The notes under the pieces: model-generated
The model's input: the letters and a program-made list of their open reading frames with translations, nothing else
Database searches by the model: none
What the model was told of the DNA's origin: nothing
Assembly: GCA_038867615.1 (NCBI GenBank)
Contig: JAWBYA010000001.1
Span: 480,001 to 544,000, forward strand
Source: Sulfolobales archaeon
Lineage (GTDB): Archaea > Thermoproteota > Thermoprotei_A > Sulfolobales > AG1
Direction: 5' to 3'
DNA length: 64,000 bases
Shown here: in pieces, positions 1-64,000 of the stretch
Layout of the letters: each line of letters begins with the position of its first letter
Position numbering within the stretch: the first letter of the stretch is position 1
Translations under genes and position numbers: made by a program

Positions 1-733
1 CTACTGTGAGGAGTGATGTTGCAAGGTTATCGCAGGAGTGTTCTCCAAAACACCTAACATCTATATACAAGCCCCCAACGCCTGAGCCCTCTTCTCTTGA
101 GAATGTTTTAACCATGAGCTTTAAAGACCTAGCAGTAGCCTTCCAGTCTATAGTCTTAAGCTCGTCTCCCGGAACATATTCTCTAGTGTATATATACTCG
201 CCCCTCCTCCCAGCAAGCAGTACCTGGAACTCCCAAACCCCTACACCAGCTCCTCTCAAAGCCTCGAGAGCCTCTAGGAGGGCATAGACAACCCTCGGGA
301 TAACCCTAACCCTAAAAGAGAAATCCAGTCTCAAGGGAGCCTCTAGAAGTCCTAGGGAACCGCTAACCCATAAGCGTCCCCCGCTTATATCGTAGAAGCC
401 GGTATGTAGACCCCTAAACCTAAGCAATACCCTGTCATCTCTAAGCTCTGCACCCACAATGTTGGAGTTAAACTCAACCCTAGAGCCTCTACATGTTATC
501 GTGGCCTCCACAACCCTTTCTTCTCCCAATAATAGTCTAAGATCATGGTCTCTGGCTTCAAGCCTGCAGCGTCTCCTAAGCCTATAAAATAGAAATGAGG
601 CTTCGAGTGTTAAAGCTGCTGTGAGGGTTGATGCTGCGATAGATATGAAGATATCCCTTGATAATGCTGCTAGGATTGCGAGAGCTAGGGTCATGGATAT
701 GGCGTAGAAGCCTCTCCTCGTAAGGCGTATCAA
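1..733 (-). CDS. DUF58 (vWA-like) protein, runs off the window edge
   Basis: Minus-strand frame from TTG at 733 overlapping the moxR stop; contains the DUF58 motif GEYIYTREYVPGDELKTIDWKATAR. Confidence 0.85.
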   Translation of the reverse strand, partial: MIRLTRRGFYAISMTLALAILAALSRDIFISIAASTLTAALTLEASFLFYRLRRRCRLEARDHDLRLLLGEERVVEATITCRGSRVEFNSNIVGAELRDDRVLLRFRGLHTGFYDISGGRLWVSGSLGLLEAPLRLDFSFRVRVIPRVVYALLEALEALRGAGVGVWEFQVLLAGRRGEYIYTREYVPGDELKTIDWKATARSLKLMVKTFSREEGSGVGGLYIDVRCFGEHSCDNLATSLLTV

Positions 734-1674
734 AGCTTTGGTACCTCTACCTCCTTAAGGGCGGTTCCTATAATGTCGTCAGCTGTGACTCCCTCTAGCT
801 CGTACTCCCTCTTTAAAATCACCCTATGTCGTAGCACGTGGTAGGCTAGTGCTTTAACATGGTCTGGAGCAACATAGTCCAGACCCTCTAGGAAGGCCAG
901 CACCCTCGATCCCCTCATAAGCCATATAGACGCCCTAGGGCTGGGTTTGAAGAGAACCTCCTCCCGCCCCCTTATGTAGTTGACTAGATTCACGATATAG
1001 TCCCTCACCTTATCGGATACATAGACAGAGCCTCTAACCATGGCCTGGAGTTTTGATACCTCCTCGGGCGACATTATAGGGTTGGGGTTAGCCTCCTCGA
1101 TATAGTCAGCCCTAACCAGTATCTCGCTCTCCTCCTTAGGGCTTAGATAACCCACGGAATGGTTGTAAGCGAATCTATCGATAACGTAGAAGGGTAGTGG
1201 GTAGACACCCTCCTCACCCCTCAAAGCCTTGGTAGCAACGACGAGGAATGGTTTAGGTGTCTCCTTAGTATAGCCCTCAATGGTAGCCTGTCTCTCCTGC
1301 ATCACCTCTAGCAGGGCTGATAAAGTCCTGGGAGGCGCTCTGCTAACCTCATCTATCAGAACTATGTTAGCGAATATAGGCCCCTCCCTGAATATCCAGG
1401 AGCTTTTAGCAATATCGTAGTAGAATGTTCCCAAAAGATCCGAGGGTAGCGTGTCAGCGGTCATCTGTATCCTCTTAAAAACACCCCCTATAAGTCTAGC
1501 GAAGAGCTTTAGCGTGACTGTTTTACCAGCTCCCGGAGGCCCGTCAACCAGTATATGGCCCCCGCTGGCTGCAGCAACTAGGAGCAGGTTTATAAGGCTC
1601 TCGTTCCCAACAATATATCTAGATAATGTATCCCTAACCTCGCCGAGCTTATCCCTCAGATTCTCCACTCCCAT
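730..1674 (-). CDS. moxR: MoxR-family AAA+ ATPase
   Basis: GHILVDGPPGAGKT, KRIQMTADTLPSDLLG, GPIFANIVLIDEVSRAPPRTLSALLEVMQE. Confidence 0.95.
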   Translation of the reverse strand: MGVENLRDKLGEVRDTLSRYIVGNESLINLLLVAAASGGHILVDGPPGAGKTVTLKLFARLIGGVFKRIQMTADTLPSDLLGTFYYDIAKSSWIFREGPIFANIVLIDEVSRAPPRTLSALLEVMQERQATIEGYTKETPKPFLVVATKALRGEEGVYPLPFYVIDRFAYNHSVGYLSPKEESEILVRADYIEEANPNPIMSPEEVSKLQAMVRGSVYVSDKVRDYIVNLVNYIRGREEVLFKPSPRASIWLMRGSRVLAFLEGLDYVAPDHVKALAYHVLRHRVILKREYELEGVTADDIIGTALKEVEVPKL

Positions 1675-2626
1675 AGAGATCCCTCAACAACCTCTTAAGC
1701 TTTTCAACACTCCAGCCCGGGTGTCTCAAAACTATAAACCCCACAATATCAATCTCCCTCCCCCCAGCTCTCAGAAAGGCAAGAAATCTGCTGACCAGAA
1801 AGGCAACAAGGAGGGAGGAGAGGGCGGAGACATAAACCATAGGGGGTTTTATAGCCAATCCTAAAAACTCTAGAGCACCAGCCCTAAGCCTTGACTGGAG
1901 GCTCTCAAACCTAAGCCCAGATACCAAGCTCAACCCCCCATCGCCTACTAAAGCCATGATAAAGTTCCTGTTAACATCAACCATAGAGTTTATCATAATG
2001 CTAGAGTCTGCGAGAACAACAAGCCTCCCCCTACCCACCCTAGCCTCAACAGCTACACAGAACTCGCCCGAAGGCTCCCCGGGATCCGGAGCCCCATTGA
2101 GGTTCATATCAATAAAGCTCAGCGGAGAACTCTGCCCGATGCATTTGCCCTCATAGCTTGAGAACGCTGTACCGTAGTTAAAATACCCAGTAACATTTCC
2201 CAACCTAACGCGGGGCATGAAGTAATCCTTATAATAGAACATAGGGTCTAGCAGGGGTGCGGGGTAGGTCTCTACCCTAACCCCCAGCTCTCTAGCAACC
2301 TTAAAGCCTTCTCCATCGAAATCCTCTAGGATCAAGACCATTGCTCCAGAGCCGAGGGCGCTTCTAAGCCTTTCCACGAGTCCGTCGACAATCTGGGGCG
2401 ATACTACTAGGATCACATTGCCGGGAGCCTTTTCAGCCTCCTTAGCATCTGCTATTGTAGCGTTAAACTCCTCCACAAGCCTGCTAAGCCCGTTCCACCC
2501 ACTATTACTAATATCGAAATCATCTGTTGGAGGCACTATAATCACGATCATAGGGGTTATTAGAAGAATAACTATAACAGCCAATACAACCCACTTTTTC
2601 ACATCGATAAACCGTGCCAGCCTCAT
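1649..2626 (-). CDS. DUF4350-like membrane-anchored protein
   Basis: N-terminal TM, SNSGWNGLS motif, GRLVVLADSSIMINSM; typical moxR neighbour. Confidence 0.75.
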   Translation of the reverse strand: MRLARFIDVKKWVVLAVIVILLITPMIVIIVPPTDDFDISNSGWNGLSRLVEEFNATIADAKEAEKAPGNVILVVSPQIVDGLVERLRSALGSGAMVLILEDFDGEGFKVARELGVRVETYPAPLLDPMFYYKDYFMPRVRLGNVTGYFNYGTAFSSYEGKCIGQSSPLSFIDMNLNGAPDPGEPSGEFCVAVEARVGRGRLVVLADSSIMINSMVDVNRNFIMALVGDGGLSLVSGLRFESLQSRLRAGALEFLGLAIKPPMVYVSALSSLLVAFLVSRFLAFLRAGGREIDIVGFIVLRHPGWSVEKLKRLLRDLYGSGESEG

Positions 2627-4443
2627 CTACCACCAGCCCTCCTCAGCCTCTCTAAAGCCTCAGAAACCTCCCTCACAAGATCATCCCAGAGGTTTTGGAG
2701 GGGTCTTCCATAGAGGAATCTCTCAAGCAGTAGTATGGGCTTGCGTATAACCTCATAAACCCAGAAGGCTCTTAGCCTAACCTCTGAGAGGAACTCCCTC
2801 AGGGTGTGGCTTGCAAGCATGCTCACCCCTGTTAGCGTTGCTACAAAATCTATGAGGATCCTAACAACATCGCCGCCAGCCCGGGGCTTAGCACTAACAG
2901 CATCGCCGATAACCCCAGCCTCTCTCTGTATAGCCTGTATAGCTGGCCTCCTAATCCTTGCCCTCGCCAGCTTTAACGCTGGATATGCTATGAGAACAAC
3001 GGCTACAGCTAGGAGTGTTAGTGAAAGCGCTATTGAAAGCCAGTTAACAACATAGACCTGGAAAGACCTCTCAGCCGAAGCATAGGCAGGGTTTAGAGGA
3101 TCAGCCTTAACAGTAATGTCCACATAGCCCCCTGATATTAGGGGGGTTTGGGGCTCTACCAGGATCTCGCTCCCCACAGCCCTCTCACACACAGTACCCT
3201 CGATACAGATGGTTATGATACTGTCTGTTTGAGCCGTAACCTTGATGGGTATGTGTGAGCCTGCTAAGACCCTCTCGGGAAGCTCTATGTTGATATTCAG
3301 CGGTATCTTATAGATCGTTAGTGTTAAACGCTGGCTCGCAGGCCCCCTGACCCCCTCGGGTAGGACGTTAACCACCACCTGGTAATCGCCAGGCTTAACA
3401 CTATCTGGAATATATAGCGTTGCTGTGGCAACCCCATCAGCCCCGGCATTGGCTGTGGTTTTGCCGAAAGCTATAACCTCAACCCTGGCCCCGGGCTCTG
3501 TCTCGATAACCACCTTAACAGAGCCGCCTGGGGTGGTTTTGTCAGGGCTTAGCTCTGTCTTAAGCCTTGGTGTGTAGAATAACACCTCTACCGGCACTGC
3601 TTCTGAGATGGATGGTTTATATAGGAACCTGTCTGCCTCTACGGGGGTGTATATAGCCTTGACCTCGATGATCCTTGTGTAGTCGTTAACCCTAACCTGG
3701 GTTTTGAAACGCCCGAGCCTGTCTGTTAGGGCTTCGGCTTTGCTTGAGCCCGCTGTGATTGTAACCTTCCTCCCTGCTATAGGATCTCCAGAGGCTTCCC
3801 TCAGCTCTCCCTCAACATTTAGAAACTGGCCTGGGCTTGCGAGGAGGGGTGAGACGTTTACTGTGATCTCTGTATCCCTAGCTTCCATAAGCTGGGCTCT
3901 CAGCTGTTCTCTAAGCTCTGAAATGCGGTTTCTGAGTGAGTCTATAAGTCCCCTGAGTTTCTCGATCTCTGAGGCTAGTTCTCTCTGGGGTATGATTCTT
4001 GAGAGGATGCGTGAGGCGTCGAGTAGATCTTCCATGATGATCTCAGCTCTTCTCAAGCTATCCTCAGCGGTGTTGAGGTTCTTCTCAGCCTCGGGATATC
4101 TACCCTCGCTTAGTAGCTTCTCAGCATCTATGGTTAGGTTGCGAGCCCTCTCCGTGTGTGAGACTAGTTCTTTGAAGAGTTCTGTGAATTTTTTATATGC
4201 GTAGGAGAGTTCTCTAGGCATGTAGGCTTCCTCTATCTCTCCTATCCTAGTGAGTGCTTCGCTGAAGTTCATTGTAGATGCTAGCGTTACGATAAGCTTT
4301 AAGACTGTTATGATGCCGAGTCCTAGGGGAGGTTTCTCACCTATAAGGGCGGGGTTGACATGCTTGGGAGGTGTTATTGAGATTGCGATGTTGGCTCCGA
4401 GCACCATTATTATCAAGGCTAGGGCTAGTGCTAGGCGTTTCAA
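2623..4443 (-). CDS. Large membrane/secreted protein (coiled coil, Ig-like repeats, C-terminal TM, DUF4129-like tail)
   Basis: 606-aa ORF with signal peptide, beta-rich segments and TM; coupled overlaps within the operon. Confidence 0.7.
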   Translation of the reverse strand: MKRLALALALIIMVLGANIAISITPPKHVNPALIGEKPPLGLGIITVLKLIVTLASTMNFSEALTRIGEIEEAYMPRELSYAYKKFTELFKELVSHTERARNLTIDAEKLLSEGRYPEAEKNLNTAEDSLRRAEIIMEDLLDASRILSRIIPQRELASEIEKLRGLIDSLRNRISELREQLRAQLMEARDTEITVNVSPLLASPGQFLNVEGELREASGDPIAGRKVTITAGSSKAEALTDRLGRFKTQVRVNDYTRIIEVKAIYTPVEADRFLYKPSISEAVPVEVLFYTPRLKTELSPDKTTPGGSVKVVIETEPGARVEVIAFGKTTANAGADGVATATLYIPDSVKPGDYQVVVNVLPEGVRGPASQRLTLTIYKIPLNINIELPERVLAGSHIPIKVTAQTDSIITICIEGTVCERAVGSEILVEPQTPLISGGYVDITVKADPLNPAYASAERSFQVYVVNWLSIALSLTLLAVAVVLIAYPALKLARARIRRPAIQAIQREAGVIGDAVSAKPRAGGDVVRILIDFVATLTGVSMLASHTLREFLSEVRLRAFWVYEVIRKPILLLERFLYGRPLQNLWDDLVREVSEALERLRRAGGR

Positions 4444-4685
4444 GGGGATAGCACCTCTACCACTCTATAGGCTACTGTGGCTGCGAATACTGTTAGGAGG
4501 ACTGCTAGTAGGGGGTCTTTGTATAGCTTTTTAGGCTTTAGGAGCATTTTGATTATAAGATACCAGATCGTGTATAGGGCTATGTAGGCATCAACCCTGG
4601 GCTCCCCAATGCTCCACAAGATCCAGGCTGAGAGAACCACCATCAGGGCTAGCAGTGCGTTTGAGTGGAAGTTCCAGCTACTCAA
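4440..4685 (-). CDS. Small membrane protein of the moxR cluster
   Basis: 81 aa, three hydrophobic segments, overlaps both neighbours. Confidence 0.7.
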   Translation of the reverse strand: MSSWNFHSNALLALMVVLSAWILWSIGEPRVDAYIALYTIWYLIIKMLLKPKKLYKDPLLAVLLTVFAATVAYRVVEVLSP

Positions 4686-5340
4686 CTACATCGACCTCGA
4701 TAACAATCCTGTCGCCCCTAACACTCTCACCCTTTAAAATAACAGGCCTACCCAGCACCCTCGAAGCTATCGAGGCTGCAAAGACCCCGGGGACTGTGAG
4801 GGAGAAGCCCCCGATAACCTTAGCCCTAACAACCTCAGCAACTATCCTGCCCGTCTCTCTAGAGCATGTAACCCAGTCAGCTATGCCTAGAACATGTACC
4901 AAAGCCTCCTCTATTGAGGAGCATGGCTCGCTAGACTCTACAGAAACCTCACCAGGGCTTCTCAAAACCATCGCTAAACCCCAGGGGGTCTCGAGAACCC
5001 CCTTCGAAACATCAAGATCCCCTAGCATCTTAGGATCCGGGGGGTCTCTTGAAAGTATAATATACGTCCTACCCTCAACGGTCTTGAAAACAGGAGGCCC
5101 CCTAAGGTTTAGAAGCTCAGCCACCCTAGCGATATTCTCAACCTGAGCCTGTGCCAGCCTAGCTAGAACCCTCAACTCCTCCCTAGGCTCCTCAGGCGTT
5201 AGGAACATAGAGAAACCAACTATAGCGAGACCAAGCCATAAGGCTATGAGCGGGTGCAACCCCAGAATCATATATGTAACAATAGCCAATACGAGCGAGG
5301 ATAAAGCTAACGTTAAACCAAAACCCCTATACAGATTCAT
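4678..5340 (-). CDS. Membrane protein, first gene of the moxR cluster
   Basis: ORF 4678..5385; more plausible ATG start at 5340 (MNLYRG); two N-terminal TMs. Confidence 0.7.
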   Translation of the reverse strand: MNLYRGFGLTLALSSLVLAIVTYMILGLHPLIALWLGLAIVGFSMFLTPEEPREELRVLARLAQAQVENIARVAELLNLRGPPVFKTVEGRTYIILSRDPPDPKMLGDLDVSKGVLETPWGLAMVLRSPGEVSVESSEPCSSIEEALVHVLGIADWVTCSRETGRIVAEVVRAKVIGGFSLTVPGVFAASIASRVLGRPVILKGESVRGDRIVIEVDVVE

Positions 5341-5432
5341 AGAAACCAAAACCCCCCAGAGAAAAACCCAGGCACGTCTCCACAAAGCCCGCTAGGAATA
5401 AAGCAGACACAGGATCATAGATCCAAACCCCA

Positions 5433-5456
5433 CCTTCAATACTATAGTAAATAGAC
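5433..5456 (-). CRISPR. Degenerate solitary CRISPR repeat
   Basis: ccttcaatactatagtaaatagac, 4 mismatches to ctttcaattctatagtagatcgac. Confidence 0.75.
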
Positions 5457-5644
5457 CCCGCGGATTCATAAACCACTGCCAAGCCCAACAGCATCGAGCC
5501 CCCCATATACTATGAGATCATTCCCCGGACGGTTTGGAGCAATGCTCCCATCACCATCCAGAGTCAAGATAAAAATCAACCTATCACCAAAAGCCCTATC
5601 AACAAGACCCTTATAAATCTTCCCTATAGATATCAAAGGAACAG
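5433..5644 (-). mobile_element. IS607/TnpB-derived mini-element copy A fused to a degenerate CRISPR repeat
   Basis: Left end AGGG|CTGTTCC at 5644; TTTATAAG at 5610-5617; 49/54 identical to copy B over 5514-5567 vs 55995-56048; ends in GTCTATTTACTATAGTATTGAAGG (20/24 to the repeat). Confidence 0.8.
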
Positions 5645-5789
5645 CCCTCTGATAACAATAACCTCGTAGCCTTTCTCATCACAGGCTATGATCCAGGTGC
5701 GAAAAACGCAACAACCCAAATCCCAACAAACCCTAGGATATATATTTTTCACACATATAAAAAACCTGCGTAAAAATTCAGCGAAATAT

Positions 5790-5813
5790 CTTTCAATTCT
5801 ATAGTAGATCGAC
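5790..5813 (-). CRISPR. Solitary perfect CRISPR repeat
   Basis: Exact reverse complement of GTCGATCTACTATAGAATTGAAAG. Confidence 0.85.
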
Positions 5814-6036
5814 TTACTTCTATTTTGCTTTTACGCGACTTATAGATATGGCTTTTTACTTATTTCAACATGATGTGAAATCAACTCTCGTCGAAAGTTG
5901 TATAATAGGCTATAAGCCACCAGGAGGTTGATCTACTATTTTATTTTATTGATATATGAAAAGTGTGGAGCCACGACCTGTAAAGCTATAGCGAATATAT
6001 ATAGGACTCCTATTAATATTACTCTGGGGAAATGCG

Positions 6037-6618
6037 ATGCAACAGATTCCGGGCTATGCATATGGGGATGTCCCCAGATCCCCGATAACAGACCAGGACT
6101 TCGAGCTCCTTAAGAAGGCTGTGATGCTGGGTGAGGAGGATTTCAGATACTTGAGGAGGGCTTGTGAGGTTCTTAAGGATCAGGTGGAGGATATACTGGA
6201 TCTCTGGTATGGCTGGGTTGGTTCTAATGAGCATCTGGTTTACTACTTCTCAGATCGCGAGACTGGGAAGCCTATAGAGAAGTACTTGCTACAGGTTAGG
6301 AAGAGGTTTGGGCAATGGATACTTGATACAACGTGTAGGGAGTATGATAGGGCTTGGCTTGACTATCAATACGAGATTGGTTTGAGGCATCATAGGACTA
6401 AGAAGGGGAGGGTGGATGATGTGAACACCGTGCCCCATATACCGTTTAGATATATGGTAGCATTTATATACCCCATAACAGCAACCATAAAGTCTTTTCT
6501 AGCTAGGAAGGGCGATCCTCCCGATGTTGTTGAGAAGATGTATAATGCGTGGTTCAAATCAATAGTGCTCCAGATAGCTATATGGAGCTATCCTTACGTT
6601 AAAGAGGGGGACTGGTGA
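6037..6618 (+). CDS. Protoglobin
   Basis: IPGYAYG N-terminus, LDLWYGWVGSNEHL, YQYEIGLRHHRTKK, C-terminal WSYPYVKEGDW. Confidence 0.95.
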   Translation: MQQIPGYAYGDVPRSPITDQDFELLKKAVMLGEEDFRYLRRACEVLKDQVEDILDLWYGWVGSNEHLVYYFSDRETGKPIEKYLLQVRKRFGQWILDTTCREYDRAWLDYQYEIGLRHHRTKKGRVDDVNTVPHIPFRYMVAFIYPITATIKSFLARKGDPPDVVEKMYNAWFKSIVLQIAIWSYPYVKEGDW

Positions 6619-6733
6619 TAGGGGATCTCTTTTTTTAACAAACCACTCTGCTATCATTGCCGGAAGATCTGTTCCAAACCTTTCTACAGAGATCTATATA
6701 TTTGATCATGTCTACTATCTATTAGGGGTCTTT

Positions 6734-7351
6734 TTGAGCGATGCGGCGAGCAAAATCGTGGCCGCGATCGAGAGGATCTCTAGGGCGTATAGGTTCATGA
6801 TCATGGGTAGGGCTAAGAGGTATGGTATCACACTCCTTCAGGCACAGATCATTATCTTTTTAAGCGATAGCCCTAGCGGGAGGAGAAGGATCAGGGATCT
6901 CTCACAGGAGCTAGGGATCTCCCAACCAGCTGTGAGCGATTCGGTCAATGCACTGGTTAAAAAAGGCTTGGTGGTTAAGGGAGCTATAGAGACAGATAGA
7001 AGATCCAGTATGCTGAGCCTCACACAGAGAGGGGAGGAGCTTGCCAGAGATCTGAAACAGTGGCATTCGAAAGCCGTTGAGGCTTTAGAGAACGTAGTAA
7101 ACAGGGAGGAGAAGGAGAAGATCCTAGAGATCCTTCTAAAATACATAGCATCACTCCACGAGAGAGGAGCGATAAAGGTCGCAAGAACATGCCTCACATG
7201 CCGCTACCTATCAGTAAAAAGAAGCAGTACAGGTAGGGATTACTACTGCAAACTCCTCAACCTAAAACTCGGCATAGAGGGACTCCGCCTAGACTGTCCA
7301 GAACATATGCCTAGAAGATCGAGGAAACACACTGGGACTCGAGCCTCATAG
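6734..7351 (+). CDS. MarR-family regulator with C-terminal Cys cluster
   Basis: wHTH (LSQELGISQPAVSDSVNALVKKGLV...DRRS) plus CLTC...YC...LDCPEH. Confidence 0.9.
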   Translation: MSDAASKIVAAIERISRAYRFMIMGRAKRYGITLLQAQIIIFLSDSPSGRRRIRDLSQELGISQPAVSDSVNALVKKGLVVKGAIETDRRSSMLSLTQRGEELARDLKQWHSKAVEALENVVNREEKEKILEILLKYIASLHERGAIKVARTCLTCRYLSVKRSSTGRDYYCKLLNLKLGIEGLRLDCPEHMPRRSRKHTGTRAS

Positions 7352-7717
7352 CGGTTAATATCTCCTCGTATCAACCACTCCACACAGCTCCCAGATCTCA
7401 GGACTCCAATGAGTAGAGCCCTTATCACCAGTCTCCATACATTCAGAGCAACTCCTACCCACAGCTCCTCTTTATATTATTCCTGCCAGACTCATTGCTA
7501 TAGTGAACCCTCGCATCCCGATTCTTACCCAGCCCGCTTAGATCTTTATAGCTTATAGGCTTATCCGTAAAACAATGGGGATCTAATAGAAGAGCCGATA
7601 CTAAATAAAGCTTCATGAAAGCCGAAATAGCTTGTTACAGCAGATCACAATAATAAGTCGGATCTACAAGATCAGGATGTGCTAAAGCCGGCATACCCAA
7701 AGAAAGAGAATCTATAA

Positions 7718-7725
7718 TTTATAAG
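7718..7725 (+). promoter_or_regulatory. Putative TATA box for the mini-array
   Basis: TTTATAAG with a purine-rich upstream tract, ~28 nt before the first degenerate repeat. Confidence 0.45.
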
Positions 7726-7752
7726 CTGGTTAAGAATAAATATAAAGGCAGA

Positions 7753-7965
7753 GTCGATCTACTATAGAACTGAGCATCGCAAAAAGAGATCCCGTGTGAG
7801 TCGATCTGCTATAGAGATAGGCCCTCGGGGGCAATGCCCCTTAGATAGCCATAAATATCAGAGAAGATCCTAGATCAGATCGATCTACTATAGAATTGAA
7901 AGCAGGGGATAAATATTGCTAGATATTGCAACCCACAAGCAGTCGATCTACTATAGAATTGAAAG
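7753..7965 (+). CRISPR. Degenerate CRISPR mini-array (2 intact + 2 eroded repeats)
   Basis: Repeats at 7753 (gtcgatctactatagaactgag), 7800 (gtcgatctgctatagag), 7879-7902 (23/24) and 7942-7965 (perfect); 39-nt spacer 7903-7941. Confidence 0.85.
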
Positions 7966-8109
7966 AGATACAATAACAGGTGCTTTAAAAAGGGTGGAGG
8001 GCTTCATACTTTGTTTTTAGCTCTATAGCAGATCGGCTGGTATTATTAGAATGAAAGATGGAAGTCCAGGTTATTTGGGGTTTTATATGAAGCAGCTATT
8101 GAGATCGGT

Positions 8110-8188
8110 TGGTGCGGCGGCCGGGATTTGAACCCGGGATTTCCGGCGTGGCAGGCCGGCGTCCTAGACCAGGCTAGACGACCGCCGC
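8110..8188 (-). tRNA. tRNA-Gly(GCC), encoded CCA, no intron
   Basis: GCGGCGG acceptor stem, CCGGC-CTGCCAC-GCCGG anticodon arm, GGTTCAAATCC T-loop, ACCA end. Confidence 0.98.
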
Positions 8189-8203
8189 CTATTATATCTT
8201 AGT

Positions 8204-9793
8204 ATGGATGGGGCTTATATTTATCTCCTAGCTTTGCCGCGTGATTGTTTCTCGATACTCGTGTTGTTTTGGCTTGAGCGAGTGCTACGTTTTAAATATA
8301 TTTTTCTTGTATTGTTAGTATTGGTTTCTGTAGTGGGGCGTGGCGTGCTTTTTAGTGGGAAGGGGGCTGTTCTCGTGGTTGTTGTTCTTGGTGTTTTTAT
8401 GAGTGCTGTTGATGTTACCATAGTTGTTCTCGCCCTCCCCAGCATTGCCCAGGATCTTGGCTCTGGTCTTGGTCCCGTGGTCTGGGTTATACTCTCCTAC
8501 TCCCTCGTGATCTCATCCCTCACAACCCAGCTGGGGAGGCTTGGCGATGCTTTCGGCAGAGGTTTTATGTATAACCTCGGCCTCATCATATTCTCCCTCG
8601 GCTCTTTATTATGTGGTTTATCGACGAGCGGTTCTATGCTCATAGCATCTAGGGTTGTTCAGGGTATAGGGGCCTCGATGATCCAGGCTAATAGCGGGGC
8701 CGTCATAGCCGATCATTTCGAGAGCTGGGAGAGGGGGAGGGCTTTCGGATACACAGCCCTCGGGTGGAGTATGGGGGCTATCGTGGGGATCCTTCTCGGA
8801 GGCTTGGTTGTAACCTATGCTGGGTGGAGATATATATTCCTAATAAACGTCCCCATAGGATTGGTACTCTCTGTCCTGGGCCTCAGGGTTATAAAGAGCA
8901 GGCGGGGAACCCCGGGGTGCTTCGACATCCCTGGAGCATCGATCCTCTTCTTTCTTCTCCTCCTAGTATCGATAGCATCCTATAGATCTATATTTGAGGG
9001 CCTCTCACAAAGTGTATCTATACTCGCAGCTACAGGCCTCCTACTCCTCGCACTCTTCATACTAGTCGAGAGGAGATCTTTAGAGACCTCTTCAGAGAGA
9101 TCCTCGTGCCCCGTGATAGACCTCGGGATCTTTGGTAATAGATACCTATCATACTCACTCCTAGCAGCATTTCTCCAAAGCGTTGGCATGTTCGCATCAT
9201 CATTCATACTAACCATCTACCTCCAAGGCGTGAGGGGTCTCACACCTCTCGAGACATCTCTGCTCTTGCTACCAAGCTACCTCGTATCCAGCATAATAGC
9301 ACCAATAGCTGGGAGGCTATCCGATAGATATGGCTCTAGGATCCCTGCGAGCCTCGGAATATCCCTCATGCTCGCCTCCTCAACAATCTATGCATTAATA
9401 CTAAACCCCGGAATGCCATTGGAATACATAGTGCTCATATCGATCGTGGGGGGCATAGGATCCTCGATCTTCTTCCCAGCAAACAACAGGGCCGTGATGG
9501 TGAGCGCATCAAGCGACATATACGGAGGAGTCTCGGGACTCCTAAGAACACTTAACAACATAGGTACACTGCTAAGCTACTCAATAGCCATAGCAGTCTC
9601 ATCAACAACAGTACCGAGGGATATAGCCCTCACAGCATTCCTAGGCGAAAGAGTTATCGGGGGCATCGGGGCTGGCTTTGTAGAGGGCCTCAGATCCTCG
9701 TTCGCGGTATCAGCAGCAATACTCCTAATCACACTCATCCTATCGATCCAGAGGGGAGGGGAGGATTTAAAGCATGGGAACACCACTAGATAG
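8204..9793 (+). CDS. MFS DHA2 (EmrB/QacA) transporter; true start likely ~8330
   Basis: DVTIVVLALPSIAQDL, LGRLGDAFGR, GWRYIFLINVPIG; many TM segments. Confidence 0.92.
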   Translation: MDGAYIYLLALPRDCFSILVLFWLERVLRFKYIFLVLLVLVSVVGRGVLFSGKGAVLVVVVLGVFMSAVDVTIVVLALPSIAQDLGSGLGPVVWVILSYSLVISSLTTQLGRLGDAFGRGFMYNLGLIIFSLGSLLCGLSTSGSMLIASRVVQGIGASMIQANSGAVIADHFESWERGRAFGYTALGWSMGAIVGILLGGLVVTYAGWRYIFLINVPIGLVLSVLGLRVIKSRRGTPGCFDIPGASILFFLLLLVSIASYRSIFEGLSQSVSILAATGLLLLALFILVERRSLETSSERSSCPVIDLGIFGNRYLSYSLLAAFLQSVGMFASSFILTIYLQGVRGLTPLETSLLLLPSYLVSSIIAPIAGRLSDRYGSRIPASLGISLMLASSTIYALILNPGMPLEYIVLISIVGGIGSSIFFPANNRAVMVSASSDIYGGVSGLLRTLNNIGTLLSYSIAIAVSSTTVPRDIALTAFLGERVIGGIGAGFVEGLRSSFAVSAAILLITLILSIQRGGEDLKHGNTTR

Positions 9794-9814
9794 GGGATAG
9801 CTATACATCGCTGC

Positions 9815-10252
9815 GTGTTCTGCGAGATAGTGCGTGGGAGGGAGGCATCGTGGAGGATCTATGAGGATAACGAGATCATAGCATTCCTAGACAAATACCC
9901 AACAAGCTACGGCCACGCCCTAATAGCACCTAAAGAGCATTACGAAAACGTTATAGAGACACCCCCAAACCTAGTCTCAAGAGCATTCATAGTGGCAAGA
10001 GCCATCGGAAAAGCAGCTATAAAAGGGCTCGGTGCTAGTGGTTTCAGAATAGTCGCCAACACAGGATCCTCAGCAGGACAGATCATATTCCACTTCCACG
10101 TCCACATAATCCCAAGATACTCATACGGAGACCCGGGACCCATAGAACCAAGATCAGAGATCACAGAAGAAACAGCTAGAGAAATCGTTGAGAGCTATAA
10201 AAAAGCCCTAGAGGATAGAGAGATAAGACGCATGATAGCAGGTGAAGCATAA
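9815..10252 (+). CDS. HIT-family nucleotide hydrolase
   Basis: FCEIV start and HFHVHII triad. Confidence 0.95.
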   Translation: MFCEIVRGREASWRIYEDNEIIAFLDKYPTSYGHALIAPKEHYENVIETPPNLVSRAFIVARAIGKAAIKGLGASGFRIVANTGSSAGQIIFHFHVHIIPRYSYGDPGPIEPRSEITEETAREIVESYKKALEDREIRRMIAGEA

Positions 10253-10488
10253 CCATTTATTCTAGTATTCTTTACCCCTCATATCTAGGGAAACCAACCC
10301 GTCGACAGGGATCTCTGCCCATATATACTATTAAACCCAGCGAAACAGAGCTCCTATACTAAAAGATCTTTTCTAGGTATCTTAAACATGCTTCCATCCT
10401 ATTCAGAACAGATATTGAAAGTAGCTATAATCAGAATGAATATCGGTAAGAGAACAGCTCATCGTTATATATTTCAATACCACTATAT

Positions 10489-11331
10489 ATGCGGAGCGGG
10501 ATGAGTGAGAAAGATATAGAGAGGGCTTTGCTCGAGATCCTGAGAACAAGATCTAGGGAGCTTGTAGAGGCTATTCTGAATACCATCGAGACAAGCGATG
10601 ATCTCATGCTAAGACTCGCATCAATAGTCTCCAAAAGACTAGCAATACCCCTTAATGTGGCTACCCAGAGTGATCTAAAAGCTCTCGAAGGCACGATCAG
10701 ATCCGAGATCGCCGGTCTCGGACAGAGGATCACTGGTTTAGAATCTACTTTGAAGTCTGAGGTTTCAAGGCTTGATCAGAGGATCACCGGTCTGGATCAA
10801 AGAATCGCAGGACTTGATCAGAGAGTTTCTGGTTTAGAGTCTACTTTGAAGTCCGAAGTCTCAAAACTAGATCAGAGGATTGCTGGGCTTGATCAGAGGA
10901 TCGGTAAGGTTGAGGGTGAGTTAAGCAAAGTTAGGAGAACGGTTAGGGATATTGCAAGAACTATTGAGAACATAACAATCTCTATCGAGGAGGAGGCCAG
11001 GATTGCTGTGGAGAGGTTTTTAAAAGAGAGAGGTTTGGAGATAAGCATCAGGCCTATCGTGCTTGATAGGAGGTATGAGTTCGATATATACGGCTCGCGC
11101 GATGGTTTCGTGATCGTTGGTGAAGCTAAGACAAAGGCTAGTGAGAGGCTTGTTGACAGGCTTGCAAAGAGAATCGAGGAGGCTAGAAAGAAATGGCCAG
11201 AGAAATTCACAGGCAACGTTATTATGGTGCTTTACTGCCTAAAATACATAGGCGACCCCAAGAAAGCCGAAGAAAAGGGAGTATGGCTAATAGAATCCTC
11301 GAGGGAGCTAACAAAAATCCCCCTGGCCTAG
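10489..11331 (+). CDS. Coiled-coil protein with C-terminal PD-(D/E)XK-like domain
   Basis: Heptad repeats (LDQRITG/LESTLKSEVS), then YEFDIYG...VGEAKT. Confidence 0.85.
   Translation: MRSGMSEKDIERALLEILRTRSRELVEAILNTIETSDDLMLRLASIVSKRLAIPLNVATQSDLKALEGTIRSEIAGLGQRITGLESTLKSEVSRLDQRITGLDQRIAGLDQRVSGLESTLKSEVSKLDQRIAGLDQRIGKVEGELSKVRRTVRDIARTIENITISIEEEARIAVERFLKERGLEISIRPIVLDRRYEFDIYGSRDGFVIVGEAKTKASERLVDRLAKRIEEARKKWPEKFTGNVIMVLYCLKYIGDPKKAEEKGVWLIESSRELTKIPLA
10700..10905 (+). repeat. Intragenic 21-nt-based tandem repeats encoding heptads
   Basis: Repeated gatcagaggat... units and duplicated ggtttaga(a/g)tctactttgaagtc. Confidence 0.8.
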
Positions 11332-11370
11332 CATAAACTCCTTACTAGATCTCAATTCCCTCATCGTGGA

Positions 11371-11428
11371 GTTCCGGGCTTCACAGCGGTTTGTATTTGT
11401 TTATGTCAGCCGTTAGTTCCCTTTGCTT
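11371..11428 (-). mobile_element. Right-end fragment of the second MITE family
   Basis: gttccgggcttcacagcggtt...cagccg...ccctttgctt aligns with the reverse complement of 12625-12683. Confidence 0.6.
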
Positions 11429-11503
11429 AACTACCCACCTGACTCTCTATGGATGCTTGTAGAGCAGCATATATTATTCCTAACTAGTTTGTATGGGCTG
11501 TAG

Positions 11504-12817
11504 CTAGATATGCTTCTGGATTGCTGCAGCGAGTATAGGGTCTGGTACTGTGTAGTGTTCGTCTCGCTTCTCTATCAAGCCTGCCTTGATGAGTTTCTGG
11601 AGAAGTGTGTTGAAATTATGATCATCTATCTCTATACCCTCGCTGAACTCTAGCGCTCTTTTCAGCTCGCTCCACCTTATAGGCTTCTGCGAGGCTAGCT
11701 TGAGTATCGTTCTGAACCTCTTCACGGATCTTGTTCTTGCTAGGAATCTCTTCACCTCTTCTGCCTCTTGTCTAGAGGCGGTGTCCACTATATTCTCAAG
11801 ATCCCTTACACCGTTTACATAGCTCCACCCGAAAAAGGTTAGCCAGCCTATGAGGCCGTCGAGCCTCTCAACAGCCTCCTCGATCACATGCCTGCTAACC
11901 GCAACACTAGACTCGCTGAAACCTCTCTCGAGAAAATCTATAGACTCGCTTCTAGAAAGCCTCTTAACCCTCACCTCGGACACAAGCCTCCCATAGAGAG
12001 GACTCTCGGGATCTTCAATGCCCAGCATGTCATAGAGTAACCCGACCTGAGAGCCGGATAGGATCACGACAAGGTTTCTCAGATGATCATATGTATAGGC
12101 AAGCAGCTTTGAGAAATCCAGATTCAGAGGCAACAGTTCTTGGAGCTCGTCGAAAACCAGGGCAAGCCTTATACCCTCGTTTTCTGCAAACATGTTTAAG
12201 GTTTCTAGGAGGGTGGCTATATTGAATCTCTCCCTCCTCTTCCACCTCAAGGAGATCCTAGCGATGGAAAAATCAACCTCAACACCACTAACACCCCTCA
12301 GAAGACCCAGCAACCTATCAGCGAAACCCCTATGCCGTAGCCAGCTGTTTCAGGTTTCATGATGGTTTATAGGGGTTGATATTGAATCGTAGTTCTACAA
12401 TAATGGAACATTATATAAGCTCTGTATTTTATTGGGATGCCTGCCCAGCAATGAGGGTGGAGATAGAGACCCGAGTGGGTGGGTTAAATAAAAAGCCCAG
12501 GATGTGGGGGTTTCCCCACAGCTATGAACCCGAGCAATGCTATGAAGGGGAGCTGTGGGTTGGGGTCACCCTGAATGGGTGGAGGCCAATGATATGGGCT
12601 CCGATGAAAGGAGCCCTGAGGCCTATGAAGCCAAGGGCTGAGCGGTTGATATCAAGCAATATCAACCGTAGTGAAGCCCGAACCCCCTGCGAGGCCCTAC
12701 AACGGCCACAAGCCTGGCATTCCTATAGCTCCTATAGAGGTTCTCAAGCTCCTCGGCAAAATCATACAGATCCTTCCTAGAGGTCTTAGGAGCTAAATCA
12801 AAGAGCAGAACCACCAC
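11504..12817 (-). pseudogene. Archaeal AAA ATPase (ATPase + wHTH) split by a MITE
   Basis: N-part LFDLAPKTSRKDLYD...VVGPRR stops in Walker A (12686); C-part from ~12343 with LVFDELQ, ILSGSQVGLL, SPLYGR. Confidence 0.88.
12345..12683 (+). mobile_element. MITE family 2 (TnpB/IS607-type remnant, ~339 bp)
   Basis: Starts G|CTGTTTC; imperfect TIR with the right end; TTAAATA box; CCCACAGCT..AGCTGTGGG stem; CGGTTGATAT-6-ATATCAACCG hairpin; second copy at 48501-48685. Confidence 0.8.
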
Positions 12818-12875
12818 CAGTAACTGGTGCTTATACCAGTTAATAAACAGCGAAACACCCACACATAAGATAACA

Positions 12876-12997
12876 TTAAAATACACAAGCACAGAGCATG
12901 ACTAAAAGCAGAGATAAGGAGGCATGGTTAATAGAATCCTTAAGAGAGCTGACAAAGATCCTATATGATCTAGTGCGAGCATCCATTACCTAGATCC
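12876..12997 (+). pseudogene. Duplicated 3' end of the 10489..11331 gene
   Basis: Translates ...AWLIESLRELTKI vs VWLIESSRELTKI; similarity extends past the stop. Confidence 0.7.
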
Positions 12998-13079
12998 TCT
13001 CTACTATGAGAAAGCCTTCTACATCGGAATCAAGGCTGCTTGTATTTAGTAGTGAGGCTGTTTTTGGATAAGAAGGCCT

Positions 13080-13436
13080 TTATTTCATTAAGAGTCTTTC
13101 AGGCCTTATCTCCCTCTTCAAAGGATCGAGGATTAGGCCGAAGATCTTGAGAGTAACTGTCCTGAGGATGTTCCATCCTCGCTCTCTCTGAGGATCACTG
13201 GTGTGTCTCTCTCACTCACCATATCCATTCAGCTCTATCAGTACTTCGGAAACTTTTCTCTTGATAATGCTTCCATCTGCCAACACTAGCTCTGCTTCTC
13301 CAAGAGGCTCTAATCCTAAGTATTCCCGCACATTCTTCTTGGGGACAGTATATGTTATCCCGGAATCTACTAGGAGCTTTACCGAGATGCTCTTACCCAT
13401 GTGCTTCACTACAGCACCAATATGAACTAAATCCAT
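13080..13436 (-). pseudogene. Clan AA aspartyl protease-like gene, disrupted
   Basis: LLVDSGITYT, LADGSII; stop after YGE; downstream frame gives GTVTLKIFGLILDPLKREIRP. Confidence 0.8.
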
Positions 13437-13517
13437 CTGGTGCTCAAAAAAATAGCGGTATGGGTTTATTTTAAAGATCTTTTCCTAGGGATCTAGTTAT
13501 AGATCCCTTTTTTCGGT

Positions 13518-15632
13518 CTATGGAGCTGTTTTCTTAATCCTTGTTGAGGCTATTATGCTTCCAAGCCCTATTGGTAGTGCTGCTATGTTTAGGATCTCGC
13601 TTGGTATGATCATCATGATCCCGGTTATTGCTAGCACTATTCTCAAGGGCTTAGCGATCTCCCCTCTATGGTAGCCCACGTTTGCGAGGGTTAGGAACCA
13701 TATTCCCGCAAGGATTGCTGCGACTCTGGTTATGGTTAGGAGTGCTGCTTCTTGTGGTGGTGAGTGTAGGAGCACTGGTATTATTAGGATCGATGCTCCC
13801 CAGTATGAGTATACGAAGGATATGGAGTATATGTGTTTTGGTAATGCTACGAGGGCTGCCTTAACCCCTGCCTTTATAGGATCGAGTTTAAATACCGCGG
13901 CGGCTGCGAAGGCTGAGAGGGCTACCGGGGGTGTTACGTCGGCCAGCATCGCCATGTAGAATAGGAACATATGGGTTGAGAGTGTAGCGGTATCCTGCGG
14001 TATCCCTATGGATGTTGCAAGACCTATTATTGCTGGGGCTGTTAGTAGTGATGAGAGCACATAGGTTGCTGTTGGAGGAACCCCCATGCCCAGGACTAGT
14101 GAGAAGCCCCATGCGAAGAGTATTGCTAGCACGAGGTTGTTCTGTATTATTGCTAACAAGGCTAGTGTGAACTTCTGGGACAACCCGGAGATCACCACCA
14201 TGCTCATGATCACGTTGGCCATGGCTATCGATGCACCTATAGATGCCATCGGTATAAAGCCTTCTTGAAGCCCCACCCATATGTTCTTGATCCTCGGCCT
14301 GAGATCCTTATCAAGGGCCGCGAGGATTATTGAGAAGATAATAGCTATTGTTACTGCGAGGGATACGCTGTATCCAAGGAAGATCAGGGCTAGTATTAGG
14401 AAGGCAGGGGCAAACACATGGATCTTGAAAGAACCCTTCTCAGAAACCACGACGGGTTTTAACCCAGCCTTCCTCGAATAGTACTCGTTATAGAGGTATA
14501 TGGATGATATATATAGAAGGGCTGGGATGATAGCCATGATCACAACACTGCTATAGGGTATAGCCAGGATCTCCGCCATTATGAAGGCGACAGACCCGAG
14601 AATAGGCGGGGTTATTATAGCCAGGGTTCCGGCGTTAGCGGCAAGCCCGGCAGCCGAGAGATCATCATAACCAGCTGCCTTGAAAATAGGCTTCATAGTA
14701 GAGGATATAAAGGTGGTGTCAGCAGCACCCGACCCAGAGACCATACCCATCCCAGTCCCCATGAGGGTGGCAACCCTGCCCACGCTAGCAGGGCTCCTAC
14801 CCATCCTTGAGAGAAATGTTCTAGCCATGGCCTCACCATACCCCAGGGCCCCCAGGATCCCGGCTAGTATTGTGAAATAAACCACATATTTTAGAGAAAC
14901 CCCTGTTACGAGTCCGAAGAGTGCTGCCTCGCTCTCGATATAGATCTTCCCGACGAGGTAGTCTATCGAGAAACCCGGGTGGGACCATGGGGGTGGGAGG
15001 CCTGGTGCGTAGATATTATAGAGTATAAAGATCGTTACGAGGAGGGGCATCTCAGGCCCGACAAGCCTGAGGACAAGACCCATTAGGAGGAGAACCTCCG
15101 ACCAGCCCATATAGAGATCGGCTGGGAGAGGCACTACAGCCCTGTAGATCAGGTTCTCATAATCATACACCATATATAGATACGGAGGTACCGCTGCTGC
15201 GAGACACACTAGATCTAGATACCTAGCCTTTCCACTGCTCCTCAGAACAAGGGGTGAGAGAATGGCTACGAACCATACTAACATGGTTAGAGTACTGTAG
15301 AGGGGGCTTTTGAGAAAAAGAGCCAGCTGGATCGTTGGTATCAGTGTTAGAATAGAAGTTATATAGGCGATCGCAAGCCTAACCCTACCCATCCTCGGTC
15401 TAGCTGTGTAGGAGAGTAGAAACCCCACTAGCAGTATGAAGAACACGTGTGTTGCTCTCTGCAGCTGCGTTAGATCCAGAATACCTATTCTATATAGATA
15501 TGATAACGGCGTGTAGGGGTGGAAGATGAGGTATAGATGGTATAGGGAGGCTATAATAGCTATAACGCCCAGGGCTTTCTTAGCAAGATCCTTTGCATGG
15601 CTCTCCCCCAAATGATTTTTCAAAACAAACAC
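13518..15632 (-). CDS. TRAP transporter fused permease (TAXI type)
   Basis: ITPPILGSVAFIMAE, LGMGVPPTATY, ADVTPPVALSAFAAA. Confidence 0.93.
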   Translation of the reverse strand: MFVLKNHLGESHAKDLAKKALGVIAIIASLYHLYLIFHPYTPLSYLYRIGILDLTQLQRATHVFFILLVGFLLSYTARPRMGRVRLAIAYITSILTLIPTIQLALFLKSPLYSTLTMLVWFVAILSPLVLRSSGKARYLDLVCLAAAVPPYLYMVYDYENLIYRAVVPLPADLYMGWSEVLLLMGLVLRLVGPEMPLLVTIFILYNIYAPGLPPPWSHPGFSIDYLVGKIYIESEAALFGLVTGVSLKYVVYFTILAGILGALGYGEAMARTFLSRMGRSPASVGRVATLMGTGMGMVSGSGAADTTFISSTMKPIFKAAGYDDLSAAGLAANAGTLAIITPPILGSVAFIMAEILAIPYSSVVIMAIIPALLYISSIYLYNEYYSRKAGLKPVVVSEKGSFKIHVFAPAFLILALIFLGYSVSLAVTIAIIFSIILAALDKDLRPRIKNIWVGLQEGFIPMASIGASIAMANVIMSMVVISGLSQKFTLALLAIIQNNLVLAILFAWGFSLVLGMGVPPTATYVLSSLLTAPAIIGLATSIGIPQDTATLSTHMFLFYMAMLADVTPPVALSAFAAAAVFKLDPIKAGVKAALVALPKHIYSISFVYSYWGASILIIPVLLHSPPQEAALLTITRVAAILAGIWFLTLANVGYHRGEIAKPLRIVLAITGIMMIIPSEILNIAALPIGLGSIIASTRIKKTAP

Positions 15633-15795
15633 CTAGTAGTAAAACTGTGGAAAGATATAAATAGCTGGGTATATTGTGTGTTGCGGTAAAACGAGCAATC
15701 CATATCCTTTAAAGAGATCTCGATGCCTAATGGCTAGATAATACATAACCATAACAAGTGGGTAAATATTAGCTATCAATATGAATACATTATAG

Positions 15796-16281
15796 ATGAC
15801 AAGCCTGGGAGTCCTGGCGATATCTATCACACTACCGATCATATTGGTATCGATCGCATTATTCGCAACAGCTATTTATCTCGATAAAGAGATCCTGGTC
15901 GTTGTTGAAAACAACACAGTAGCAATGCTCCCAGCATCATGCGGTTCAAATATATATTTGGTGTTCAACAACTCGGTAACAGGCTCGCGGGTTGAGATCA
16001 CATATGGGTATTGCGGTTCTTTTGAGGGGAGATATATGATCACGGATAGCGCTGCTTACGAATACTACTCAATGGGGTTTATCGATGTCAACAAGTCTAT
16101 TTCAAGCTATAGGGGGGAGTATATAGCATTCTGCAGTGAGAGCAGCATCTATATAGGGATAGATGGTTTTGAGAGGCATGTTCCGCCGGGGTCTTGCATA
16201 GTGGTTACAAGCCTGGGTGTGGTTTTAAAAAACATGTTGAGGGAGATCCCGGGTTTCCCGTGGATCTCTATCCCTACTTAA
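15796..16281 (+). CDS. Exported protein, DUF1850-like
   Basis: N-terminal TM, FNNSVTGSRVEITY; lies between the TAXI genes. Confidence 0.55.
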   Translation: MTSLGVLAISITLPIILVSIALFATAIYLDKEILVVVENNTVAMLPASCGSNIYLVFNNSVTGSRVEITYGYCGSFEGRYMITDSAAYEYYSMGFIDVNKSISSYRGEYIAFCSESSIYIGIDGFERHVPPGSCIVVTSLGVVLKNMLREIPGFPWISIPT

Positions 16282-17314
16282 CCACACCTACCTCTCTATA
16301 GTATTTCAGAGCACCCTCGTTATACGGTATAGTTCCCCCGATGTATTTCACGGCATTCTGGGGGGTCGTATCCTTCGCCGGGGCTACTGCTTTCTGGAGC
16401 AGGTCTAGGCGTTCGAACACTGCTTTGGTTATCTTGTAGGCAACATCGGGTGGTGTATCCTTGTGGCAGACAAACATGTTCCAGAAGCTGAGGGTCTGGG
16501 TATCGCTATCCGTACCATAGACGTTCTTTGGTATAGTGCCTGGTGCAGCGATACCTGGGTATCTATTTGAGAACTCACTGATCACGTCGTCTGTCACTGG
16601 TACCAAGTAGATCTTCAGACCCCTCTGGGCAAGTGTTTTCGAGAGCTCCACTATAGAGCCTGTAGGTACTCCCCCGCTCCAGAAATAGGCATCTATAGTC
16701 CCGTCTCTCAGCGCGTTGGCACTCTCCTCAGCCCCCAGCCTCTCCCACTTCGAGAAATCCTTAGAAGGATCTATCCCTATTATTCGGAGGAGTAGGAGGG
16801 CTTCAACCTCCGTACCGCTGCCGGGAGCCCCTGTGGATACCCTCTTACCCTTGAGATCCTGGAGTGTCTTGATACCCTTGTCGGCTGTTGTTACTATGTG
16901 GAGGTAGTTTGGATACATAGCCCAGAGGATAGAGATAGGTGCTGTGGCGTTCTTAAACCTATCATGCTGCCCGGTATAGGCTAGATAGGCTGAGTCTGGG
17001 AGAACAGCTGCGCAGTATATTACACCGTTGGCAAGATCAGTCTTATCCCTTATGAGGAGCAGGTTATCTATAGACGCTGCTGTCTGGATGCTTGTAGCAC
17101 TAATATCTGTGTAGTTGGATATGATTCCAGCCACGGTTGCTCCGTAGTAATAGTAAACACCACCCACACCCCCTGTAGCGATCACTACTTTGTATTTAAT
17201 CGACTGCCCGGCTTGCCCGGCTAGCTGGTTATATGCTACGAAGCCCGCGACTATAGCTATAACTATCACAGCTATTACTACATATAGAGCTGTTTTTGAC
17301 AGGCCCTTCAACAT
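16274..17314 (-). CDS. TAXI-family TRAP solute-binding protein
   Basis: IATGGVGGVYYYYG, DLKGKRVSTGAPGSGTE, LRDGTIDAYFWSGG. Confidence 0.95.
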   Translation of the reverse strand: MLKGLSKTALYVVIAVIVIAIVAGFVAYNQLAGQAGQSIKYKVVIATGGVGGVYYYYGATVAGIISNYTDISATSIQTAASIDNLLLIRDKTDLANGVIYCAAVLPDSAYLAYTGQHDRFKNATAPISILWAMYPNYLHIVTTADKGIKTLQDLKGKRVSTGAPGSGTEVEALLLLRIIGIDPSKDFSKWERLGAEESANALRDGTIDAYFWSGGVPTGSIVELSKTLAQRGLKIYLVPVTDDVISEFSNRYPGIAAPGTIPKNVYGTDSDTQTLSFWNMFVCHKDTPPDVAYKITKAVFERLDLLQKAVAPAKDTTPQNAVKYIGGTIPYNEGALKYYREVGVVK

Positions 17315-17538
17315 AGAAATCCCATGGAGGATTATCTCCGAGGAATATAAGTATCGAATTAAAAATTATTGATAGCTTTATATAGTATAGCCGGGTATGT
17401 TAATCTATATGAATAGAACGTAGATCGAGGACTTAGACTCTATAATCGTCCTAGCAAGCGATCCTTAACAAGGGCTTTAACAATCTAGGGAGTGCTTATG
17501 CTTAGACGAGGTTTGCACACCGGCCTGATGCTTTTAAT

Positions 17539-18783
17539 ATGCTTGTGGTTATAGAATATCTGTGGGCCGTGAGTATGGAGGATAGGAATGACTATGACGA
17601 TGTAAGCATGGATAGAGATCTTGAGAGATATCTGAGATATCTAGAAAAATCCGTTAGAGAGCTTCAGGTTGAGAAGAAAAGCCTTATGGACGAGCTTGGC
17701 CAGTGCAGAATAGAGCTTGAGAAGATGCTCCAACCACCCCTCATAGAGGCTGTCGTGATAGACGTGCTGCCAGATGGTAGGGTTATTGTTAAGAGCTCCA
17801 CAGGTCCTAACCTAATCGTTGGTGTGAGTAGCAGGGTTGACCCCTCGGGCCTGAGACCAGGTGTTTCTGTCGCCCTTAATAACAGGGGGTCTGAGATCGT
17901 TGAGATCCTCGGGACTAGAGAGGATCCTTTGGTAACTGCTATGAAGCTCGTTGAGAAGCCCAAGACAAAGTACTCCGATATAGGGGGGTTGGAGGAGCAG
18001 ATCAGAGAGATCAGGGAGGTTGTCGAGCTACCCCTAAAGAACCCAGAGCTCTTCAGAAAACTCGGGATCGAGCCCCCCAAGGGTGTTCTCCTCTACGGAC
18101 CCCCAGGGGTTGGTAAAACCCTCCTAGCAAGAGCCGTTGCTGGGGAGACAAACGCTACATTTATAAGGCTTGTAGCCTCAGAGCTAGCCCAGAAATTCAT
18201 AGGAGAAGGGGCTAGGATTGTTAGGGAGGTTTTCGCCCTCGCTAGGAAGAACGCACCATCTATAGTGCTTATAGACGAGATAGACGCTATAGCTGCTAAG
18301 AGGATAGATATCGGGACGAGCGGTGAGAGAGAGATCCACAGAACACTCACCCAGCTCCTAGCAGAGCTCGACGGCTTCGACCCGCTTGATAACGTTAAGA
18401 TCATAGCTACTACGAACAGAGTAGATATCCTAGACCCAGCTATCCTTAGGCCGGGGAGGTTCGATAGGATCATATATATACCCCTACCAGATAAGAGGGC
18501 TAGGAAGGAGATCTTCAGGGTTCATGCGAGGAGGCTGAACATAAAGGGAGAAGTAGATCTAGATATGCTTGCCTCAATAACAGAGGGAGCATCTGGAGCA
18601 GATATAAAGGCCATATGCACCGAGGCAGGCTATATAGCTATAAGGGCTGGGAGGGACTATATAACCATTGAGGATCTCGTCGAAGCTGCTAAGAAGATCA
18701 TGGGTAAGAAGGGATCAGGGGTAGAAGATATCGAAACACCACCCACGGCACAGAATAAACAGGCCGCTTACCAGCACATCTAG
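17539..18783 (+). CDS. pan: Proteasome-activating nucleotidase (start probably 17575)
   Basis: Coiled coil, VKSSTGP OB domain, [26 protein letters not shown]. Confidence 0.96.
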
Positions 18784-18795
18784 CCGGGGTTTGTT

Positions 18796-19314
18796 TTGCC
18801 ATATAGAGAGCACTTCATGGTTCAGAGACCATCTCCTAAAACCCTTGCAAGGCTCAGAGCTATAGCTGATTACCAGTTCTTCCCAGGAGCTGGCGAGGTC
18901 TTGGTGCCTGATAACGCTAGGATCTTGGTTTCGAGAAACACTGGGAGGGTTAGGGCTGTGGTTGGGGATATGGGGATCATTGCTAGCATCAGGGCTTCTG
19001 ATTATAGATATATCCTTAGATACCCGGGTGCAAGGCTTCTCCACGCCTCAACCGAGCCCCCGCTCCTAAGGGTTTTTGTCGCTAACGAGGTTGCTGATGA
19101 GATAAGGAGGGGTGGGAATCTCTTTGCAAGGCATGTTCTATACATAGACGAGGATCTCAGACCCTGGGATGAGGTCCTAATAGTTGATGAGGATGACAGG
19201 CTATGCGGTGTTGGGAGGCTCATTCTATCTCCAAGCGAGATTCTATATTTTACCAGGGGAGTCGCAGTAATAACTAGGGATAGTGAGTGGAGCGGTGGAG
19301 GAGTAGAAGAATAA
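18796..19314 (+). CDS. PUA-domain protein (archaeosine TGT C-terminal-like)
   Basis: IADYQFF, GNLFARHV...LRPWDEVLIVDEDD. Confidence 0.85.
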   Translation: MPYREHFMVQRPSPKTLARLRAIADYQFFPGAGEVLVPDNARILVSRNTGRVRAVVGDMGIIASIRASDYRYILRYPGARLLHASTEPPLLRVFVANEVADEIRRGGNLFARHVLYIDEDLRPWDEVLIVDEDDRLCGVGRLILSPSEILYFTRGVAVITRDSEWSGGGVEE

Positions 19315-20033
19315 GGATCATTGTTGCAGAGCCTCTGGAGGCTATGAGGAGGAATGGAGAGCTAGTCCTGATCACAGGGTTCCCAGGATTCGGTGCTGTT
19401 GGGTATATAACGACGAGATATATTGTTGAGGCTATGAAGCTCAAGAGAATAGGCTATGTGATCACAAAATACATGCCCGACGTCGTCTCGATAGAGGGTG
19501 ATAGGAGATTCAGCTTCCCCCACGAGATCTACTCAAAGGAGGGGAGCGGCTTAATAGTGCTTGTCAACAGCATCGTACCAAATATACATGAGAGGGTTGA
19601 GTTCGCCGAGTCTATTGTTAGGTGGAGTATTGAGAACAAGATCAACGAGATCCTCTTAATAGGAGGCCTAGACCCAAGTGTCAGGAGATCCCAGGATGAT
19701 ATCCTCAGATGGACTGGGAATAGCTGGGGTAAGAGGGTTCTCAAGGAACCGACAATGGATAGGGGTCTCATAATAGTGGGGCCTCTAGCAATAATACTGA
19801 TGTTCACGGAGATCCTTGGACAGCCAGCAACGGTTATACTACCCTATGCCGAGAGGGAGAGACCAGATCCCAGAGCGGCTTCAGTTGCTGTTAAGAAGAT
19901 CTCAGAGATCTTTGGGGTGGAGATAGATATCCAGGATCTCATAAAACATGCAGAGACAATGGAGGAGATAGAGAGGAAGATAAGGGAGCACATAGAGATC
20001 CCTGAGAAGAGGGTCACAGGCTATCACATGTAG
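19287..20033 (+). CDS. PAC2-family proteasome assembly chaperone
   Basis: ITGFPGFGAVGYI, PDPRAA; clustered with pan. Confidence 0.9.
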   Translation: MERWRSRRIRIIVAEPLEAMRRNGELVLITGFPGFGAVGYITTRYIVEAMKLKRIGYVITKYMPDVVSIEGDRRFSFPHEIYSKEGSGLIVLVNSIVPNIHERVEFAESIVRWSIENKINEILLIGGLDPSVRRSQDDILRWTGNSWGKRVLKEPTMDRGLIIVGPLAIILMFTEILGQPATVILPYAERERPDPRAASVAVKKISEIFGVEIDIQDLIKHAETMEEIERKIREHIEIPEKRVTGYHM

Positions 20034-20110
20034 CTAGAAACACCAGACAATCTGGAGAGAACCCATGGAGATAGAATTTGGTTTATATCTATAAACAAGC
20101 CTAGACAGGA

Positions 20111-20482
20111 CTATGCATTGATCATGGCTTGCATGAGTATGCCATGAATCTGTGGGAGATCTATTGTTGCTGTCGAGCCAGAATCGTTTGTAGGCTCCCT
20201 CCTAACATAGAGAATAGATCCCGCTTCTCTATTGCTTGACAGCTTCTCGGATCTCGCTGCCTTGAGCACGAGATCAACTATAGCCTCGCAGGTAGCATTA
20301 CCATCAACCCTAGCCATGAAATTCCCAATCCTTATAGCCTTCTCACCGCCCAGGAGATCTATCGAGGGTTTCACATAGGCCTCTATACCATGCACAGACC
20401 TAAGGATCCTCGCAGCCTGGAGTGCAAGCCTTAGGAGCTTAAAGCTATCCTCATCAGACCCTCCGAGAACCTCTATATCCAA
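20111..20482 (-). CDS. Hypothetical protein
   Basis: 123-aa ORF with host-like composition. Confidence 0.6.
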   Translation of the reverse strand: MDIEVLGGSDEDSFKLLRLALQAARILRSVHGIEAYVKPSIDLLGGEKAIRIGNFMARVDGNATCEAIVDLVLKAARSEKLSSNREAGSILYVRREPTNDSGSTATIDLPQIHGILMQAMINA

Positions 20483-20539
20483 CGAAAAGCCCCGGGAATC
20501 CAGCTTATCAACCCCCCAGCCTTATAAGCACGGGGAGCC

Positions 20540-20794
20540 ATGGCCGTCTGGTTCGCCCACATGAGATCCCCTCTAGGGACTAGTGTGAGGATAGGCTATG
20601 TAGCGATAATAGATGTGGGGGATAAAGAAGAGCTCGAGGATCTCGCTAGAAAGCTTGGATCCTATAGGCTCGAGATCCTATGCCCAGAAAACCTCGACGA
20701 TCTATACAGAGCATCAACACTAGACCCAGACGCGGTTGATACTATGAAGAGCTGTGGAAATAAATGCTGCGTCTTAGTAGCATATGCCCAATAG
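20540..20794 (+). CDS. Hypothetical protein
   Basis: 84-aa ORF preceded by a TTATAAG box. Confidence 0.55.
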   Translation: MAVWFAHMRSPLGTSVRIGYVAIIDVGDKEELEDLARKLGSYRLEILCPENLDDLYRASTLDPDAVDTMKSCGNKCCVLVAYAQ

Positions 20795-20853
20795 ATCCGT
20801 CTTAGAACTATGACTGTTTATTTAGGCTTAGGAACAACATCTAGGGAAACGGC

Positions 20854-22584
20854 TTGGGCAGTAATAGCAGTATGAGTGGTGCGAAAGCCCTCCTAGAGAT
20901 GCTCAGAGGCTATGAGGTTAGACATGTGTTCGGATTACCTGGAGAGACCACGCTAGAACTGTATATGGAGTGGCATAACTACCCAGAGATCAAGCATGTA
21001 ATGGCTAGGGATGAGAGGAGCGCCTGCTACATGGCAGACGCCTATGCCAGGGCTTCTTATAAGCCTGGTATCTGTGAGTCTCCAAGCCCTGGTGCAGCCC
21101 ACATAGTCCCTGCTGTTGTTGAGGCCTATAGATCCTCTGCCCCGATGATAGCTATCACAACAGATGTCCCTCTCCATCTTGAGAGGAGGAACATGCTCAC
21201 ATCATACGATCAGTCATCGATCTTCAGAGCGATTACCAAGGAGTCTATAACGATCACAAGAGCGAGCGAGATACCCCATATAGTGAGGAGGGCTTTCAGA
21301 ATAGCAACTACGGGAAAGCCTGGGCCTGTGCATCTAAGAATACCCATGGATGTCCTGGAAGAGGAGGCAGTGTTCAGCGATATCTATGCCCAGAAGGAGT
21401 TCTCGAGATATCCTGGGCATAGGTTCGCCGCTAGTATCGATTCGATCAGGAAAGCCCTAGATCTCATCCTAAGCAGTGAGAACCCCGTCATAGTATGTGG
21501 GCAGGGAGCTCTATACTCACAAGCATGGGATGAGGTTAGGGAGCTTGCAGAACTCCTCGGAATACCTGTTGCAACCACAACAATGGGTAAGGGGTGCTTT
21601 CCAGAGGATCACCCACTATCGATCGGCGTTATAGGTGCTAGAGGCGGGACAAGCTTTTCCAACAAGATCCTCAGCGAATCCGATCTAATATTCTACATAG
21701 GAGCAGATCTCGACTCCATAGCAACCAACACCTGGAGCCTCCCAAAACCCCTCGAGGGTAGAGAGATAATCCACCTAGATATAAGCGAGGCCAACGCTTC
21801 GAACAACTACCCCGAGGCTCTGAGCCTCATAGGGGATGCGAAAGCCACGCTGGGGGTTATGATAGATATGCTAGATAAGAGGATTGCGAGGGGCTATGGG
21901 GAAAGCCCTAGGATCAAGGATCTTATTGCTAGGAGGAGGGAGTATGAGGAGTCTCTGAAGAATTACATGGATTATGGGGAGCTTGTAAACCCCCTAAGGC
22001 TTGTGAAGGAGCTTGAGAGAAAGATCCCAGGGGATCACTTGATAGTAGCAGACCCAGGTGTAGGGGCGATCTACATGCTAGCCTTCTACAAAGTCAAAAA
22101 AGCTGGGAGGAGTGTTATAACCAACTACTCTATAGGATCTCTCGGATACGCTATACCAGCCTCTGTGGGAGCTTATTTCGCAAGGCCTGATAGCTATGTT
22201 GTGGTTCTAACAGGCGATGGTAGCTTTGGACTCAATGCTGGGGAGCTCGAGACGATAGCCAGGGTTAATGGTAATATAAAGATCTTCTTGTTCAATAACA
22301 ATAGCTATGGCTGGATAAGGGCTGAGATATTCTATAAACACGGAGCAAGGTTCTTTGCAACGGATTTCAAGCCTGTGGACTACGTTAAAATAGCCGAGGG
22401 CTTCGGGATAGAGGCTATGAGGATAGAGAGTAACAACAAGATCGAGAAAACAATAGATAAAGTGTTTAGGAACAGAGATCCAGTCTTGGCGGAGGTCTTG
22501 GTAGAGCCTCAGGATAAGCTGTGCCCACCAGTCCCAGCATGGGTTGAGAGGGCTAGGAATCGTGGTGTGGGGTATATCTATTAG
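20854..22584 (+). CDS. Thiamine pyrophosphate enzyme (acetolactate synthase-like)
   Basis: VFGLPGE, ARDERSACYMADAYAR, GDGSF...NNNSYG. Confidence 0.93.
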   Translation: MGSNSSMSGAKALLEMLRGYEVRHVFGLPGETTLELYMEWHNYPEIKHVMARDERSACYMADAYARASYKPGICESPSPGAAHIVPAVVEAYRSSAPMIAITTDVPLHLERRNMLTSYDQSSIFRAITKESITITRASEIPHIVRRAFRIATTGKPGPVHLRIPMDVLEEEAVFSDIYAQKEFSRYPGHRFAASIDSIRKALDLILSSENPVIVCGQGALYSQAWDEVRELAELLGIPVATTTMGKGCFPEDHPLSIGVIGARGGTSFSNKILSESDLIFYIGADLDSIATNTWSLPKPLEGREIIHLDISEANASNNYPEALSLIGDAKATLGVMIDMLDKRIARGYGESPRIKDLIARRREYEESLKNYMDYGELVNPLRLVKELERKIPGDHLIVADPGVGAIYMLAFYKVKKAGRSVITNYSIGSLGYAIPASVGAYFARPDSYVVVLTGDGSFGLNAGELETIARVNGNIKIFLFNNNSYGWIRAEIFYKHGARFFATDFKPVDYVKIAEGFGIEAMRIESNNKIEKTIDKVFRNRDPVLAEVLVEPQDKLCPPVPAWVERARNRGVGYIY

Positions 22585-22611
22585 AGCATAAGATCTATAG
22601 GGATCGGGGTT

Positions 22612-23253
22612 TTGGAGACGGAGCAGAGGGTTAGGGAGGCTATATATAGATACCTAGCAGGCGATAAGAGCTATGAGGATCTGTTGAAGACACTGCCAGA
22701 GATCCGCGGGGATCTATCTAGAGTAAGACTAGCTATGGAGTATATATCAAGGGGAGGGGATCCAGAGAGGATCTCGGATCTCCTGAGCTGGAGGGATTTC
22801 GAGGAGTTCGTCTCAAAAGCCATGGAGCTGAGCGGCATGGATGTTGCTAAAGGAATAAGAGCCCCACCGCCGAGGGGCTTCGAAATAGATGTCCTTGGAG
22901 TAGACAGGGTATCCGGGATAGCCCTCATGGTTGACTGCAAGCATTGGGGCAGGGTTAGGGGGATCTCGATCGCCTCAGCCTCGATGATTGAGAGGGCTAA
23001 GAGAGCTCTCTCAAGATGCGACCTTATAGCCAGGATCCTTGAGAGCTTTAGAGAGGCTAGAGAACTCTACCTAGCCATAGTTACGCTCAGAGAGACAAGC
23101 GTTAGGAGCCATGGCAACGTATTCATAGTCCCCATATATAGGTTCAGGGATTTCCTGCAAAACATAAAGCTATACTCAGAAGAGCTAGGCATAGAACCCC
23201 TACCCAACCCATGCTCTCCCAGATATTCACTAGATAGCTACCTATCGAGATGA
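22612..23253 (+). CDS. Restriction-endonuclease-fold (Mrr/NERD-like) protein
   Basis: LSWRDFEEFV, EIDVLG, VDCKHW. Confidence 0.8.
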   Translation: METEQRVREAIYRYLAGDKSYEDLLKTLPEIRGDLSRVRLAMEYISRGGDPERISDLLSWRDFEEFVSKAMELSGMDVAKGIRAPPPRGFEIDVLGVDRVSGIALMVDCKHWGRVRGISIASASMIERAKRALSRCDLIARILESFREARELYLAIVTLRETSVRSHGNVFIVPIYRFRDFLQNIKLYSEELGIEPLPNPCSPRYSLDSYLSR

Positions 23254-23479
23254 GATCCAGGGTTTCTAGTGTGGAACTAATTAGTAGTATGGTGATATAG
23301 ATAGAGATCAGCCATGAGTATTCAAGCGATCCTATTGCTATGAGGCTGTGCTTCTAAGATCTCGTAATATTTAATATAGCGATAACTCCAAATCTCATGG
23401 CGTATTAGCAAGGGTTTTAGAGATGAGCGCTCAGCGGCTGAAGGTTCCTTGAGAAGGATCCTGTTTTAATTTCTGGGCT

Positions 23480-24673
23480 TCAGAGTAGTTTCTCCACGTG
23501 GTCGGCGAAGATTTTTGAGAGTTCTTTTTTGTCGAACTTATGTGCTACGGATCTTATCTTCTCTCTATCAAATCTGCCCAGGTTTTGAGCCATGCTTGCT
23601 ATCCCTTCTCCTATTTCTTTTGGATCGTTGGTGTCGAGATACACTCCCAGATTATTGCTTTTTATGAAATACTCTATATGCGATGGGCTTGGTCCGAAGG
23701 CTAGTATTGGTAGTCCTGCAGCTGCATATTCATATATAACTGTTCTTGTGCTGGTTATGTTCCACGGATCCTTCTGTCTGGGTCTGCCTAGCAGGGCTAG
23801 GTCGGATAGTATTAGTTCTTTCACCATCGATTCCCTCTCCATGTATCCTGTGAATATAACATCACCCTCGAGCCCTTTGCTCTTTGCAAGCCTCATGAGG
23901 CTTTCTTTTAGAGGCCCTTCCCCTATGATTTTCAGCCTTATCCTCCCGCTACCCAGTGTTTTTCTCGCCTCGCCAAAGCCCAGGATGATCTTATCCACCA
24001 TATGGTATCTCCAGCTCAGATCGCCTAGAAACACTGCTTCGACATAGCTCTTATCCTTTCTATGTGTGATTGCTCCGTATATTTTATCATAGAGCTCTAC
24101 ATCAACGCCGTTGTGGATAACCTCGATATTCTTAGCACCGGCTATCTTCTCGAGAGCTATTTTCTGAGCCTCTGTGACAGCGATCAAGAGATCTGCTTCG
24201 GCATAGATATCACCTAACCCCCTATAATAGATAGACCTGGAGAATCTCCTAAACAACCCACCAGAGAGATGGAGCTCTATGAGGTCGTGAACATCTATAA
24301 CAAACGGGACACCGAGGGATCTCGAGAGCCAGTGACCGAGATAAACAGCATCAACCGGGGGGTGGGCGGAGATAACTAGAGAGGGTCTGACCCTCTCAGC
24401 ATAGCTGGAGACAGCAGGCCTAAGCATATAGATATTCCTGAGGAAAGTAAGGATCCTACCAAGAGATCCTGACCCCATGGTTGGGTAGTTCATAACAAGC
24501 TCCCCATGATCACCAACCCTAACACCACCACCAACCCTCGGGGTAACCTGGATCACGGTAACACTATGACCCCTCCTCCTAAGCTCTCCCACGAAATAAT
24601 AGTTCCTAATACCATTAGCAGTCTCAGGCGGGGGGTAGAAACCAACTATATAGATTATATTCAACACAAACAC
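23480..24673 (-). CDS. GT4 glycosyltransferase
   Basis: VIHNGVD, IIGEGP, YEYAAAGLPIL. Confidence 0.92.
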   Translation of the reverse strand: MFVLNIIYIVGFYPPPETANGIRNYYFVGELRRRGHSVTVIQVTPRVGGGVRVGDHGELVMNYPTMGSGSLGRILTFLRNIYMLRPAVSSYAERVRPSLVISAHPPVDAVYLGHWLSRSLGVPFVIDVHDLIELHLSGGLFRRFSRSIYYRGLGDIYAEADLLIAVTEAQKIALEKIAGAKNIEVIHNGVDVELYDKIYGAITHRKDKSYVEAVFLGDLSWRYHMVDKIILGFGEARKTLGSGRIRLKIIGEGPLKESLMRLAKSKGLEGDVIFTGYMERESMVKELILSDLALLGRPRQKDPWNITSTRTVIYEYAAAGLPILAFGPSPSHIEYFIKSNNLGVYLDTNDPKEIGEGIASMAQNLGRFDREKIRSVAHKFDKKELSKIFADHVEKLL

Positions 24674-24681
24674 CCAGCATA

Positions 24682-25638
24682 TTATGGCTTATTCTCACAC
24701 CACCTATACATGCCGCTCTCCCAATACCTCTTTACAAGGCTTGGCAGCTCCCCATATTTTGACTCATCATATCTTGGCAGCTTCTCAACCATTTCTCTGG
24801 TGATCCTGCACCCAACTTCCTGAAGATCCTCTGTTCCATAGATCTCTTTAGCCTTCATAGAGGCGTATTCCTCATAGGAGATCCCCTTCTTAGCCGCTTC
24901 ATAGAACCCAAGCTTATCATGCCACCAGAGAGCTTTAATCGCCAGTCTCACAGGTTTTCTAACCATTAAGTGTACTCCTAGGATCTTATCAACATGGATC
25001 ACCTTATAGAGCCATAACGGGGCTATAAGGGAGTCGTATAAAGTTCCATTAACATAGATATTTTTGTATTTCAGTCTCTCAGAATATGTGAAGAGCCAGT
25101 GTTCTACTTGATAGGGTTTCTCACTGCATGTGTGATATATATCACCGCATATCTGGATCAATGGCCAGTATATGAGATAATGTCTTCTGGGATCCAGACT
25201 TTCCACAAGACCTCTGATAAAACCAGCCGAATTATCTTTCAAAACGAAATCCCCATCCCAAACAAGAACCCATCTATAGCTAGTCTTAGCTAGGGCTGCG
25301 TTCCTTATGTTTGTAGTGTTTCCCGGAGGAATCCACTGATACTTTATATTTAACCCGACCTCGTCTCTGAGCCTCGTAATAATATTTGGAGTATTATCGC
25401 TCGACGAGTCAAAGACCACATATTCGTCAACAAGGTCTTTTATAGATAGCAGTGATGGTTCAATCCACTCCTCTTCATTATATACCATAACCATAGCCGA
25501 GATCCCCTGGGGCCTCTTCCTAGGATCCTCTCGCACACCTGCATAGAAAGCTAGTGATGTTGCTATGTTTCTAATCATAAATGTGCCTCTCCTGCCTAGA
25601 AGCTTTCGGATAATAACCCTTGGACTGTTTCTCTTCAT
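24682..25638 (-). CDS. GT2 glycosyltransferase
   Basis: ISAMVMVYNEE, DSSSDNT, WDGD. Confidence 0.88.
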   Translation of the reverse strand: MKRNSPRVIIRKLLGRRGTFMIRNIATSLAFYAGVREDPRKRPQGISAMVMVYNEEEWIEPSLLSIKDLVDEYVVFDSSSDNTPNIITRLRDEVGLNIKYQWIPPGNTTNIRNAALAKTSYRWVLVWDGDFVLKDNSAGFIRGLVESLDPRRHYLIYWPLIQICGDIYHTCSEKPYQVEHWLFTYSERLKYKNIYVNGTLYDSLIAPLWLYKVIHVDKILGVHLMVRKPVRLAIKALWWHDKLGFYEAAKKGISYEEYASMKAKEIYGTEDLQEVGCRITREMVEKLPRYDESKYGELPSLVKRYWESGMYRWCENKP

Positions 25639-25764
25639 TGCTCCCCATTAGGCTGTATAGTGCGGGCTTATAATTACCATGGGGGTTGTGTTTTTAGGTA
25701 TGTATTTCCTGAGGGTTTGTTTTATACCGAATTATAGCTGTCTAGCTATTTTGCGCTAAGATCC

Positions 25765-26865
25765 TTATAAGCCTAGGTAGAATATCGCTGCATATGCTCC
25801 TAGGAATATTGGTATGCCTATTGGGAGTGCTTTTCTAGCCCATTCTCTGAAGCTTATGTTGTTTGTATATGCTATCACTATGTTTGGGACGTTGCCGGGG
25901 ATTAGGAAGCCTCCTGATATTATGAGGGATACTAGGAATGATTTTATCTGCATGATCTCCATCTCTGGTGTTACTATCGCTGCTACCAATGTAGCATTAT
26001 CAAGGGCTGCTGAGGTGCTTCCGAATAGGTAGAGTGCTTGGGGATTTAGATGGACTATGAATCTCTCCACCACCGGGTCGAAGGAGTGGCCTAGGAGGAC
26101 TAGTGCGAATACGAAGATATATACCTTCACAGCCCTTATAATCGCTTCCCTATACCCGCTGCCCCCATGCCCGTGGGATCCTGCTTTCACAGCCTCAACC
26201 TCTCTTGCGAATGTTTCTATTGATGTGAGAGCCCTCTTATAAATGATCCAGCTGGCTATCGAGCATATAACAACTATAGCCAAAACATAGTCCCATAGTA
26301 ATCTCATGAGGAAGAAGAAGTCAGCATGGTAAGGCTCGCCCGAGAGCTTGGCAACAGCTATGGTTGATAAGGGCTCACCAACAGGTGTTAGAGCAGCCCC
26401 AGCACCTATAGCGTATGCAGGCAATACTAGGAGGGGAACCCTAGCCCTCGGGGGAAGCCCTATTGTCTTGGCTATCTCAGCTATTATAACAGAAGCCACT
26501 ATCGCAGAGATAAAGCTGCTCCCAAGCCCTAGGAGGAAAACAAGGATCGCGTAGAGAGCTGGCAGAGAGATCCCCCGAGACCTCTTGAGATAACCACTCA
26601 GAGAAGCCCTGTATTTCTCAAACAAAAGCCCAGCGATCAAAACAGCCTGGAAGATCCCGAAGGGTATCTCGCGAACGGTAACAGGGGTAATGAAAGCCTC
26701 TAGCAATAGCTTGAAACCAAGAGTCCCAGCAATAGCCGAAGCGGTAAAACCCATTACTAGGAAATAGATCTCGAGGTTCTCCTCAATCCTCCTAGATAGA
26801 AGAGGCCCAATAAGCACAGCAACCAGAACAGCTATCAACCCGTAGAGAACCAGCTCCTCAGGCAA
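25765..26865 (-). CDS. DUF1646-family membrane transporter
   Basis: IEENLEIYFL, GAALTPVGEPLSTIA, LDNATL, LIPGNVPNI. Confidence 0.88.
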   Translation of the reverse strand: MPEELVLYGLIAVLVAVLIGPLLSRRIEENLEIYFLVMGFTASAIAGTLGFKLLLEAFITPVTVREIPFGIFQAVLIAGLLFEKYRASLSGYLKRSRGISLPALYAILVFLLGLGSSFISAIVASVIIAEIAKTIGLPPRARVPLLVLPAYAIGAGAALTPVGEPLSTIAVAKLSGEPYHADFFFLMRLLWDYVLAIVVICSIASWIIYKRALTSIETFAREVEAVKAGSHGHGGSGYREAIIRAVKVYIFVFALVLLGHSFDPVVERFIVHLNPQALYLFGSTSAALDNATLVAAIVTPEMEIMQIKSFLVSLIISGGFLIPGNVPNIVIAYTNNISFREWARKALPIGIPIFLGAYAAIFYLGL

Positions 26866-27107
26866 TTGAGGCGACCACTAGAGAATATCGAAATAGAACT
26901 AATAAGAGAGTTAGAGAAACTAAGTAAAGCTAACCTATTATCTCCTATTATCTATTGCAGTGAATGTAAAGCAAAGCTGCAAGCTATGAAAACTCCGGGG
27001 CGGGACGATCTTTGCAGAAGATCCTCTTTGACGTCTCGTGAACCACACGATCTTCTAGATCAAACTGCAAATTTAAGGCCTGGCACAAACATTACTCCAG
27101 AGGAGAA

Positions 27108-28568
27108 ATGCAAAAAGATACAAGAAATATAGTTCTAGAATTTGAATGGCTAGGTCCCTTAAGAAGAGGCAGGATCGCTATTAAGCCACTAACAATACTT
27201 ATAGGGCCTAACGGATCCGGTAAATCATATAGTGCTATGCTATTGTATGCTATAAATAAAGCCCTGAAGGATCATCTCGCCGATATTTTAGGATCCATGA
27301 TATCTTTAGCTATTAAAATGCAGTCGGGCGAGCTTAAAGATAAAAATGAGTATTATAGAAACTTGTATGAAAGTGCAAAGAACTCTTTAGAGAAAAGACT
27401 TAAGGAAAACATGGTAGCAATATTTACAGATCTAGGTTCATCAATAAATATCGATAGCGATAAACTGACTGCTAATCTAAGGATCGATGATCACATATCA
27501 TATGGATTTACCCTTAAGAGGGATGGAGGTATTGTTGTTGACAGGTATATAGATTTCGAGTACTTTATGGGAGAAGTTAAAAAAAGAGGAATCGATAGTA
27601 TGATAGATATTGTTATAGGCGCAAGATCATATGAATCGCTTCTTTCGTCGACCAAGGAAACTACAGATACTCTTGGAAAAGTATCTGCAATCATGGGATT
27701 CTTTCTTTTTATAGGACCTGCGTATCTTAAAAATATTTTCGCACCGCTAGAGATCGTCTATCTGCCCGCTACACGATCCGGCTTATTGCAAGCTCATAGG
27801 GTGATAACAAACGCCTTAGTGTCAGCAGCACCTAGACTCCCACTAGCAGGCGGGCAAAAAGCCTCTATCACAGGAGTATCGGCTGATTTCATAAATACGA
27901 TATTGTATTCTGGGATCCTATATGAGCTTTCCAAAGCATCTGGTTTGGCTATTGATAAAGGAATCTTAGAAGCCGTAGAGTTTCTTGAGAAAAGAGTTTT
28001 AGGAGGAGTTATAGATATTGTTGAGAGAGAAGATAATATAGTGGAACTAGTATATAAAGATCTACGTGGTAACCTAACAATACCAGTTGTTGCCGCAGCA
28101 TCAGGAGTAGCCGAGTTAGCCCCGCTTGCTCTCTACCTTAAGAAATATGTAATCAGCCCAGGTACTGTGCTTATATTCGAGGAGCCCGAAGCCCATCTCC
28201 ATCCGAAAATGCAGAGGGAAATAGCTAGGCTTATTGCAATGCTTGTTAATAGTGGTGTGTGGGTGTTGATAACAACACATAGTGATCTGATCCTTGAGGA
28301 GTTCAATATACTAATGAGGCTAAGCAGAATGAGTGAGGAGGAGAGGAAGAAGCTGGGCTATGAAGAGTATGAATACTTGGATACGAATAGCGTGAGTGCC
28401 TATCTATATAAATACGATGATAATGAGAAGGGCTATGTTGCGAAAGAGCTAAGCATAACAGAGGATGAGGGGATTCCTCAGGACGAGCTTACAGAGGTAG
28501 CGTTCGAGATGGGAGAGACACATGCCAAGATAACCCGCATGGCTGAGCTAGGGGAGAGGGCTGTGTGA
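27108..28568 (+). CDS. ABC-like AAA ATPase (AAA_15/AAA_21, AbiEii-like)
   Basis: ILIGPNGSGKS, YLPATRSG, AASGVAEL, IFEEPEAHLHP, ITTHSD. Confidence 0.92.
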   Translation: MQKDTRNIVLEFEWLGPLRRGRIAIKPLTILIGPNGSGKSYSAMLLYAINKALKDHLADILGSMISLAIKMQSGELKDKNEYYRNLYESAKNSLEKRLKENMVAIFTDLGSSINIDSDKLTANLRIDDHISYGFTLKRDGGIVVDRYIDFEYFMGEVKKRGIDSMIDIVIGARSYESLLSSTKETTDTLGKVSAIMGFFLFIGPAYLKNIFAPLEIVYLPATRSGLLQAHRVITNALVSAAPRLPLAGGQKASITGVSADFINTILYSGILYELSKASGLAIDKGILEAVEFLEKRVLGGVIDIVEREDNIVELVYKDLRGNLTIPVVAAASGVAELAPLALYLKKYVISPGTVLIFEEPEAHLHPKMQREIARLIAMLVNSGVWVLITTHSDLILEEFNILMRLSRMSEEERKKLGYEEYEYLDTNSVSAYLYKYDDNEKGYVAKELSITEDEGIPQDELTEVAFEMGETHAKITRMAELGERAV

Positions 28569-29020
28569 TCTGTGAGGCTGAAGTATATATCTTAGAGGAA
28601 CCATCGTCTAGAGATTATACTAGAGTGAGGAGGGTATGCGAGAAGATCCTTAGACAATGCTCTTATAAAATCTATGACTATAGCAGCATACCTGGCCTAG
28701 GTTTAAGGAGCATCGCTGGTACGAAGCACTGTGATGCGGTAATTAACATAAAAGGTCTGTGGGTTTTTATAGAGATTACTGGGCGAGCAGAGCCTGCCGA
28801 CATTAGTAAGCTGGACAATACAGTAGAGCTCCTAAGTAGTATTGGTATAAAGGATTTCGATCCGAACAACTCTGTGAGGATCCTCCACATCGAGAGAATG
28901 GATAGCATTACCTCGAGGATCGTGAGATCGCGGAAAACCTATAAGGGAAAAACCATAATACCCATGAAGTGCAGCCAAACCCTGATCGAGAGTTTAAAAG
29001 AATATCAATACCTCCCCTAA
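28565..29020 (+). CDS. Small putative nuclease-fold protein coupled to the ATPase
   Basis: GTGA overlap; KHCDAVI...VFIEITG resembles a PD-(D/E)XK core. Confidence 0.65.
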   Translation: MICEAEVYILEEPSSRDYTRVRRVCEKILRQCSYKIYDYSSIPGLGLRSIAGTKHCDAVINIKGLWVFIEITGRAEPADISKLDNTVELLSSIGIKDFDPNNSVRILHIERMDSITSRIVRSRKTYKGKTIIPMKCSQTLIESLKEYQYLP

Positions 29021-29111
29021 CAATAGACTCTAGATTCCTAGATATTGCTTCTAAAACCTCACCACCTAATAGGCTTAATAGCATGTAGTGATTATGAAGG
29101 ATTAAGAGGAG

Positions 29112-30293
29112 GTGTATAGAGTCTCGACACGCTACGAGGCTTCTCCGAGGTATTTGGGTTTAGCCCTTGCATCTCTATCCTTCTTCTCAACGCTTCTTCT
29201 AAGGATATATTGGGGATCTCTAGCCCCGTATCTAATTTCTCGCGGGGTTGGTGAGGAGCTGATTGGTCTTGTTGGGAGTGCTTTCTTCGCTGGATACGTG
29301 GTCTCCCAAATTCCCGGAGGTATTCTGGGCGATAGGAAGGGTCCCGGGTTTGCTATGGGTATTGGGCTTGTACTCTCGGGTTTTTTCAACACTCTCTTCT
29401 ATCTAGTGGATCGTGGGTTCTGGGTTTGGGTCTCTCTAGCAGTTGGTCTTCTCTCCGGTACTGTTTATGGACCCTCTGTAAAGCTTGTCAAGACCCTCTT
29501 TCCCCAGAATACTGAGAGGGCTATGGGGGTCTATAGTGTTGCGTGGTCTCTTCCCTTTCTCACTGCTCCGTGGCTTGTCTCTGGTGTTGTGGGGAGTGGT
29601 GATCCTGGCTATGTCCATATGGTCGTTGGGCTTCTATGCGTCTCTGTAGGGATAGCTGATCTTGTTCTCTTAAGAGGGGTTGGTGCGAGGGATCCTGGCC
29701 AGGTTCTAGGCGATCTTGTATCGACTCTATGGCGTTATAGAGGGTCTCTCGTTTTTGTAAGCCTTGGTGGTTTCCTAACCCTGTATTATAACTGGGTTAT
29801 AGCTTATTGGACGCCCTATTATATTGTTCTCTCAGGCTCTAGCACTATAGAGGCGTCTCTCGCCATGAGCGTCTTCTCCATAGCAGGCTTGGTCTCAATG
29901 CCTCTAGCAGGGATCCTGGCATCGAGGCTGGGTGTTATGAGGCTCTTGGTTATAGATCTTTTCTTCTACTCAGCATCAGGGATCCTTTTATCCAGATATC
30001 CCTCAGGCTCGCTACTCATCCCCCTAATGACTATCCTGGGTTTTACCAGGTTTGTTACAACACCTCTTAACTCAACAATACTCTCAATGATCTTCCCGCG
30101 ATCAGTGCTCTCAACAGCATCCTCCCTAGTGAATACCTTCTGGCAGCTGAGCGGTGCAGCAGCACCAATCATAACAGCATTATCACTAAAAACAACGAGT
30201 CCTGGAAACGCCATGCTGATCTCGTCACTAGCGCCCCTCTTAGCAACGATCCCATACTCGCTCTTGGCTAGAAGAGTCGGTCGCGGAGGCTAG
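29112..30293 (+). CDS. MFS transporter
   Basis: SQIPGGILGDRKG motif A; ~12 TMs. Confidence 0.9.
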   Translation: MYRVSTRYEASPRYLGLALASLSFFSTLLLRIYWGSLAPYLISRGVGEELIGLVGSAFFAGYVVSQIPGGILGDRKGPGFAMGIGLVLSGFFNTLFYLVDRGFWVWVSLAVGLLSGTVYGPSVKLVKTLFPQNTERAMGVYSVAWSLPFLTAPWLVSGVVGSGDPGYVHMVVGLLCVSVGIADLVLLRGVGARDPGQVLGDLVSTLWRYRGSLVFVSLGGFLTLYYNWVIAYWTPYYIVLSGSSTIEASLAMSVFSIAGLVSMPLAGILASRLGVMRLLVIDLFFYSASGILLSRYPSGSLLIPLMTILGFTRFVTTPLNSTILSMIFPRSVLSTASSLVNTFWQLSGAAAPIITALSLKTTSPGNAMLISSLAPLLATIPYSLLARRVGRGG

Positions 30294-30420
30294 CATTAAC
30301 ATCTTAGATCCACCATGCTTAGCATCGACGTCGGTTTTAAATTAAGATTATCAAAGATCCTGGGGATCCTCGGCTATTGATTTATAAGCTTTTACCTAGA
30401 TTTATCAGTGGTGATCATGG

Positions 30421-30705
30421 GTGGTTTATGATATCGTTTTAACAGCAATCGGCGTTATCGTTCTCCTCGCCGGGCTGGCTATGTTTGCTATGAAGAAGAG
30501 CGGGTGGATGCTAGCCGTAGCAGTAGGCGCCCTATGGCTCCTCGCCATGGGGATCTATGCTGCTTACAAAGCCAGCGGTTTCTATGGTCCCGTGGGTCTT
30601 GCCGCTGGGAGTGCTGGTCCTCTTGTGACAACGATTATCGGCTTCCTGATCTTCTTCCTCGGTGTTGGGGCGTTTCTATATGTTATGAGAAAACGTAGGG
30701 GGTGA
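30421..30705 (+). CDS. Small membrane protein, first in the ECF operon
   Basis: Three TMs; overlaps the next gene. Confidence 0.7.
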   Translation: MVYDIVLTAIGVIVLLAGLAMFAMKKSGWMLAVAVGALWLLAMGIYAAYKASGFYGPVGLAAGSAGPLVTTIIGFLIFFLGVGAFLYVMRKRRG

Positions 30706-31550
30706 TCATGGTGGCGATCGCTGCTAGAGGTATCTGGGGGGTTAGTATTGTAATAGCGATCCTGTTTGTAGCCCTCTTCATATACATAGCCTATGATATC
30801 GTTAGCAAGGGTATAGGGCCTGATAAGGCCTCAACATGGCTTGTAACACAGCCCTTCGTGGTGCTTGGGAGGGATTTCTGGTTCGCCATAGCAGGGATCC
30901 TATGGATCGTGGGGACAGTGATCTTCGCCCTAGAGATTAGTGGTAGGACTATAACTAGGAGGGGCATTGTTAAGGTTGATCTCAGATGGGATGCTGTAGA
31001 CGTATCAGTAACGGCTCTAACAGCAGCACTATATGGTGGAGCATTGGCAGCCACTGGAGGGATCCCGATAATCCCCGGCTTCACGTGGGTGAGGCCTGGC
31101 AATGCACTAGCACCTCTCTTCGGCATGCTCTTCGGAGTCCCGGGAGCCCTTGGAACGTCTATAGGTAACTTTATAGCAGACGCCCTGACGGGGTATCTGA
31201 GCATTGGGAGTATTGGGGGCTTTATAGGTAACTTCATAATAGCATGGGTTCCGTATAAGTTTATGAGGGATCATAGCTTTAGGAGTCCGAGAAGCCTTAT
31301 AGAGTACTACATATGGGGAGGCGTTATAAGCTCTATCTGGTGCTCTCTCTACATCTCATGGTGGCTAGATCTATTAGAGCCGGTGATAGGGCTTCCAAGA
31401 GCCCTTGTATGGGGATGGTTCGCGCCATGGGTTATATTCAACAACGCTGTGGTTACAACGACACTCACACCGATACTTGGATACCTGCTATACCAGCCGA
31501 TAAAGATGAGGGGTCTCTACTGGAAGGATAGGATCAGATTCGCATCCTAG
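30702..31550 (+). CDS. ECF transporter S component
   Basis: VRPGNALAPLFGMLFG, GNFIAD. Confidence 0.85.
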   Translation: MIMVAIAARGIWGVSIVIAILFVALFIYIAYDIVSKGIGPDKASTWLVTQPFVVLGRDFWFAIAGILWIVGTVIFALEISGRTITRRGIVKVDLRWDAVDVSVTALTAALYGGALAATGGIPIIPGFTWVRPGNALAPLFGMLFGVPGALGTSIGNFIADALTGYLSIGSIGGFIGNFIIAWVPYKFMRDHSFRSPRSLIEYYIWGGVISSIWCSLYISWWLDLLEPVIGLPRALVWGWFAPWVIFNNAVVTTTLTPILGYLLYQPIKMRGLYWKDRIRFAS

Positions 31551-31571
31551 CCAGGGGCGTGTAGAGGCTCA

Positions 31572-32867
31572 ATGGGGCTTGTGGGTGTTAGGGGGCGCAT
31601 ACTAACACTGGATCCCGAGAAACCTTTTTTCAAGGACGGGCTTGTGATTTTTGATCAGGATGGCTATATAGTGGATGTAACGGATCTCGAGGATGGTAAG
31701 AAGTACTCGCCAGAGATAATTATTGGTAGTGAGAAGAGCATAGTGACCCCGGGGCTTGTCAATACCCATAACCACATCCCTATGTATCTATTCAGAGGGA
31801 TCGGGCTTAACCTCACAGGCCTAGAATGGCTCAAAAAGATCTGGTCCATGGAAGCGTGTCTAAAACCATGGCATATATACTGGGGAGCACTTGCAGGGAT
31901 AGCAGAGCTCCTCATAACAGGCACAACACTCTTCGGAGATATGTATTTCTACGAAGAGGAGGTGGCTAGAGCAAGCAAGGATGCGGGTATAAGGGCATCC
32001 CTCTCCCTAGGGGTTATAGAGCTATTCGAAGGGCCTCCGAAACACACTATAGAGGAGTCGATATCCTTCGCCGAGAATATGGGTAGAGGAGAGCTTGTAA
32101 GAGGCATGATCGGGGTCCATGCACTCTACTCTGTTACGGGTGATTCTGTTAGAAAGGCTGCCGAGGCCTCTGTAGAGAAGAACCTGAGGATCCACATGCA
32201 CTTCGCGGAATCCATGGACGAGGTTAGGAGGGTTAGGGATATGTATGGATCAACACCAACAGGGGCTGCCGAAAGCCTAGGGCTCTTGAGAGCATCACCC
32301 CTCCTAGCCCATGCTGTCTATATTGGTGACAACGATCTCGAGTTGCTTGCTAAAAGAAAGCCCTATATCTCCTACTGCCCCTCATCCATCATGGCCTGGG
32401 GCTCTGGGGTTGCGAGGGTTCTCGAGATGGTTGAGAGGGGCATAGGGGTTACTATGGGGACTGATGGGCCCCTCACCTCGGGGTGGATGGATATCCTGCT
32501 CGAGATGAGGATAGCTATTGCTGTCCAGAGCTCTAAATATTCTAGACCATATGCTCTAGATCCCCTGGGTCTCTTGAGATCCTCGATATTGGGTGGGGCA
32601 AGGGCCCTGGGTTGGAGTGATGTTGGGATGCTTAGGAAAGGATATAGAGCAGATCTAGTTGTGCTCGAACCCACGATCCCCACGGATCTCGATGACCCAT
32701 CCTCAGTAGCTAGGGCTATCATCTGGCTGGGAGGCTTCTCCGTGAGGGATGTTTTTGTCAATGGGAGGCATGTGGTTTCTGGAGGCATGGTTAGGAGTAT
32801 AGATCTTGGTAGGGTTTATAGCGAGCTTTTGAGGGCTAGGAGTGATATTCTCTCGAGGTGCGGCTAG
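31572..32867 (+). CDS. Amidohydrolase (MTA/SAH deaminase-like)
   Basis: PGLVNTHNH, HMHFAES, LAHAV, GTDG. Confidence 0.9.
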   Translation: MGLVGVRGRILTLDPEKPFFKDGLVIFDQDGYIVDVTDLEDGKKYSPEIIIGSEKSIVTPGLVNTHNHIPMYLFRGIGLNLTGLEWLKKIWSMEACLKPWHIYWGALAGIAELLITGTTLFGDMYFYEEEVARASKDAGIRASLSLGVIELFEGPPKHTIEESISFAENMGRGELVRGMIGVHALYSVTGDSVRKAAEASVEKNLRIHMHFAESMDEVRRVRDMYGSTPTGAAESLGLLRASPLLAHAVYIGDNDLELLAKRKPYISYCPSSIMAWGSGVARVLEMVERGIGVTMGTDGPLTSGWMDILLEMRIAIAVQSSKYSRPYALDPLGLLRSSILGGARALGWSDVGMLRKGYRADLVVLEPTIPTDLDDPSSVARAIIWLGGFSVRDVFVNGRHVVSGGMVRSIDLGRVYSELLRARSDILSRCG

Positions 32868-33674
32868 TTGGGCGAGGTAGGGCTCTATGTAGAAGGTAAG
32901 AGTATTATCCACAGCCTAGACCCTAGGGTTAAGCTCCTCTGGTTCGTCTTTGTCCTGGCAGCGTCTATTGTATGTCAGTTCGACGGATCTGTCTCTCTAT
33001 TTATATTCCTATCCCTTGTGGTTGGCATGGCTCTAGCTGGGCTTCCTCTTAAGAGGCTTTTGCTCATAATAGGCTATAGCGTTGTGTTCTTCATAGTAAC
33101 GATTCTTGTGTGGGCTAGCTATTACCAGGATGTTGGGAGATACCTATTCACATTCGCCGGGGTTAGGGTTACCGATACAGGCTTGCTTGTGGGGACTGGG
33201 AAGTTCTTCCTAATAATAAACCCGATAGTATCGATGCTGATATTTTTCTCAACAGTAAAGCCCTACGATCTAGTCCAGGTTTTCTCAAGGATAGGGCTGC
33301 CCTATAAGGCTGGCTTTATGCTTCTACTCTCTCTAAGGATGCTCTCCCTAGCTGTGTCAGAGCTTAGGAATATAATGGATGTTCAGAAGGCTAGGGGTAT
33401 AGAGGTTGATTCGAGGAATCCCTTCAAGAGGGTTGCTAACCTCATCCCTGTTTTCGTACCACTTGTTATAAGGATCATGGGGCTTGCGTGGGAGCTGAGC
33501 ATAACCCTCATGGTTAGGGGTTTCGGCTATTCTAGGGAGAGGAGCTATGCATTCCCACTAAGGTGGAGCTCTAGGGATACGTTAGCCCTTATACTGATAG
33601 CAATATTCTACACAGGAATAATAGCTGTGAAGCTGGCGGGCTTCTCAACATACTACATGATCGCTGGGGTGTGA
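32868..33674 (+). CDS. ecfT: ECF transmembrane T component
   Basis: IHSLDPRVKL, QKARG, MVRGF. Confidence 0.92.
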   Translation: MGEVGLYVEGKSIIHSLDPRVKLLWFVFVLAASIVCQFDGSVSLFIFLSLVVGMALAGLPLKRLLLIIGYSVVFFIVTILVWASYYQDVGRYLFTFAGVRVTDTGLLVGTGKFFLIINPIVSMLIFFSTVKPYDLVQVFSRIGLPYKAGFMLLLSLRMLSLAVSELRNIMDVQKARGIEVDSRNPFKRVANLIPVFVPLVIRIMGLAWELSITLMVRGFGYSRERSYAFPLRWSSRDTLALILIAIFYTGIIAVKLAGFSTYYMIAGV

Positions 33675-33677
33675 GGC

Positions 33678-34553
33678 TTGGGATACGCTGTCGAGGTTAG
33701 GAACCTCTGGTTCAGATACATGCTCTCAGAGGAATGGGTTCTAAGGGATCTAAACCTAGCTGTTGAGGAGGGTGAGTTTATAGTTATAATGGGGCCCTCT
33801 GGGTGTGGGAAATCCACACTCCTCTACATACTCTCAGGAATAATACCCAACATGATCAGGGGCGAGGTTAAGGGTGAGGTCAAGATCCTGGGGAGAGATC
33901 TTAGGGGGCTGAGGCCCGAGGATATCACGAGGAGCGTGGGCTTTGTGTTCCAGAACCCCGATTCCCAGCTAATAATGCCCACCGTTCTTGAGGAGGTTGT
34001 CATGGGTCTCGAGAACCTGGGGCTCGATAGGGGTGAGATCCTTGGCAGGGCTAGAGAGATCCTAAGCTATGTGGGGCTTGATAGGAAGAGCAACATGCCC
34101 CCAAGATCCCTCTCAGCTGGTGAGAGACAGCTACTAGCAATAGCCTCTGTGCTTGCAATGAGACCGAGGATCTTGATCCTTGACGAGCCAACCTCAATGC
34201 TAGATCATGTTGGCACTATGAAGGTTCTAAGCCTGGTAGAGAGTCTCAAGAAAAACCTAGGGATCACTGTAATCGTTGTCGAACACAGAATCGAGTGGGC
34301 TGTTGAGATAGCCGATAAAATCGCTATAATGGATCGAGGAACCGTGGTTGCCTACGGAGAACCATCAAAGATCTTCAGCAACCCAGAGCTTATTAAAAAG
34401 ACCGGTGTGAGGCCACCGATGATCAGCGAGGTTTTCTACGAATTGATAGATAAGGGGATAAAGGTTAACAGGATCCCTATAACAACTAAAGAAGGGATAG
34501 AAGAACTCAGGAGAATTCTAGAGAGATCCGCTAAACCCGGTGCTCTGACCTAG
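33678..34553 (+). CDS. ecfA: ECF ATPase
   Basis: GPSGCGKST, VFQNPDSQL, LDEPTSMLD. Confidence 0.92.
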   Translation: MGYAVEVRNLWFRYMLSEEWVLRDLNLAVEEGEFIVIMGPSGCGKSTLLYILSGIIPNMIRGEVKGEVKILGRDLRGLRPEDITRSVGFVFQNPDSQLIMPTVLEEVVMGLENLGLDRGEILGRAREILSYVGLDRKSNMPPRSLSAGERQLLAIASVLAMRPRILILDEPTSMLDHVGTMKVLSLVESLKKNLGITVIVVEHRIEWAVEIADKIAIMDRGTVVAYGEPSKIFSNPELIKKTGVRPPMISEVFYELIDKGIKVNRIPITTKEGIEELRRILERSAKPGALT

Positions 34554-35300
34554 CTTTTGGTGTAAGAGTTCTTTGAATCTTTTAGCATCGTCCCACATAT
34601 AGATATTATTGAATAGGGCTAGGGCCTCTCTACGATTGCTCGAAACCAGCTTGCTATATAATTCCTCGAGATCTTTGTCGCTATATTTATATCTATAGTT
34701 CACCTCCCCACCTCCTAGTCCGTGTAGTCTTGTGTATAGGGGGATCTCGCTATCCTGGGTGCATGGATCTCTCCTAAGGATATCGACTATATGTATGATT
34801 CCGTGTTTGTTTAGGAGGCTGCAGAGCTTCTCTCTATTCTCCTCATCATTCCAAGAGCCCCTCGGCTCCCATCCGAGTTCGAAACCCTTCTTTGTGATTG
34901 TCGAGAAGAAATCATCGATCCATCTCAATGCCTGAACGCTATATCCCAGCGATGGTGGTGTTTGAAATACTATGAACCTAGCCCCCAACTCTCTAGCATA
35001 TTCCTCAACAACCTCCCAGGCCTTTAAATTCCTCTCAGTCGGTCTTAGAAGCCCGTATTCCGAGGGGTCTCCTTCAAGTTTTCTCCTCATCCTCTTCATT
35101 GTGGGGCTCTTACTACTATGGGTTATGACCTGCCAGGCTTTAACACTGAATATAAAGCCTTCTGGGGCTTCCTTTCTAAGGGTTCTTGCCTTCTCAACGG
35201 GTGGGGGGTCGTAGAATGTCTCCTGGATCTCGACTATATCGAGGGTTCTGAAAATCTCCCTTCTCGATCTGGGGAAGCCGCAGGTACCTGCGAGAATCAT
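34518..35300 (-). CDS. DUF72 protein
   Basis: GTCGF, VEIQETFY, KAWQVITH, FQTPPS, WEPRG, YTRLHG. Confidence 0.92.
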   Translation of the reverse strand: MILAGTCGFPRSRREIFRTLDIVEIQETFYDPPPVEKARTLRKEAPEGFIFSVKAWQVITHSSKSPTMKRMRRKLEGDPSEYGLLRPTERNLKAWEVVEEYARELGARFIVFQTPPSLGYSVQALRWIDDFFSTITKKGFELGWEPRGSWNDEENREKLCSLLNKHGIIHIVDILRRDPCTQDSEIPLYTRLHGLGGGEVNYRYKYSDKDLEELYSKLVSSNRREALALFNNIYMWDDAKRFKELLHQKLGQSTGFSGSL

Positions 35301-35343
35301 AAACCCCCAGCCTAGAGATCCTTCTACATGATGGCTAGGCCCT

Positions 35344-35661
35344 TTATTCTTCCTCAGGCGGGTGGTATGGTGAGTCGTAGAAGCAGTAGAGCTTTTTCTT
35401 CTTATAACTATTCTTGGGCTTTACGAGATGCTTCCTGACAAGCCCTGCTTTCGAGAGCTTGTTAAGCATGTAATAGACAGCGTCTCTTGAGACACCGAGT
35501 GCTTTGATTATTTCATCAGCGAAGGCACAACCACTAGGCGTTGATCTTAGGAATCTTAATATATCGCCCCCAATAAGGTCTAGCCTAGGCTCTTCAGAGG
35601 GTCTCATCCTCTCCAAACTATTCCTAATAACTATTAACGGGGAGTCATCCACAGCCCTCAC
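35344..35661 (-). CDS. Winged-HTH protein
   Basis: FADEIIKALGVSRDAVYYMLNKLSKAGLV; GTG start after GGTGA SD (ORF track overextends). Confidence 0.7.
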   Translation of the reverse strand: MRAVDDSPLIVIRNSLERMRPSEEPRLDLIGGDILRFLRSTPSGCAFADEIIKALGVSRDAVYYMLNKLSKAGLVRKHLVKPKNSYKKKKLYCFYDSPYHPPEEE

Positions 35662-35800
35662 CAGACAATCATCACCATAGAGATTTATAAAAAGCCCAAC
35701 AAGACCTTTAAGAACATACACATTAGAATCGGAACCACAACCTACCCTTATGCTAAGTTCACTTATTATTTTTAATAAAATCATGTATCTGGTAAGGAGC

Positions 35801-36046
35801 TTGAGCGTTACGATTTGCTTTAGGATTAGTAAGGAGCTTAAAGAGAAAATGGATAGAATGAGGCATATCATCTGGAACGAGGTTGTTGAGAAAGCCATAA
35901 TGGAAGAGATCAGGGGACAGGAGATACTCTTATCAAGAGACCCTGAGAGAGCCTTAAGAGCGTCTATGCTCATAGACTCGCTAAGGAGGAAGGCGCCCAG
36001 CTGGAATAGTGTTGAGGAAATTAGGAGATGGAGAGAGGGGAGATAG
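35801..36046 (+). CDS. vapB: VapB-type antitoxin (RHH)
   Basis: SVTICFRISKELKEKM...WNEVV; C-terminal SVEEIRRWRE overlapping a PIN gene. Confidence 0.8.
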   Translation: MSVTICFRISKELKEKMDRMRHIIWNEVVEKAIMEEIRGQEILLSRDPERALRASMLIDSLRRKAPSWNSVEEIRRWREGR

Positions 36047-36417
36047 TTATAGATGCATCAGTAGCTGTTAAATAGTTTGCTGAGGAGGAACATAGCGATC
36101 TAGCTATAAAGTTAAAGGATCTACGTGTAAAAGGAGAAATAGATCTCGCAGCCCCTTCCATGATCTACTACGAAGTGCTTAACGCACTAAGACACTCGGG
36201 ATCATTCAAACCAGAGGAGCCGGGATTAATAGCACGATCACTGGAAGACCTTCAGATCCTACTTTACACCAAGTTCCACTCTAATGGCCAGATTATCGAG
36301 CTCTCGCCGAGATACGGTATCACAGTATATGATGCATCATATCTCTCCCTAGCCAAGCACCTTAACACCGTAGTATATACTACTGATAAGGAATTACTAA
36401 GAAAGTTCAGGGCTTAA
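36028..36417 (+). pseudogene. vapC: VapC PIN toxin with in-frame stop
   Basis: IVIDASVAVK*FAEEE (TAG 36073-75 at the usual W), YEVLNAL, ITVYDASYL, YTTD. Confidence 0.88.
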
Positions 36418-36725
36418 AAGAACGATCCACATAAGGATCTCATTTGATTAGCGAGAAGTTTCATCAAAAAAGCAGCTCTATGTGGTACTCAACATGTCTA
36501 AAGTAGCTGTTAAGGGGATCTATAATCGGTATGATGTATGAGATGATAAATAGCCACACAACCCTAATGTATCTTTTAACCCAAACCATGGGGACAAGAT
36601 CTATGGGGGTGTTGATGATGCCAACGCGTATGGAGATCATAACATGTCGTTCTCAGAATTTCTTAAGTGAAATGCCTATAACTATCACGACTGTAAGGAG
36701 AGGATCCTTGTCGCTAAGATTATCT

Positions 36726-38027
36726 CTATACATTGTATATTTTAAGATGCTTCTCCAGGATCTTTTTCTCTTCGAAAGCGATCTCTGAGAAGAGTTTTAC
36801 TCTAGGCTCGTCCACCTCTATATTTTTGGCATCAAGGATCTCTAGGGTTTTCTGTGCTAATGCTTCTATGTCTCCTTCCTTTGCTAGGTAGACTCCGTTG
36901 AGATTTCCATAACTGATTTTAAGGGCTGGTATATCGTATGCCACTACGGGGGTTCCGAGTAAAAGAGATTCAGCTACAGCGTATGGGTAGGCATCAACAT
37001 GACCTGGATATAGGCTTAGCTTTGCGCTTGCCCTAAATTTTAGGAGATCTCTTCTTTGGGGGATGTAGCCTACGAGAATCAGGTTATCATTTATCTTGAG
37101 CTTCTTAGCAATTCTAGCAATAAGGGCTCCCATGCGATCCTTCTCGGAGGTAAATATCGCTACTTTAAAATCCCTCCTACTCCTAGCAATGATCTTGATG
37201 GCAATCAATAGATCTGCTAAACCTTTCTCAGGCACGGGTCTTGCAGGGAAGACCGCGTGGATCTTGGATTCGTTTGGCTTTTTTAACCTTAGGCTTTTTA
37301 TATAGCCGAGCTCCTCCTCGTCAAAACCGATGCCTGGATCCATCGCAACAACCCTACCCTCCCAACCCATCTCAAAAGGAATGGATTTAGAAACAGAGAG
37401 AATAAGATCAAATTCTCTCAAGATACCTCCCAACATGAACTCAGATGGTGTGATGAGCTTTGCTAGACTACGTATAGAACTATTATATATAAGGTGATGT
37501 ACAGCTGTATGGTAGCCGAATTTTATGATGTCCGGTAATGAGTATTCAGAGATCATCCGTAGCCTGTGGAAAAGAAGAAAGGAGCCTGTTATGTTGGAGA
37601 TCCTCTTGATATCCTTATAGAAAGGAGGGTTATGAAGTATCACCACACTTTTCGAGCCTGTTTCTCTAGAGATCTCGAGAGCTGTTCTTAGACAAACTAT
37701 ATCTTCCATATGGCATATTACAACATCAGCATTCGTATTAATAATATTGCTATAGAACCTCAGGTTTAGTAGCATATGTGATGGTACGGATCTTATTAGT
37801 GGACGTGATAAGTAGGATTCAGGTATAGCGGCGAAAAATCTCTTCATAGACGCACACCCAAGCGGAGGGCAGAGGCTCAGCAGATCTCTAAGCGTCTCCT
37901 TAGTAAAATCCACGAGGATCGAGCGGCACTCGATACCAGTACTGCTTCTAGCTTTCAGCACCCTGTAAGTTCTAAATGGAGCACCACCCTTCCTGACATT
38001 TACATCAGCCACCTCTATGGTTCTCAT
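36726..38027 (-). CDS. GT4 glycosyltransferase
   Basis: ARPVPEKG, DAYPYAVAESLLLGTPVVAYD. Confidence 0.9.
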   Translation of the reverse strand: MRTIEVADVNVRKGGAPFRTYRVLKARSSTGIECRSILVDFTKETLRDLLSLCPPLGCASMKRFFAAIPESYLSRPLIRSVPSHMLLNLRFYSNIINTNADVVICHMEDIVCLRTALEISRETGSKSVVILHNPPFYKDIKRISNITGSFLLFHRLRMISEYSLPDIIKFGYHTAVHHLIYNSSIRSLAKLITPSEFMLGGILREFDLILSVSKSIPFEMGWEGRVVAMDPGIGFDEEELGYIKSLRLKKPNESKIHAVFPARPVPEKGLADLLIAIKIIARSRRDFKVAIFTSEKDRMGALIARIAKKLKINDNLILVGYIPQRRDLLKFRASAKLSLYPGHVDAYPYAVAESLLLGTPVVAYDIPALKISYGNLNGVYLAKEGDIEALAQKTLEILDAKNIEVDEPRVKLFSEIAFEEKKILEKHLKIYNV

Positions 38028-39148
38028 AGCCTCTGCACCTCATGCTAGGCCTACTAACAAACTAGTAGATAATGTGATATAAAACTATTTCAAGCCAAAT
38101 TATTTATTGTTATAAGCTATTTCCAACGATATCGCTGGGGTTTTCTCGTGGAACGCTCTTAACGAAATTTCTAGACCAAATAGGTTGTAAGCTAAGATTC
38201 ACGAATAACAGTGACAGACGAGCAGGCCTCCTAGAACCCGCTATTAATTGAGAGGCGCGAGACCTTAGGATTCTCAGGATATGATCTTCGATAGAGACCT
38301 GGGATTTAAGTATTCTTCGGCATTGATTCCTGGGTATGATTTTGCTCATATGGCTAGATTAATTACTAAGACCATTACTAAGACCGGCTCTACAGAGGAT
38401 CTGGGAGTCAAAATACTTTCTAAAGTCGAGGGGTCTTTGACAACCAGCTATACTTAGGTAATAGATACCATACTATGCAAAAAGAGATATACATGTATTG
38501 ATAGACACGGGGCCAAATGCAGAAATAGGGGCTCTATAGAGCTAGACCTCATGACATATTCTACGATGGTTTCTCCACACTATCAGATCGCTCGATAAGC
38601 CTGATTGCAACGCAGAGTTCTTTCTATTTGCGGTCTCGATCTAACCATCGGCCTACTCAGGGCAAAACTCCATGAGCTAATAGCTAATTATCACACCACG
38701 TGTCGATCTCTAAGAGAGCATAACTAGTAGCAGAGTAAGAAGGGGTGGTGTGTGTCGACAATAACATTAGGTTCAGGAAGTGGGGGATCTTGGAAAATAT
38801 AGAATCTTCATGATGGATTTCTATAGATTAGATCTCGAGGTAATGCCGTATTTTCTGGCTTATGGTGTTAAGTTCATGGATCTCACAGACTATTTAGATG
38901 GTCTCTATTTAATCATGCTGGATCGTGAAGGCTGTGGAGGGGAATCCTGAAGGAAAGCCATGTTCACCTAAGAAAGTTTTAAACGATCTTAATGGATCAT
39001 TATTGAGGAGACTACAAAAATATAACGAACCAGCTAAAAGGAATCCATAATGGTGAACATTATTTTGAGGGCTATAGCAAAATATTCCCAAAGTACTGTA
39101 GAGCGGAAAGACAGTATAGTGGAGGAAAGCTCTGAATGACAAATAACT

Positions 39149-40030
39149 TTAGGTTTTGTTGGCTAGGCATCTATATATGAAGGTGATCAGATCTTCCCCT
39201 CTTTCTCTGGATTCGATTAGATCGGTGAAGCCGCATCTCTGAATTATTGCAGCTAATAACCTTCTTCTATTATCTCTGATCTTTGTAAGGGTGTGAACCA
39301 ATGCCTCATAAAATGCAAAATAAAGTGCTCCCTTTAGTGAGAGATAGTTCATCGGGCTTCCCTTAATAGAGGCTCTTGCAATGATATAGAGATATATTAG
39401 GGGCATTGAGAAAGGTGCGAGAACCCATAAGACTCTTCGTACGAAGAAGCCTTCGTGTTTGTAGTATTGTAGGGCCTCATACCAGGCAAACTTCTTAAAC
39501 CCTGCCTTCCATTTCTTGAGGTCGTGTGGTCCATAGTGGAGTATATAGTGATCCTCGGGCAGCTCAAGAACCTTACCGTTGATGCTGGGGATCTCGTGAA
39601 TGATCCCTTTAAACACGGTCTTTGTTTTTCTAAATATCCTTATCTGTCTATCGGGATAAAATGGGCCTAAAAGCGGTTTCCCTTTCAAGATATTTATACG
39701 GGTTACTGAGAACGCATCGTAAGAGTCTCCTTGGCTGCTTATGATGGATCTAAGATTTTTCTTCAGGGTTTTGCCAAGCCTCTCATCAGTATCTAGGTAG
39801 AGAATCCATTCATATGAAGCTTTAGATAATGCATACATCCTATCAGGTTCCACATACCCCCACGGTTTCCTCTGGTAAACCTTAGCGTTGTACATTTTGG
39901 CTATTTCCAGCGTGTTATCAGTGCTATAGCCGTCTATAATCACTATTTCGTCAACCACATCACTAACATTTTCTAACAAACTTGGAAGATATTTTGCGGA
40001 ATTCCTTGTAAAGGTAATAAAAGAAATCAT
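39149..40030 (-). CDS. GT2 glycosyltransferase
   Basis: IIDGYSTDNT, WILYLDTDE, GIIHE. Confidence 0.92.
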   Translation of the reverse strand: MISFITFTRNSAKYLPSLLENVSDVVDEIVIIDGYSTDNTLEIAKMYNAKVYQRKPWGYVEPDRMYALSKASYEWILYLDTDERLGKTLKKNLRSIISSQGDSYDAFSVTRINILKGKPLLGPFYPDRQIRIFRKTKTVFKGIIHEIPSINGKVLELPEDHYILHYGPHDLKKWKAGFKKFAWYEALQYYKHEGFFVRRVLWVLAPFSMPLIYLYIIARASIKGSPMNYLSLKGALYFAFYEALVHTLTKIRDNRRRLLAAIIQRCGFTDLIESRERGEDLITFIYRCLANKT

Positions 40031-40342
40031 AAACCTCCCTACTCTTACTGCTAATTATTAACTAATAAGCATTCGTCTCTATGGCTCTTCGTTCTATTGT
40101 TATCTGAGTAGCATTAAGTCGATTACTTCGTTGGCTGTTTCGATATGAGTTCTCTGTACCAGTACTATTTTATTATTTAATGAATAATCGCAATGCCAGC
40201 CCACTCGTACAATACCCCAGATCTTTAAGGTTTCGCTTTGTTAGATGCGACTTATAGCATGCTATGACATGTGGAAATTTGCTATTAATTGGAAGGGTTG
40301 TAGATCTATTTATATGTGTCTCTGTTCTAGATGCAGATATGA

Positions 40343-40975
40343 TTAATGAGTTTTCTCTGTTATGAGGTTTTCGAGTATTGATGCTAGTTCTTGTGCTGTT
40401 TTCCCAGCTTCTCCTTCTCTATTATAGATTATATTTACCGCTGCTCCTGTGAATGATGCTACTACTAGTGCTTCTATTCTGTTCATTCTCAGCATCTCCT
40501 CTATGACCGCTGGATCTGCGTAGTCTTTTCTAACCCTTGTCTTATCCCTGGCTTGTCTGGATAGGATCTCTTCCGGCGATGCCTCTATAAGGATAATAGC
40601 GTCTGGCTTTAGCTCCTGTGCAACATGTAGGGGTAATCCTGGCCAGTAGCCTGAGGGTGTTCTTATCAGGAGATGTGTATCGACTATCAGCAACCCCTTA
40701 GAGCCTTGGAGTTCTTCTGAGGCGCTTCTAATCATCATCCTAGCAGCCTCGGCCTGGTTCTCAACCTGGATCCTTATTGGGAGGCTTCTAATCTCATCCC
40801 TACTCTTAACAGCACCTATTAGGGAGAGTCTTTTGAACATATAGTCGCCATAGTTAAGTACGACAGCCTTCAAACCCCTACTCGAGAGGATCTTTACTGA
40901 TAGGTCAACTACCGTTGATTTACCAACGCCTGGGACGCCAACGATTATGGCGACAGGGAATGGGTGTCTAAGCAA
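40343..40975 (-). CDS. adkA: Archaeal adenylate kinase
   Basis: GVPGVGKST, NYGDYM, VDTH...TPSGYWPGLP. Confidence 0.95.
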   Translation of the reverse strand: MLRHPFPVAIIVGVPGVGKSTVVDLSVKILSSRGLKAVVLNYGDYMFKRLSLIGAVKSRDEIRSLPIRIQVENQAEAARMMIRSASEELQGSKGLLIVDTHLLIRTPSGYWPGLPLHVAQELKPDAIILIEASPEEILSRQARDKTRVRKDYADPAVIEEMLRMNRIEALVVASFTGAAVNIIYNREGEAGKTAQELASILENLITEKTH

Positions 40976-41247
40976 AGAACCCCCAGAGCATCACCACTAT
41001 AAAGAATATAAATATAGACCGAAGGATCAGGACTACTAACAGCTATACTGTATTACAAAACCTTGTAGGATCCCCTCTGCAGAGAATATAGGTAGTTGAT
41101 CGAAGAGATCTCTATAAAGATGCTCCAATGCATCTCATAATCAGTTATTTGATAACTAGTAAGCAGTATATCAGTAAATCAACACTCCGCTGAGGCGTAG
41201 TTTATCGCTATGTATTCAAACCTATCTGTGGTTTTTATTAACCCCAC

Positions 41248-42339
41248 ATGTTAAACACCATCGGGGTATCTATAGCTTATCCAATGGTTTCGATTATCTG
41301 GCTTAACTATAATAGTAAGGGTATAGTGGATCGTGTTTTGAAATCCCTCGATGCCGTTTTTGACCTTGACTATCCTGAGGATCGCTATGAACTCATAGTA
41401 GTTGATAATGGCTCTAGCGATGGTAGCTTTGAGACTATAAGGGGTTTTGTTGAGAGGAGATCTAATATTAAGAAGAAGATCTTGGGTCTCGATCGCAACC
41501 TAGGCTTTGCTGGAGGCTGCAATGCTGGTTTCAGGGCTAGGGATAGGGGTGCGAAATATATTGTCCTTCTAAACAACGATGCCATCCCCCGCAAAGATAG
41601 CCTGAGGATCTTTGTTGAGGAGATGGAGAAACGCCCCTACCTAGGAGGTGCTCAGGGGGTGATCGTGGATCCTAGGACGGGTTTTGTTGATACTGCTGGT
41701 AACTATGTCAGCGAATACCTATTCCCACTAGCATATCTAAGGGGAAACCCTCCCAACGATATGAAGAGGCCTCTCTATATATCATACCCAGACGGTGCTT
41801 ACTCGATCTGGAGGGTTGATGCCGTGCTTAAAGCCAACAAGGCTGAGAGGCTGTTCTACGACGAGCTCTTCGCATACTGCGACGATATAGTCCTTGGACT
41901 CAAGATCTGGGATTCGGACTATAAAGCCGCATCTTTCCCCCACGTGGTTGCTGAGCATAGCAGGGGCTCAACGCTTGGCAAGGATCGATCGGCGCAGATT
42001 CTACATACTATTAAATGTATATCGTTTCTCTACCACATATCACGCCTCAGCCTGGTTAGAAGGCTCATGGCGAGAAGCCTGCCTATCAAGAAAGGCATAC
42101 CATTGCTGGTGAGACCCCCGTTCACGCTCACCCCTGGGAAGATATGGAGAGCCTGGAATGAGGGGAAGGAGCTGGGGCTAAGGATCCGGGGTAGCGAGGG
42201 TTATATCGATATAGATAAAGCCCCTTTAGTAAGGCATAGAAATATTATAGATAAAGTCCTATTCTTAGCCCCTGCTAGATATATAGCTAGGTATAAAACG
42301 AAAGAGCTGGAGGAGATCTACAGACTCGATGATCGATAA
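41248..42339 (+). CDS. GT2 glycosyltransferase (rhamnosyltransferase-like)
   Basis: VSIIWLNYN, VVDNGSSDGS, NLGFAGGCN, LLNND. Confidence 0.92.
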   Translation: MLNTIGVSIAYPMVSIIWLNYNSKGIVDRVLKSLDAVFDLDYPEDRYELIVVDNGSSDGSFETIRGFVERRSNIKKKILGLDRNLGFAGGCNAGFRARDRGAKYIVLLNNDAIPRKDSLRIFVEEMEKRPYLGGAQGVIVDPRTGFVDTAGNYVSEYLFPLAYLRGNPPNDMKRPLYISYPDGAYSIWRVDAVLKANKAERLFYDELFAYCDDIVLGLKIWDSDYKAASFPHVVAEHSRGSTLGKDRSAQILHTIKCISFLYHISRLSLVRRLMARSLPIKKGIPLLVRPPFTLTPGKIWRAWNEGKELGLRIRGSEGYIDIDKAPLVRHRNIIDKVLFLAPARYIARYKTKELEEIYRLDDR

Positions 42340-42393
42340 ACAAATATTTCGATCTAGAGGCGTTGGTTATTTATTAATTTTTCCTATGTATAG

Positions 42394-43482
42394 TTGGATG
42401 GCTATGTGGTGCTTAGTATGGATGGTGTTGTGCTTGTAGCCGGCGAGGGTACAAGGCTCAGACCCTTGACCTTCACAGTCCCCAAACCGCTGATCCCTAT
42501 TATGGGGAGGCCCCTCATATCCTACGGCCTTAGGGGTCTCGTATCAGGGGGTGTTGATAACATCGTCTTTGTTATAGGACATCTTGGGGGCTATTTTATC
42601 GATTATTTTGGCGATGGTTCCAGCATTGGTGTTAGGGTCTCGTATGTTACTCAAGAAAGGAGGCTTGGGATAGCCCACGCTATATATAGGGCTATCGAGT
42701 CAGGGGCCGTGAAGGAGAGCTTTGTTGTATATCTTGGCGATAATTATTTTGGCAACGATATAGGGTTTATAATAAGATCCTTTGCTGGGAGTGATCACGA
42801 TGTCTATATAGTGCTTACAAAGACAAAGGATCCCTCTAAATTTGGCTACGTACTCCTAAGGGATGGGAAGGTTTATAAGCTGATCGAGAAGCCCAGAGAT
42901 CCCCCGCCAGGCGGCTATACACTCTCCGGGCTATATATGTTCAGAGACCCGGATCTTGTTGCAAGAGCCTTCAAAGATCTTAAGCCTAGCTGGAGAGGTG
43001 AGTACGAGATCACAGACCTGATCCAGTGGTTCATAGATAGAGACTATAGCGTGGGCTATAGCATTGTGACAGGCTGGTGGAAAGATGCTGGGAGCCCCAG
43101 CGATCTCCTAGAACTCCTCTACCTAATGCTAGATAAGGTTGATGAGAGAATCGAGGGGGAGGTTAGGGGTGAAGTGATTGGAAGGGCCGTCATTGAGAAG
43201 GGAGCCGTTATCGAGGGGAGGATTGTGGGGCCTGCATATATAGGTAGAGGGGCATATATCTCGAGGGATGCGATCATAGAGCACTATGTTGATGTGGAGA
43301 GTGGAAGCAGGATCCTTGGTGGAAGCCTCACCAGATCCCTAGTACTCGAGGAGGTTGAGATAAATGCTAGCAGGGCTAGGATAGTTGACTCGATAATCGG
43401 TAGAAGCTCGAAAGTCATGCTGGGGAACGGCTCATACTCTATTATTACTGGTGATTATAGTAGGATAATCCAGGGTGCATAG
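42394..43482 (+). CDS. rmlA: Glucose-1-phosphate thymidylyltransferase (long form)
   Basis: AGEGTRLRPLT...PKPL, YLGDN, EKP, RGEYEITD. Confidence 0.92.
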   Translation: MDGYVVLSMDGVVLVAGEGTRLRPLTFTVPKPLIPIMGRPLISYGLRGLVSGGVDNIVFVIGHLGGYFIDYFGDGSSIGVRVSYVTQERRLGIAHAIYRAIESGAVKESFVVYLGDNYFGNDIGFIIRSFAGSDHDVYIVLTKTKDPSKFGYVLLRDGKVYKLIEKPRDPPPGGYTLSGLYMFRDPDLVARAFKDLKPSWRGEYEITDLIQWFIDRDYSVGYSIVTGWWKDAGSPSDLLELLYLMLDKVDERIEGEVRGEVIGRAVIEKGAVIEGRIVGPAYIGRGAYISRDAIIEHYVDVESGSRILGGSLTRSLVLEEVEINASRARIVDSIIGRSSKVMLGNGSYSIITGDYSRIIQGA

Positions 43483-44491
43483 GTTGCGTATCCTCATAAC
43501 AGGAGGAGCGGGATATATAGGGTCGGTGCTCACCAGGCTTCTCCTCAGCAAGGGTTATAGGGTGACGGTAACGGATCTCCTCCTCTTCGGGGATATGGGG
43601 ATCAAGGAGCTTATTGGTGAGGAGAGATTCAAACTGCTTAAGATCGATGTTAGGAGTATAGATATGGATGCTATTAGGGGGCATGATGTTGTTATAGATC
43701 TAGCCGCTATATCGCAGCCAGACCCTTCTGGAAAAATAGATCAGGGTCTATTCTATGAGATGAACGCATTATCTCCTGTAAGGGTTGCTAGTCTATCCAT
43801 GAAGAGCGGTGTGGAGAGATACGTGTTCGCCTCAACATGCAGTGTCTACGGCTTCCAGGATAGGGTTGTTAACGAGGATTCGGAGCCAAACCCCATAGAG
43901 AGCTATGCTAAGATGAAACACGCTGCTGAGAAGAGGATCAGGGAGATTGCTGGAAAGAGATCCGTGATCCTCAGGATAGCCACTGTATATGGCTATTCAC
44001 CCAAGATGAGGTTCGATCTAGTTGTAAACGCAATGACATTATCGCTGTATAAGCATAAGAAGATAATGGTTGGGAGACCAGGAACCCAGATGAGGCCAGT
44101 GGTTCACGTAGGCGATGTGGCTGAGGCTATGCATCGGGTCATCGAGGCTCCGGGCGATATAGTGGGCGGCGAGATCCTTAATGTAGGATCCAACGAACAG
44201 AACTACAGGATAGCAGATCTAGCTGGGGAAGTGTGCAAAGCTGTTACGAGCGAATGCAGGATCGAGTATTATGGTGATCCAGATACTAGATCCTATGTGG
44301 TTGATTTTACAAAGATCTCGAGGCTCGTGGGGTTCAGGGCTAGATATAGTGTTGCCGATGGTGCTAGAGAGGTTTATAGAGCTCTTAAGAACGGTCTCAT
44401 CTCGGATGAGCCTTGGACGAGGGTTATAGATTGGTGGAGCTATCTCCACTCCCAAGGTGTTGTTAGGGTCATGGGGGTTGGTGATCTTTGA
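43475..44491 (+). CDS. NAD-dependent epimerase/dehydratase
   Basis: GGAGYIG, STCSVYG, YAKMK, RFDLVVN. Confidence 0.9.
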   Translation: MHRLRILITGGAGYIGSVLTRLLLSKGYRVTVTDLLLFGDMGIKELIGEERFKLLKIDVRSIDMDAIRGHDVVIDLAAISQPDPSGKIDQGLFYEMNALSPVRVASLSMKSGVERYVFASTCSVYGFQDRVVNEDSEPNPIESYAKMKHAAEKRIREIAGKRSVILRIATVYGYSPKMRFDLVVNAMTLSLYKHKKIMVGRPGTQMRPVVHVGDVAEAMHRVIEAPGDIVGGEILNVGSNEQNYRIADLAGEVCKAVTSECRIEYYGDPDTRSYVVDFTKISRLVGFRARYSVADGAREVYRALKNGLISDEPWTRVIDWWSYLHSQGVVRVMGVGDL

Positions 44492-45384
44492 GGATCCTGG
44501 TGACAGGCGGTTCAAGCACTCCTGGCTATAAGCTTGTTCTAAAGCTTGCTGAGAGGGGTTATGATGTCTATGCCCAGTACTACTCCCACGAGATCCCTGA
44601 GATCCCTGGTGTTAGGAGAGTGATGCTTGATCTCAGGGATAGCGATAGGATCATCAACGTTCTCGGGGATATCAAGCCCAGCATCATTATACATACAGCA
44701 GCTGTTGGAGATGTGGATCTCTGCGAATCTAATAGGGATCTTGCTTGGAGGGTTAATGTGGAGGCTACTAAAGCTATCTCTAGGTTTGCGTCTAGAAATA
44801 GATCTTTTTTGGTTTATCTATCAACAGACTATGTTTTTGATGGTGAGAGGGGTATGTATAGAGAGGAGGATACCCCCAATCCGGTGAACTACTATGGGTT
44901 GACAAAGCTTGTTGCCGAAAATATTGTTGCCTCCTCAACAGAGGATCACGCTATTGTTAGGGCTAGCCATATATATGGTTTTGGCATGGGTAGGGTTAAT
45001 TTTGCGAGACATGTGGTAGAATCGCTGAGTAAGGGTCAGCCTGTAAGGGCTCTCGTGGATCAGTGGCTCTCGCCAACCCTCAACACGCTTCTAGCCGAGG
45101 CGATGGTGGAGATTGTTGAGAAGGGTTTGAGGGGTCTCTTCCACGTTGCTGGTGAGAGGGTGAGTAGATATGACTTTGCCAGGGCTATTGCTAGGAGGTT
45201 TGGTTTTAAGGAAGATCTTATCGAGCCAATAGCATCGAGGGATATTGTCTTTAAGGCTAGAAGGCCTAGGGACTCGAGCCTTAATACAGAGAAGGCTAAG
45301 CAGCTGCTCAAAACACCTTTCCATGGCCTTGATCACTCGCTAGAGATCCTCTATAGAGAGTGGCTCTCAGCGAGGGGTGTCTAG
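44488..45384 (+). CDS. rmlD: dTDP-4-dehydrorhamnose reductase
   Basis: STDYVFDG, PVNYYGLTK, DQWLSPT, RPRDSSL. Confidence 0.94.
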   Translation: MRILVTGGSSTPGYKLVLKLAERGYDVYAQYYSHEIPEIPGVRRVMLDLRDSDRIINVLGDIKPSIIIHTAAVGDVDLCESNRDLAWRVNVEATKAISRFASRNRSFLVYLSTDYVFDGERGMYREEDTPNPVNYYGLTKLVAENIVASSTEDHAIVRASHIYGFGMGRVNFARHVVESLSKGQPVRALVDQWLSPTLNTLLAEAMVEIVEKGLRGLFHVAGERVSRYDFARAIARRFGFKEDLIEPIASRDIVFKARRPRDSSLNTEKAKQLLKTPFHGLDHSLEILYREWLSARGV

Positions 45385-45942
45385 ATGCCGTTCAAAAGCT
45401 TTAGAAGGCTTAAGATCCCCGATGTAATATTGATCGAGGCTGAGAGGTTCAGCGACGCCAGAGGCTTCTTCTCAGAGCTCTATAAGAGGACGGACTACCA
45501 AGCCCACGGGGTTTTCCACGACTTTGTCCAGGCTAACCTCAGCTACTCGAGGAGAGGCGTTGTGAGAGGACTTCACTACCAATTAAAACCAATGGAGCAG
45601 GGTAAGCTGGTTACAGTAGTCTCGGGGAAAGTGCTCGATATAGCCTTAGATGTTAGGAAGGGCTCCCCATGGTATGGATCATACGTGGCTGTAGAGCTAT
45701 CACCAGGGCTCCTCCTATGGATCCCCCCGGGATTTGCACACGGCTTCCAAGCCCTCGAGGATACCTACTTCCTGTATTTAGTAACTAAGGAGTATAGCCA
45801 GCAGCATGAGAGATGCGTTAGGTGGAATGACGAGGAGCTCGGGATAGAATGGCCTATTAAGGAGAACGTTATAGTAAGCGATAAGGATAAGAAATGCCCA
45901 CCATTAAAAGAAGCTGAAGCGAACTTTGAATACCCTATATAG
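45385..45942 (+). CDS. rmlC: dTDP-4-dehydrorhamnose 3,5-epimerase
   Basis: DARGFFSE, RGLHYQ, GFAHGF. Confidence 0.96.
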   Translation: MPFKSFRRLKIPDVILIEAERFSDARGFFSELYKRTDYQAHGVFHDFVQANLSYSRRGVVRGLHYQLKPMEQGKLVTVVSGKVLDIALDVRKGSPWYGSYVAVELSPGLLLWIPPGFAHGFQALEDTYFLYLVTKEYSQQHERCVRWNDEELGIEWPIKENVIVSDKDKKCPPLKEAEANFEYPI

Positions 45943-46053
45943 AGCCTTGGTTGCTAGAGAAACGGATAAGCAAAGCTGGCCAGGTAGCTGGGATGCTTAG
46001 CTATTATTTATCAAACCTATTAATTGTCTTGCTTAAACTATGTGAATTAGCTA

Positions 46054-46308
46054 GTGAAAGGTGCTTCCTTCGAGGTTAATGTTGGTAGGAGGAGAAGAAT
46101 CTTTATCCCTAGGGCTGCTGCTGAGGCTGTTGGTATTAGTGAGGGTATGAGGGTTAGGATAATCGTTGATGACGGAAGGCTGATCATAGAGCCTCTAAGG
46201 GACGCTATATGGTATGCCCTCCACGATCCCAAGATAGGCTATGTAGGCTTTGAGGAGCTTGAGGAGGAGAGTATGCGTGTGCAGGAGAGGATTAAGAATC
46301 CTGGTTGA
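46054..46308 (+). CDS. AbrB/MazE-type antitoxin
   Basis: VGRRRRIFIP...GISEG...GRLIIEP. Confidence 0.85.
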   Translation: MKGASFEVNVGRRRRIFIPRAAAEAVGISEGMRVRIIVDDGRLIIEPLRDAIWYALHDPKIGYVGFEELEEESMRVQERIKNPG

Positions 46309-46360
46309 CACCTCCTTTATAACACCGGTACTTGGTTTTAAAACTGATTATGCTATAAAC
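46289..46360 (+). pseudogene. Truncated PIN toxin start
   Basis: LRILVDTSFITPVLG overlapping the antitoxin end, then degenerates. Confidence 0.6.
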
Positions 46361-46489
46361 CATTTCCTTGTTTTCATGGATCTCAGGGCTTTCCGAGGTT
46401 TTGGCTATCAGCTTAAGGATTTTGTTTTGCTGTGTCTTAAACTCGGAATCCTTTTATTGGTCGTTGAACAACCCTAACTTCGATTCAGT

Positions 46490-46790
46490 ATGTTCCTTGT
46501 TGTTAAAAGCTATATTAACTGTGGGCAAGGATTAGCTTCTGAAGCAAGAATAAAGCGTGATAGGAGGGAGAATTGATTAATCGTCTATTTCATCTTTAGG
46601 AAGAAGGATGTTAAACAATACAAGCATAGCGGTTATATAGCTGTAAATATTGATGAGAACAACGTGGCAATACTCATCAATAGGGAGATACCTACTCGCA
46701 ACAGACATGGAGAAATAACATTTATTACTATAGAAAGAAATAAAAAAGATTCAAAAGAAAAACGATATAAGATCTGTGGTGTGTGGTGTT
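46490..46790 (+). pseudogene. tnpB: Degraded tnpB fragment (RuvC-I region)
   Basis: LASEARIK...LIVYFIFRK...YIAVNIDENNVAIL with stops and frameshifts; resembles the crenarchaeal TnpB xVDxNENN motif as recalled. Confidence 0.7.
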
Positions 46791-46850
46791 AGATGATGTA
46801 ATAGAGAAAGATTGTAAAAAGCTTAAATACCCTTATGGAAAGTAGAATAG

Positions 46851-47282
46851 GTGTTTTTGATGTATATCCCTCCAGATCCCGATCAATATGTAGGTGAGGA
46901 CTTGAAGAGCAGTATCCGCAGGGTTCTCTTAAAACTCCTAGCACCCAGGATTATAACTAGCGAGGTTGTCACCAAATATGTTAGGAAGGCTCTCAGACTC
47001 GGGGTCTGGAGGGAGCTCGCACTCGAGGCTAGGGCACTCCTCACAATCTGTAGGAGGCTACCCAAACCCGTAAGATCCCACACCCTCGCCCACGTGTTAT
47101 CAAAGATATTCTTGGAGATAGAGCTCGCAGGCCTCAAGGGCAAAGCCCTATTCTACGGATCGATAGAGTTCCTCAAGAAGGGCATGGGATCCCTCAAAGA
47201 CATACCATCAAACGCCGAGAAGATCCTATGCCTAGGCATCATGTACCTAAACAACCCACCACTAATGCGATTCTATAGCTAG
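46851..47282 (+). CDS. Hypothetical protein
   Basis: 143-aa ORF with host-like codon style. Confidence 0.7.
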   Translation: MFLMYIPPDPDQYVGEDLKSSIRRVLLKLLAPRIITSEVVTKYVRKALRLGVWRELALEARALLTICRRLPKPVRSHTLAHVLSKIFLEIELAGLKGKALFYGSIEFLKKGMGSLKDIPSNAEKILCLGIMYLNNPPLMRFYS

Positions 47283-47374
47283 CAATAGTTCTGTGGGAAC
47301 TGTTAGAGACCTATTGATAGGGATCTCACAAGATCCTATAGCCTTGAGAAACCCTTAGTCGGGTTGATAAACAC

Positions 47375-48430
47375 ATGAAAATAGCTCTTATAGCACCTGC
47401 TAGTCTTGGTAGTGCTGCTATCGTTCTCCGTAACCTGGTCAGAGGCCTCGTTAGCGAAGGGATCCACGTCGATTTAATTAGACTTCGTAAAAGAAAATTT
47501 CATCTACTCTCGATTGTTCGCGATGATATTTTGAGTGCTAGGCATCGTAGGGATTACGATCTAGCTTTATACATTGGAGGCATACCATGGCCGAGTCACG
47601 TGTTGGCTAAGCTATCGGGGGTTCCTGTAGCCTTATTCTTACATAGTTATGTTTACCATGATCTGCTTAACGTAATGCTGTACAGACCAGGGCTTAGAAA
47701 TAAGATAGGTGGTGCTGTAATCCCTATAATGATGCTTCGTACAGCTACTTCCCTCAATACGGTAGATTTATATGTTTGTCACAGTCTAGCAGCGTGTGAA
47801 GCTAATAAGATTTCAAACCGCTTTGTTGTATTGCCCCAGTGGATATTTCCGGAAGAACTAGAACTATTAAAGCAACAAGTAAAACAGCAGGTGCTAAAAA
47901 ATAATATAGTTCGCATAGTTACTTACACATCAAATTCCCCTAGACTTCTTAACGCAAATCACCTGGTCGCCTTAGCACGGCTCATAGAACGCAAGGTTGA
48001 TCGGAGGTTCGAGCTAATTATAGTTGATTCATCAAAAGAGTATAATATCTCTTTAGGTTCTGTCAGGATTATGAGGACTATACCTCATAAGGATTTTCTA
48101 TCACTCTTAGCATCAGCAGATCTTTATATAGAGCGATGCATAGATGAAGAGCTGGGAATAACGTCTTTTGAAGCTATAGCTATGGGGGTGCCGATTGTTA
48201 AGCTAACACACCCGAGGTATTGGGATAGACAGGACTATAAAGAAGACTTAATACTAGTCCGATCATTTAGAGAGCTAGCAGATAAGATCGCAGAGTATAT
48301 TAACAATATAGACCATTACTACCACTATTATTCAAAACGCTGTAGAGAATTTGTTCTAACAAAAAGAACATGGGATGCAGTAAAAGAACCATTCCTATCA
48401 GCATTAAAACACATAAGCCGTCAAAAATAG
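47375..48430 (+). CDS. GT4 glycosyltransferase, atypical composition
   Basis: EELGITSFEAIAMGVP; AT-rich with CGN codons. Confidence 0.85.
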   Translation: MKIALIAPASLGSAAIVLRNLVRGLVSEGIHVDLIRLRKRKFHLLSIVRDDILSARHRRDYDLALYIGGIPWPSHVLAKLSGVPVALFLHSYVYHDLLNVMLYRPGLRNKIGGAVIPIMMLRTATSLNTVDLYVCHSLAACEANKISNRFVVLPQWIFPEELELLKQQVKQQVLKNNIVRIVTYTSNSPRLLNANHLVALARLIERKVDRRFELIIVDSSKEYNISLGSVRIMRTIPHKDFLSLLASADLYIERCIDEELGITSFEAIAMGVPIVKLTHPRYWDRQDYKEDLILVRSFRELADKIAEYINNIDHYYHYYSKRCREFVLTKRTWDAVKEPFLSALKHISRQK

Positions 48431-48500
48431 TGCAAAGAGGGCGTAGACAGTACGAGTCGGACTTCATGGCTGTTGATCTTTATTATACACAACACTCTTT

Positions 48501-48685
48501 CTTCGACTTAATAATCCTCAGGGTTCCTTTCATCGGGATCCTTATCCTCGGCCTCCACCCGTTCAGGGTGACCCCAGCCCACAGCTCCCCTTCATAGCTT
48601 TGCTCGGGCTCATTGCTGTGGGGAAACCCTTCATCCTGGTTTTTATTTAACCCGCTCCTCGGGTCTCTATCTTTTACCCTTAGCA
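48501..48685 (-). mobile_element. MITE family 2, second (truncated) copy
   Basis: Reverse complement aligns with 12448-12635 (gatagagacccgag...ggttaaataaaaa...ggggtcaccctgaa...gatgaaagga). Confidence 0.85.
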
Positions 48686-48978
48686 ACTCTTTATCTTTGG
48701 TTTTAGAAAGCAGTATAACTTAATTTTTACACGTAGTACAGCGATATATAGTCATCACACTTTTCACAGATCGAGGAGTTATTATTGGTTTAGGAGGATT
48801 TGTATCTGTTATTGTTAGATGGATATTGGTTGTCTTGGTTACTCTATATTAGCTACCTACTATGGGTTTGAATCCCGGTTATAGTAATGATCCTTGGGTT
48901 TATGAGTGGAGTTGCTCTATGACTGTTGGTTTGTGTTTATAGGTCTTGATGGGGGATTTATCGTAGAGCTGTGGGGGT

Positions 48979-50046
48979 TTGCCGGCTGTAGAGCTTGTTA
49001 GTGTTACCAAGAGGTTTGGTAGAGCGATCGCTGTTGATAATGTTAGTTTTAGTGTTGAGAAAGGGGAGCTCTTCACGATTCTTGGTCCTTCTGGTTGTGG
49101 TAAGACTACTACTCTTAGGCTTATTGCTGGGCTCGAGATCCCTGATGGTGGTAGGATCTATATTGGTGGTAGGGATGTTACGTGGAGCAAGCCTTATGAG
49201 AGGAATACTGCTATGGTTTTTCAGAACTGGGCTTTGTGGCCTCATATGAGTGTTTTTGATAATATAGCTTATGGGCTGAGGGTTAGGAAGGTTCCTGGGG
49301 ATGAGGTTAGGAGGAGGGTTAAACGGATCCTCGAGATCGTTGGTCTTGAGGGGCTTGAGAACCGCTATCCCCACCAGCTCTCGGGGGGTCAGCAGCAGAG
49401 GGTTGCGTTGGCTAGGGCTCTTGTGGTTGAGCCGGAGGTTCTCTTGCTAGACGAGCCTCTGAGTAACCTGGATGCGAGGCTCAGGATCTCGATGAGGAGT
49501 GAGATCAGGTCTATGCAGAAGAAGCTAGGGATCACGGCTATATATGTTACACACGATCAGGAGGAGGCCATGTCGATCTCTGATAGAATAGGTGTTATGG
49601 ATAAGGGGAGGATGATCCAGATAGGAAGCCCGGAAGAGATCTATAGAAACCCGAGAAACCTCTTCGTAGCAACATTCATAGGAAAAAGCGCCACGATAGA
49701 GGGAAGGATCATAGAGATAAACAGCGACATAGTCGAGATAGAAACACCAGGAGGCAGAATAAAAGCCCGCTGGATGGATAGAGAAAAACCAGCAACAGGC
49801 GGTAGAGCAGTGATAGTGATAAGACCAGAAGAGACAAGCATATCGAGACAGCCAAAAGGATCATGCATAGAGGGAGTATTGAAAAACACATCATTCCTAG
49901 GAGACAGAACCCAGGTAACAATCGAAATAGGAGGCAGAGACATAATCACATACACAGACCCGCGAGAAACAGAAACACTGAGATCGAGAGAAGCAATAAA
50001 AATATACCTATGCCTAGAAGAACCACCAAAAGCGTTCCAAGCATAA
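48979..50046 (+). CDS. ABC transporter ATPase (PotA/MalK-type), orphan
   Basis: GPSGCGKTT, LSGGQQQR, LDEPLSNLD, TOBE-like tail. Confidence 0.94.
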   Translation: MPAVELVSVTKRFGRAIAVDNVSFSVEKGELFTILGPSGCGKTTTLRLIAGLEIPDGGRIYIGGRDVTWSKPYERNTAMVFQNWALWPHMSVFDNIAYGLRVRKVPGDEVRRRVKRILEIVGLEGLENRYPHQLSGGQQQRVALARALVVEPEVLLLDEPLSNLDARLRISMRSEIRSMQKKLGITAIYVTHDQEEAMSISDRIGVMDKGRMIQIGSPEEIYRNPRNLFVATFIGKSATIEGRIIEINSDIVEIETPGGRIKARWMDREKPATGGRAVIVIRPEETSISRQPKGSCIEGVLKNTSFLGDRTQVTIEIGGRDIITYTDPRETETLRSREAIKIYLCLEEPPKAFQA

Positions 50047-50077
50047 AAACACCTAAACACAGATCATAACGGGCATA

Positions 50078-50592
50078 ATGAGCAGCCGAAACACCATCAC
50101 CATACCCGAGAGGATCGCTAAAAAAGCCAAAGAGCTAGGAGTAGATATAACCGACATAGTGATCGAAACCCTAGCAGAGAAGCTAGGAATAGATCCCGTA
50201 GAAGAGCTAGAAGCACGCGCAGAGCTAGCTAAAAATACCTAGAAGAAGGAATAAGACTCACAGACAGCGACCCTGTACAAGCATCAGAGAAACTCTACAA
50301 AGCCGCAGAAGAGGCTGTAAAAGCAGCGGCAAAGATCCTCAACCTACCAGTAATATCAAACGTTAAAGAGAGAGGCAGATGGACAGCAACAGATCTAGAG
50401 AAAGCTGTAGAGACACTGAGCAAGAAATACGGAGAGCAGATAATACTCTGGTGGGACGCTGCATGGACTCTTCATGTCTGGGGGTTCCACGAGGCTAAAC
50501 TAGATTCAGAAGCTGTGAGAACGAGGATCCCGTATATAGAGAAAATGATCCAGCTCCTTGATATGCTGAAAACACAATCCACACCCACGTGA
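50078..50592 (+). pseudogene. PaREP1-family protein with a 1-nt frameshift
   Basis: DPVQASEKLYKAAEE, GRWT, AWTLHVWGFHE; frame breaks at the A5 run 50231-35. Confidence 0.88.
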
Positions 50593-50807
50593 TCTCGATC
50601 CTGATAGCATTGTTCCACCCATATAGAAGACCTATATGATCGAGAGACACATATGCGGTATCTCAGCATCAGAGTATCCTGACTTCACAATGGACAGAAA
50701 TAGATCGAGATTTATAGTAGATTATATGCACTCCTAGTTACATGTTTACTTCTTGGGTTGATTCTCGGATAATAGCTGCATAGATCCTTAATGGGATAAA
50801 AAGATCA

Positions 50808-52955
50808 TTATTTAAGGTCTATTTTTCCCATCTCTTGCAAGGTATCCATGCCGTATGTTTTTATTGATTCGTGGGATATCGTGTAGATCTTGTCTCCTAT
50901 GTATATCGATCTTGACGCTCCCTCATGGCTTAGTATTGCTTTGAGCCCTAGCTTATTATTCTCAATGCTTATCACCGCTATTCCCGATAGTATTCCGCTT
51001 TTCGAGATCGTCATGGTTGTTATGGGTATTAGTAGCAATCCTCTCTCGAGGTTTATTGTTACTGCGTGGTGGTCTCCTAGTGCTTGGCTCCAGGCGTTCT
51101 CGATTTTTAGCACTGCTGTTTCGACTATGTTTCTAGGGTCTTTTGTGTTGAAGAGCGAGATTTTCAGGCTATTATTCTCGATCCCTATTCCTAGCAGTGT
51201 TTCTCTCGCTAGTGGGTGTAGGTATTCGCTGAAGCCTGGGATCTTTATGTAGCCGAGGATCTCTGGTTTCTCTGGGTTGCTTATATCTATAGCGTATAGT
51301 GGATCGATCTGTCTGAATGTTACTAGGTAGAATATTTCTCCCACAAGCCTTGCAGCATAGATCCTCTCCCCCTTGGCAAGCCCTTCGAGAATACCAACGA
51401 TCTTTCTATCTGCTAGGGATGCTATGTAGACGTTATTCACAGACTCGTCCTGCTGATTAGTACCTATATATATGAAGGAGCTTGGGAGCGGTCTGATCAT
51501 CTCCCTGGCTGTTGGGATAACCATGGTTCTCGTGGTGCAGTTAGAGCCCGCGGTGCACTCTATAATAGTTACCGTGGCATTCACAGCAGTGCTTTTGGTC
51601 TCCACACGGGCATAGCTTGCCATGATACTAGCGCTTATATTCCTACTGGTTGTTGCAACCACTAGGTGTTCTTTATACTCCTCTATGGAGAACTGATCCA
51701 GGATACTCCCGGGAACCTCTATATAGCCCCTATACCTCGTCTCAAGACCCTTAACATCTATAACATGGATCCTCGATGTGTCTCTAAAAACCTCTGTCGA
51801 TAGCTTTTGCGAAGCATTGGACACTATAGCCTGGGCCTCGCTCGGATCTAGTGTTGATAGGTATTTACTAACAAGCCCGAGGGCCTTGTAATAAGCACCT
51901 CTCTCAACAAGCTCGAACACTTGGGAGGATATATTGCTGGGCATATAGCCCGCAAGGATCTCTAGAGCCCTCGCCATAGCCTTGTAATAAGCCGGGTTTA
52001 TAGACACTATATATAGTCTCGAGGCACTCATATAGATCCAACTGCTATGGGACATTAGTAGGGAGAACTCCCTGTGATCTCCTCTTGAGAGATCTATAGA
52101 GGCTATCGTTGCGAAAGAGCTCGGCACGGGGTCTACTTGGAAAACAAGCCCAGGATCTATCGGAGCACCGTTAACAGAGGGGGAGGTGTTAGCAATAGCG
52201 GGCATCGATATCACTAGATAGACCGTAGCATTGATCATCCTGGCACCAGATATATAGCCCGTATAGACTATCCTACCAATCTCAGAGGGCTTCGAGGGGG
52301 TGGATATATCGTATATATAGATAGAGGTATTCCCACCCATCCTAACAGGAGGAGCTATTATAGAGACCCTGGGGATTGGCAGGGGCTCGATAACAACAAG
52401 ATCCTCTCGAGCTATTAGGGCAAGCCTATCACCCCATAGAAAGACCCCATGTATATAGCCATCAACAGATATCGAGGACAGGATCCTGAGGCCCTGGGGA
52501 TCCACAATAAAAGTCCTATTACCAGAGGCAGCGATTATCAACCTACCATTGGTCTTAACAATATCGAGCTCATCAACCCCCACAACCTGGACATTCGTTG
52601 TGGAGAAGCTAGCGGGAGGAGCCGGGGCGGGGGAACCGCCCTGAGATGCTGCGGGTGTAACCATGGCTCTTACGGCATCAATAACATATGGATATCCATA
52701 GGCTTCTTCTAAGCTGCTGAGGAGGCCCCAGATCTCATTATAGCTTGAGAAGCTCCTAAGATTGCCGAAGCCTATGAGCCCACCGCTACCCATGCCTCCC
52801 GGTGTTTGGGTTCTCTGTGGTGGGGTATATAGTGATGTGAGGATCGCTATGGATGCTATGATCATGAGGGCTATTGCTATGCTTACCAAAACAAACCTGG
52901 ATCTAGGTCTATCCATACCCGGGTTGGGAGAAGTGCTAGCCATACAGATCTCCAA
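50808..52955 (-). CDS. Secreted beta-propeller domain protein
   Basis: FSTTNVQVVGVDELDIVKTNG, GERIYAAR, VTFRQIDPL, KIPGFSEYLHP. Confidence 0.92.
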   Translation of the reverse strand: MEICMASTSPNPGMDRPRSRFVLVSIAIALMIIASIAILTSLYTPPQRTQTPGGMGSGGLIGFGNLRSFSSYNEIWGLLSSLEEAYGYPYVIDAVRAMVTPAASQGGSPAPAPPASFSTTNVQVVGVDELDIVKTNGRLIIAASGNRTFIVDPQGLRILSSISVDGYIHGVFLWGDRLALIAREDLVVIEPLPIPRVSIIAPPVRMGGNTSIYIYDISTPSKPSEIGRIVYTGYISGARMINATVYLVISMPAIANTSPSVNGAPIDPGLVFQVDPVPSSFATIASIDLSRGDHREFSLLMSHSSWIYMSASRLYIVSINPAYYKAMARALEILAGYMPSNISSQVFELVERGAYYKALGLVSKYLSTLDPSEAQAIVSNASQKLSTEVFRDTSRIHVIDVKGLETRYRGYIEVPGSILDQFSIEEYKEHLVVATTSRNISASIMASYARVETKSTAVNATVTIIECTAGSNCTTRTMVIPTAREMIRPLPSSFIYIGTNQQDESVNNVYIASLADRKIVGILEGLAKGERIYAARLVGEIFYLVTFRQIDPLYAIDISNPEKPEILGYIKIPGFSEYLHPLARETLLGIGIENNSLKISLFNTKDPRNIVETAVLKIENAWSQALGDHHAVTINLERGLLLIPITTMTISKSGILSGIAVISIENNKLGLKAILSHEGASRSIYIGDKIYTISHESIKTYGMDTLQEMGKIDLK

Positions 52956-52989
52956 GAGCTATTTGATAGGGTTAAAATAACTCTAGGCT

Positions 52990-53811
52990 TTGCACACCAT
53001 GTATAAGATCTTTAACACTATAGCTTCTAAGGAAATATGCCTTGGTGATTGTTTGAAAGAATTCTCAGGCAGGGTTTGCCTAGTGATCGGTGGTAGTGGG
53101 GGTGTTGGGGAAGCCCTCGTAGAGATCCTTGTGGAGAGGGGGTGCACCACGATCTTCACATATGCTGCTAACGCTGCAAAAGCCCTCGGGATTGTTGAGA
53201 GGTTGAGAGGCTCGGGATCTATAGAAGCCGTTAGACTCGACGCTACGGATTATAGAGATGCCCAGAGGGTTGCTGAGTATATCTCGAAAAAACATGGCTC
53301 TCTAAACCACCTCGCAGTGCTCCACGGCCTCTCAAGAGCAGATCTCTGGAAGGCATCGTGGGACTCGCTATCCCTCGAGGACTATCTAGAGGTCTTTAGA
53401 GTGGATTTCGGGGGCTTTTTCAACGTTGTCAAGGCTTTTAAAAACCTTCTCGAGAGATCCTCACCAGCATCCCTAGTAGCTATATCATCAACGCCCGCTC
53501 TCGTAGGAGATATAGAGGGCTATCCATACCTAGCTGCAAAAGCAGCTGTAGCGGCCTTCGCAAAATCCCTAGCATATACCCTCGCACCGAGGGTGAGGGT
53601 AAACATAGCGGCGCTAGGATCTATAGAGACTAAGTGGATAGAATGGCTTGATGAGAAAACAATAGAGAGGATCAAAGCCTCAATACCCCTGAAGAGAATC
53701 GGAAAACCCCGCGAGGCTGCCGAGGCAATAGCTTTCCTGCTAAGCGATAGATCCTCATACATAACGGGGCAGGTGTTGATCGTGGACGGTGGGGAGGTGG
53801 TACCAACATGA
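52990..53811 (+). CDS. SDR oxidoreductase
   Basis: GGSGGVG, YLAAK, YITGQVLIVDGG. Confidence 0.92.
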   Translation: MHTMYKIFNTIASKEICLGDCLKEFSGRVCLVIGGSGGVGEALVEILVERGCTTIFTYAANAAKALGIVERLRGSGSIEAVRLDATDYRDAQRVAEYISKKHGSLNHLAVLHGLSRADLWKASWDSLSLEDYLEVFRVDFGGFFNVVKAFKNLLERSSPASLVAISSTPALVGDIEGYPYLAAKAAVAAFAKSLAYTLAPRVRVNIAALGSIETKWIEWLDEKTIERIKASIPLKRIGKPREAAEAIAFLLSDRSSYITGQVLIVDGGEVVPT

Positions 53812-53986
53812 GTAGGTGGAGAACCCCGGAGCCGCATCAGCTATACGATCCATGGGTTTTAGAGCTTCCTAAAATATTTAGATGAGATAGAGAAGAATAT
53901 AGTTGAATAATCGATCTTGACGATACATAGGTTTAAATATATAGCTCTTTTTGCAAACTATTATGGTAAATACGGGGGGTTAGGGG

Positions 53987-55633
53987 TTGAAATACCCCTG
54001 GAGACCTGGTTATGATCTAACAATCGATAGAATGATCAAGACGGTGTTGCATTATAACCCTGGAGGCGAGATAGTATATAGAACTAGATCAGGTGTTGAG
54101 AGGTATAGCTATTCAAAAGCCTATGAGAGGATGAACTCCCTCGCAGCAGCACTCTCAAGCATGGGTGTTAAGAGAGGGGATAGGGTTGCTACCCTCGATT
54201 GGAATACGCACTGGCATTACGAAGCATATTTCGCTATACCAATGATGGGTGCTGTTCTACATCCAGTTAATGTTAGGCTGGCTCCCAGCGAGATTGAGTA
54301 TGTTATGAACCATGCGGAGGATAGGGTTGCTATAGTGCACTCAGACTTCCTCAAGCTCTTGGAGGTTGTGGCACCGAGGGTTAAGAGTCTAGAGCATGTT
54401 ATTGTAGTCGATGCTGATAGCGCTCCTGAGAAGCTGGGGAATGCTAGGGTATATCTATACGAGGATCTCGTGAGATCCCATAGGGAGAGCTATGAGTGGC
54501 CAGAGATCTCTGAGAACGAGGTTGCTGGTATAGGGTATACTAGTGGGACTACAGGCCTGCCCAAGGGAGCGTTCTTCACACACAGGCAGATAGTTATACA
54601 CGCGATGTCTGTAGCCCTCTTCACATCCGCATCCCCCCTAATAGGGTTGAACGCATCCTCAACACTCCTCCACATAGTCCCGATGTTCCATGTATTCTCG
54701 TGGGGCTTGCCCTATGTTGCAACCCTCCTAGGGGCTAGGCAGGTCTATCCCAACAGGCTTATCCCCTCCGTCTTGTTAGAACTCATAGCTAGCGAGAGGG
54801 TTACCCACACAGCAGGGGTTCCCACGATACTCTACATGCTTCTAACAGACCCGTCGAGCCCCAAATACGATCTAAAGGGTCTGAGGTTCATAAACGGGGG
54901 CTCAGCAATGCCAGAGGGTTTGGCGGAGCTTGCTAGAAAGAGGGGTATAGAGGTTATAGTGGGCTATGGCCTGACAGAAACAGCCCCGGTTCTAACAATA
55001 GCAAGCCCCCCGCCCGGTCTGCTTAAAAGCCCCGAGCTGGGTAAACTACTCCTGAGAACCGGATGGCCAGTACCCTTAGTAGAGATAAGGGTTGTTGATC
55101 CTGGAGGAAAGCCTGTGCCGAGGGATGGGAGGACTATGGGTGAGATTGTTGTGAGAGCCCCCTGGCTAACCCCTGAATATTATAGAGATCCTGCCAAGAC
55201 TGAGGAGCTCTGGAGGGGAGGATGGTTGCATACAGGCGATATAGCAGTGTGGTTCGAGGACGGCTCTGTATTGATAATGGATAGGGATAAGGATGTGGTT
55301 AAAAGCGGAGGCGAGTGGATAAGCAGTGTGAGGCTTGAGGATGCTATAAGCACACACCCAGGCGTCTCCCAAGTCGCGGTTATAGCTGTGAGGAGTGAGA
55401 AGTGGGGTGAGAGACCCGCAGCCCTCATAGTCCCGAAACCAGAGTGGAGGGGTAAGATAACGCTTGAGGAGGTGAGGAGGCATCTCGAGGATAACTATGT
55501 TGCCAAGGGACTGATACCGAGGTGGTGGCTTCCAGACATAGTTATAGAGGTTGAGAGTCTTCCCCTAACAAGTGTAGGTAAGATTGCTAAGAGGGTGCTT
55601 AGAGAGCAGTACAAAGATCTAGTAGTTAGTTAG
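53987..55633 (+). CDS. Long-chain fatty-acid/acyl-CoA ligase
   Basis: YTSGTTGLPKG, GYGLTET, WLHTGD, KSGGEWISS. Confidence 0.95.
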   Translation: MKYPWRPGYDLTIDRMIKTVLHYNPGGEIVYRTRSGVERYSYSKAYERMNSLAAALSSMGVKRGDRVATLDWNTHWHYEAYFAIPMMGAVLHPVNVRLAPSEIEYVMNHAEDRVAIVHSDFLKLLEVVAPRVKSLEHVIVVDADSAPEKLGNARVYLYEDLVRSHRESYEWPEISENEVAGIGYTSGTTGLPKGAFFTHRQIVIHAMSVALFTSASPLIGLNASSTLLHIVPMFHVFSWGLPYVATLLGARQVYPNRLIPSVLLELIASERVTHTAGVPTILYMLLTDPSSPKYDLKGLRFINGGSAMPEGLAELARKRGIEVIVGYGLTETAPVLTIASPPPGLLKSPELGKLLLRTGWPVPLVEIRVVDPGGKPVPRDGRTMGEIVVRAPWLTPEYYRDPAKTEELWRGGWLHTGDIAVWFEDGSVLIMDRDKDVVKSGGEWISSVRLEDAISTHPGVSQVAVIAVRSEKWGERPAALIVPKPEWRGKITLEEVRRHLEDNYVAKGLIPRWWLPDIVIEVESLPLTSVGKIAKRVLREQYKDLVVS

Positions 55634-55915
55634 AGAACATAGGGTTAAGGCATAACATCTCCCCAGCGGAGATATGTGGGATCACGATAGCAAGGTTCCG
55701 AGGTGGTGCTAGAAGCTAAGAATCCCGGCTTAATGCTGCATTCCCACGATCTCCCTACATCTCAGGATCTTTTTCACTTTTTCCTTTCCAGCTGTAGGAG
55801 CGTGTTTAAAGATCTCTCCATATATTGGATAGCATGGATACTGTTCTCCTTACTATCGGCTCTTTTCTCTCTACATATCTTCCCGCTATGTTTATATGCG
55901 TCCTTAAGCCTTTTA

Positions 55916-55939
55916 CTTTCAATTCTATAGTAGATCGAC
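55916..55939 (-). CRISPR. Solitary perfect CRISPR repeat
   Basis: ctttcaattctatagtagatcgac, identical to 5790-5813 and to the reverse complement of 7942-7965. Confidence 0.88.
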
Positions 55940-56121
55940 TTGTGGGGTTATGGATTGCTGTTGAGCCTAGCGGCATGGGGCTTCCATCTACTGAGAGATC
56001 ATCCCCTGGATGGCTTGGAGCGATGCTCCCATCACCATCCAGAGTCAATATTGAGATCAAATCATCACCAAAAACCATTCCAATCAAGGCTTACAAATCT
56101 TCTGTATCGGTAAGAAAACAG
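55916..56121 (-). mobile_element. IS607/TnpB-derived mini-element copy B fused to a perfect CRISPR repeat
   Basis: AGGG|CTGTTTTCTT left end at 56121; TTTGTAAG box; CTGGATGG..GGAGC-GCTCC..CCATCCAG stem; ...ACCCCACAA|GTCGATCTACTATAGAATTGAAAG. Confidence 0.85.
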
Positions 56122-56123
56122 CC

Positions 56124-56530
56124 CTATTTCTTAGCCTCAATACTCCTCGCCTCAAAGCCTAGGTATTTATCGATCATTTTGGAGAGTGTCTCCTGGAGAT
56201 CGTTATCAGCATGGCCAAGAGTTCTGCAGAATGCTACAAGACCGCTTAGCCTTATGGTCTCTATCCTAGCCTCCTCAACAAGCTGTGAGAGCCTGAACCT
56301 GAGAGAAGCCTCCCTAGATCTTAGCTCGAGAAGCCTTCTCAAAAGATCTACGCATTCCTCTCGATACAAGATCTCGCCCTCCCCTGAGCCTCATAGATCC
56401 TCCTAAGATCCTCCTCAACCTCCCTAACAGCCCTCTCAAGAGCTTCAATATTCTCCAAAGTAACCCTCAAAAGATCCTCAAGACCATTACTATCAATACA
56501 CACATCATTCATAGGCGCCCCCCACACCAT
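56124..56530 (-). CDS. Helical/coiled-coil hypothetical protein(s); two ORFs, probably one gene frameshifted at a G run
   Basis: ORFs 56348..56530 and 56124..56369 join if CAG-GGG-AG gains one G (EAQGEGEILYREEC). Confidence 0.55.
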
Positions 56531-56533
56531 AAA

Positions 56534-56603
56534 CAGGCGTCATCAGCCCATCACAACTCAGGGCGGTTTGGGGCCCCCAGGCCCCGGGAGGACGCCATCT
56601 CCC
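56534..56603 (-). ncRNA. Fluoride (crcB) riboswitch
   Basis: GGGAGATGGCGTCCTCCC...AAACCGCCC...GGGCTGATGACGCCT: P1 GGGAG/CTCCC, pseudoknot GGCGTC/GACGCC, GCCC/GGGC stem. Confidence 0.85.
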
Positions 56604-56640
56604 AGCCGCGTCGAGCGGCAATAGCTATTACTCTTGAGGG

Positions 56641-56648
56641 CTTATATA
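56641..56648 (-). promoter_or_regulatory. TATA box upstream of the riboswitch
   Basis: TATATAAG ~20-40 nt upstream of the GC-rich leader. Confidence 0.6.
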
Positions 56649-56832
56649 GATACCCAGTTAAGTTGTTATAAAAACTAGATGTTTTGAAGGGTTCTCCTTG
56701 GTTAGTGTTTGTTCCTGGTTGTTTGTTGTCTCTTTTCTATATCTAGGGTTTCTATATGATTTTGTAGGACTGCTTGGTGAGAGACGTGCTGCTATGGTGA
56801 AGAGTGGAAATGCTGGAGAGAATCGGCTCTGT

Positions 56833-57914
56833 CTAGAGGAATGGTCTTTTGACAAGCTCTCTTGTTGATTCTATTAGCCATACTCCTTTTTCTTCGGCTT
56901 TCTTGGGATCGCCTATGTATTTTAGGCAATAGAGCACCATGATGACATTGCCTGTAAATTTCTCTGGCCATTTCTTTCTAGCCCTCTCAACCCTCTTTAC
57001 AAGTCTGTCAATGAGTTTCTCGCTAGCTCTTGTCTCAGCCTCGCCAACGATCACGATACCATTATGTGAGCCATATATATCGAACTCGTATCTCTTATCA
57101 AGCACAATGGATCCGAGGCTTATCTCCAAACCCTTCTCTCTTAAAAACCCCTCGACAACGATCCTAGCTTCCTCCTCGATAGAGATTGTTATGTTCTCAA
57201 GGATCCTCTCAACCCTACTAAGTCTCCTATCAATCCTGGAGACACTTGCTTTCAAAGCGGAAACATCGCTCTTCAAGGTAGAAACGTCGGATTTTAGGGC
57301 TGGAACATCAGTCTTTAAAGTGGATACATCGGATTTCAGCAACCCTATATCGTCTCTAATTCTTAATATATCGGTTTTTATCGCAACCAAATAGCCCTCC
57401 AGGGTTGAGAGCCTCTTATCAACTTGTTTGAACCGTTTGTCCCTGGATGTTCATTCCAGTCATTTTATATTTGTTCATGGTCACATCCGGGGACTTCCAC
57501 CTCTACCCGCAGGATCAGAGAGATCCTGTGGGGTCATGGGCTGCCGTCGAGCCGAACGGCACGCGGCTCCCATCTAGCTTGTGCCCCAGACAGCTTGGAG
57601 CGCTGCTCCCATCGCCACCCGAGACCTGTGTGGGGAGACCCACACCGGGGCCAATATCTTTCAAGGCTTATAAATATCCAGGTGTTGGCGGGAGAGCGGC
57701 TTTCGGGCATGTCGCTCCCAATACTTATAAAAATTTCCAAAGCCTATTAATCCTCACTATGCATATCAAAAAGAGAACAGCCCTCTCTAACATAGTCGGC
57801 CAGTGCTTTGATCGCTTCAGCAATCATTCTAAGATCCTCTGACCTTGCCTCTTCAAGAGCCCTCTTAACGGCTTTCTCAACGATCTCCTCGAGGATTTTC
57901 AGATCTACGGACAT
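56833..57914 (-). pseudogene. Coiled-coil + PD-(D/E)XK-like paralog split by MITE copy C
   Basis: 5' part MSVDLKILEE...DYVREG (57914-57781) and 3' part FKQVDKRL...; C-terminus nearly identical to 10489..11331. Confidence 0.9.
57434..57780 (-). mobile_element. Full-length IS607-type MITE copy C (347 bp)
   Basis: AGGG|CTGTTCTC...ACAAACG|G ends; removal restores the ORF; internal TATA boxes; TnpB-tail-like LDGSRVPFGSTAAHDP; several hairpins. Confidence 0.9.
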
Positions 57915-58082
57915 CAGCGTACCAATAGTTAGTGCTTCTCTAAAACTTATATAAGCCGGGCAAGAAGGATCGCATTGAATCTATAGATCTTGGGGCTTGG
58001 GATGCGTTACTGGTTTTTGGTAACGCGCCCTGCTGAGGGCTTGCTGTGTTGCTGAAAAATATATTGGTTCACGTGATCGGTA

Positions 58083-59036
58083 TTGTGGCTGGTTGGGATG
58101 GTTGGGGTTAGGGATTTTAGTATCGAGATCGCTGGGATTGTTGAGAGGGTTAGGGATTCGGTTATAACCGTTGTTGTTGAGGCCATAGATCCTTTATCAA
58201 TGCTTGAAGCCCCTGTTAGGGGTGTTGGTTCTGGCTTCATAGTTGGTGAGGATCTCGCTCTAACGAATAGCCATGTTGTTGGCTCTGCTATCGAGGCTAG
58301 GGTTATCTATAGCGATGGTGAGGTTGGTGTTGGCAGGGTTCTTGCCAGGGATCCTTACAGGGATCTAGCCCTCCTCGAGGTTGAGAGTAGGGGTAGGCGT
58401 GTTAGGATGGGTGATTCTGATAAGGTCAGGATAGGAGAGCTTGTAATAGCCCTCGGATCCCCTCTCGGGATGCCTGGACCCTCGGTAACGCTCGGTGTTG
58501 TTAGTGCTAGGGGTAGGACTATTGTTGCTGATGAGGGGAGAATCGTTCTCGAAGATCTCATACAGACAGACGCTGCAATAAACCCAGGCAACAGCGGTGG
58601 TCCTCTAATCAACATGGACGCCGAGGCTATAGGCGTCACAACAGCCATGATCCCATTCGCACAGGGAATAGGCTTCGGAATACCCATAAACCATGCCAAG
58701 AGATTCATAACACTGATCTCTAAATACGGGAGACCAGTGAGAGCATGGATCGGTGTCTTCGTAGCACCACTAACACCAGAGATCGCGAGAATGATGGGGC
58801 TCGAAAAAGCAAAAGGAGTAGTTGTCATCAGAACAATCCCCGGAAGCCCTGCAGAAGCCGTCGGAATAAGGAGGGGTGATGTGATCCTCAAGGCAGGGGG
58901 TAGGGAGATCTCAACGCCTGGGGATCTGAGAAACACTATAGAGGATAGCATAGATAGGGGAGAGATCGAGATAGAGCTTGTTAGAAGAGGCTATGTAAGG
59001 GTAGTGAGCGTTCCAATCATTATCGAAGAGCTTTGA
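58083..59036 (+). CDS. HtrA/DegP-like serine protease with PDZ
   Basis: TNSHVV, DLALL, IQTDAAINPGNSGGPL. Confidence 0.95.
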   Translation: MWLVGMVGVRDFSIEIAGIVERVRDSVITVVVEAIDPLSMLEAPVRGVGSGFIVGEDLALTNSHVVGSAIEARVIYSDGEVGVGRVLARDPYRDLALLEVESRGRRVRMGDSDKVRIGELVIALGSPLGMPGPSVTLGVVSARGRTIVADEGRIVLEDLIQTDAAINPGNSGGPLINMDAEAIGVTTAMIPFAQGIGFGIPINHAKRFITLISKYGRPVRAWIGVFVAPLTPEIARMMGLEKAKGVVVIRTIPGSPAEAVGIRRGDVILKAGGREISTPGDLRNTIEDSIDRGEIEIELVRRGYVRVVSVPIIIEEL

Positions 59037-59325
59037 ATACCATAGGGGTTTGATCACAAGGATTATCGTTATTTCCACACTCTAACCAGACCTCATAGCT
59101 ATGGCTATCAAAAAGATCCAGGTAGAAGGTTGAGAAGCGATGAATATCCGCTGAAGCCCTCGACCGGTCTAGACATTGCCACCATATCTATCTCCCCGTC
59201 CTTGTATCCATATCGCTGCCGAGCCTTGGTAACGTTACGCTTAGATGCTCTCCTATACTGCGATGCATGATAAGGCATCGACATAGGTTAAAATTAGCTT
59301 GGAGTTAGCAAGAAAACGCAGCGAT

Positions 59326-60384
59326 CTAGGATGAGGTTATGTTAGCATTGAAAGGTACCTCTATCTCCCCAGAGGCTACTTTGCTATGTATCTCCATAGC
59401 CTTTTTACTGATCTCCTCCGGCACGTTTTTGAGCGGGAAGAGCACATATATATCTGTACCGTATTTTAGCTTGTAATAACCGCTTTTCTTACCGTTTGCT
59501 ATCTCCTGGATCACTAGTTTTAAGGCCTTGCCGAAGTCATAGATATATGATGTTATCACATTGTTGGGAGCCATGCTGGATTTATCTGTATACTTCACAG
59601 TGACTAGAACCTTGCCCGGAGCTGACTGCACAGCCTCGAAGATCCCGTAGACCCCTAGATTAACACTAGCAAGGAGGATATCAGCACCAGATGCTATCAA
59701 CGTCTCGGCCACGCTCCTAGCCTTCACAGGATCGTTGAAATCGCCTACCCACACGTATTTAAGCCTAACGCTAGAGTTATAGCTCTTAATAGCCATCAGG
59801 ACAGCGTTCACCTCAGCCTTGCTGAACGGGAGATCTATACCGCCTATATAGCCAATAACACCTGTCTTAGTAACCATAGCTGCCATAGCTCCCAACACAT
59901 AGAATCCTGGGGGAAAGTTCCTGTCAATTATCCACACATTGCTAGGCTGGTCTGCGAGGGGAGAGTCGGTCTCTATTATGAAAACAACGTTCGGGTTTTC
60001 TTTCGCCAGCTTTAGAGCCGCTGCATTGAACTGGGCACCATGACTCCAGATCACGTTATACCCCAGCGAAATATACTCCTGCATAACCCTCTCAGCATCG
60101 GGTACAGCAACCCTCTCCGAGAAAGCAACATCTATACCGAGATCGCCCTTAACGCTCTGGAGAGCGAGATATCCCAGCGTGTTGTAATCGGCATCCTGTA
60201 TAGTTCCGGGGAATATCGCTGCCAACCGGATTTTCTGTTGAGATATAGCAGGGGCTGTGGCTGGTGATGTCATGGTAGGCGACGTCACGGCCCGTGAAAA
60301 CCCGCCGCCTAGGAACAGAAACACTCCTACACCTATTATTATTATTAAAGCCAATACTATACCGAACACATATATTTTGTTCAT
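59326..60384 (-). CDS. BMP-family ABC substrate-binding protein
   Basis: DADYN, GYNVIWSHG, VGDFNDPVKA. Confidence 0.92.
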   Translation of the reverse strand: MNKIYVFGIVLALIIIIGVGVFLFLGGGFSRAVTSPTMTSPATAPAISQQKIRLAAIFPGTIQDADYNTLGYLALQSVKGDLGIDVAFSERVAVPDAERVMQEYISLGYNVIWSHGAQFNAAALKLAKENPNVVFIIETDSPLADQPSNVWIIDRNFPPGFYVLGAMAAMVTKTGVIGYIGGIDLPFSKAEVNAVLMAIKSYNSSVRLKYVWVGDFNDPVKARSVAETLIASGADILLASVNLGVYGIFEAVQSAPGKVLVTVKYTDKSSMAPNNVITSYIYDFGKALKLVIQEIANGKKSGYYKLKYGTDIYVLFPLKNVPEEISKKAMEIHSKVASGEIEVPFNANITSS

Positions 60385-60423
60385 TTTAACCCCTTTTGTT
60401 CTTACTGTTGCGGGTAATATAAG

Positions 60424-61950
60424 TTGAACATAGAAATGCTGAACATATCAAAGACATTTGGTTCTTTAAAAGCTCTCGACGGGGTCTCGATCACCATAAA
60501 GTCGGGAGAAGTGCTCGGACTTTTAGGAGAGAATGGGGCTGGGAAGAGCACCCTTATGAACATACTCTTCGGACTATATAGAATGGATTCAGGTGAGATA
60601 AGGATCGATGGCAAGCCTGTTAAGATAAGCTCCCCAAAAGACGCTATAGAGAAAGGGATCTTTATGGTTCACCAGCAGTTCAAACTAATACCTAGCTACA
60701 CAGCGCTGGAGAATATAGTGATAAACATGCATAGAGGGCTCGGATCTCTTACGAGGAGGAATCCTAAGGCTGAGAGGGAGACGGTTGAGAAGATACTGAG
60801 AAGCCTTAACTTCGAAGTACCCTTGGATAGGAGGGTTGATAGCCTATCCCTCGGGACTCAGCAGAAGATCGAGATCCTAAAGGCCTTGGTACGAGGCGCC
60901 AGGGTATTGATACTCGACGAACCGACAACAAACCTAACCCCTGGCGAGGTTGACGAGCTCTTCCAAGCGATAAAAAGACTGAAGGAGAACGGCGTTGGTA
61001 TTGTGTTCATAACCCACAAGCTTAGAGAGGTTCTAGAGATAACCGATAGGATTGTTATTCTTAGGAAGGGGAGGAAGGTTGGGGAGAGGATAACCAGCGC
61101 GGTCTCACCCTCAGAGCTTATAGAACTCATGGTGGGAGCGAGGATGGAGAGCATATACCCTGAACTGCAGCCTACAAAGGGCTATGGGGAGATAGTGCTG
61201 GCGGTAAGGGATCTATGGCTTGTTGAGGGAGGTTTGGCACGGGTTAGAGGGGTATCGTTATCGATCAGGAGGGGCGAGATCTATGGTATAGCTGGTGTTG
61301 CGGGCAATGGTCAGAGCGAGCTGATGGATCTCCTGATAGGCTATAGGCGCCCTTCCAAGGGATATATAGAGCTCGAGGGTAGGGAGATAACAGTCCTAAA
61401 CCCTCTGGAGAGGATCTCCCTCGGTTTGAGATTTATTCCAGAGGATCGGGTGAGGGACGGGGTGCTGCCCTCGATGCCTATATATCTCAACGCGATCTTA
61501 GGTGATCACAGGGCGGCCCCTTATTCAAGAGGCGTGTTTCTAGATATGGAGGCTGTTAGGGAGAGGGCATTAAGGATAGTGAAAACCCTTAGAGTAGACA
61601 CACCAAGCATCTATAAAATAGCTGGAAGGCTTAGTGGGGGAAATCTCCAAAAACTTATCGTGGGTAGAGCGCTCGACACCCTTCCCAAGGTTCTGATAGC
61701 CTATAGCCCCACTAGGGGCTTGGATCTCGCTACATCGAGGTATGTTTTAGAGAGAATAGTTGAGCTGAGGGAGAAAGGAGTGGCGGTGCTATATATTGGA
61801 GAGGATCTTGATGAGCTGCTTAGCATAAGCGATAGGCTTAGCGTGATCTATAAGGGCGAGCTTATGGGTGAGCTTGAGAGGAGCAGGTTCTCGAAAGATC
61901 TTGTGGGGAAGATGATGGCTGGCTATAGATTAGAGGAGGTGGCTGGCTAG
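60424..61950 (+). CDS. Nucleoside/sugar ABC transporter ATPase (two NBDs)
   Basis: GENGAGKSTL, GVAGNGQ, LSGGNLQK. Confidence 0.95.
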   Translation: MNIEMLNISKTFGSLKALDGVSITIKSGEVLGLLGENGAGKSTLMNILFGLYRMDSGEIRIDGKPVKISSPKDAIEKGIFMVHQQFKLIPSYTALENIVINMHRGLGSLTRRNPKAERETVEKILRSLNFEVPLDRRVDSLSLGTQQKIEILKALVRGARVLILDEPTTNLTPGEVDELFQAIKRLKENGVGIVFITHKLREVLEITDRIVILRKGRKVGERITSAVSPSELIELMVGARMESIYPELQPTKGYGEIVLAVRDLWLVEGGLARVRGVSLSIRRGEIYGIAGVAGNGQSELMDLLIGYRRPSKGYIELEGREITVLNPLERISLGLRFIPEDRVRDGVLPSMPIYLNAILGDHRAAPYSRGVFLDMEAVRERALRIVKTLRVDTPSIYKIAGRLSGGNLQKLIVGRALDTLPKVLIAYSPTRGLDLATSRYVLERIVELREKGVAVLYIGEDLDELLSISDRLSVIYKGELMGELERSRFSKDLVGKMMAGYRLEEVAG

Positions 61951-62975
61951 TGGGGGCAGCGGGGGTAATAGATCTGAGGGCTCTTATTTATTACTCCATA
62001 GCCATCCTGGTATCCATAAGCGTTGTTGGAGCCACGCTAGCCATTATGGGGTATGACATTGTCCAGGGCTATGTATCGTTCCTCTTCTCAGGATTCATAG
62101 ATATAAGATCCCTGGGTCTCTTCTCAGTTAAGTTCACATCCCTCTATCTATTGGGGCTGGCGTTTTCAATACCCCTAGCCGCCAGGAGATTCAATGTTGG
62201 TAACGAGGGTCAGTTTCTCCTAGGAGCTATCGGGGCATCTATAGCGGGGATCTTGTTTGGAGACATCCCAGCATTTATACTGATCCCGGCGGTCTTGCTG
62301 TTCTCAGTACTGCTTGGGCTATTATGGTCATCAATCCCGGCCTTGTTGCTATATGTTTTCAAAGTCAACGAGATTGTGTCGACAATCCTTCTCAACTTCA
62401 TAGCATTCCAGCTTGTGAATTACGTAGCCCTCAGCCCCTTGCGCGATGTCTTCGCGGGCCATCCGATGACGATCCCGATATCCGAGTCGGCAAGGCTTTC
62501 AAGTCTTATAGGAGGATCCTCATTAAATGCCGGGCTTTCAATAGCCATAGTGTGTGGGGTTATCATCTATATATACACCTACAGGACCGTATATGGTTAC
62601 GAGCTACAGGCGGCTGGAGCCAACCCTATAGCGGCGTCTAAGCATGGGATAAACGCTAAAGTGCTGGGGCCCATGTCACTAGCAATTGGGGGTGTTTTTG
62701 CAGGCTTAGCAGGAGGTATAGAGGTTGCTGGGTATCACTATAGGCTTATAGAGGGTATGCAGGGCTTCTACGCGCCCCTCTCCATAATAGCAGCCCTTAT
62801 GGCTAAGGGTGATCCCCGGTATCTCTTGCTCTCATCATTCTACGTAACACTGGTTGATATAGGATCGAGCGCTCTTCAGAGAACCCTCGGGGTTCCCGCA
62901 GAGCTCTCTCTAATCATAGCTGGGTTATCAATGCTGCTGATAATGATCGCTGAGTATGTTAAAGAGAGGCGATGA
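61950..62975 (+). CDS. ABC permease
   Basis: FNVGNEGQ, NEIVSTILLNFIA. Confidence 0.92.
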   Translation: MGAAGVIDLRALIYYSIAILVSISVVGATLAIMGYDIVQGYVSFLFSGFIDIRSLGLFSVKFTSLYLLGLAFSIPLAARRFNVGNEGQFLLGAIGASIAGILFGDIPAFILIPAVLLFSVLLGLLWSSIPALLLYVFKVNEIVSTILLNFIAFQLVNYVALSPLRDVFAGHPMTIPISESARLSSLIGGSSLNAGLSIAIVCGVIIYIYTYRTVYGYELQAAGANPIAASKHGINAKVLGPMSLAIGGVFAGLAGGIEVAGYHYRLIEGMQGFYAPLSIIAALMAKGDPRYLLLSSFYVTLVDIGSSALQRTLGVPAELSLIIAGLSMLLIMIAEYVKERR

Positions 62976-63910
62976 TCTTGATGGACGTTGTTGGACAGCT
63001 ACTAGGATATTTAATGCTCATGATACCCCCATATGCTCTAGCAAGTCTAGGCATAATGCTTGGTGGAAGGGTTGGCTTGTTTAATGTGAGCGGTGAGGGC
63101 TTAATGCTGCTCACAGCCAGTATTGCGTTCCTAACAACCTACTATACCGGGAGCGCGGCTCTCGGGGTTCTGAGCAGCCTTGCTGTGGGAGCGCTATTCG
63201 GAGCCGTGTTTGCTGTCTTTTCCGAGAGGTTGAAGATTAATCAATTCATAGTAGGGCTAACCATGTTCATACTAGCTCTAGGACTTGGTAGCTTTCTCTA
63301 TAAGATATTGATAGGAGTGGTTCTCACACCCCCCAGGATAGGGGTTCTGCCAGGACTCCCAATACCTCTTCTAGCCGATATCCCGGTGGTAGGTCAGGCT
63401 ATATTTGCCCAGAATATCCTGGTATATATAACGATAGTGATAGCCCTAGCCCTACACTACTTCCTATTCTCAACAGGGTTTGGGCTTAGCGTGAGATCTA
63501 TAGGGGAGTCACCGAGGGTTGCCGATGTTCTTGGTGTTAATGTAATGCTATATAGATACCTATTCACAATAATGGGGGGCATGTTGATCGGACTGGCTGG
63601 GGCATATCTACCCCTGTGCTTCACAGGCTCGTTTACAGACACCATTGTTGGGGGTAGGGGTTGGATAGCAATAGCGATAACGATTTTTGGTAGGTGGAGC
63701 CCTCTACAGATCCTGCTGGGATCCATGGTGTTCGGCGGCATAGATGTTATTAACTACTGGTTACAGGTGCAGAGGGTACCAATACCATATCAATTCCTAC
63801 AGATGCTGCCCTTCGCGGTAACTCTCGCAATACTTATTAGAATCTCTAGGAGGGCTGAGATGCCACTGGCCATTGGCAGGGCTTATGATAGAGAGGCGAT
63901 AGAGGAATAA
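62972..63910 (+). CDS. ABC permease
   Basis: GLFNVSGEG, GESPRVAD, GRGWIAIAITIFGRW. Confidence 0.92.
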   Translation: MILMDVVGQLLGYLMLMIPPYALASLGIMLGGRVGLFNVSGEGLMLLTASIAFLTTYYTGSAALGVLSSLAVGALFGAVFAVFSERLKINQFIVGLTMFILALGLGSFLYKILIGVVLTPPRIGVLPGLPIPLLADIPVVGQAIFAQNILVYITIVIALALHYFLFSTGFGLSVRSIGESPRVADVLGVNVMLYRYLFTIMGGMLIGLAGAYLPLCFTGSFTDTIVGGRGWIAIAITIFGRWSPLQILLGSMVFGGIDVINYWLQVQRVPIPYQFLQMLPFAVTLAILIRISRRAEMPLAIGRAYDREAIEE

Positions 63911-64000
63911 GGGATTTGGAACCGTGTGGGCTATACCTAGCACTCCCTAACCTCTATCCCAATACCCCTGGTTATGATCTCTCTGACTATATATTCTATA

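Follow-up and report, generated by a model that had tools for sequence, protein, structure and literature searches.

Guide RNAs of TnpB nucleases, termed omega RNA or reRNA, are described for the IS200/IS605 superfamily in the accounts of PMC8612924, PMC10097598, and bioRxiv 2023.03.06.531077, and further accounts already treat TnpB guide RNAs and TnpB-only elements and show how abundant these are in archaea (PMC10691335; PMC12558985). The RNAs of ISDra2 TnpB and of the archaeal SisTnpB1 are close counterparts of the element studied here. They overlap the 3' end of tnpB, reach the right end of the transposon, and consist of a multi-stem scaffold followed by a guide derived from the flank, and a single genome has many copies that are gene-less or carry TnpB alone. 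The present family resembles them in these respects, but it belongs to a different sequence family, for which no Rfam model was found here.

Work on TranC systems, which are transposon-CRISPR intermediates in the transition from TnpB to Cas12, has reportedly brought a TnpB-type guide RNA and a CRISPR repeat together. The two also meet here, in one putative transcript. Unlike in TranC, however, the repeat is that of a host class 1 (Cas6-type) array rather than of an array derived from a transposon end, the repeat-fused copies carry no tnpB, and there is no sign of TnpB using the repeat. Solitary repeat units and Racr RNAs, as far as the account in PMC10651486 goes, likewise present a single host-like repeat after a promoter, on a mobile element and away from cas genes. 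The present copies differ from Racrs in being derivatives of an insertion sequence, found 12 times in an archaeal chromosome, and in carrying the repeat behind ~110 nt of TnpB scaffold.

The conserved core of the element is very probably the scaffold of a TnpB guide RNA, of which the core shared by the copies analyzed forms the front part with the stems P1 and P2. This kind of RNA is known, and the form that is fused to a CRISPR repeat is new. The portion of the literature covered describes no gene-less multi-copy element in which a class 1 CRISPR repeat follows a TnpB scaffold, and this sub-family is the part that deserves the attention of specialists.

Three Gene-Less Copies in One Window

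The window, that is, the whole stretch of 64,000 nucleotides that was analyzed, belongs to a genome of 2.22 Mb and 94% completeness (G000), and the other genomes of the genus are referred to as G001 to G005. The minus strand of the window carries three copies of one repeated element (copies A, B, and C; Table 1), and the stretch 5460-5570 lies inside copy A. They align over ~210 nt, which includes the upstream TATA-like box. Two forms were distinguished: type 1 (copies A and B) has a CRISPR repeat at its end, and type 2 (copy C, ~355 nt) has two further hairpins after the core, up to ...GGGACAAACGG. All three lack tnpB and are deletion derivatives; in copy C, the tnpB promoter and the 5'UTR hairpin are joined straight onto the RNA region.

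When one mismatch is allowed, the motif GGAGCNNNGCTCC occurs eight times in the window against 2.58 expected, and none of 100 shuffles reached eight; the three exact matches are those in copies A, B, and C. In 26 of the genome's 39 near-full copies, the core is preceded by a TATA-like hexamer at a distance of 40-95 nt. No synteny for copy A was found in G003, and none for the copy A segment in G001, G004, and G005; the synteny with G002 near copy A starts only at window position 5920.

Table 1. Positions of the three element copies, their parts, and related features (window coordinates unless a contig, C, or a locus, L, is named).
Feature	Position	Strand	Description
Copy A	5433-5644	-	Gene-less type 1 element; nhmmer E 9.4e-48; order: left end CTGTTCC..., predicted promoter, 5' two-thirds of the probable TnpB guide-RNA scaffold, degenerate CRISPR repeat
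Copy A, covariance-model match	C1:485442-485566		75.7 bits
Copy A, TATA-like box TTTATAA	5611-5617	-	Aligns with the same box in B and C
Copy A, stem P1	5525-5561	-	Outer arms CTGGATGG (5561-5554) and CCGTCCGG (5532-5525)
Copy A, inner hairpin GGAGC-att-GCTCC	5548-5536	-	Inside P1
Copy A, GCTGT and GCAGT	5492-5488 and 5479-5475	-	Second stem of the initial annotation
Copy A, helix P2	5481-5502	-	Retained with three G-U pairs; family consensus GAGCCC, loop GUGCCGUU, GGGCUC
Copy A, degenerate CRISPR repeat GTCTATTTACTATAGTATTGAAGG	5433-5456	-	3' end; aligned to the exact repeat of B
Copy B	55916-56121	-	Type 1 element; nhmmer E 9e-54; covariance model 98.5 bits
Copy B, exact CRISPR repeat	55939-55916	-	3' end
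Copy B, TATA-like box TTTGTAA	56097-56091	-	
Copy B, stem P1 CTGGATGG/CCATCCAG	56042-56006	-	Loop atc
Copy C	57434-57781	-	Gene-less type 2 element; covariance model 113.6 bits; blastn extent q305-660
Copy C, left end	Proximal TATA 57674-57668	-	Two promoter-like modules, then 5'UTR hairpin
Copy C, complete scaffold		-	P1, P2, P3, linker GAGGTGGAAG, P4, end GGGACAAAC(G)
Copy C, stem P1 CTCGGGTGG/CTGTCTGGG	57623-57585	-	Loop agc; second-stem letters GCCGT/ACGGC
Flank at copy C right end, GGTTCAAACAAGTTGATAAG	57414-57433	-	Boundary from the empty site
tnpB gene fragment of the same family	46511-46690	+	tblastn; residues 173-231 of the full-length protein, 68% identity
Repeat-fused copies with 11-nt tail	C5:93961, C4:201440 (this genome); L153, L155, L158, L159, L160, L161, L163 (relatives)		Tail follows the repeat

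Structure and Covariation of the RNA

Copies A, B, and C were aligned with another 105 copies, drawn from this genome and others, after the removal of 12 candidate rows that were wrong-strand or chance matches. As the resulting 108 rows mix related copies, the cell counts below overstate the number of independent events. Both the alignment and the structure were chosen by the authors, and RNAalifold agrees with them. In this structure 89.0% of the cells were paired, compared to 79.7% in shuffles, and two-sided changes were found in 21 of the 30 pairs; none of 500 shuffles reached any of the five measures used. When the partners were slid by 1-3 columns, pairing fell from 89% to 33-44%. The two-sided changes included eight of the ten pairs of the outer stem P1 (e.g., GC 46/CG 37) and all six pairs of the helix P2 (GAGCCC/GGGCUC). 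When run blind on the 108 rows, RNAalifold predicted 20 pairs, 15 of them with compensatory changes, which made up the outer stem, the inner hairpin, and the GAGCCC/GGGCUC helix; on the 39 decayed near-full copies of this genome by themselves, it found almost no structure. A folded RNA is thus real at the level of the family, with strong covariation in the outer stem and P2. In the outer stem, G-U cells outnumbered A-C cells by 132 to 35, an excess that identifies the TATA-directed (minus) strand as the one that folds.

The stems listed in the initial annotation are present letter for letter in all three window copies, on the minus strand throughout. Its central proposal, a folded RNA read in the TATA-directed orientation, is borne out for the family by the covariation of P1 and P2 and by the G-U excess, but does not reach significance from the three window copies alone. 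The inner hairpin was described as an invariant stem with a variable loop: the loops are indeed att, atc, and agc, and the stem is 98% paired and almost invariant, although this invariance is partly forced, as the pattern with which loci were fetched fixed that hairpin. The covariation in a larger alignment that had been called for was obtained for the outer stem (0/500 shuffles; 108 sequences) but not for the second stem, GCCGT/ACGGC. The middle pair of the latter is unpaired in 77 of 107 sequences, RNAalifold omits the stem, and among the copies of this genome the two sides of that pair vary independently (CA 10, CG 10, TA 6, TG 6).

Selection on RNA structure had also been claimed for the copies of this genome, including a repeat-fused one, and this is not supported by the data. 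In the outer stem of the 39 near-full in-genome copies, 39 G-U cells stand against 32 A-C cells, as neutral decay would give; moreover, orthologous repeat-fused copies mostly diverge faster than their flanks (see below). The structure of the family is thus real, yet the evidence of three copies was insufficient, and the in-genome copies look neutral. The identity of the RNA was not named in the initial annotation.

The part of the scaffold that follows P2 was evaluated in the 70 of 74 full scaffolds that carry all anchors used for the counts. Among these 70, a P3 hairpin of at least nine consecutive pairs was found in 41 and a P4 hairpin of at least eight consecutive pairs in 50. In 55 of them the final five bases, AACGG, could pair with the CCGUU loop of P2, and these positions show no covariation. 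A pseudoknot between the loop and the 3' end is proposed from this complementarity, and it stays a proposal because the bases are invariant and never covary. H/ACA RNA, box C/D RNA, and a K-turn in the internal loop of P1 were considered as well and rejected for motif misfit, as judged by eye.

The Core and the 3' End of tnpB

Two loci of the genome, C1:2283-754 and C2:204655-203153, carry the same left end and the same core 1.2 kb apart, around an open frame of 444-474 aa, which spans C1:2175-754 in the first locus, and a third full-length copy is split across two contig ends. The frame scored 43 bits against PF07282 (cut-off 26.3), 56.9 bits against TIGR01766 (cut-off 32), and 85.3 bits against guided_TnpB (NF040570; E 4.8e-24), the last being under the curated cut-off of 100. 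The only sequence match of its product in the PDB was Cas12f1 (E 2e-4). As judged from these matches, the partner protein is TnpB, a predicted RuvC-like nuclease with a zinc ribbon.

The last codons of tnpB (...ALGGDGSSAPSHPG...) are at the same time the stem of the initial annotation, and the conserved RNA continues from there to the right end of the element. In both full-length copies, the scaffold overlaps the end of the frame and reaches the right end, which is the position of a TnpB guide RNA. The end of the scaffold coincides with the transposon boundary in copy C as well, where the empty site of G003 places the junction between GGGACAAAC(G) and GGTTCAAAC; the flank beyond it (57414-57433) would be the place where a TnpB guide is read. 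This does not apply to copies A and B, in which a CRISPR repeat stands in place of the guide-side half. As that half is missing, the term guide RNA describes the descent of A and B and not a present function.

The following mechanism may be proposed. In full-length elements, the scaffold overlaps the end of the tnpB frame and extends to the right end of the transposon, and transcription would continue into the flanking DNA, which would serve as the guide. By analogy with the TnpB systems studied so far, TnpB loaded with this RNA would cut the empty allele beside a short motif, and repair would restore the element. Copies A, B, and C have lost tnpB by internal deletion and retain the left end and the predicted promoter. 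With its complete RNA end, copy C could load in trans onto TnpB from the approximately three full-length copies of the genome. Copies A and B, with P3, P4, and the linker exchanged for one host CRISPR repeat, are unable to supply a canonical TnpB guide. Three metatranscriptome runs of the same study gave no reads in any of the 30 bins of the stretch 55300-58300; as the entire stretch is readless, they are uninformative on transcription.

In neither full-length copy is the tnpB frame interrupted anywhere along the scaffold, and relatives have frames of 467-490 aa, so that part of the conservation could be protein-coding. It is nevertheless very improbable that the conservation is purely of this kind, the core encoding the C-terminal tail of TnpB and the stems being a by-product. 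Two-sided changes that keep the pairs (GC 46/CG 37; GC 43/UA 25/AU 15) alter residues on both arms, G-U cells exceed A-C cells on the minus strand in the numbers given above, and the helices are retained in gene-less copies despite indels that break the frame. Scarcely credible at all is a reading of the copies as CRISPR leaders or as an independent host small-RNA family (e.g., box C/D-like) without a tie to a transposon, for even though A and B end in a CRISPR repeat, each copy has a TATA-like box of its own, and the type 1 RNA would begin near GGUGAUGA with UUGAC downstream, the leader of the large host array (122 repeats) is a different sequence that the family HMM does not match, the loci hold one repeat each with an unrelated leader instead of an array of at least two repeats with spacers behind an array-like leader, the same core forms the 3' end of tnpB, copy C is a mobile insertion within a gene, and no Rfam family matches the element at the gathering threshold in the window (whose sole matches were a tRNA and a fluoride riboswitch) or, in Rfam 15, the full-length element at E<=1.

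Mobility and Relation to Known Transposon Families

Copy C is missing from G003, where the sequences that flank it abut at C15:162050 and define a precise empty site. The junction is clean, without a duplication, and consists of a GGGG target and an element end of ...CGG. At other copies the left flank terminates in GGG, and the first 30 nt of the full-length element are directly repeated within its left end. According to the account in PMC6188088, IS607 inserts at GG and has GG termini, and it has neither inverted repeats nor a duplication. The present family has such IS607-type features: terminal inverted repeats and target duplication are absent, insertion occurs at (G)GG, the termini are GG, and motifs of the left end are directly repeated. 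Unlike in IS607, whose members combine a serine-recombinase TnpA with TnpB, the nearest full copies have tnpB only, and the gene-less copies have neither gene.

Resolvase-type genes are present in all six genomes of the genus. In five cases (G003:C4, G002:C73, G004:C74, G005:C7, and G005:C243), a Resolvase lies directly beside a tnpB whose product is 46-52% identical to the protein of the present family (X1). No transposase was found beside tnpB of the X1 type, the copies closest to the window elements being tnpB alone, and G000 has one Resolvase frame, on contig C23. Matches to the Y1 transposase (PF01797) were absent from G000 (94% complete), and the narrow IS200/IS605 family, with its Y1 HUH transposase, was rejected on this ground.

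The family is like MITEs in that short, internally deleted copies outnumber the autonomous element (dozens versus approximately three full-length copies). Classical MITEs, however, require terminal inverted repeats and target-site duplications; both are absent at copy C, and this assignment was rejected.

A Repeat-Fused Sub-Family and the Host CRISPR Loci

Two CRISPR arrays were found in the host genome, one with 122 repeats (GAAGATCTACTATAGAATTGAAAG) and one built on a different repeat, along with ~20 solitary repeats. Of the solitary repeats, 12 stand directly after the core, including those of A and B, and about ten more lie near TATA-like boxes. The repeat-fused copies carry (G/A)TC and a 21-nt repeat core in place of the 3' half of P3, the linker, and P4; 21 of 24 nt match the repeat of the 122-repeat array, and only the first 3 nt differ. 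Copy B is an intact repeat-fused copy, and copy A, with four mismatches to the 21-nt core, is a decayed one. These loci share the Racr/SRU arrangement of a solitary host-like repeat downstream of a TATA-like box (a predicted promoter) on a mobile element.

In canonical repeat-fused copies, the repeat is followed by an 11-nt tail, the final stretch of the transposon end (GAGACAAACGG; Table 1). The same 5' leader is combined with a complete right end at C2:148763 and C4:137494, and these forms look like the precursors of the repeat-fused copies. No tnpB was found beside any repeat-fused copy. Comparison with the sister genomes shows that the repeat is followed by ordinary host DNA and not by an acquired spacer. 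A search with the flanks after the solitary repeats and with the spacers of the 122-repeat array revealed no second target in the genome, only chance matches of 15-19 nt.

Among ten copies that were detected through the core and not chosen by their repeat, the repeat was the best-conserved block. Its conservation was 0.924, at rank 5 of 193 windows, versus 0.783 outside the repeat. In contrast, whole copies were less alike than their flanks in three of four informative orthologous pairs (169/221, 196/212, and 172/214 identical positions, the fourth having 207/213), and a fifth pair was uninformative, being identical throughout. A Cas1 gene is located beside the large array, and the genome has two Cas6 genes, at C11:23289-24326 and C1:283242-284219, both of which were matched weakly by TIGR01877 and confirmed by the Pfam models Cas6_N and CRISPR_Cas6. 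PF01881 detected no Cas6 in the genome, but this model also misses the Sulfolobus control.

Breakpoints at the Repeat End

Repeat-fused copies that carry the 11-nt tail resemble simple insertions: 225 nt at L160 correspond to 18 nt in the empty genome, and 269 nt at L161 correspond to 53 nt. In the tail-less copies, homology to the sister genomes breaks within 2 nt of the 3' end of the repeat in five of seven cases (B, L135, L136, L154, and L165), and the replaced host DNA measures between 67 nt and 5.9 kb at these five. At copy B, compared with G003, ~680 nt stand against 773 nt, and the DNA of the sister genome at the other joints measures 320 nt (L135), ~600 nt (L136), 67 nt (L154), and 5.9 kb (L165). 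In the remaining two copies, L156 and L157, the break occurs 13 and 104 nt further on. The locus L139 was too rearranged to be read and was left out.

Such a pattern would fit joining by the CRISPR integrase at the border of repeat and spacer, or a crossover by an IS607-type recombinase at the GG formed by the repeat end and the tail. We consider it unlikely, however, that the repeat-fused derivative, in exchanging its TnpB-specific half for the host repeat, plugged into the class 1 CRISPR system and has in the 3' border of the repeat an active DNA joint. Should further genomes confirm that breakpoints recur at the repeat end, an activity on DNA at solitary repeats would be indicated.

Readings of the Repeat-Fused Form

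Three readings of the repeat-fused form were ranked: a functionless relic was placed first, a decoy of the Racr type second, and a source of flank-derived crRNA third. The chances that the form is a relic without function are judged to be about even. Copy A, whose repeat has decayed, would most likely be a fossil. Transcripts of the type of copy B, if made, would most likely meet Cas6, and would then act as a repeat decoy or yield a crRNA derived from the flank.

As a decoy, the repeat-fused copies would be RNA anti-CRISPRs, in which a transcript from the promoter of the element binds Cas6 or effector subunits and titrates the CRISPR system of the host, as phage Racr RNAs do. This is rather unlikely. 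It would account for the close agreement of the repeat with that of the host array (21/24 nt), for the TATA-like box ~170 nt upstream of the repeat, for the presence of 12 such copies and about ten further solitary repeats near TATA-like boxes in a genome with two Cas6 genes and a Cas1 gene, and for the repeat being the best-conserved block, and Racr/SRU loci offer a precedent in the accounts of PMC10651486 and PMC11656645. As far as they extend, however, those accounts describe Racrs in viruses and plasmids and not in insertion-sequence derivatives, and the faster divergence of orthologous copies relative to their flanks in three of the four informative pairs also counts against a decoy. Furthermore, spacers of the host array match the elements only by chance, over 17-18 nt, and no CRISPR pressure on this family is therefore visible.

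Quite unlikely is the reading in which the copies hijack the host CRISPR system in place of TnpB, with Cas6 freeing a crRNA whose spacer is the flank and the host effector attacking the empty allele, which would favour retention of the element. The repeat is placed exactly where the TnpB scaffold meets the guide, canonical copies keep the 11-nt right end after it, and what lies past the repeat is ordinary host flank with no acquired spacer, all of which suits such a hijack. The 3 nt before the retained flank in intact alleles are CCT, TCT, CCG, CTA, and CTG, of which the first three were counted as YCN, a type I-A PAM in Sulfolobales. This pattern, however, comprises five alleles, was noticed post hoc, and depends on a PAM of Sulfolobales that may not be that of this host. 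In addition, a single repeat leaves no defined 3' end for type I effectors, and the copies decay.

If Cas6 does process the repeat-fused RNA, the sub-family would represent either the first transposon-borne repeat decoy in archaea or a natural case in which a transposon passes the task of guiding over to the CRISPR system of its host. Both possibilities bear on how the guide RNAs of transposons and CRISPR arrays became combined.

Size and Distribution of the Family

A search of the genome with an nhmmer profile built from A, B, and C yielded 69 stretches at E<1e-3, of which 39 were near-full. The covariance model gave 59 matches at E<=0.001, its E-values being rough because of a short calibration. 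The left end, GGG followed by CTGTTTTCTTTTTGATAT, had 31 matches with up to four mismatches, and 22 of these adjoin a core. TnpB homologues in the genomes of the genus ranged from 11 to more than 157 matches per genome.

Beyond this genome, copy B had blastn matches in 12 of 31 related genomes, including all five other genomes of the genus. When 151 genomes sampled from the class were searched with the covariance model, 95 gave a match, and the matches extended to 41 of 59 genera. A guide-RNA family that lacks an Rfam model and yet occurs in 95 of 151 genomes would repay such a model, which would annotate hundreds of puzzling, hairpin-rich intergenic blocks. Public contigs contain the exact core motif in 113 or more stretches, most of which come from metagenome bins of the Desulfurococcales type or of other Thermoprotei. 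The few bacterial matches of the motif are about as many as chance would give for 18 fixed bases, according to a rough arithmetic estimate.

Genomic context of copies C and B

The minus-strand copy C, a gene-less TnpB-transposon derivative with a complete scaffold (type 2), was found to interrupt a gene for a coiled-coil protein at positions 57434-57781 of the window, and the same gene is unbroken in the related genome G003. An in-frame TGA in the interrupted gene comes from the left end of the inserted copy. The surroundings of copy B, a repeat-fused (type 1) derivative, were also compared with G003, where the DNA differs from the window between ~56592 and the end of copy B (55914). In G003, this differing DNA carries, in intact form, the 5' part of the gene truncated by copy B. 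A fluoride riboswitch and a short ORF were also identified near copy B (see table).

Predicted 5' end of the type 1 RNAs

The predicted 5' end of the type 1 RNAs (56069-56043 in the window, and the same segment in other type 1 copies) reads GGUGAUGA ... UCU ... UUGAC and was well kept, with a conservation of ~0.9 across 10 copies. In sequence, this segment resembles a box C and a box D flanking a small hairpin.

Related copies and repeats in the source genome

One type 1 and one type 2 copy were found in a 2.7 kb locus of the source genome G000 (L134, C7:65100-67800). Because this locus shares 100% identity with G002 and G003, compared with only 88-95% in other shared regions, either a recent transfer or shared assembly material is suggested.

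Approximately 10 loci of G000 outside the window contain solitary CRISPR repeats ~25-35 nt 3' of TATA-like boxes, where the TnpB core is absent. At one of these loci, C1:450529, the transposon tail GAGACAAACAG comes directly after the repeat.

A second dispersed repeat family of ~190-350 nt occurs at ~12499-12654 and ~48495-48629 of the window and at many G000 loci. Since it overlaps the 3' ends of the other TnpB-like ORFs (C1:12309 and C1:51361), it probably corresponds to the region encoding the guide RNA and forming the right end in a second TnpB family, which would likewise have gene-less copies. One member was inserted inside a repeat-fused element (C1:235505-235853).

A leader-like CRISPR stretch at ~7700-7965 on the plus strand includes two degenerate and two exact repeats with one spacer, and is similar to the leader found at the large host CRISPR array of 122 repeats. 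The protoglobin and MarR gene pair preceding the stretch is inverted in G002, with inverted copies of another repeat family on both flanks.

Features located in the window and in G000
Feature	Location	Strand	Remark
Solitary CRISPR repeat	window 5790-5810	-	Orientation opposite to the leader-like stretch
Protoglobin and MarR genes	window 6037-7351		Between the solitary repeat and the leader-like stretch
tRNA-Gly (GCC)	window 8110-8188	-	
81-aa ORF	window 56124-56369	-	Downstream of the fluoride riboswitch; no Pfam match
Fluoride riboswitch	window 56527-56611	-	Rfam, 46.9 bits
Core-less solitary repeats (examples)	G000 C1:606099, C1:450529, C1:429134, C10:4971

Follow-up and report, generated by a model that had tools for sequence, protein, structure and literature searches.

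Why should a single, perfect CRISPR repeat stand at the end of a short transposon-derived element, sense to its predicted promoter and away from any cas gene? The question is raised by element B, located in the stretch of DNA under analysis (hereafter the window), which spans 64,000 nucleotides and corresponds to C1:480001-544000 of G000, the 2.22 Mb genome (28 contigs) of a Sulfolobales archaeon. All the cas genes found in G000 lie outside the 64-kb window. The initial annotation grouped B with two additional minus-strand elements, A and C, assigned their scaffold to TnpB transposons of the IS607 type, and offered three readings of the repeat: a transposon-derived CRISPR leader able to seed new arrays, a solitary-repeat regulatory or anti-CRISPR RNA, and an intermediate resembling the TnpB-to-Cas12 transition. 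The features of interest are collected in Table 1.

Table 1. Elements, repeats and their parts located in the window (position 1 is the first nucleotide of the window).
Feature	Position	Strand	Description	Evidence
Element B	55914..56127	-	Repeat-bearing non-autonomous TnpB-IS derivative, form without the 11-nt right-end terminus	Joint 55913->56128, X7/X9 contigs; G003 homology break at 55913
B left end GGGCTGTTTTCTTACCGATAC	56104..56124	-	Common to the tnpB-only IS and C	
B TATA-like box TTTGTAAG, family consensus TTTATAAG	56090..56097	-	Predicted promoter; matches the box before tnpB in the full-length IS	
B stretch homologous to tnpB 3' end and 5' omegaRNA region	55942..56042	-	Predicted stems S1 and S2 retained	blastn
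B solitary CRISPR repeat (SRU) GTCGATCTACTATAGAATTGAAAG	55916..55939	-	Sense to the element's promoter; 0 mismatches	
Element A	5433..5647	-	Older member of the B family; TATA TTTATAAG at 5610-5617	
Element C	57434..57780	-	347-nt MITE of the same IS family; complete right end, four predicted stems, end ...ACAAACGG	
C portion homologous to tnpB 3' end and full-length IS right end	57434..57620	-		blastn, C 211-399 to C1:970-782 and C2:203345-203163
Stand-alone solitary repeat	5790..5813	-	0 mismatches; TATA-like box ~35 nt upstream, T-run ~30 nt downstream; 141 nt upstream of A	
Leader-like piece and two-repeat mini-array	7753..7965	+	Degenerate repeat 7753-7776; repeats 7879-7902 and 7942-7965	

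As delimited by its ends, B measures 214 nt, a size taken as too short for a gene, and is slightly wider than the 55916-56121 tract originally annotated. Read along the minus strand from 56127 to 55914, it is made of GGGCTGTTTTCTT..., a TATA-like box, about 100 nt including the hairpin CTGGATGG-(GGGAGC...GCTCC)-CCATCCAGG, the repeat GTCGATCTACTATAGAATTGAAAG and unique sequence. The scaffold letters just before the repeat are ...CCCCACAA, and the TATA-like box is found about 150 nt upstream of the repeat. When GTCGATCTACTATAGAATTGAAAG was searched in the window at up to 3 mismatches, 4 matches were obtained, versus 0 expected from 100 shuffles: the repeat of B, the stand-alone repeat and both repeats of the mini-array. 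The repeat had been described as perfect in B and matching at 20/24 positions in A, and the count is correct (0 and 4 mismatches, respectively; repeat of A at 5433-5456). A has the same build as B. The homology of the three elements was also confirmed, A and B being 77.6% identical over 147 nt (E 7e-25), and B and C 73% over 100 nt (E 3e-10). The common start AGGG|CTGTT and the TATA-like boxes are legible directly in all three. C has start and core as in A and B, but continues to ...GGGACAAACGG, and has about 40 blastn matches in G000. Its coordinates, as initially given, are exact: C is precisely absent from contigs of the public runs X7 and X9, in which 57433 is joined to 57781 and 347 nt are skipped. 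The same contigs feature 623 other letters in place of B. No counterpart of the region around A (window positions below 5920) was found in the sister genomes G002 and G003 at E<=1e-30, and neither B nor C matched an Rfam family, be it at gathering score or at E<=1.

The derivation of the scaffold from a TnpB element, already proposed, is borne out by the comparison with the resident tnpB genes. G000 hosts five TnpB zinc-ribbon matches (PF07282), two of which, C1:985-1179(-) and C2:203360-203554(-), belong to 1.5-kb tnpB-only elements. Positions 139-239 of B align by blastn to C1:972-878, directly downstream of the first of these matches. The right half of C aligns directly downstream of both (Table 1), and the 60 nt at its left match the left ends of the two elements (C1:2284-2220, C2:204655-204594), about 1.5 kb farther along. 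Because of these alignments, C is viewed as a MITE in which both ends of a tnpB-only IS are retained, along with a promoter and the tnpB-3'/omegaRNA region; B is a shorter relative. The tnpB frame (472 codons) continues through the scaffold region to the element end. Elements combining the left part of B with an intact right end are found at C2:148731-149009 and C4:137241-137528.

Four stems, S1 to S4, were predicted by RNAalifold on 18 full right ends. B lacks S3 (CCACAGGATC...GATCCTGYGGG) and S4 (CCCYGGATRT...AYATCCAGGG), and retains S1 and S2, which pair mostly in 20 copies of the B family; folding of B-type copies recovered the first hairpin alone. In B the repeat replaces about 88 nt, which comprise the final two right-end hairpins. 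Unlike a complete TnpB omegaRNA, the B scaffold is thus not continuous to the transposon right end.

The assignment to the IS607 family is not supported. No serine-recombinase TnpA with N-terminal HTH is found beside tnpB. The sole PF00239 match in G000 (C23:6616-7053) is of the resolvase/invertase type, its catalytic domain being N-terminal and its HTH, as recognized by eye, C-terminal; it is located on another contig with no adjacent tnpB. Y1 TnpA, the transposase expected for mobilising a tnpB-only IS of the IS200/IS605 superfamily (IS1341-like), to which the parent of B is assigned, was similarly searched for, and no PF01797 match was found in G000 (94% complete). The junction letters (left flank ...GGG, right end ...CGG, the joint being ambiguous by 1 nt) are compatible with IS607, not specific for it.

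B is very probably one copy of a mobile non-coding MITE of a tnpB-only IS, in which the tail hairpins have been swapped for one host-type CRISPR repeat. The family element is about 210 nt long, non-autonomous, and includes left end and promoter, about 100 nt of tnpB-3'/omegaRNA sequence and the 24-nt repeat in sense orientation. It is found in many copies with unrelated flanks: 12 B-type copies were counted in G000, and at least 17 more in G002 and G003. The fusion noticed in A and B is therefore a propagated unit. The same scaffold-repeat junction is present in 17 of the 18 loci fetched from G002 and G003. The switch from scaffold to repeat, noted at the same point in A and B, occurs at the same column in all 20 aligned non-orthologous members, and the repeat is in sense orientation in 29/29 B copies. 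Matches to the B scaffold were detected in 12 of 31 genomes (30 relatives plus G000). Among the matches listed, beyond which the search gave 164 others, those running into the repeat are from G000, G002 and G003, plus a partial one from G001; of the listed matches with query start <=63, 25 enter the repeat (8 in G000, 12 in G002, 5 in G003) and 9 stop at 181-194. Of the 20 non-orthologous copies, 8 have the repeat followed by the terminal 11 nt of the transposon end (GAGACAAACGG, <=3 edits). In the other 12, B included, the flank begins right after the last base of the repeat.

Sites devoid of the element were looked for, as initially suggested, and were found. The sequences on either side of two G002 insertions (L022 and L023) could be aligned to G000 sites devoid of it (C3:~89380 and C1:~204260), where the 225 and 269 nt of G002 are replaced by 18 and 53 nt. 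These elements end at GGGCTG... and ...CAAACGG. C is skipped in the X7 and X9 contigs, as said; the B site is only replaced there. In G003 the site of B is not cleanly empty either: flank homology (95%) ends at 55913 and resumes at 56592, and 772 nt including another MITE are found instead of window positions 55914-56591. A same-strand ORF follows five or six of the 12 G000 copies at a distance of 15-240 nt, the other copies being convergent or distant, and no gene-context or orientation pattern was seen among the 12. At C1:450529 of G000 a promoter-type upstream region is followed by the repeat, and then by GAGACAAACAG. Downstream of the 29 B copies no second repeat occurs within 120 nt, and no copy has gained a spacer. 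An exact match to the repeat 21-mer was sought in the viral_contigs set and not found.

The 24-mer had been taken as a genuine CRISPR repeat of this lineage, and it is one, as it matches at 24/24 positions the repeat of the mini-array at 7942-7965, and at 22/24 positions the main array of G000, which includes about 122 repeats with GAAGATCTACTATAGAATTGAAAG. A second array is located on C11, and about 30 repeats are scattered in the genome, 12 of which are preceded by the B scaffold. Cas1 and Cas4 adjoin the main array (C1:~637.7-639.5 kb). Type I-A genes (Csa3, Cas7/Csa2, Cas5a, Cas3', Cas3'' and Cas6, the last at C11:23733) are found on C11, and a second Cas6 gene on C1 (C1:283809). PF01881 and PF03787 gave no match in G000; the blank for PF01881 means little, because the Sulfolobus control genome was also missed. 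The leaders at C1:634871, C27:5608 and window position 7753 share one sequence, which differs from B.

In the 20 non-orthologous copies the repeat is the best conserved 24-nt window, with 42/480 mismatches (8.75%) versus 851/3820 elsewhere (22.3%; binomial p 7e-15), a figure biased by the fact that B copies were first found via the repeat itself (<=5 mismatches). In each of the 20 copies the divergence of the repeat is at most that of the remainder of the element. Eight other scaffold matches were inspected; all have the normal hairpin, and none an unrecognisable repeat. Between orthologous copies the element decays as fast as its flanks or faster, with repeat identities of 100, 71, 83, 92, 92 and 68% in the six informative pairs, and B copies are therefore not conserved by the host. 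The B element has retained GTCG, versus GAAG in the main array of G000 and GATG in the arrays of sister genomes (L043, L054-L057), and its repeat has therefore not been overwritten from those arrays. The conservation of the repeat is a property of the element lineage rather than of the host locus.

The same swap is found in a second TnpB family, denoted E. A scan of genome contigs gave hits in records from Desulfurococcales, Desulfurococcaceae and Sulfolobales archaea; 6 of the hits are B-type, 14 belong to E, and 4 are in arrays or leaders. Loci L050, L061 and L064, of Desulfurococcaceae archaeon AG1, carry B-type copies. The parent of E encodes a TnpB of about 500 aa, with PF07282 and PF01385, showing no BLASTP similarity to the TnpB of the first family (E 1.1). 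The canonical right end of E reads ...CAGCATAGAAA-CCCCGCCC(loop)GGGCGG-GGAGGGGTCAT; repeat-bearing elements end with ...GAGACCCCAGCATARAWAA-GATGATCTACTATAGAATTGAAAG-GGGAGGGGTCAT. A census made with a scaffold query excluding the repeat gave 41 copies from G004, G005 and G012. GATGATCTACTATAGAATTGAAAG replaces the terminal hairpin in 24 of these, just ahead of the last 12 nt, and 17 are canonical. All the 24 repeats are in sense orientation, and they diverge at 15/576 positions (2.6%) versus 1196/6288 in the scaffold (19%). The 12-nt terminus is directly next in 17/17 canonical copies versus 11/24 repeat-bearing ones (Fisher p 1.5e-4). In the other 13 it is displaced (2 copies), a 13-nt partial repeat comes next (3 copies), or neither is seen (8 copies). 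Copies ending exactly at the repeat are repeat-bearing forms only. No spacer was found in E-borne repeats, which show 13-nt partial duplications at most. In a tree built on the E scaffold repeat-bearing and canonical copies are interspersed (13 changes versus a shuffled mean of 13.2), at least 5 changes being forced by well-supported branches. Because the two states are interspersed, the low divergence of the E repeat could stem from repeated conversion, not from selection. The arrays at L043 and L054-L057 use exactly GATGATC...; CTATTATAG, the array variant of G012, is found in 3/8 E-borne repeats of G012 versus 0/20 in G004 plus G005. To judge from these comparisons, the swap has occurred at the same position, and independently, in two unrelated TnpB families.

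Solitary repeat units (SRUs) carried by viruses and plasmids act as RNA anti-CRISPRs (Racrs), which are bound and processed by Cas6f, as described in a survey that covered prophages, plasmids and IMG/VR (PMC10651486). B has a full-length match to the host repeat, no second repeat within 100 bp, a mobile carrier, and a host with cognate cas genes, as expected of SRUs. The reading here preferred, if tentatively and at somewhat less than even confidence, is that B might be a transposon-borne SRU, a Racr-like CRISPR-repeat mimic blunting CRISPR action on TnpB elements. This corresponds to the second option of the initial annotation. The partial match of one G000 spacer to the right end of E speaks in its favour. 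The element would be transcribed through the repeat, which would be bound and cut by Cas6 of the host type I-A system. The product would mimic a CRISPR repeat and protect TnpB elements, and lineages with an intact repeat would consequently persist and spread. As a side effect, the repeat would be a recombination site, giving rise to copies that end exactly at the repeat. Some observations run counter to this reading. The TATA-like box is distant from the repeat in B, while the SRUs described in PMC10651486 lie directly behind their promoter. A decoy acting only in trans leaves unexplained why each lineage retains its own repeat. No G000 spacer matches the B and C families, and the lone match to E is partial (27 of 40 nt). 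Moreover, the viral_contigs set holds no carrier of the repeat 21-mer, and the host does not conserve orthologous copies.

It is rather doubtful, if worth serious consideration, that the repeat has no RNA function and is a simple passenger, acquired once per family from a CRISPR locus through microhomology-mediated illegitimate recombination. Its conservation would then be only apparent, the result of short-patch conversion refreshing the repeat or moving it among copies; copies without the right-end hairpin, being unexcisable, would accumulate. Microhomologies of 2-5 nt are indeed present at both junctions (GATCT and AG|G in B, ATAGAA and GA(G/A)AG|GGGAGG in E), and the interspersion of the two states on the E tree, the restriction of T-variant repeats to the genome with T-variant arrays (G012) and the decay of orthologous copies all fit such a history. 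The loss of the terminus, observed only in repeat-bearing copies of E and matched by its presence in a minority of B copies, is similarly what a crossover inside the repeat would leave, and the C1:450529 locus has the structure expected of the reciprocal product. A mere passenger would hardly be found, however, in the same place and orientation in two unrelated TnpB families, with all the 29 B and 24 E repeats in sense. The GAAG and GATG arrays are not the source from which the GTCG repeat of B could have been converted, and a 3- to 7-fold lower divergence demands very frequent conversion over just 24 nt. A different role, which is unlikely, is that of a guide. The Cas6 3' product, made of the ATTGAAAG handle, 0-12 nt of transposon end and the flank, would be loaded into the type I-A complex as a crRNA. 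The flanking DNA would be the 'spacer', mirroring the omegaRNA guide, and the host effector would be borrowed for homing, retention or local silencing. The repeat occupies the place of the guide-proximal omegaRNA hairpin, sense to the promoter, and the flank is directly next in 12/20 B and 8/24 E copies; the host has both a type I-A module and Cas6, and conservation is at the element, not the host, level. Against this, copies that keep the terminus would have 11-12 nt of transposon sequence as seed, mismatching an empty site, and the sole full match of such a crRNA is its own locus. In addition, the left flank ...AGGG does not read as the CCN-type motif expected of crenarchaeal type I-A systems, and no orientation pattern towards neighbour genes is seen. 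It is similarly unlikely that in these natural chimeras, in which the TnpB guide-proximal module was swapped for a class 1 repeat independently in two families, the flank is read as crRNA by Cas6 and the type I-A complex in place of TnpB, with the repeat doubling as an alternative recombination end. If true, a gene-less transposon would be using the host CRISPR effector for retention, homing or spread.

Two further hypotheses fare worse. B could be an ordinary omegaRNA MITE acting with TnpB in trans, where TnpB binds the 5' scaffold and the repeat fills in for dispensable 3' stems. S1 and S2 are kept and mostly paired in 20 copies, and the family includes full-length tnpB genes; but both guide-proximal stems, S3 and S4, seen in the 18 full copies, are lost, and the choice of a CRISPR repeat as filler, made twice and kept intact, is left unexplained. 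Such a hybrid guide is very unlikely. The idea of a transposon-derived leader founding new arrays, the first option of the initial annotation, is close to refuted. A perfect repeat does have a promoter-bearing sequence before it, and the host encodes Cas1 and Cas4, but the true leaders have no sequence in common with B, no B copy has acquired a nearby second repeat, and the partial duplications of E enclose no spacer.

Cas12 is regarded as descending from TnpB elements, by a proposed route in which the CRISPR repeat arises from the 3' portion of the omegaRNA. B is reminiscent of this process, in that a CRISPR repeat stands where a TnpB guide RNA would have its guide-proximal module. The repeat of B is, however, the widespread crenarchaeal ...ATTGAAAG class 1 repeat, of the Cas6-processed type and not derived from omegaRNA, and B is without array, adaptation link or tnpB gene. 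The third option initially offered, a TnpB-to-Cas12-like intermediate, finds no direct support, as the repeat is one of the class 1 family of the host and may be set apart from the flank by 11-12 nt of the transposon terminus; its broader idea, that of a guide module exchanged for a CRISPR repeat, may be correct. Non-autonomous IS200/IS605 derivatives bearing omegaRNA are known from the TnpB literature. The C and B' forms resemble them in keeping left end, promoter, tnpB-3'/omegaRNA region and right end, with no gene and in many copies. B and the repeat-bearing E elements differ from them, as the guide-proximal hairpins are missing and a class 1 CRISPR repeat is found instead.

With the Racrs and SRUs described in PMC10651486 B shares the single host-type repeat, the mobile carrier, the location away from cas genes and other repeats, and the presence of a cognate system in the host. 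In contrast, its carrier is a chromosomal TnpB-derived MITE, not a virus or plasmid, and the repeat follows a scaffold of about 100 nt derived from omegaRNA, whereas the units described there lie next to the promoter (PMC10651486). Mini-arrays described on archaeal viruses feature a spacer between two repeats and target rival viruses (PMC11656645). In these, as presented in that paper, a mobile element has likewise taken up repeats identical to those of the host, by which the Cas machinery is exploited or disturbed, but B has one repeat and no spacer. In the literature consulted, which also deals with CRISPR-associated transposons, solitary repeats are reported on viruses, prophages and plasmids, and none was found on an IS or MITE, or inside a TnpB/omegaRNA element; the SRU lists supplementing PMC10651486 may hold archaeal cases. 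Because two unrelated TnpB families share the swap and keep the repeat best, a direct interplay of transposons and class 1 CRISPR in hot-spring archaea can be argued, which could be evasion, effector hijack or repeat-mediated mobilisation. B points in this sense to an undescribed dealing between TnpB transposons and CRISPR immunity.

Two further observations concern the local arrays and spacers. The mini-array at 7753-7965 and B carry the same GTCG/ATCG repeat variant. The 139 G000 spacers show no match to the B and C families, or to the rest of G000, beyond chance 17-18-mers. No E elements were found in G000, and one G000 spacer (C1:~627878-627917) partly matches the E right end, 26/27 nt of the 40-nt spacer being shared with L040, and 20-24 nt with other copies.

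Stand-alone solitary repeats are found in the window and elsewhere in the source genome. A T-run lies about 30 nt 3' of the window copy. After the repeat at C1:450529 comes GAGACAAACAG, the motif that ends members of the family including the MITEs B and C, a layout as would be found in a reciprocal recombinant.

Features in the window and in the source and sister (G003) genomes
Feature	Position	Strand	Remark
Leader-like fragment and mini-array of two repeats	window 7753-7965	+	adjoins tRNA 8113-8188 (-)
Fluoride riboswitch	window 56527-56611	-	RF01734, 46.9 bits
Stand-alone solitary repeat	window 5790-5813	-	TATA-like box 25-35 nt upstream
Further stand-alone solitary repeats	source genome C1:606099, C1:429134, C1:450529		TATA-like box 25-35 nt upstream
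Family D copies	source genome C1:12503-12700, C1:51546-51743 and ~50 other places; L031 (G003:C15:~160840-161190)		

In five loci of family E (the element of an unrelated TnpB), L058, L060, L070, L090 and L099, the last 13 nt of the repeat (ATAGAATTGAAAG) are duplicated directly after it, AAAG being present or absent between repeat and duplicate. Among the matches listed, the B-type scaffold stops at query position 185 in two sister-genome copies (G002:C41:584-799 and G003:C15:169404-169619), and a repeat in opposite orientation lies about 29 nt 3' of the scaffold end.

The mini-array spacer matches a G003 locus (L036) at 34/36 nt. Each real leader (C1:634871, C27:5608) features two degenerate repeats before the first true repeat. 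Three spacers of a sister-genome array (L056) match, at 31-37 nt, small contigs of the source genome (C23:2699-3128 and C17:8638-8668), which may be part of a plasmid or provirus. The only serine recombinase is also located on C23.

Two small ORFs (56348-56530 and 56124-56369), neither matching any Pfam family, are found downstream of the fluoride riboswitch, and B begins at the stop codon of the second. In G003, homology to the window picks up again only from 56592, within the riboswitch, adjoining another MITE.

D is a third MITE family, about 350 nt in length. Two further TnpB zinc-ribbon matches (C1:12309-12488 and C1:51361-51540) both have the right half of D directly 3', and one D copy interrupts a B-type element at C1:235408-235941.

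Follow-up and report, generated by a model that had tools for sequence, protein, structure and literature searches.

Elements of the IS607 family (IS607, IS1535, ISC1926) lack terminal inverted repeats and target duplications, insert at G-rich (G)GG targets and have GG at either junction, and encode a serine recombinase with a MerR-like helix-turn-helix (HTH) followed by tnpB (PMC6188088). In the same work, Chen et al. 2018 place GG at the IS607 termini as well as in the target, with (G)GG preferred. The element described here shares the properties of ends and target, and its presumed parent shares the gene order. Unlike these insertion sequences, however, our copy carries no genes and has a GC left junction, and the two GGs flanking it are already neighbours in the empty site and do not go back to a single common GG. 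A second point of comparison is the bacterial CboIStron, which carries a group I intron together with tnpB and whose TGGG target doubles as the TAM for CboTnpB (10.1101/2023.11.20.567912). Its omegaRNA overlaps the right end (RE) and TnpA-less derivatives exist, both with counterparts here; the convergence of TnpA target and TAM on TGGG would be mirrored in our family by a putative N-GG-(N)G motif. In contrast to CboIStron, our element is archaeal, has no intron (no Rfam match), lacks both tnpA and tnpB, and is known from sequence alone.

PATE-like elements (Meers 2023 preprint, PMC10055086) are likewise gene-less, minimal and non-autonomous, keep the transposon ends and often retain an omegaRNA, which then depends on a TnpB supplied in trans from another locus. 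They are mobilised by Y1 transposases via single-stranded DNA, whereas here the ends are those of a serine-recombinase element and no Y1 match was found in the genome. SisTnpB1 of Sulfolobus islandicus is, like the TnpB considered here with its putative guide RNA, a thermophilic crenarchaeal protein with an RE-derived guide RNA, but it uses an AT-rich TTTAA TAM deduced from IS200/IS605 left-end (LE) alignments (10.1101/2023.03.06.531077); the lineage here is flanked by G runs and linked to an IS607-type tnpA. Gene-less omegaRNA elements and TnpA-less IS607 derivatives are thus already described, and what is new is the member of an archaeal lineage and a junction geometry that goes beyond the textbook scheme. 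In a partial literature search, confined to main texts, we found no guide-RNA-bearing miniature IS607 derivatives described in archaea.

Results

A 347-nt insert splits a coiled-coil gene

We analysed a 64,000-nt stretch of DNA from a Sulfolobales archaeon (GCA_038867615.1, JAWBYA010000001.1:480001-544000), referred to as the window and numbered from its first nucleotide. The ORF list of the window contains a minus-strand ORF at 57747-57914 that enters the insert and then stops, and a second minus-strand ORF at 56833-57390, whose reading frame is open upstream as far as 57432 (Table 1). An initial annotation of this DNA had proposed that deleting 57434-57780 rejoins one ORF, that the ends are thereby fixed to within one G, and that an uninterrupted allele should exist in relatives or reads, with orthologues reading YVREGFKQ across the junction. 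Searching 41 related genomes, we obtained exactly such an orthologue in a genome of the same genus (G003), where a single, uninterrupted ORF of 251 aa on the minus strand (L032:1498-2253) reads ...ALTDYVREGFKQVDKRLSTLEGYLVAIKTD... / ...YVREGFKQVDKRL... across the insertion site, including YVREGFKQ, and is 87% identical to the 3' part of the host gene over 199 aa. The G003 DNA aligns with both window junctions; it carries a run of four G ahead of TTCAAAC, in place of the GGG[insert]GG TTCAAAC of the window. The insert is therefore 347 nt long with ends ambiguous by exactly one G, corresponding to 57434-57780 or equally 57435-57781.

For 57100-58100 we also examined contigs from four public metagenomes of hot springs or sediments (runs X4-X7). 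A single contig of run X7, with a depth of 5.3, joins 57433 to 57781 and skips 347 nt, with one letter fitting on either side, and further X7 contigs span the filled junction; within this interval, X4, X5 and X6 provided no contig with a comparable joint. As the insert-skipping contig additionally carries a 42-nt difference in repeat number, it probably stems from a G003-like relative and does not reflect a polymorphism within the strain. In the coiled-coil repeat region of the host gene (57254-57387), metagenome contigs show gains or losses of 42 nt, which suggests that the repeat number varies among relatives.

The insert and the host gene have the same orientation. Read in the sense of tnpB, the insert starts with GCTGTTC... 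and ends with ...GGGACAAAC. Pfam and NCBIfam searches with the 3' part of the host gene gave only sub-threshold coiled-coil matches. An intact 280-aa paralogue of the split gene is encoded at 10489-11331 on the plus strand of the window, with 67% identity over the C-terminal 160 residues. The presence of the insert accounts for the split coiled-coil gene in the annotation.

Table 1. Coordinates of the insert, its host gene, the TnpB-only parents and the insertion sites compared with empty alleles (window positions unless a contig or locus is named; query, the 347-nt insert)
Feature	Coordinates or locus	Strand	Basis or remarks
Host gene, 5' part	57782..57914	-	44 codons plus two bases; ORF list, orthologue L032:1498-2253
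Host gene, 3' part	56833..57433	-	Coiled-coil protein; no curated family
Non-autonomous element, 347 nt	57435..57781 (equally 57434-57780)	-	G003 empty site, X7 joint, family alignment, flank logos
Left half of target tetranucleotide (GG)	57782..57783	-	5' of left end; part of presumed TAM
Right half of target tetranucleotide (GG)	57433..57434	-	Directly 3' of right end
Left-end module, ~61 nt	57720..57781	-	Common to TnpB-only elements (blastn query 287-347)
Second TATA-like box, TTTTTATAAG	57724..57733	-	In left-end module; most aligned copies have CATG instead of TATA
TATA-like box, ATTTATAAG	57667..57675	-	~45 nt upstream of first putative omegaRNA stem
omegaRNA-like scaffold, four predicted stems	57435..57625	-	tnpB C-terminal coding region and right end of parent
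Candidate guide flank	57415..57432 (may start at 57434)	-	Position only, by analogy with published TnpB omegaRNAs
TnpB-only parent	C1:784-2280		PF07282 at C1:985-1179; query 1-187 at C1:784-970, 287-347 at C1:2220-2280
TnpB-only parent	C2:203165-204653		PF07282 at C2:203360-203554; query 287-347 at C2:204594-204653
Conforming insertion site	Window		Empty GGGG (G003)
Conforming insertion site	L095		Empty GGGG
Conforming insertion site	G000 C1:10699		Filled GG/AG; empty GGGG in G003, AGGG in G002
Conforming insertion site	L059		Empty GTGG
Conforming insertion site	L054		Empty GGGG in two genomes; 4-nt indel 2 nt away
Conforming insertion site	L069		Filled GG/TG, empty GGTG; 1-nt indel 7 nt away
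Non-conforming insertion site	L003 (G000 C1:74100)		Off by +1 in GGGAGGAG run
Non-conforming insertion site	L043		Too diverged to judge

The insert belongs to a repeat family of the genus

The assembly to which the window belongs (G000; 2.22 Mb in 28 contigs, 94% complete) yielded 46 blastn matches to the 347-nt query and 42 in a second genome search, well above what chance would give. Thirteen of these copies are full length, extending from query position 1-3 to 338-347, and upon alignment with 40 nt of flank on each side the similarity ends at the same positions in all 13. The copies of this genome are 67-89% identical to the window copy. Matches were likewise found in all five other genomes of the genus: G002 and G003 contain many full-length copies, the match in G001 is limited to the first ~183 nt, and those in G004 and G005 to positions ~51-148. 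The closest relative of the window copy (95%) is a G003 copy at a non-orthologous site, where G000 carries no insert and where the junction bases are too diverged to be scored.

The initial annotation had termed the insert a MITE. In the strict sense this name implies terminal inverted repeats and a target-site duplication, and the insert has neither; we hence describe the element as miniature and non-autonomous only. A shorter, degenerate copy of the family lies nearby in the window (55941-56040, 73% over 100 nt), and the ORF overlapping it (55806-56087, minus strand) contains the TnpB-tail-like stretch ...VDGSPMPLGSTAIHNP...; this may be one of the two further copies, A or B, mentioned in the annotation. 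Elsewhere in the genome, ~330 nt separate a full-length miniature (G000:C1:10699-11034) from a tnpB belonging to another lineage (C1:11364-12698), and this second lineage is also found at C6:23920-25299 and, split, at C1:50538-51744.

Searching Rfam with the whole window at gathering thresholds retrieved no family for the insert and only a tRNA and a fluoride riboswitch elsewhere. The riboswitch aptamer (RF01734; 56527-56611, minus strand, 46.9 bits, above the gathering score) is situated at the edge of a ~680-nt stretch (55913-56592) that gave no alignment to the orthologous region of G003.

TnpB-only relatives in the same genome account for the interior of the insert

The TNB domain of TnpB/Cas12f (PF07282) has five matches in the genome, two of which lie between ends of the family (Table 1). 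The tnpB on contig C1 is an uninterrupted frame of 474 codons (G000:C1:754-2175, minus strand), and the one on C2 is split by a frameshift. The C1 protein is a TnpB based on its matches to PF07282 (5.7e-11) and to TIGR01766 above the cut-off, with an additional match to NF040570 (5e-24, below the cut-off) and one to the Cas12f1 structure 9i8y (2.3e-4). The D, E and D motifs AVDVNE, LEDLGD and HRDVVA are present by eye. Its ORF ends with ...GGDGSSAPSHPGLILDGSPMPLGSTAAHEPTG..., and the same tail is still encoded by the insert, in line with the C-tail-like reading noted from the window sequence.

On its minus strand, the insert is composed of a 61-nt left end, a middle part of ~100 nt that contains AT-rich boxes, and ~187 nt from the very end of the parent, comprising the tnpB tail and the right end. 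Judging by these matches, the interior of the insert goes back to a TnpB-only relative in its own genome. Both the tnpB-bearing parents and the tnpB tail with right end in the insert fit the IS607 pattern of an accessory tnpB whose omegaRNA extends over the tnpB 3' end and the right end. In the TnpB-only lineage (G000:C1:754-2175 and L074-L078), the element contains no stop codon for tnpB, and the frame reads past the right end (..NIQGQT) into the flank, such that the C-terminus varies with the insertion site. The tnpB of a complete IS607 copy stops earlier (...MNEYK), which appears to result from one extra A in a run of A.

This composition bears on the idea that the insert is an intron-like element, either an IStron-style group I intron or one removed by archaeal splicing, which would leave the mRNA intact and the gene functional. 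The insert does lie in the orientation of the host gene, and IS607-family IStrons that splice at the LE/RE boundaries have been described (10.1101/2023.11.20.567912). Between 57300 and 57900, however, Rfam gave no match on either strand at E-values up to 1, with no group I or group II model, and all 347 nt are accounted for by the left-end module and the region of the putative omegaRNA. We therefore consider an intron to be an exceedingly improbable explanation and return to the insert as a transposon derivative.

An IS607-type element with the same ends

The initial annotation had further predicted an autonomous parent encoding a serine recombinase TnpA and TnpB between the same ends. Such an element, 1953 bp in length, is present in the sister genomes G003 (L088:1426-3378) and G002 (a twin in L089), with tnpA overlapping a tnpB of 411 aa. 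The tnpA of L088 (1471-2124) encodes an HTH_17/MerR domain at residues 14-64 followed by a Resolvase domain at residues 70-202. Compared with the insert, the first ~20 nt and the last ~70 nt match, with the right end being 90% identical over 70 nt and the left end of L088 73.5% over 64 nt. The ends of the insert, GCTGTT... and ...CAAAC, are not inverted repeats. Because the ends are common to a serine-recombinase element, we assign the family to the IS607 type; to the extent that shared termini define a family, the insert is an IS607-type element. Furthermore, the TnpB of L080, which is related more distantly to the parent protein (68% identity), is encoded directly downstream of a gene with MerR-HTH and Resolvase domains, and a search of the 41 genomes with this TnpA gave strong matches in all five other genomes of the genus.

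The assembly of the window itself (94% complete) holds no intact IS607-type tnpA, only a 46-codon remnant with a stop, which makes present-day mobility in this genome doubtful. Its sole Resolvase gene, on contig C23, was ruled out as the mobilising TnpA by its ordinary domain order with an N-terminal catalytic domain.

The L088/L089 insertion site corresponds in G000 to ~700 nt of ordinary coding region (C1:330707-331407) bounded by G runs, and the empty-site search for L088 returned no clean junction in G000. From this comparison, the IS607 insertion in the sister genomes is evidently accompanied by an adjacent deletion of ~700 nt.

The right end is predicted to fold as an omegaRNA scaffold

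We next examined the last ~197 nt of the family in an alignment of 56 non-redundant copies with <95% pairwise identity, chosen from 61 region-spanning matches among 104 blastn rows and originating from several genomes. This set mixes miniature and tnpB-bearing copies, and the tails of the latter are also under coding constraint. RNAalifold predicted 27 pairs in six helices, 14 of them with compensatory changes, for a structure that is derived from the same alignment, in which the MAFFT register of stem 3 is imperfect. Paired combinations occupy 94.9% of the 1498 cells; shifting the 3' partners by 1-3 columns lowers this share to 22.6-50.3%. In the same slid controls, the pairs with compensatory changes decrease from 14 to 5-9 and the cells changed on both sides from 91 to 5-24. 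None of 500 shuffles attained any of five covariation measures, a statistic that is inflated by the kinship of the sequences. We thus take the covariation numbers for the predicted fold as indicative, with the slid controls being clear.

Counting manually from the pair tables, we found 139 G·U cells and 43 A·C cells, indicating that the predicted fold is better on the tnpB-sense strand, as for an RNA. Stem 3 varies between GGATC/GATCC and GGGCT/GGCCC in the miniature copies. Folded individually, the sequence of the window copy gives the same four stems at -85.7 kcal/mol (z -2.14, 7 of 200 shuffles being as good), a prediction only modestly better than shuffled sequence. It contains inverted repeats at 57439-57450/57483-57494 and 57506-57516/57522-57532, and its last stem closes 4 nt short of the element boundary. 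In published descriptions (10.1101/2023.11.20.567912; PMC10055086), omegaRNAs extend over the 3' end of tnpB and the right end and run on into the flank as guide. The predicted right-end fold fits an omegaRNA scaffold that ends at the element boundary.

Three related TATA-like subunits had been noted within the insert. Three AT-rich boxes are indeed visible on the minus strand (57675-57667, 57733-57724 and 57754-57744), of which only 57675-57667 keeps a constant spacing within the family: a ATTTATAAG box with at most one mismatch precedes the GATGGGAGC motif by 61-63 nt in 21 of the 41 unique MITE-sized copies. This box is a candidate archaeal promoter of the guide RNA. As the host gene lies on the same strand, read-through is another possible source of the transcript.

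We considered whether the insert might instead be a dead relic, i.e., an IS607-derived insertion in which the fold is merely inherited from the tnpB tail and the TnpA sites and is neither transcribed nor used as a guide. The AT-rich "TATA" subunits would then be direct repeats bound by TnpA and not promoters. This would agree with the missing intact tnpA in the genome, with the age and divergence of the copies, which are 67-89% identical to the window copy, and with a box retained in only 21 of 41 copies. Short, directly repeated TnpA-bound motifs are described at IS607 ends (PMC6188088), and a similar AT-rich unit lies upstream of tnpA in L088. However, compensatory changes keep the pairing among the gene-less copies too, for instance in stem 3, the 139 G·U against 43 A·C cells point to selection on an RNA of one strand, and a serine recombinase works on duplex DNA and would not need hairpins. 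On balance, we regard a relic as unlikely and favour a right end maintained as an omegaRNA scaffold.

The element sits between the halves of a G-rich target

To define the target, end motifs with at most two mismatches were collected from the whole genome and from the sister loci. The 48 unique left flanks show G at -2 in 44 and at -1 in 43 cases, with no preference further upstream. Among the 64 unique right flanks, G occupies +1 in 52 and +2 in 58 cases, and T occupies +3 in 37. Together with the G003 empty site, these flanks bear out the earlier observation of GG at both junctions and no target duplication, the latter also being evident from the comparison of empty and filled sites for the window and other copies. 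As the left flanks support only GG ahead of the first G of the element, the AGGG proposed as TAM from the window would be only the local instance of N-GGG.

Eight filled insertions, a small sample, could be compared with empty alleles in other genomes (Table 1). In six of the eight, the four bases flanking the filled site are contiguous in the empty allele, among them the window site with its empty allele in G003. The filled GG/TG and empty GGTG at L069 favour the register 57435-57781, with an element that starts with G and ends with C. Further searches gave no usable empty site for L002 (left flank only, in G003), L044 (partial match), or L063 and L068 (no match). The empty alleles at the six sites thus already hold both dinucleotides and not one shared GG. 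Under the textbook scheme, in which strands are exchanged over a single common GG, the empty site should contain fewer G than it does here. The initial annotation had pointed out that a strict GG crossover leaves the reading frame of the host gene one G short; this discrepancy is real and not confined to the window copy, being present in 6 of 8 filled/empty comparisons. As aligned here, the element (GC...AAAC) is placed between the halves of a GG/NG target, such that, for a 2-bp crossover, the left dinucleotide is GC and stems from the element, and the right one is NG and stems from the target.

These data also bear on mobilisation by a Y1 transposase, in which case the element would be a PATE-like IS200/IS605 derivative moved as single-stranded DNA, its left flank the TAM read by base pairing and its hairpins DNA structures. 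TnpB-only elements such as the parents are formally classed with IS200/IS605 (IS1341 group), which speaks for this assignment, as do the absence of a duplication and the zero flank overlap, which peel-and-paste would give, and the strong terminal hairpin at the right end. Against it, the genome (94% complete) contains no Y1_Tnp (PF01797) match, both ends are common to an IS607-type serine-recombinase element, and there is no left-end hairpin comparable to the right-end one. Moreover, the right flank is constrained too (G at +1 in 52/64 and at +2 in 58/64), a requirement that IS605 insertion lacks. Such an origin is in our view very unlikely, and we discuss the junctions below as products of an IS607-type recombinase.

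In the preprint by Zedaveinyte (2023), a donor with a GC core gave non-matching GC (LE)/GG (RE) junctions, the pattern of the natural copies here, and mismatched cores abolished excision (10.1101/2023.11.20.567912). It is conceivable, although somewhat doubtful, that non-identical junction dinucleotides are the natural outcome of transposition in the archaeal IS607 lineage. In that case, GC would be carried at the LE side of the circle, which would integrate into the second half of the GG/NG target. Since excision was lost with mismatched cores in the only system examined, miniature copies could be locked in once inserted.

Discussion

We consider it likely that an IS607-family element gave rise to the insert as a miniature, gene-less derivative with an omegaRNA scaffold, moved and used in trans. 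The initial proposal of a non-autonomous IS607 derivative is supported by the shared termini, the TnpB-only relative and the covarying right-end fold. The family would have been mobilised in trans by an IS607-type TnpA, since lost from the assembly of the window. The right-end fold would serve as omegaRNA scaffold, with transcription either starting at the internal TATA-like box or reading through from the host gene, and the RNA would cross the right end, so that the adjoining host sequence becomes the guide. The intact TnpB (G000:C1:754-2175), the only one of its lineage, may load this RNA in trans. The resulting RNP would then cut the G-rich empty site (TAM ...GG(G)G) after excision and thereby favour reinstatement of the element; reinstatement by TnpB cleavage of empty sites has been shown for other IS605 and IS607 elements. 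Transcription, TnpB loading and the use of TAM and guide are steps that we infer from such described systems.

If the lineage does transpose with non-identical junctions, non-matching GC/GG products, so far obtained with engineered donors only, would be normal in a natural family, and strand exchange by a small serine transposase would depart from the textbook identical 2-bp crossover. In this case, the TAM of TnpB would consist of four G-rich bases split by the insertion point.

For genome annotation, the family explains dozens of unannotated structured repeats and one split gene. The family also draws attention to a compact thermophilic TnpB of ~410-450 aa, whose TAM is putatively G-rich instead of T-rich and which might be of interest for genome editing. 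For the biology of the genus, three layers are linked in one group of hyperthermophilic archaea, namely complete tnpA-tnpB elements, TnpB-only elements and gene-less miniatures with a putative guide RNA, with clean empty and filled alleles at hand at each layer. How serine transposases select and resolve their crossover site, a point that the one detailed study of IS607 did not settle, can be approached through these alleles as a natural data set.
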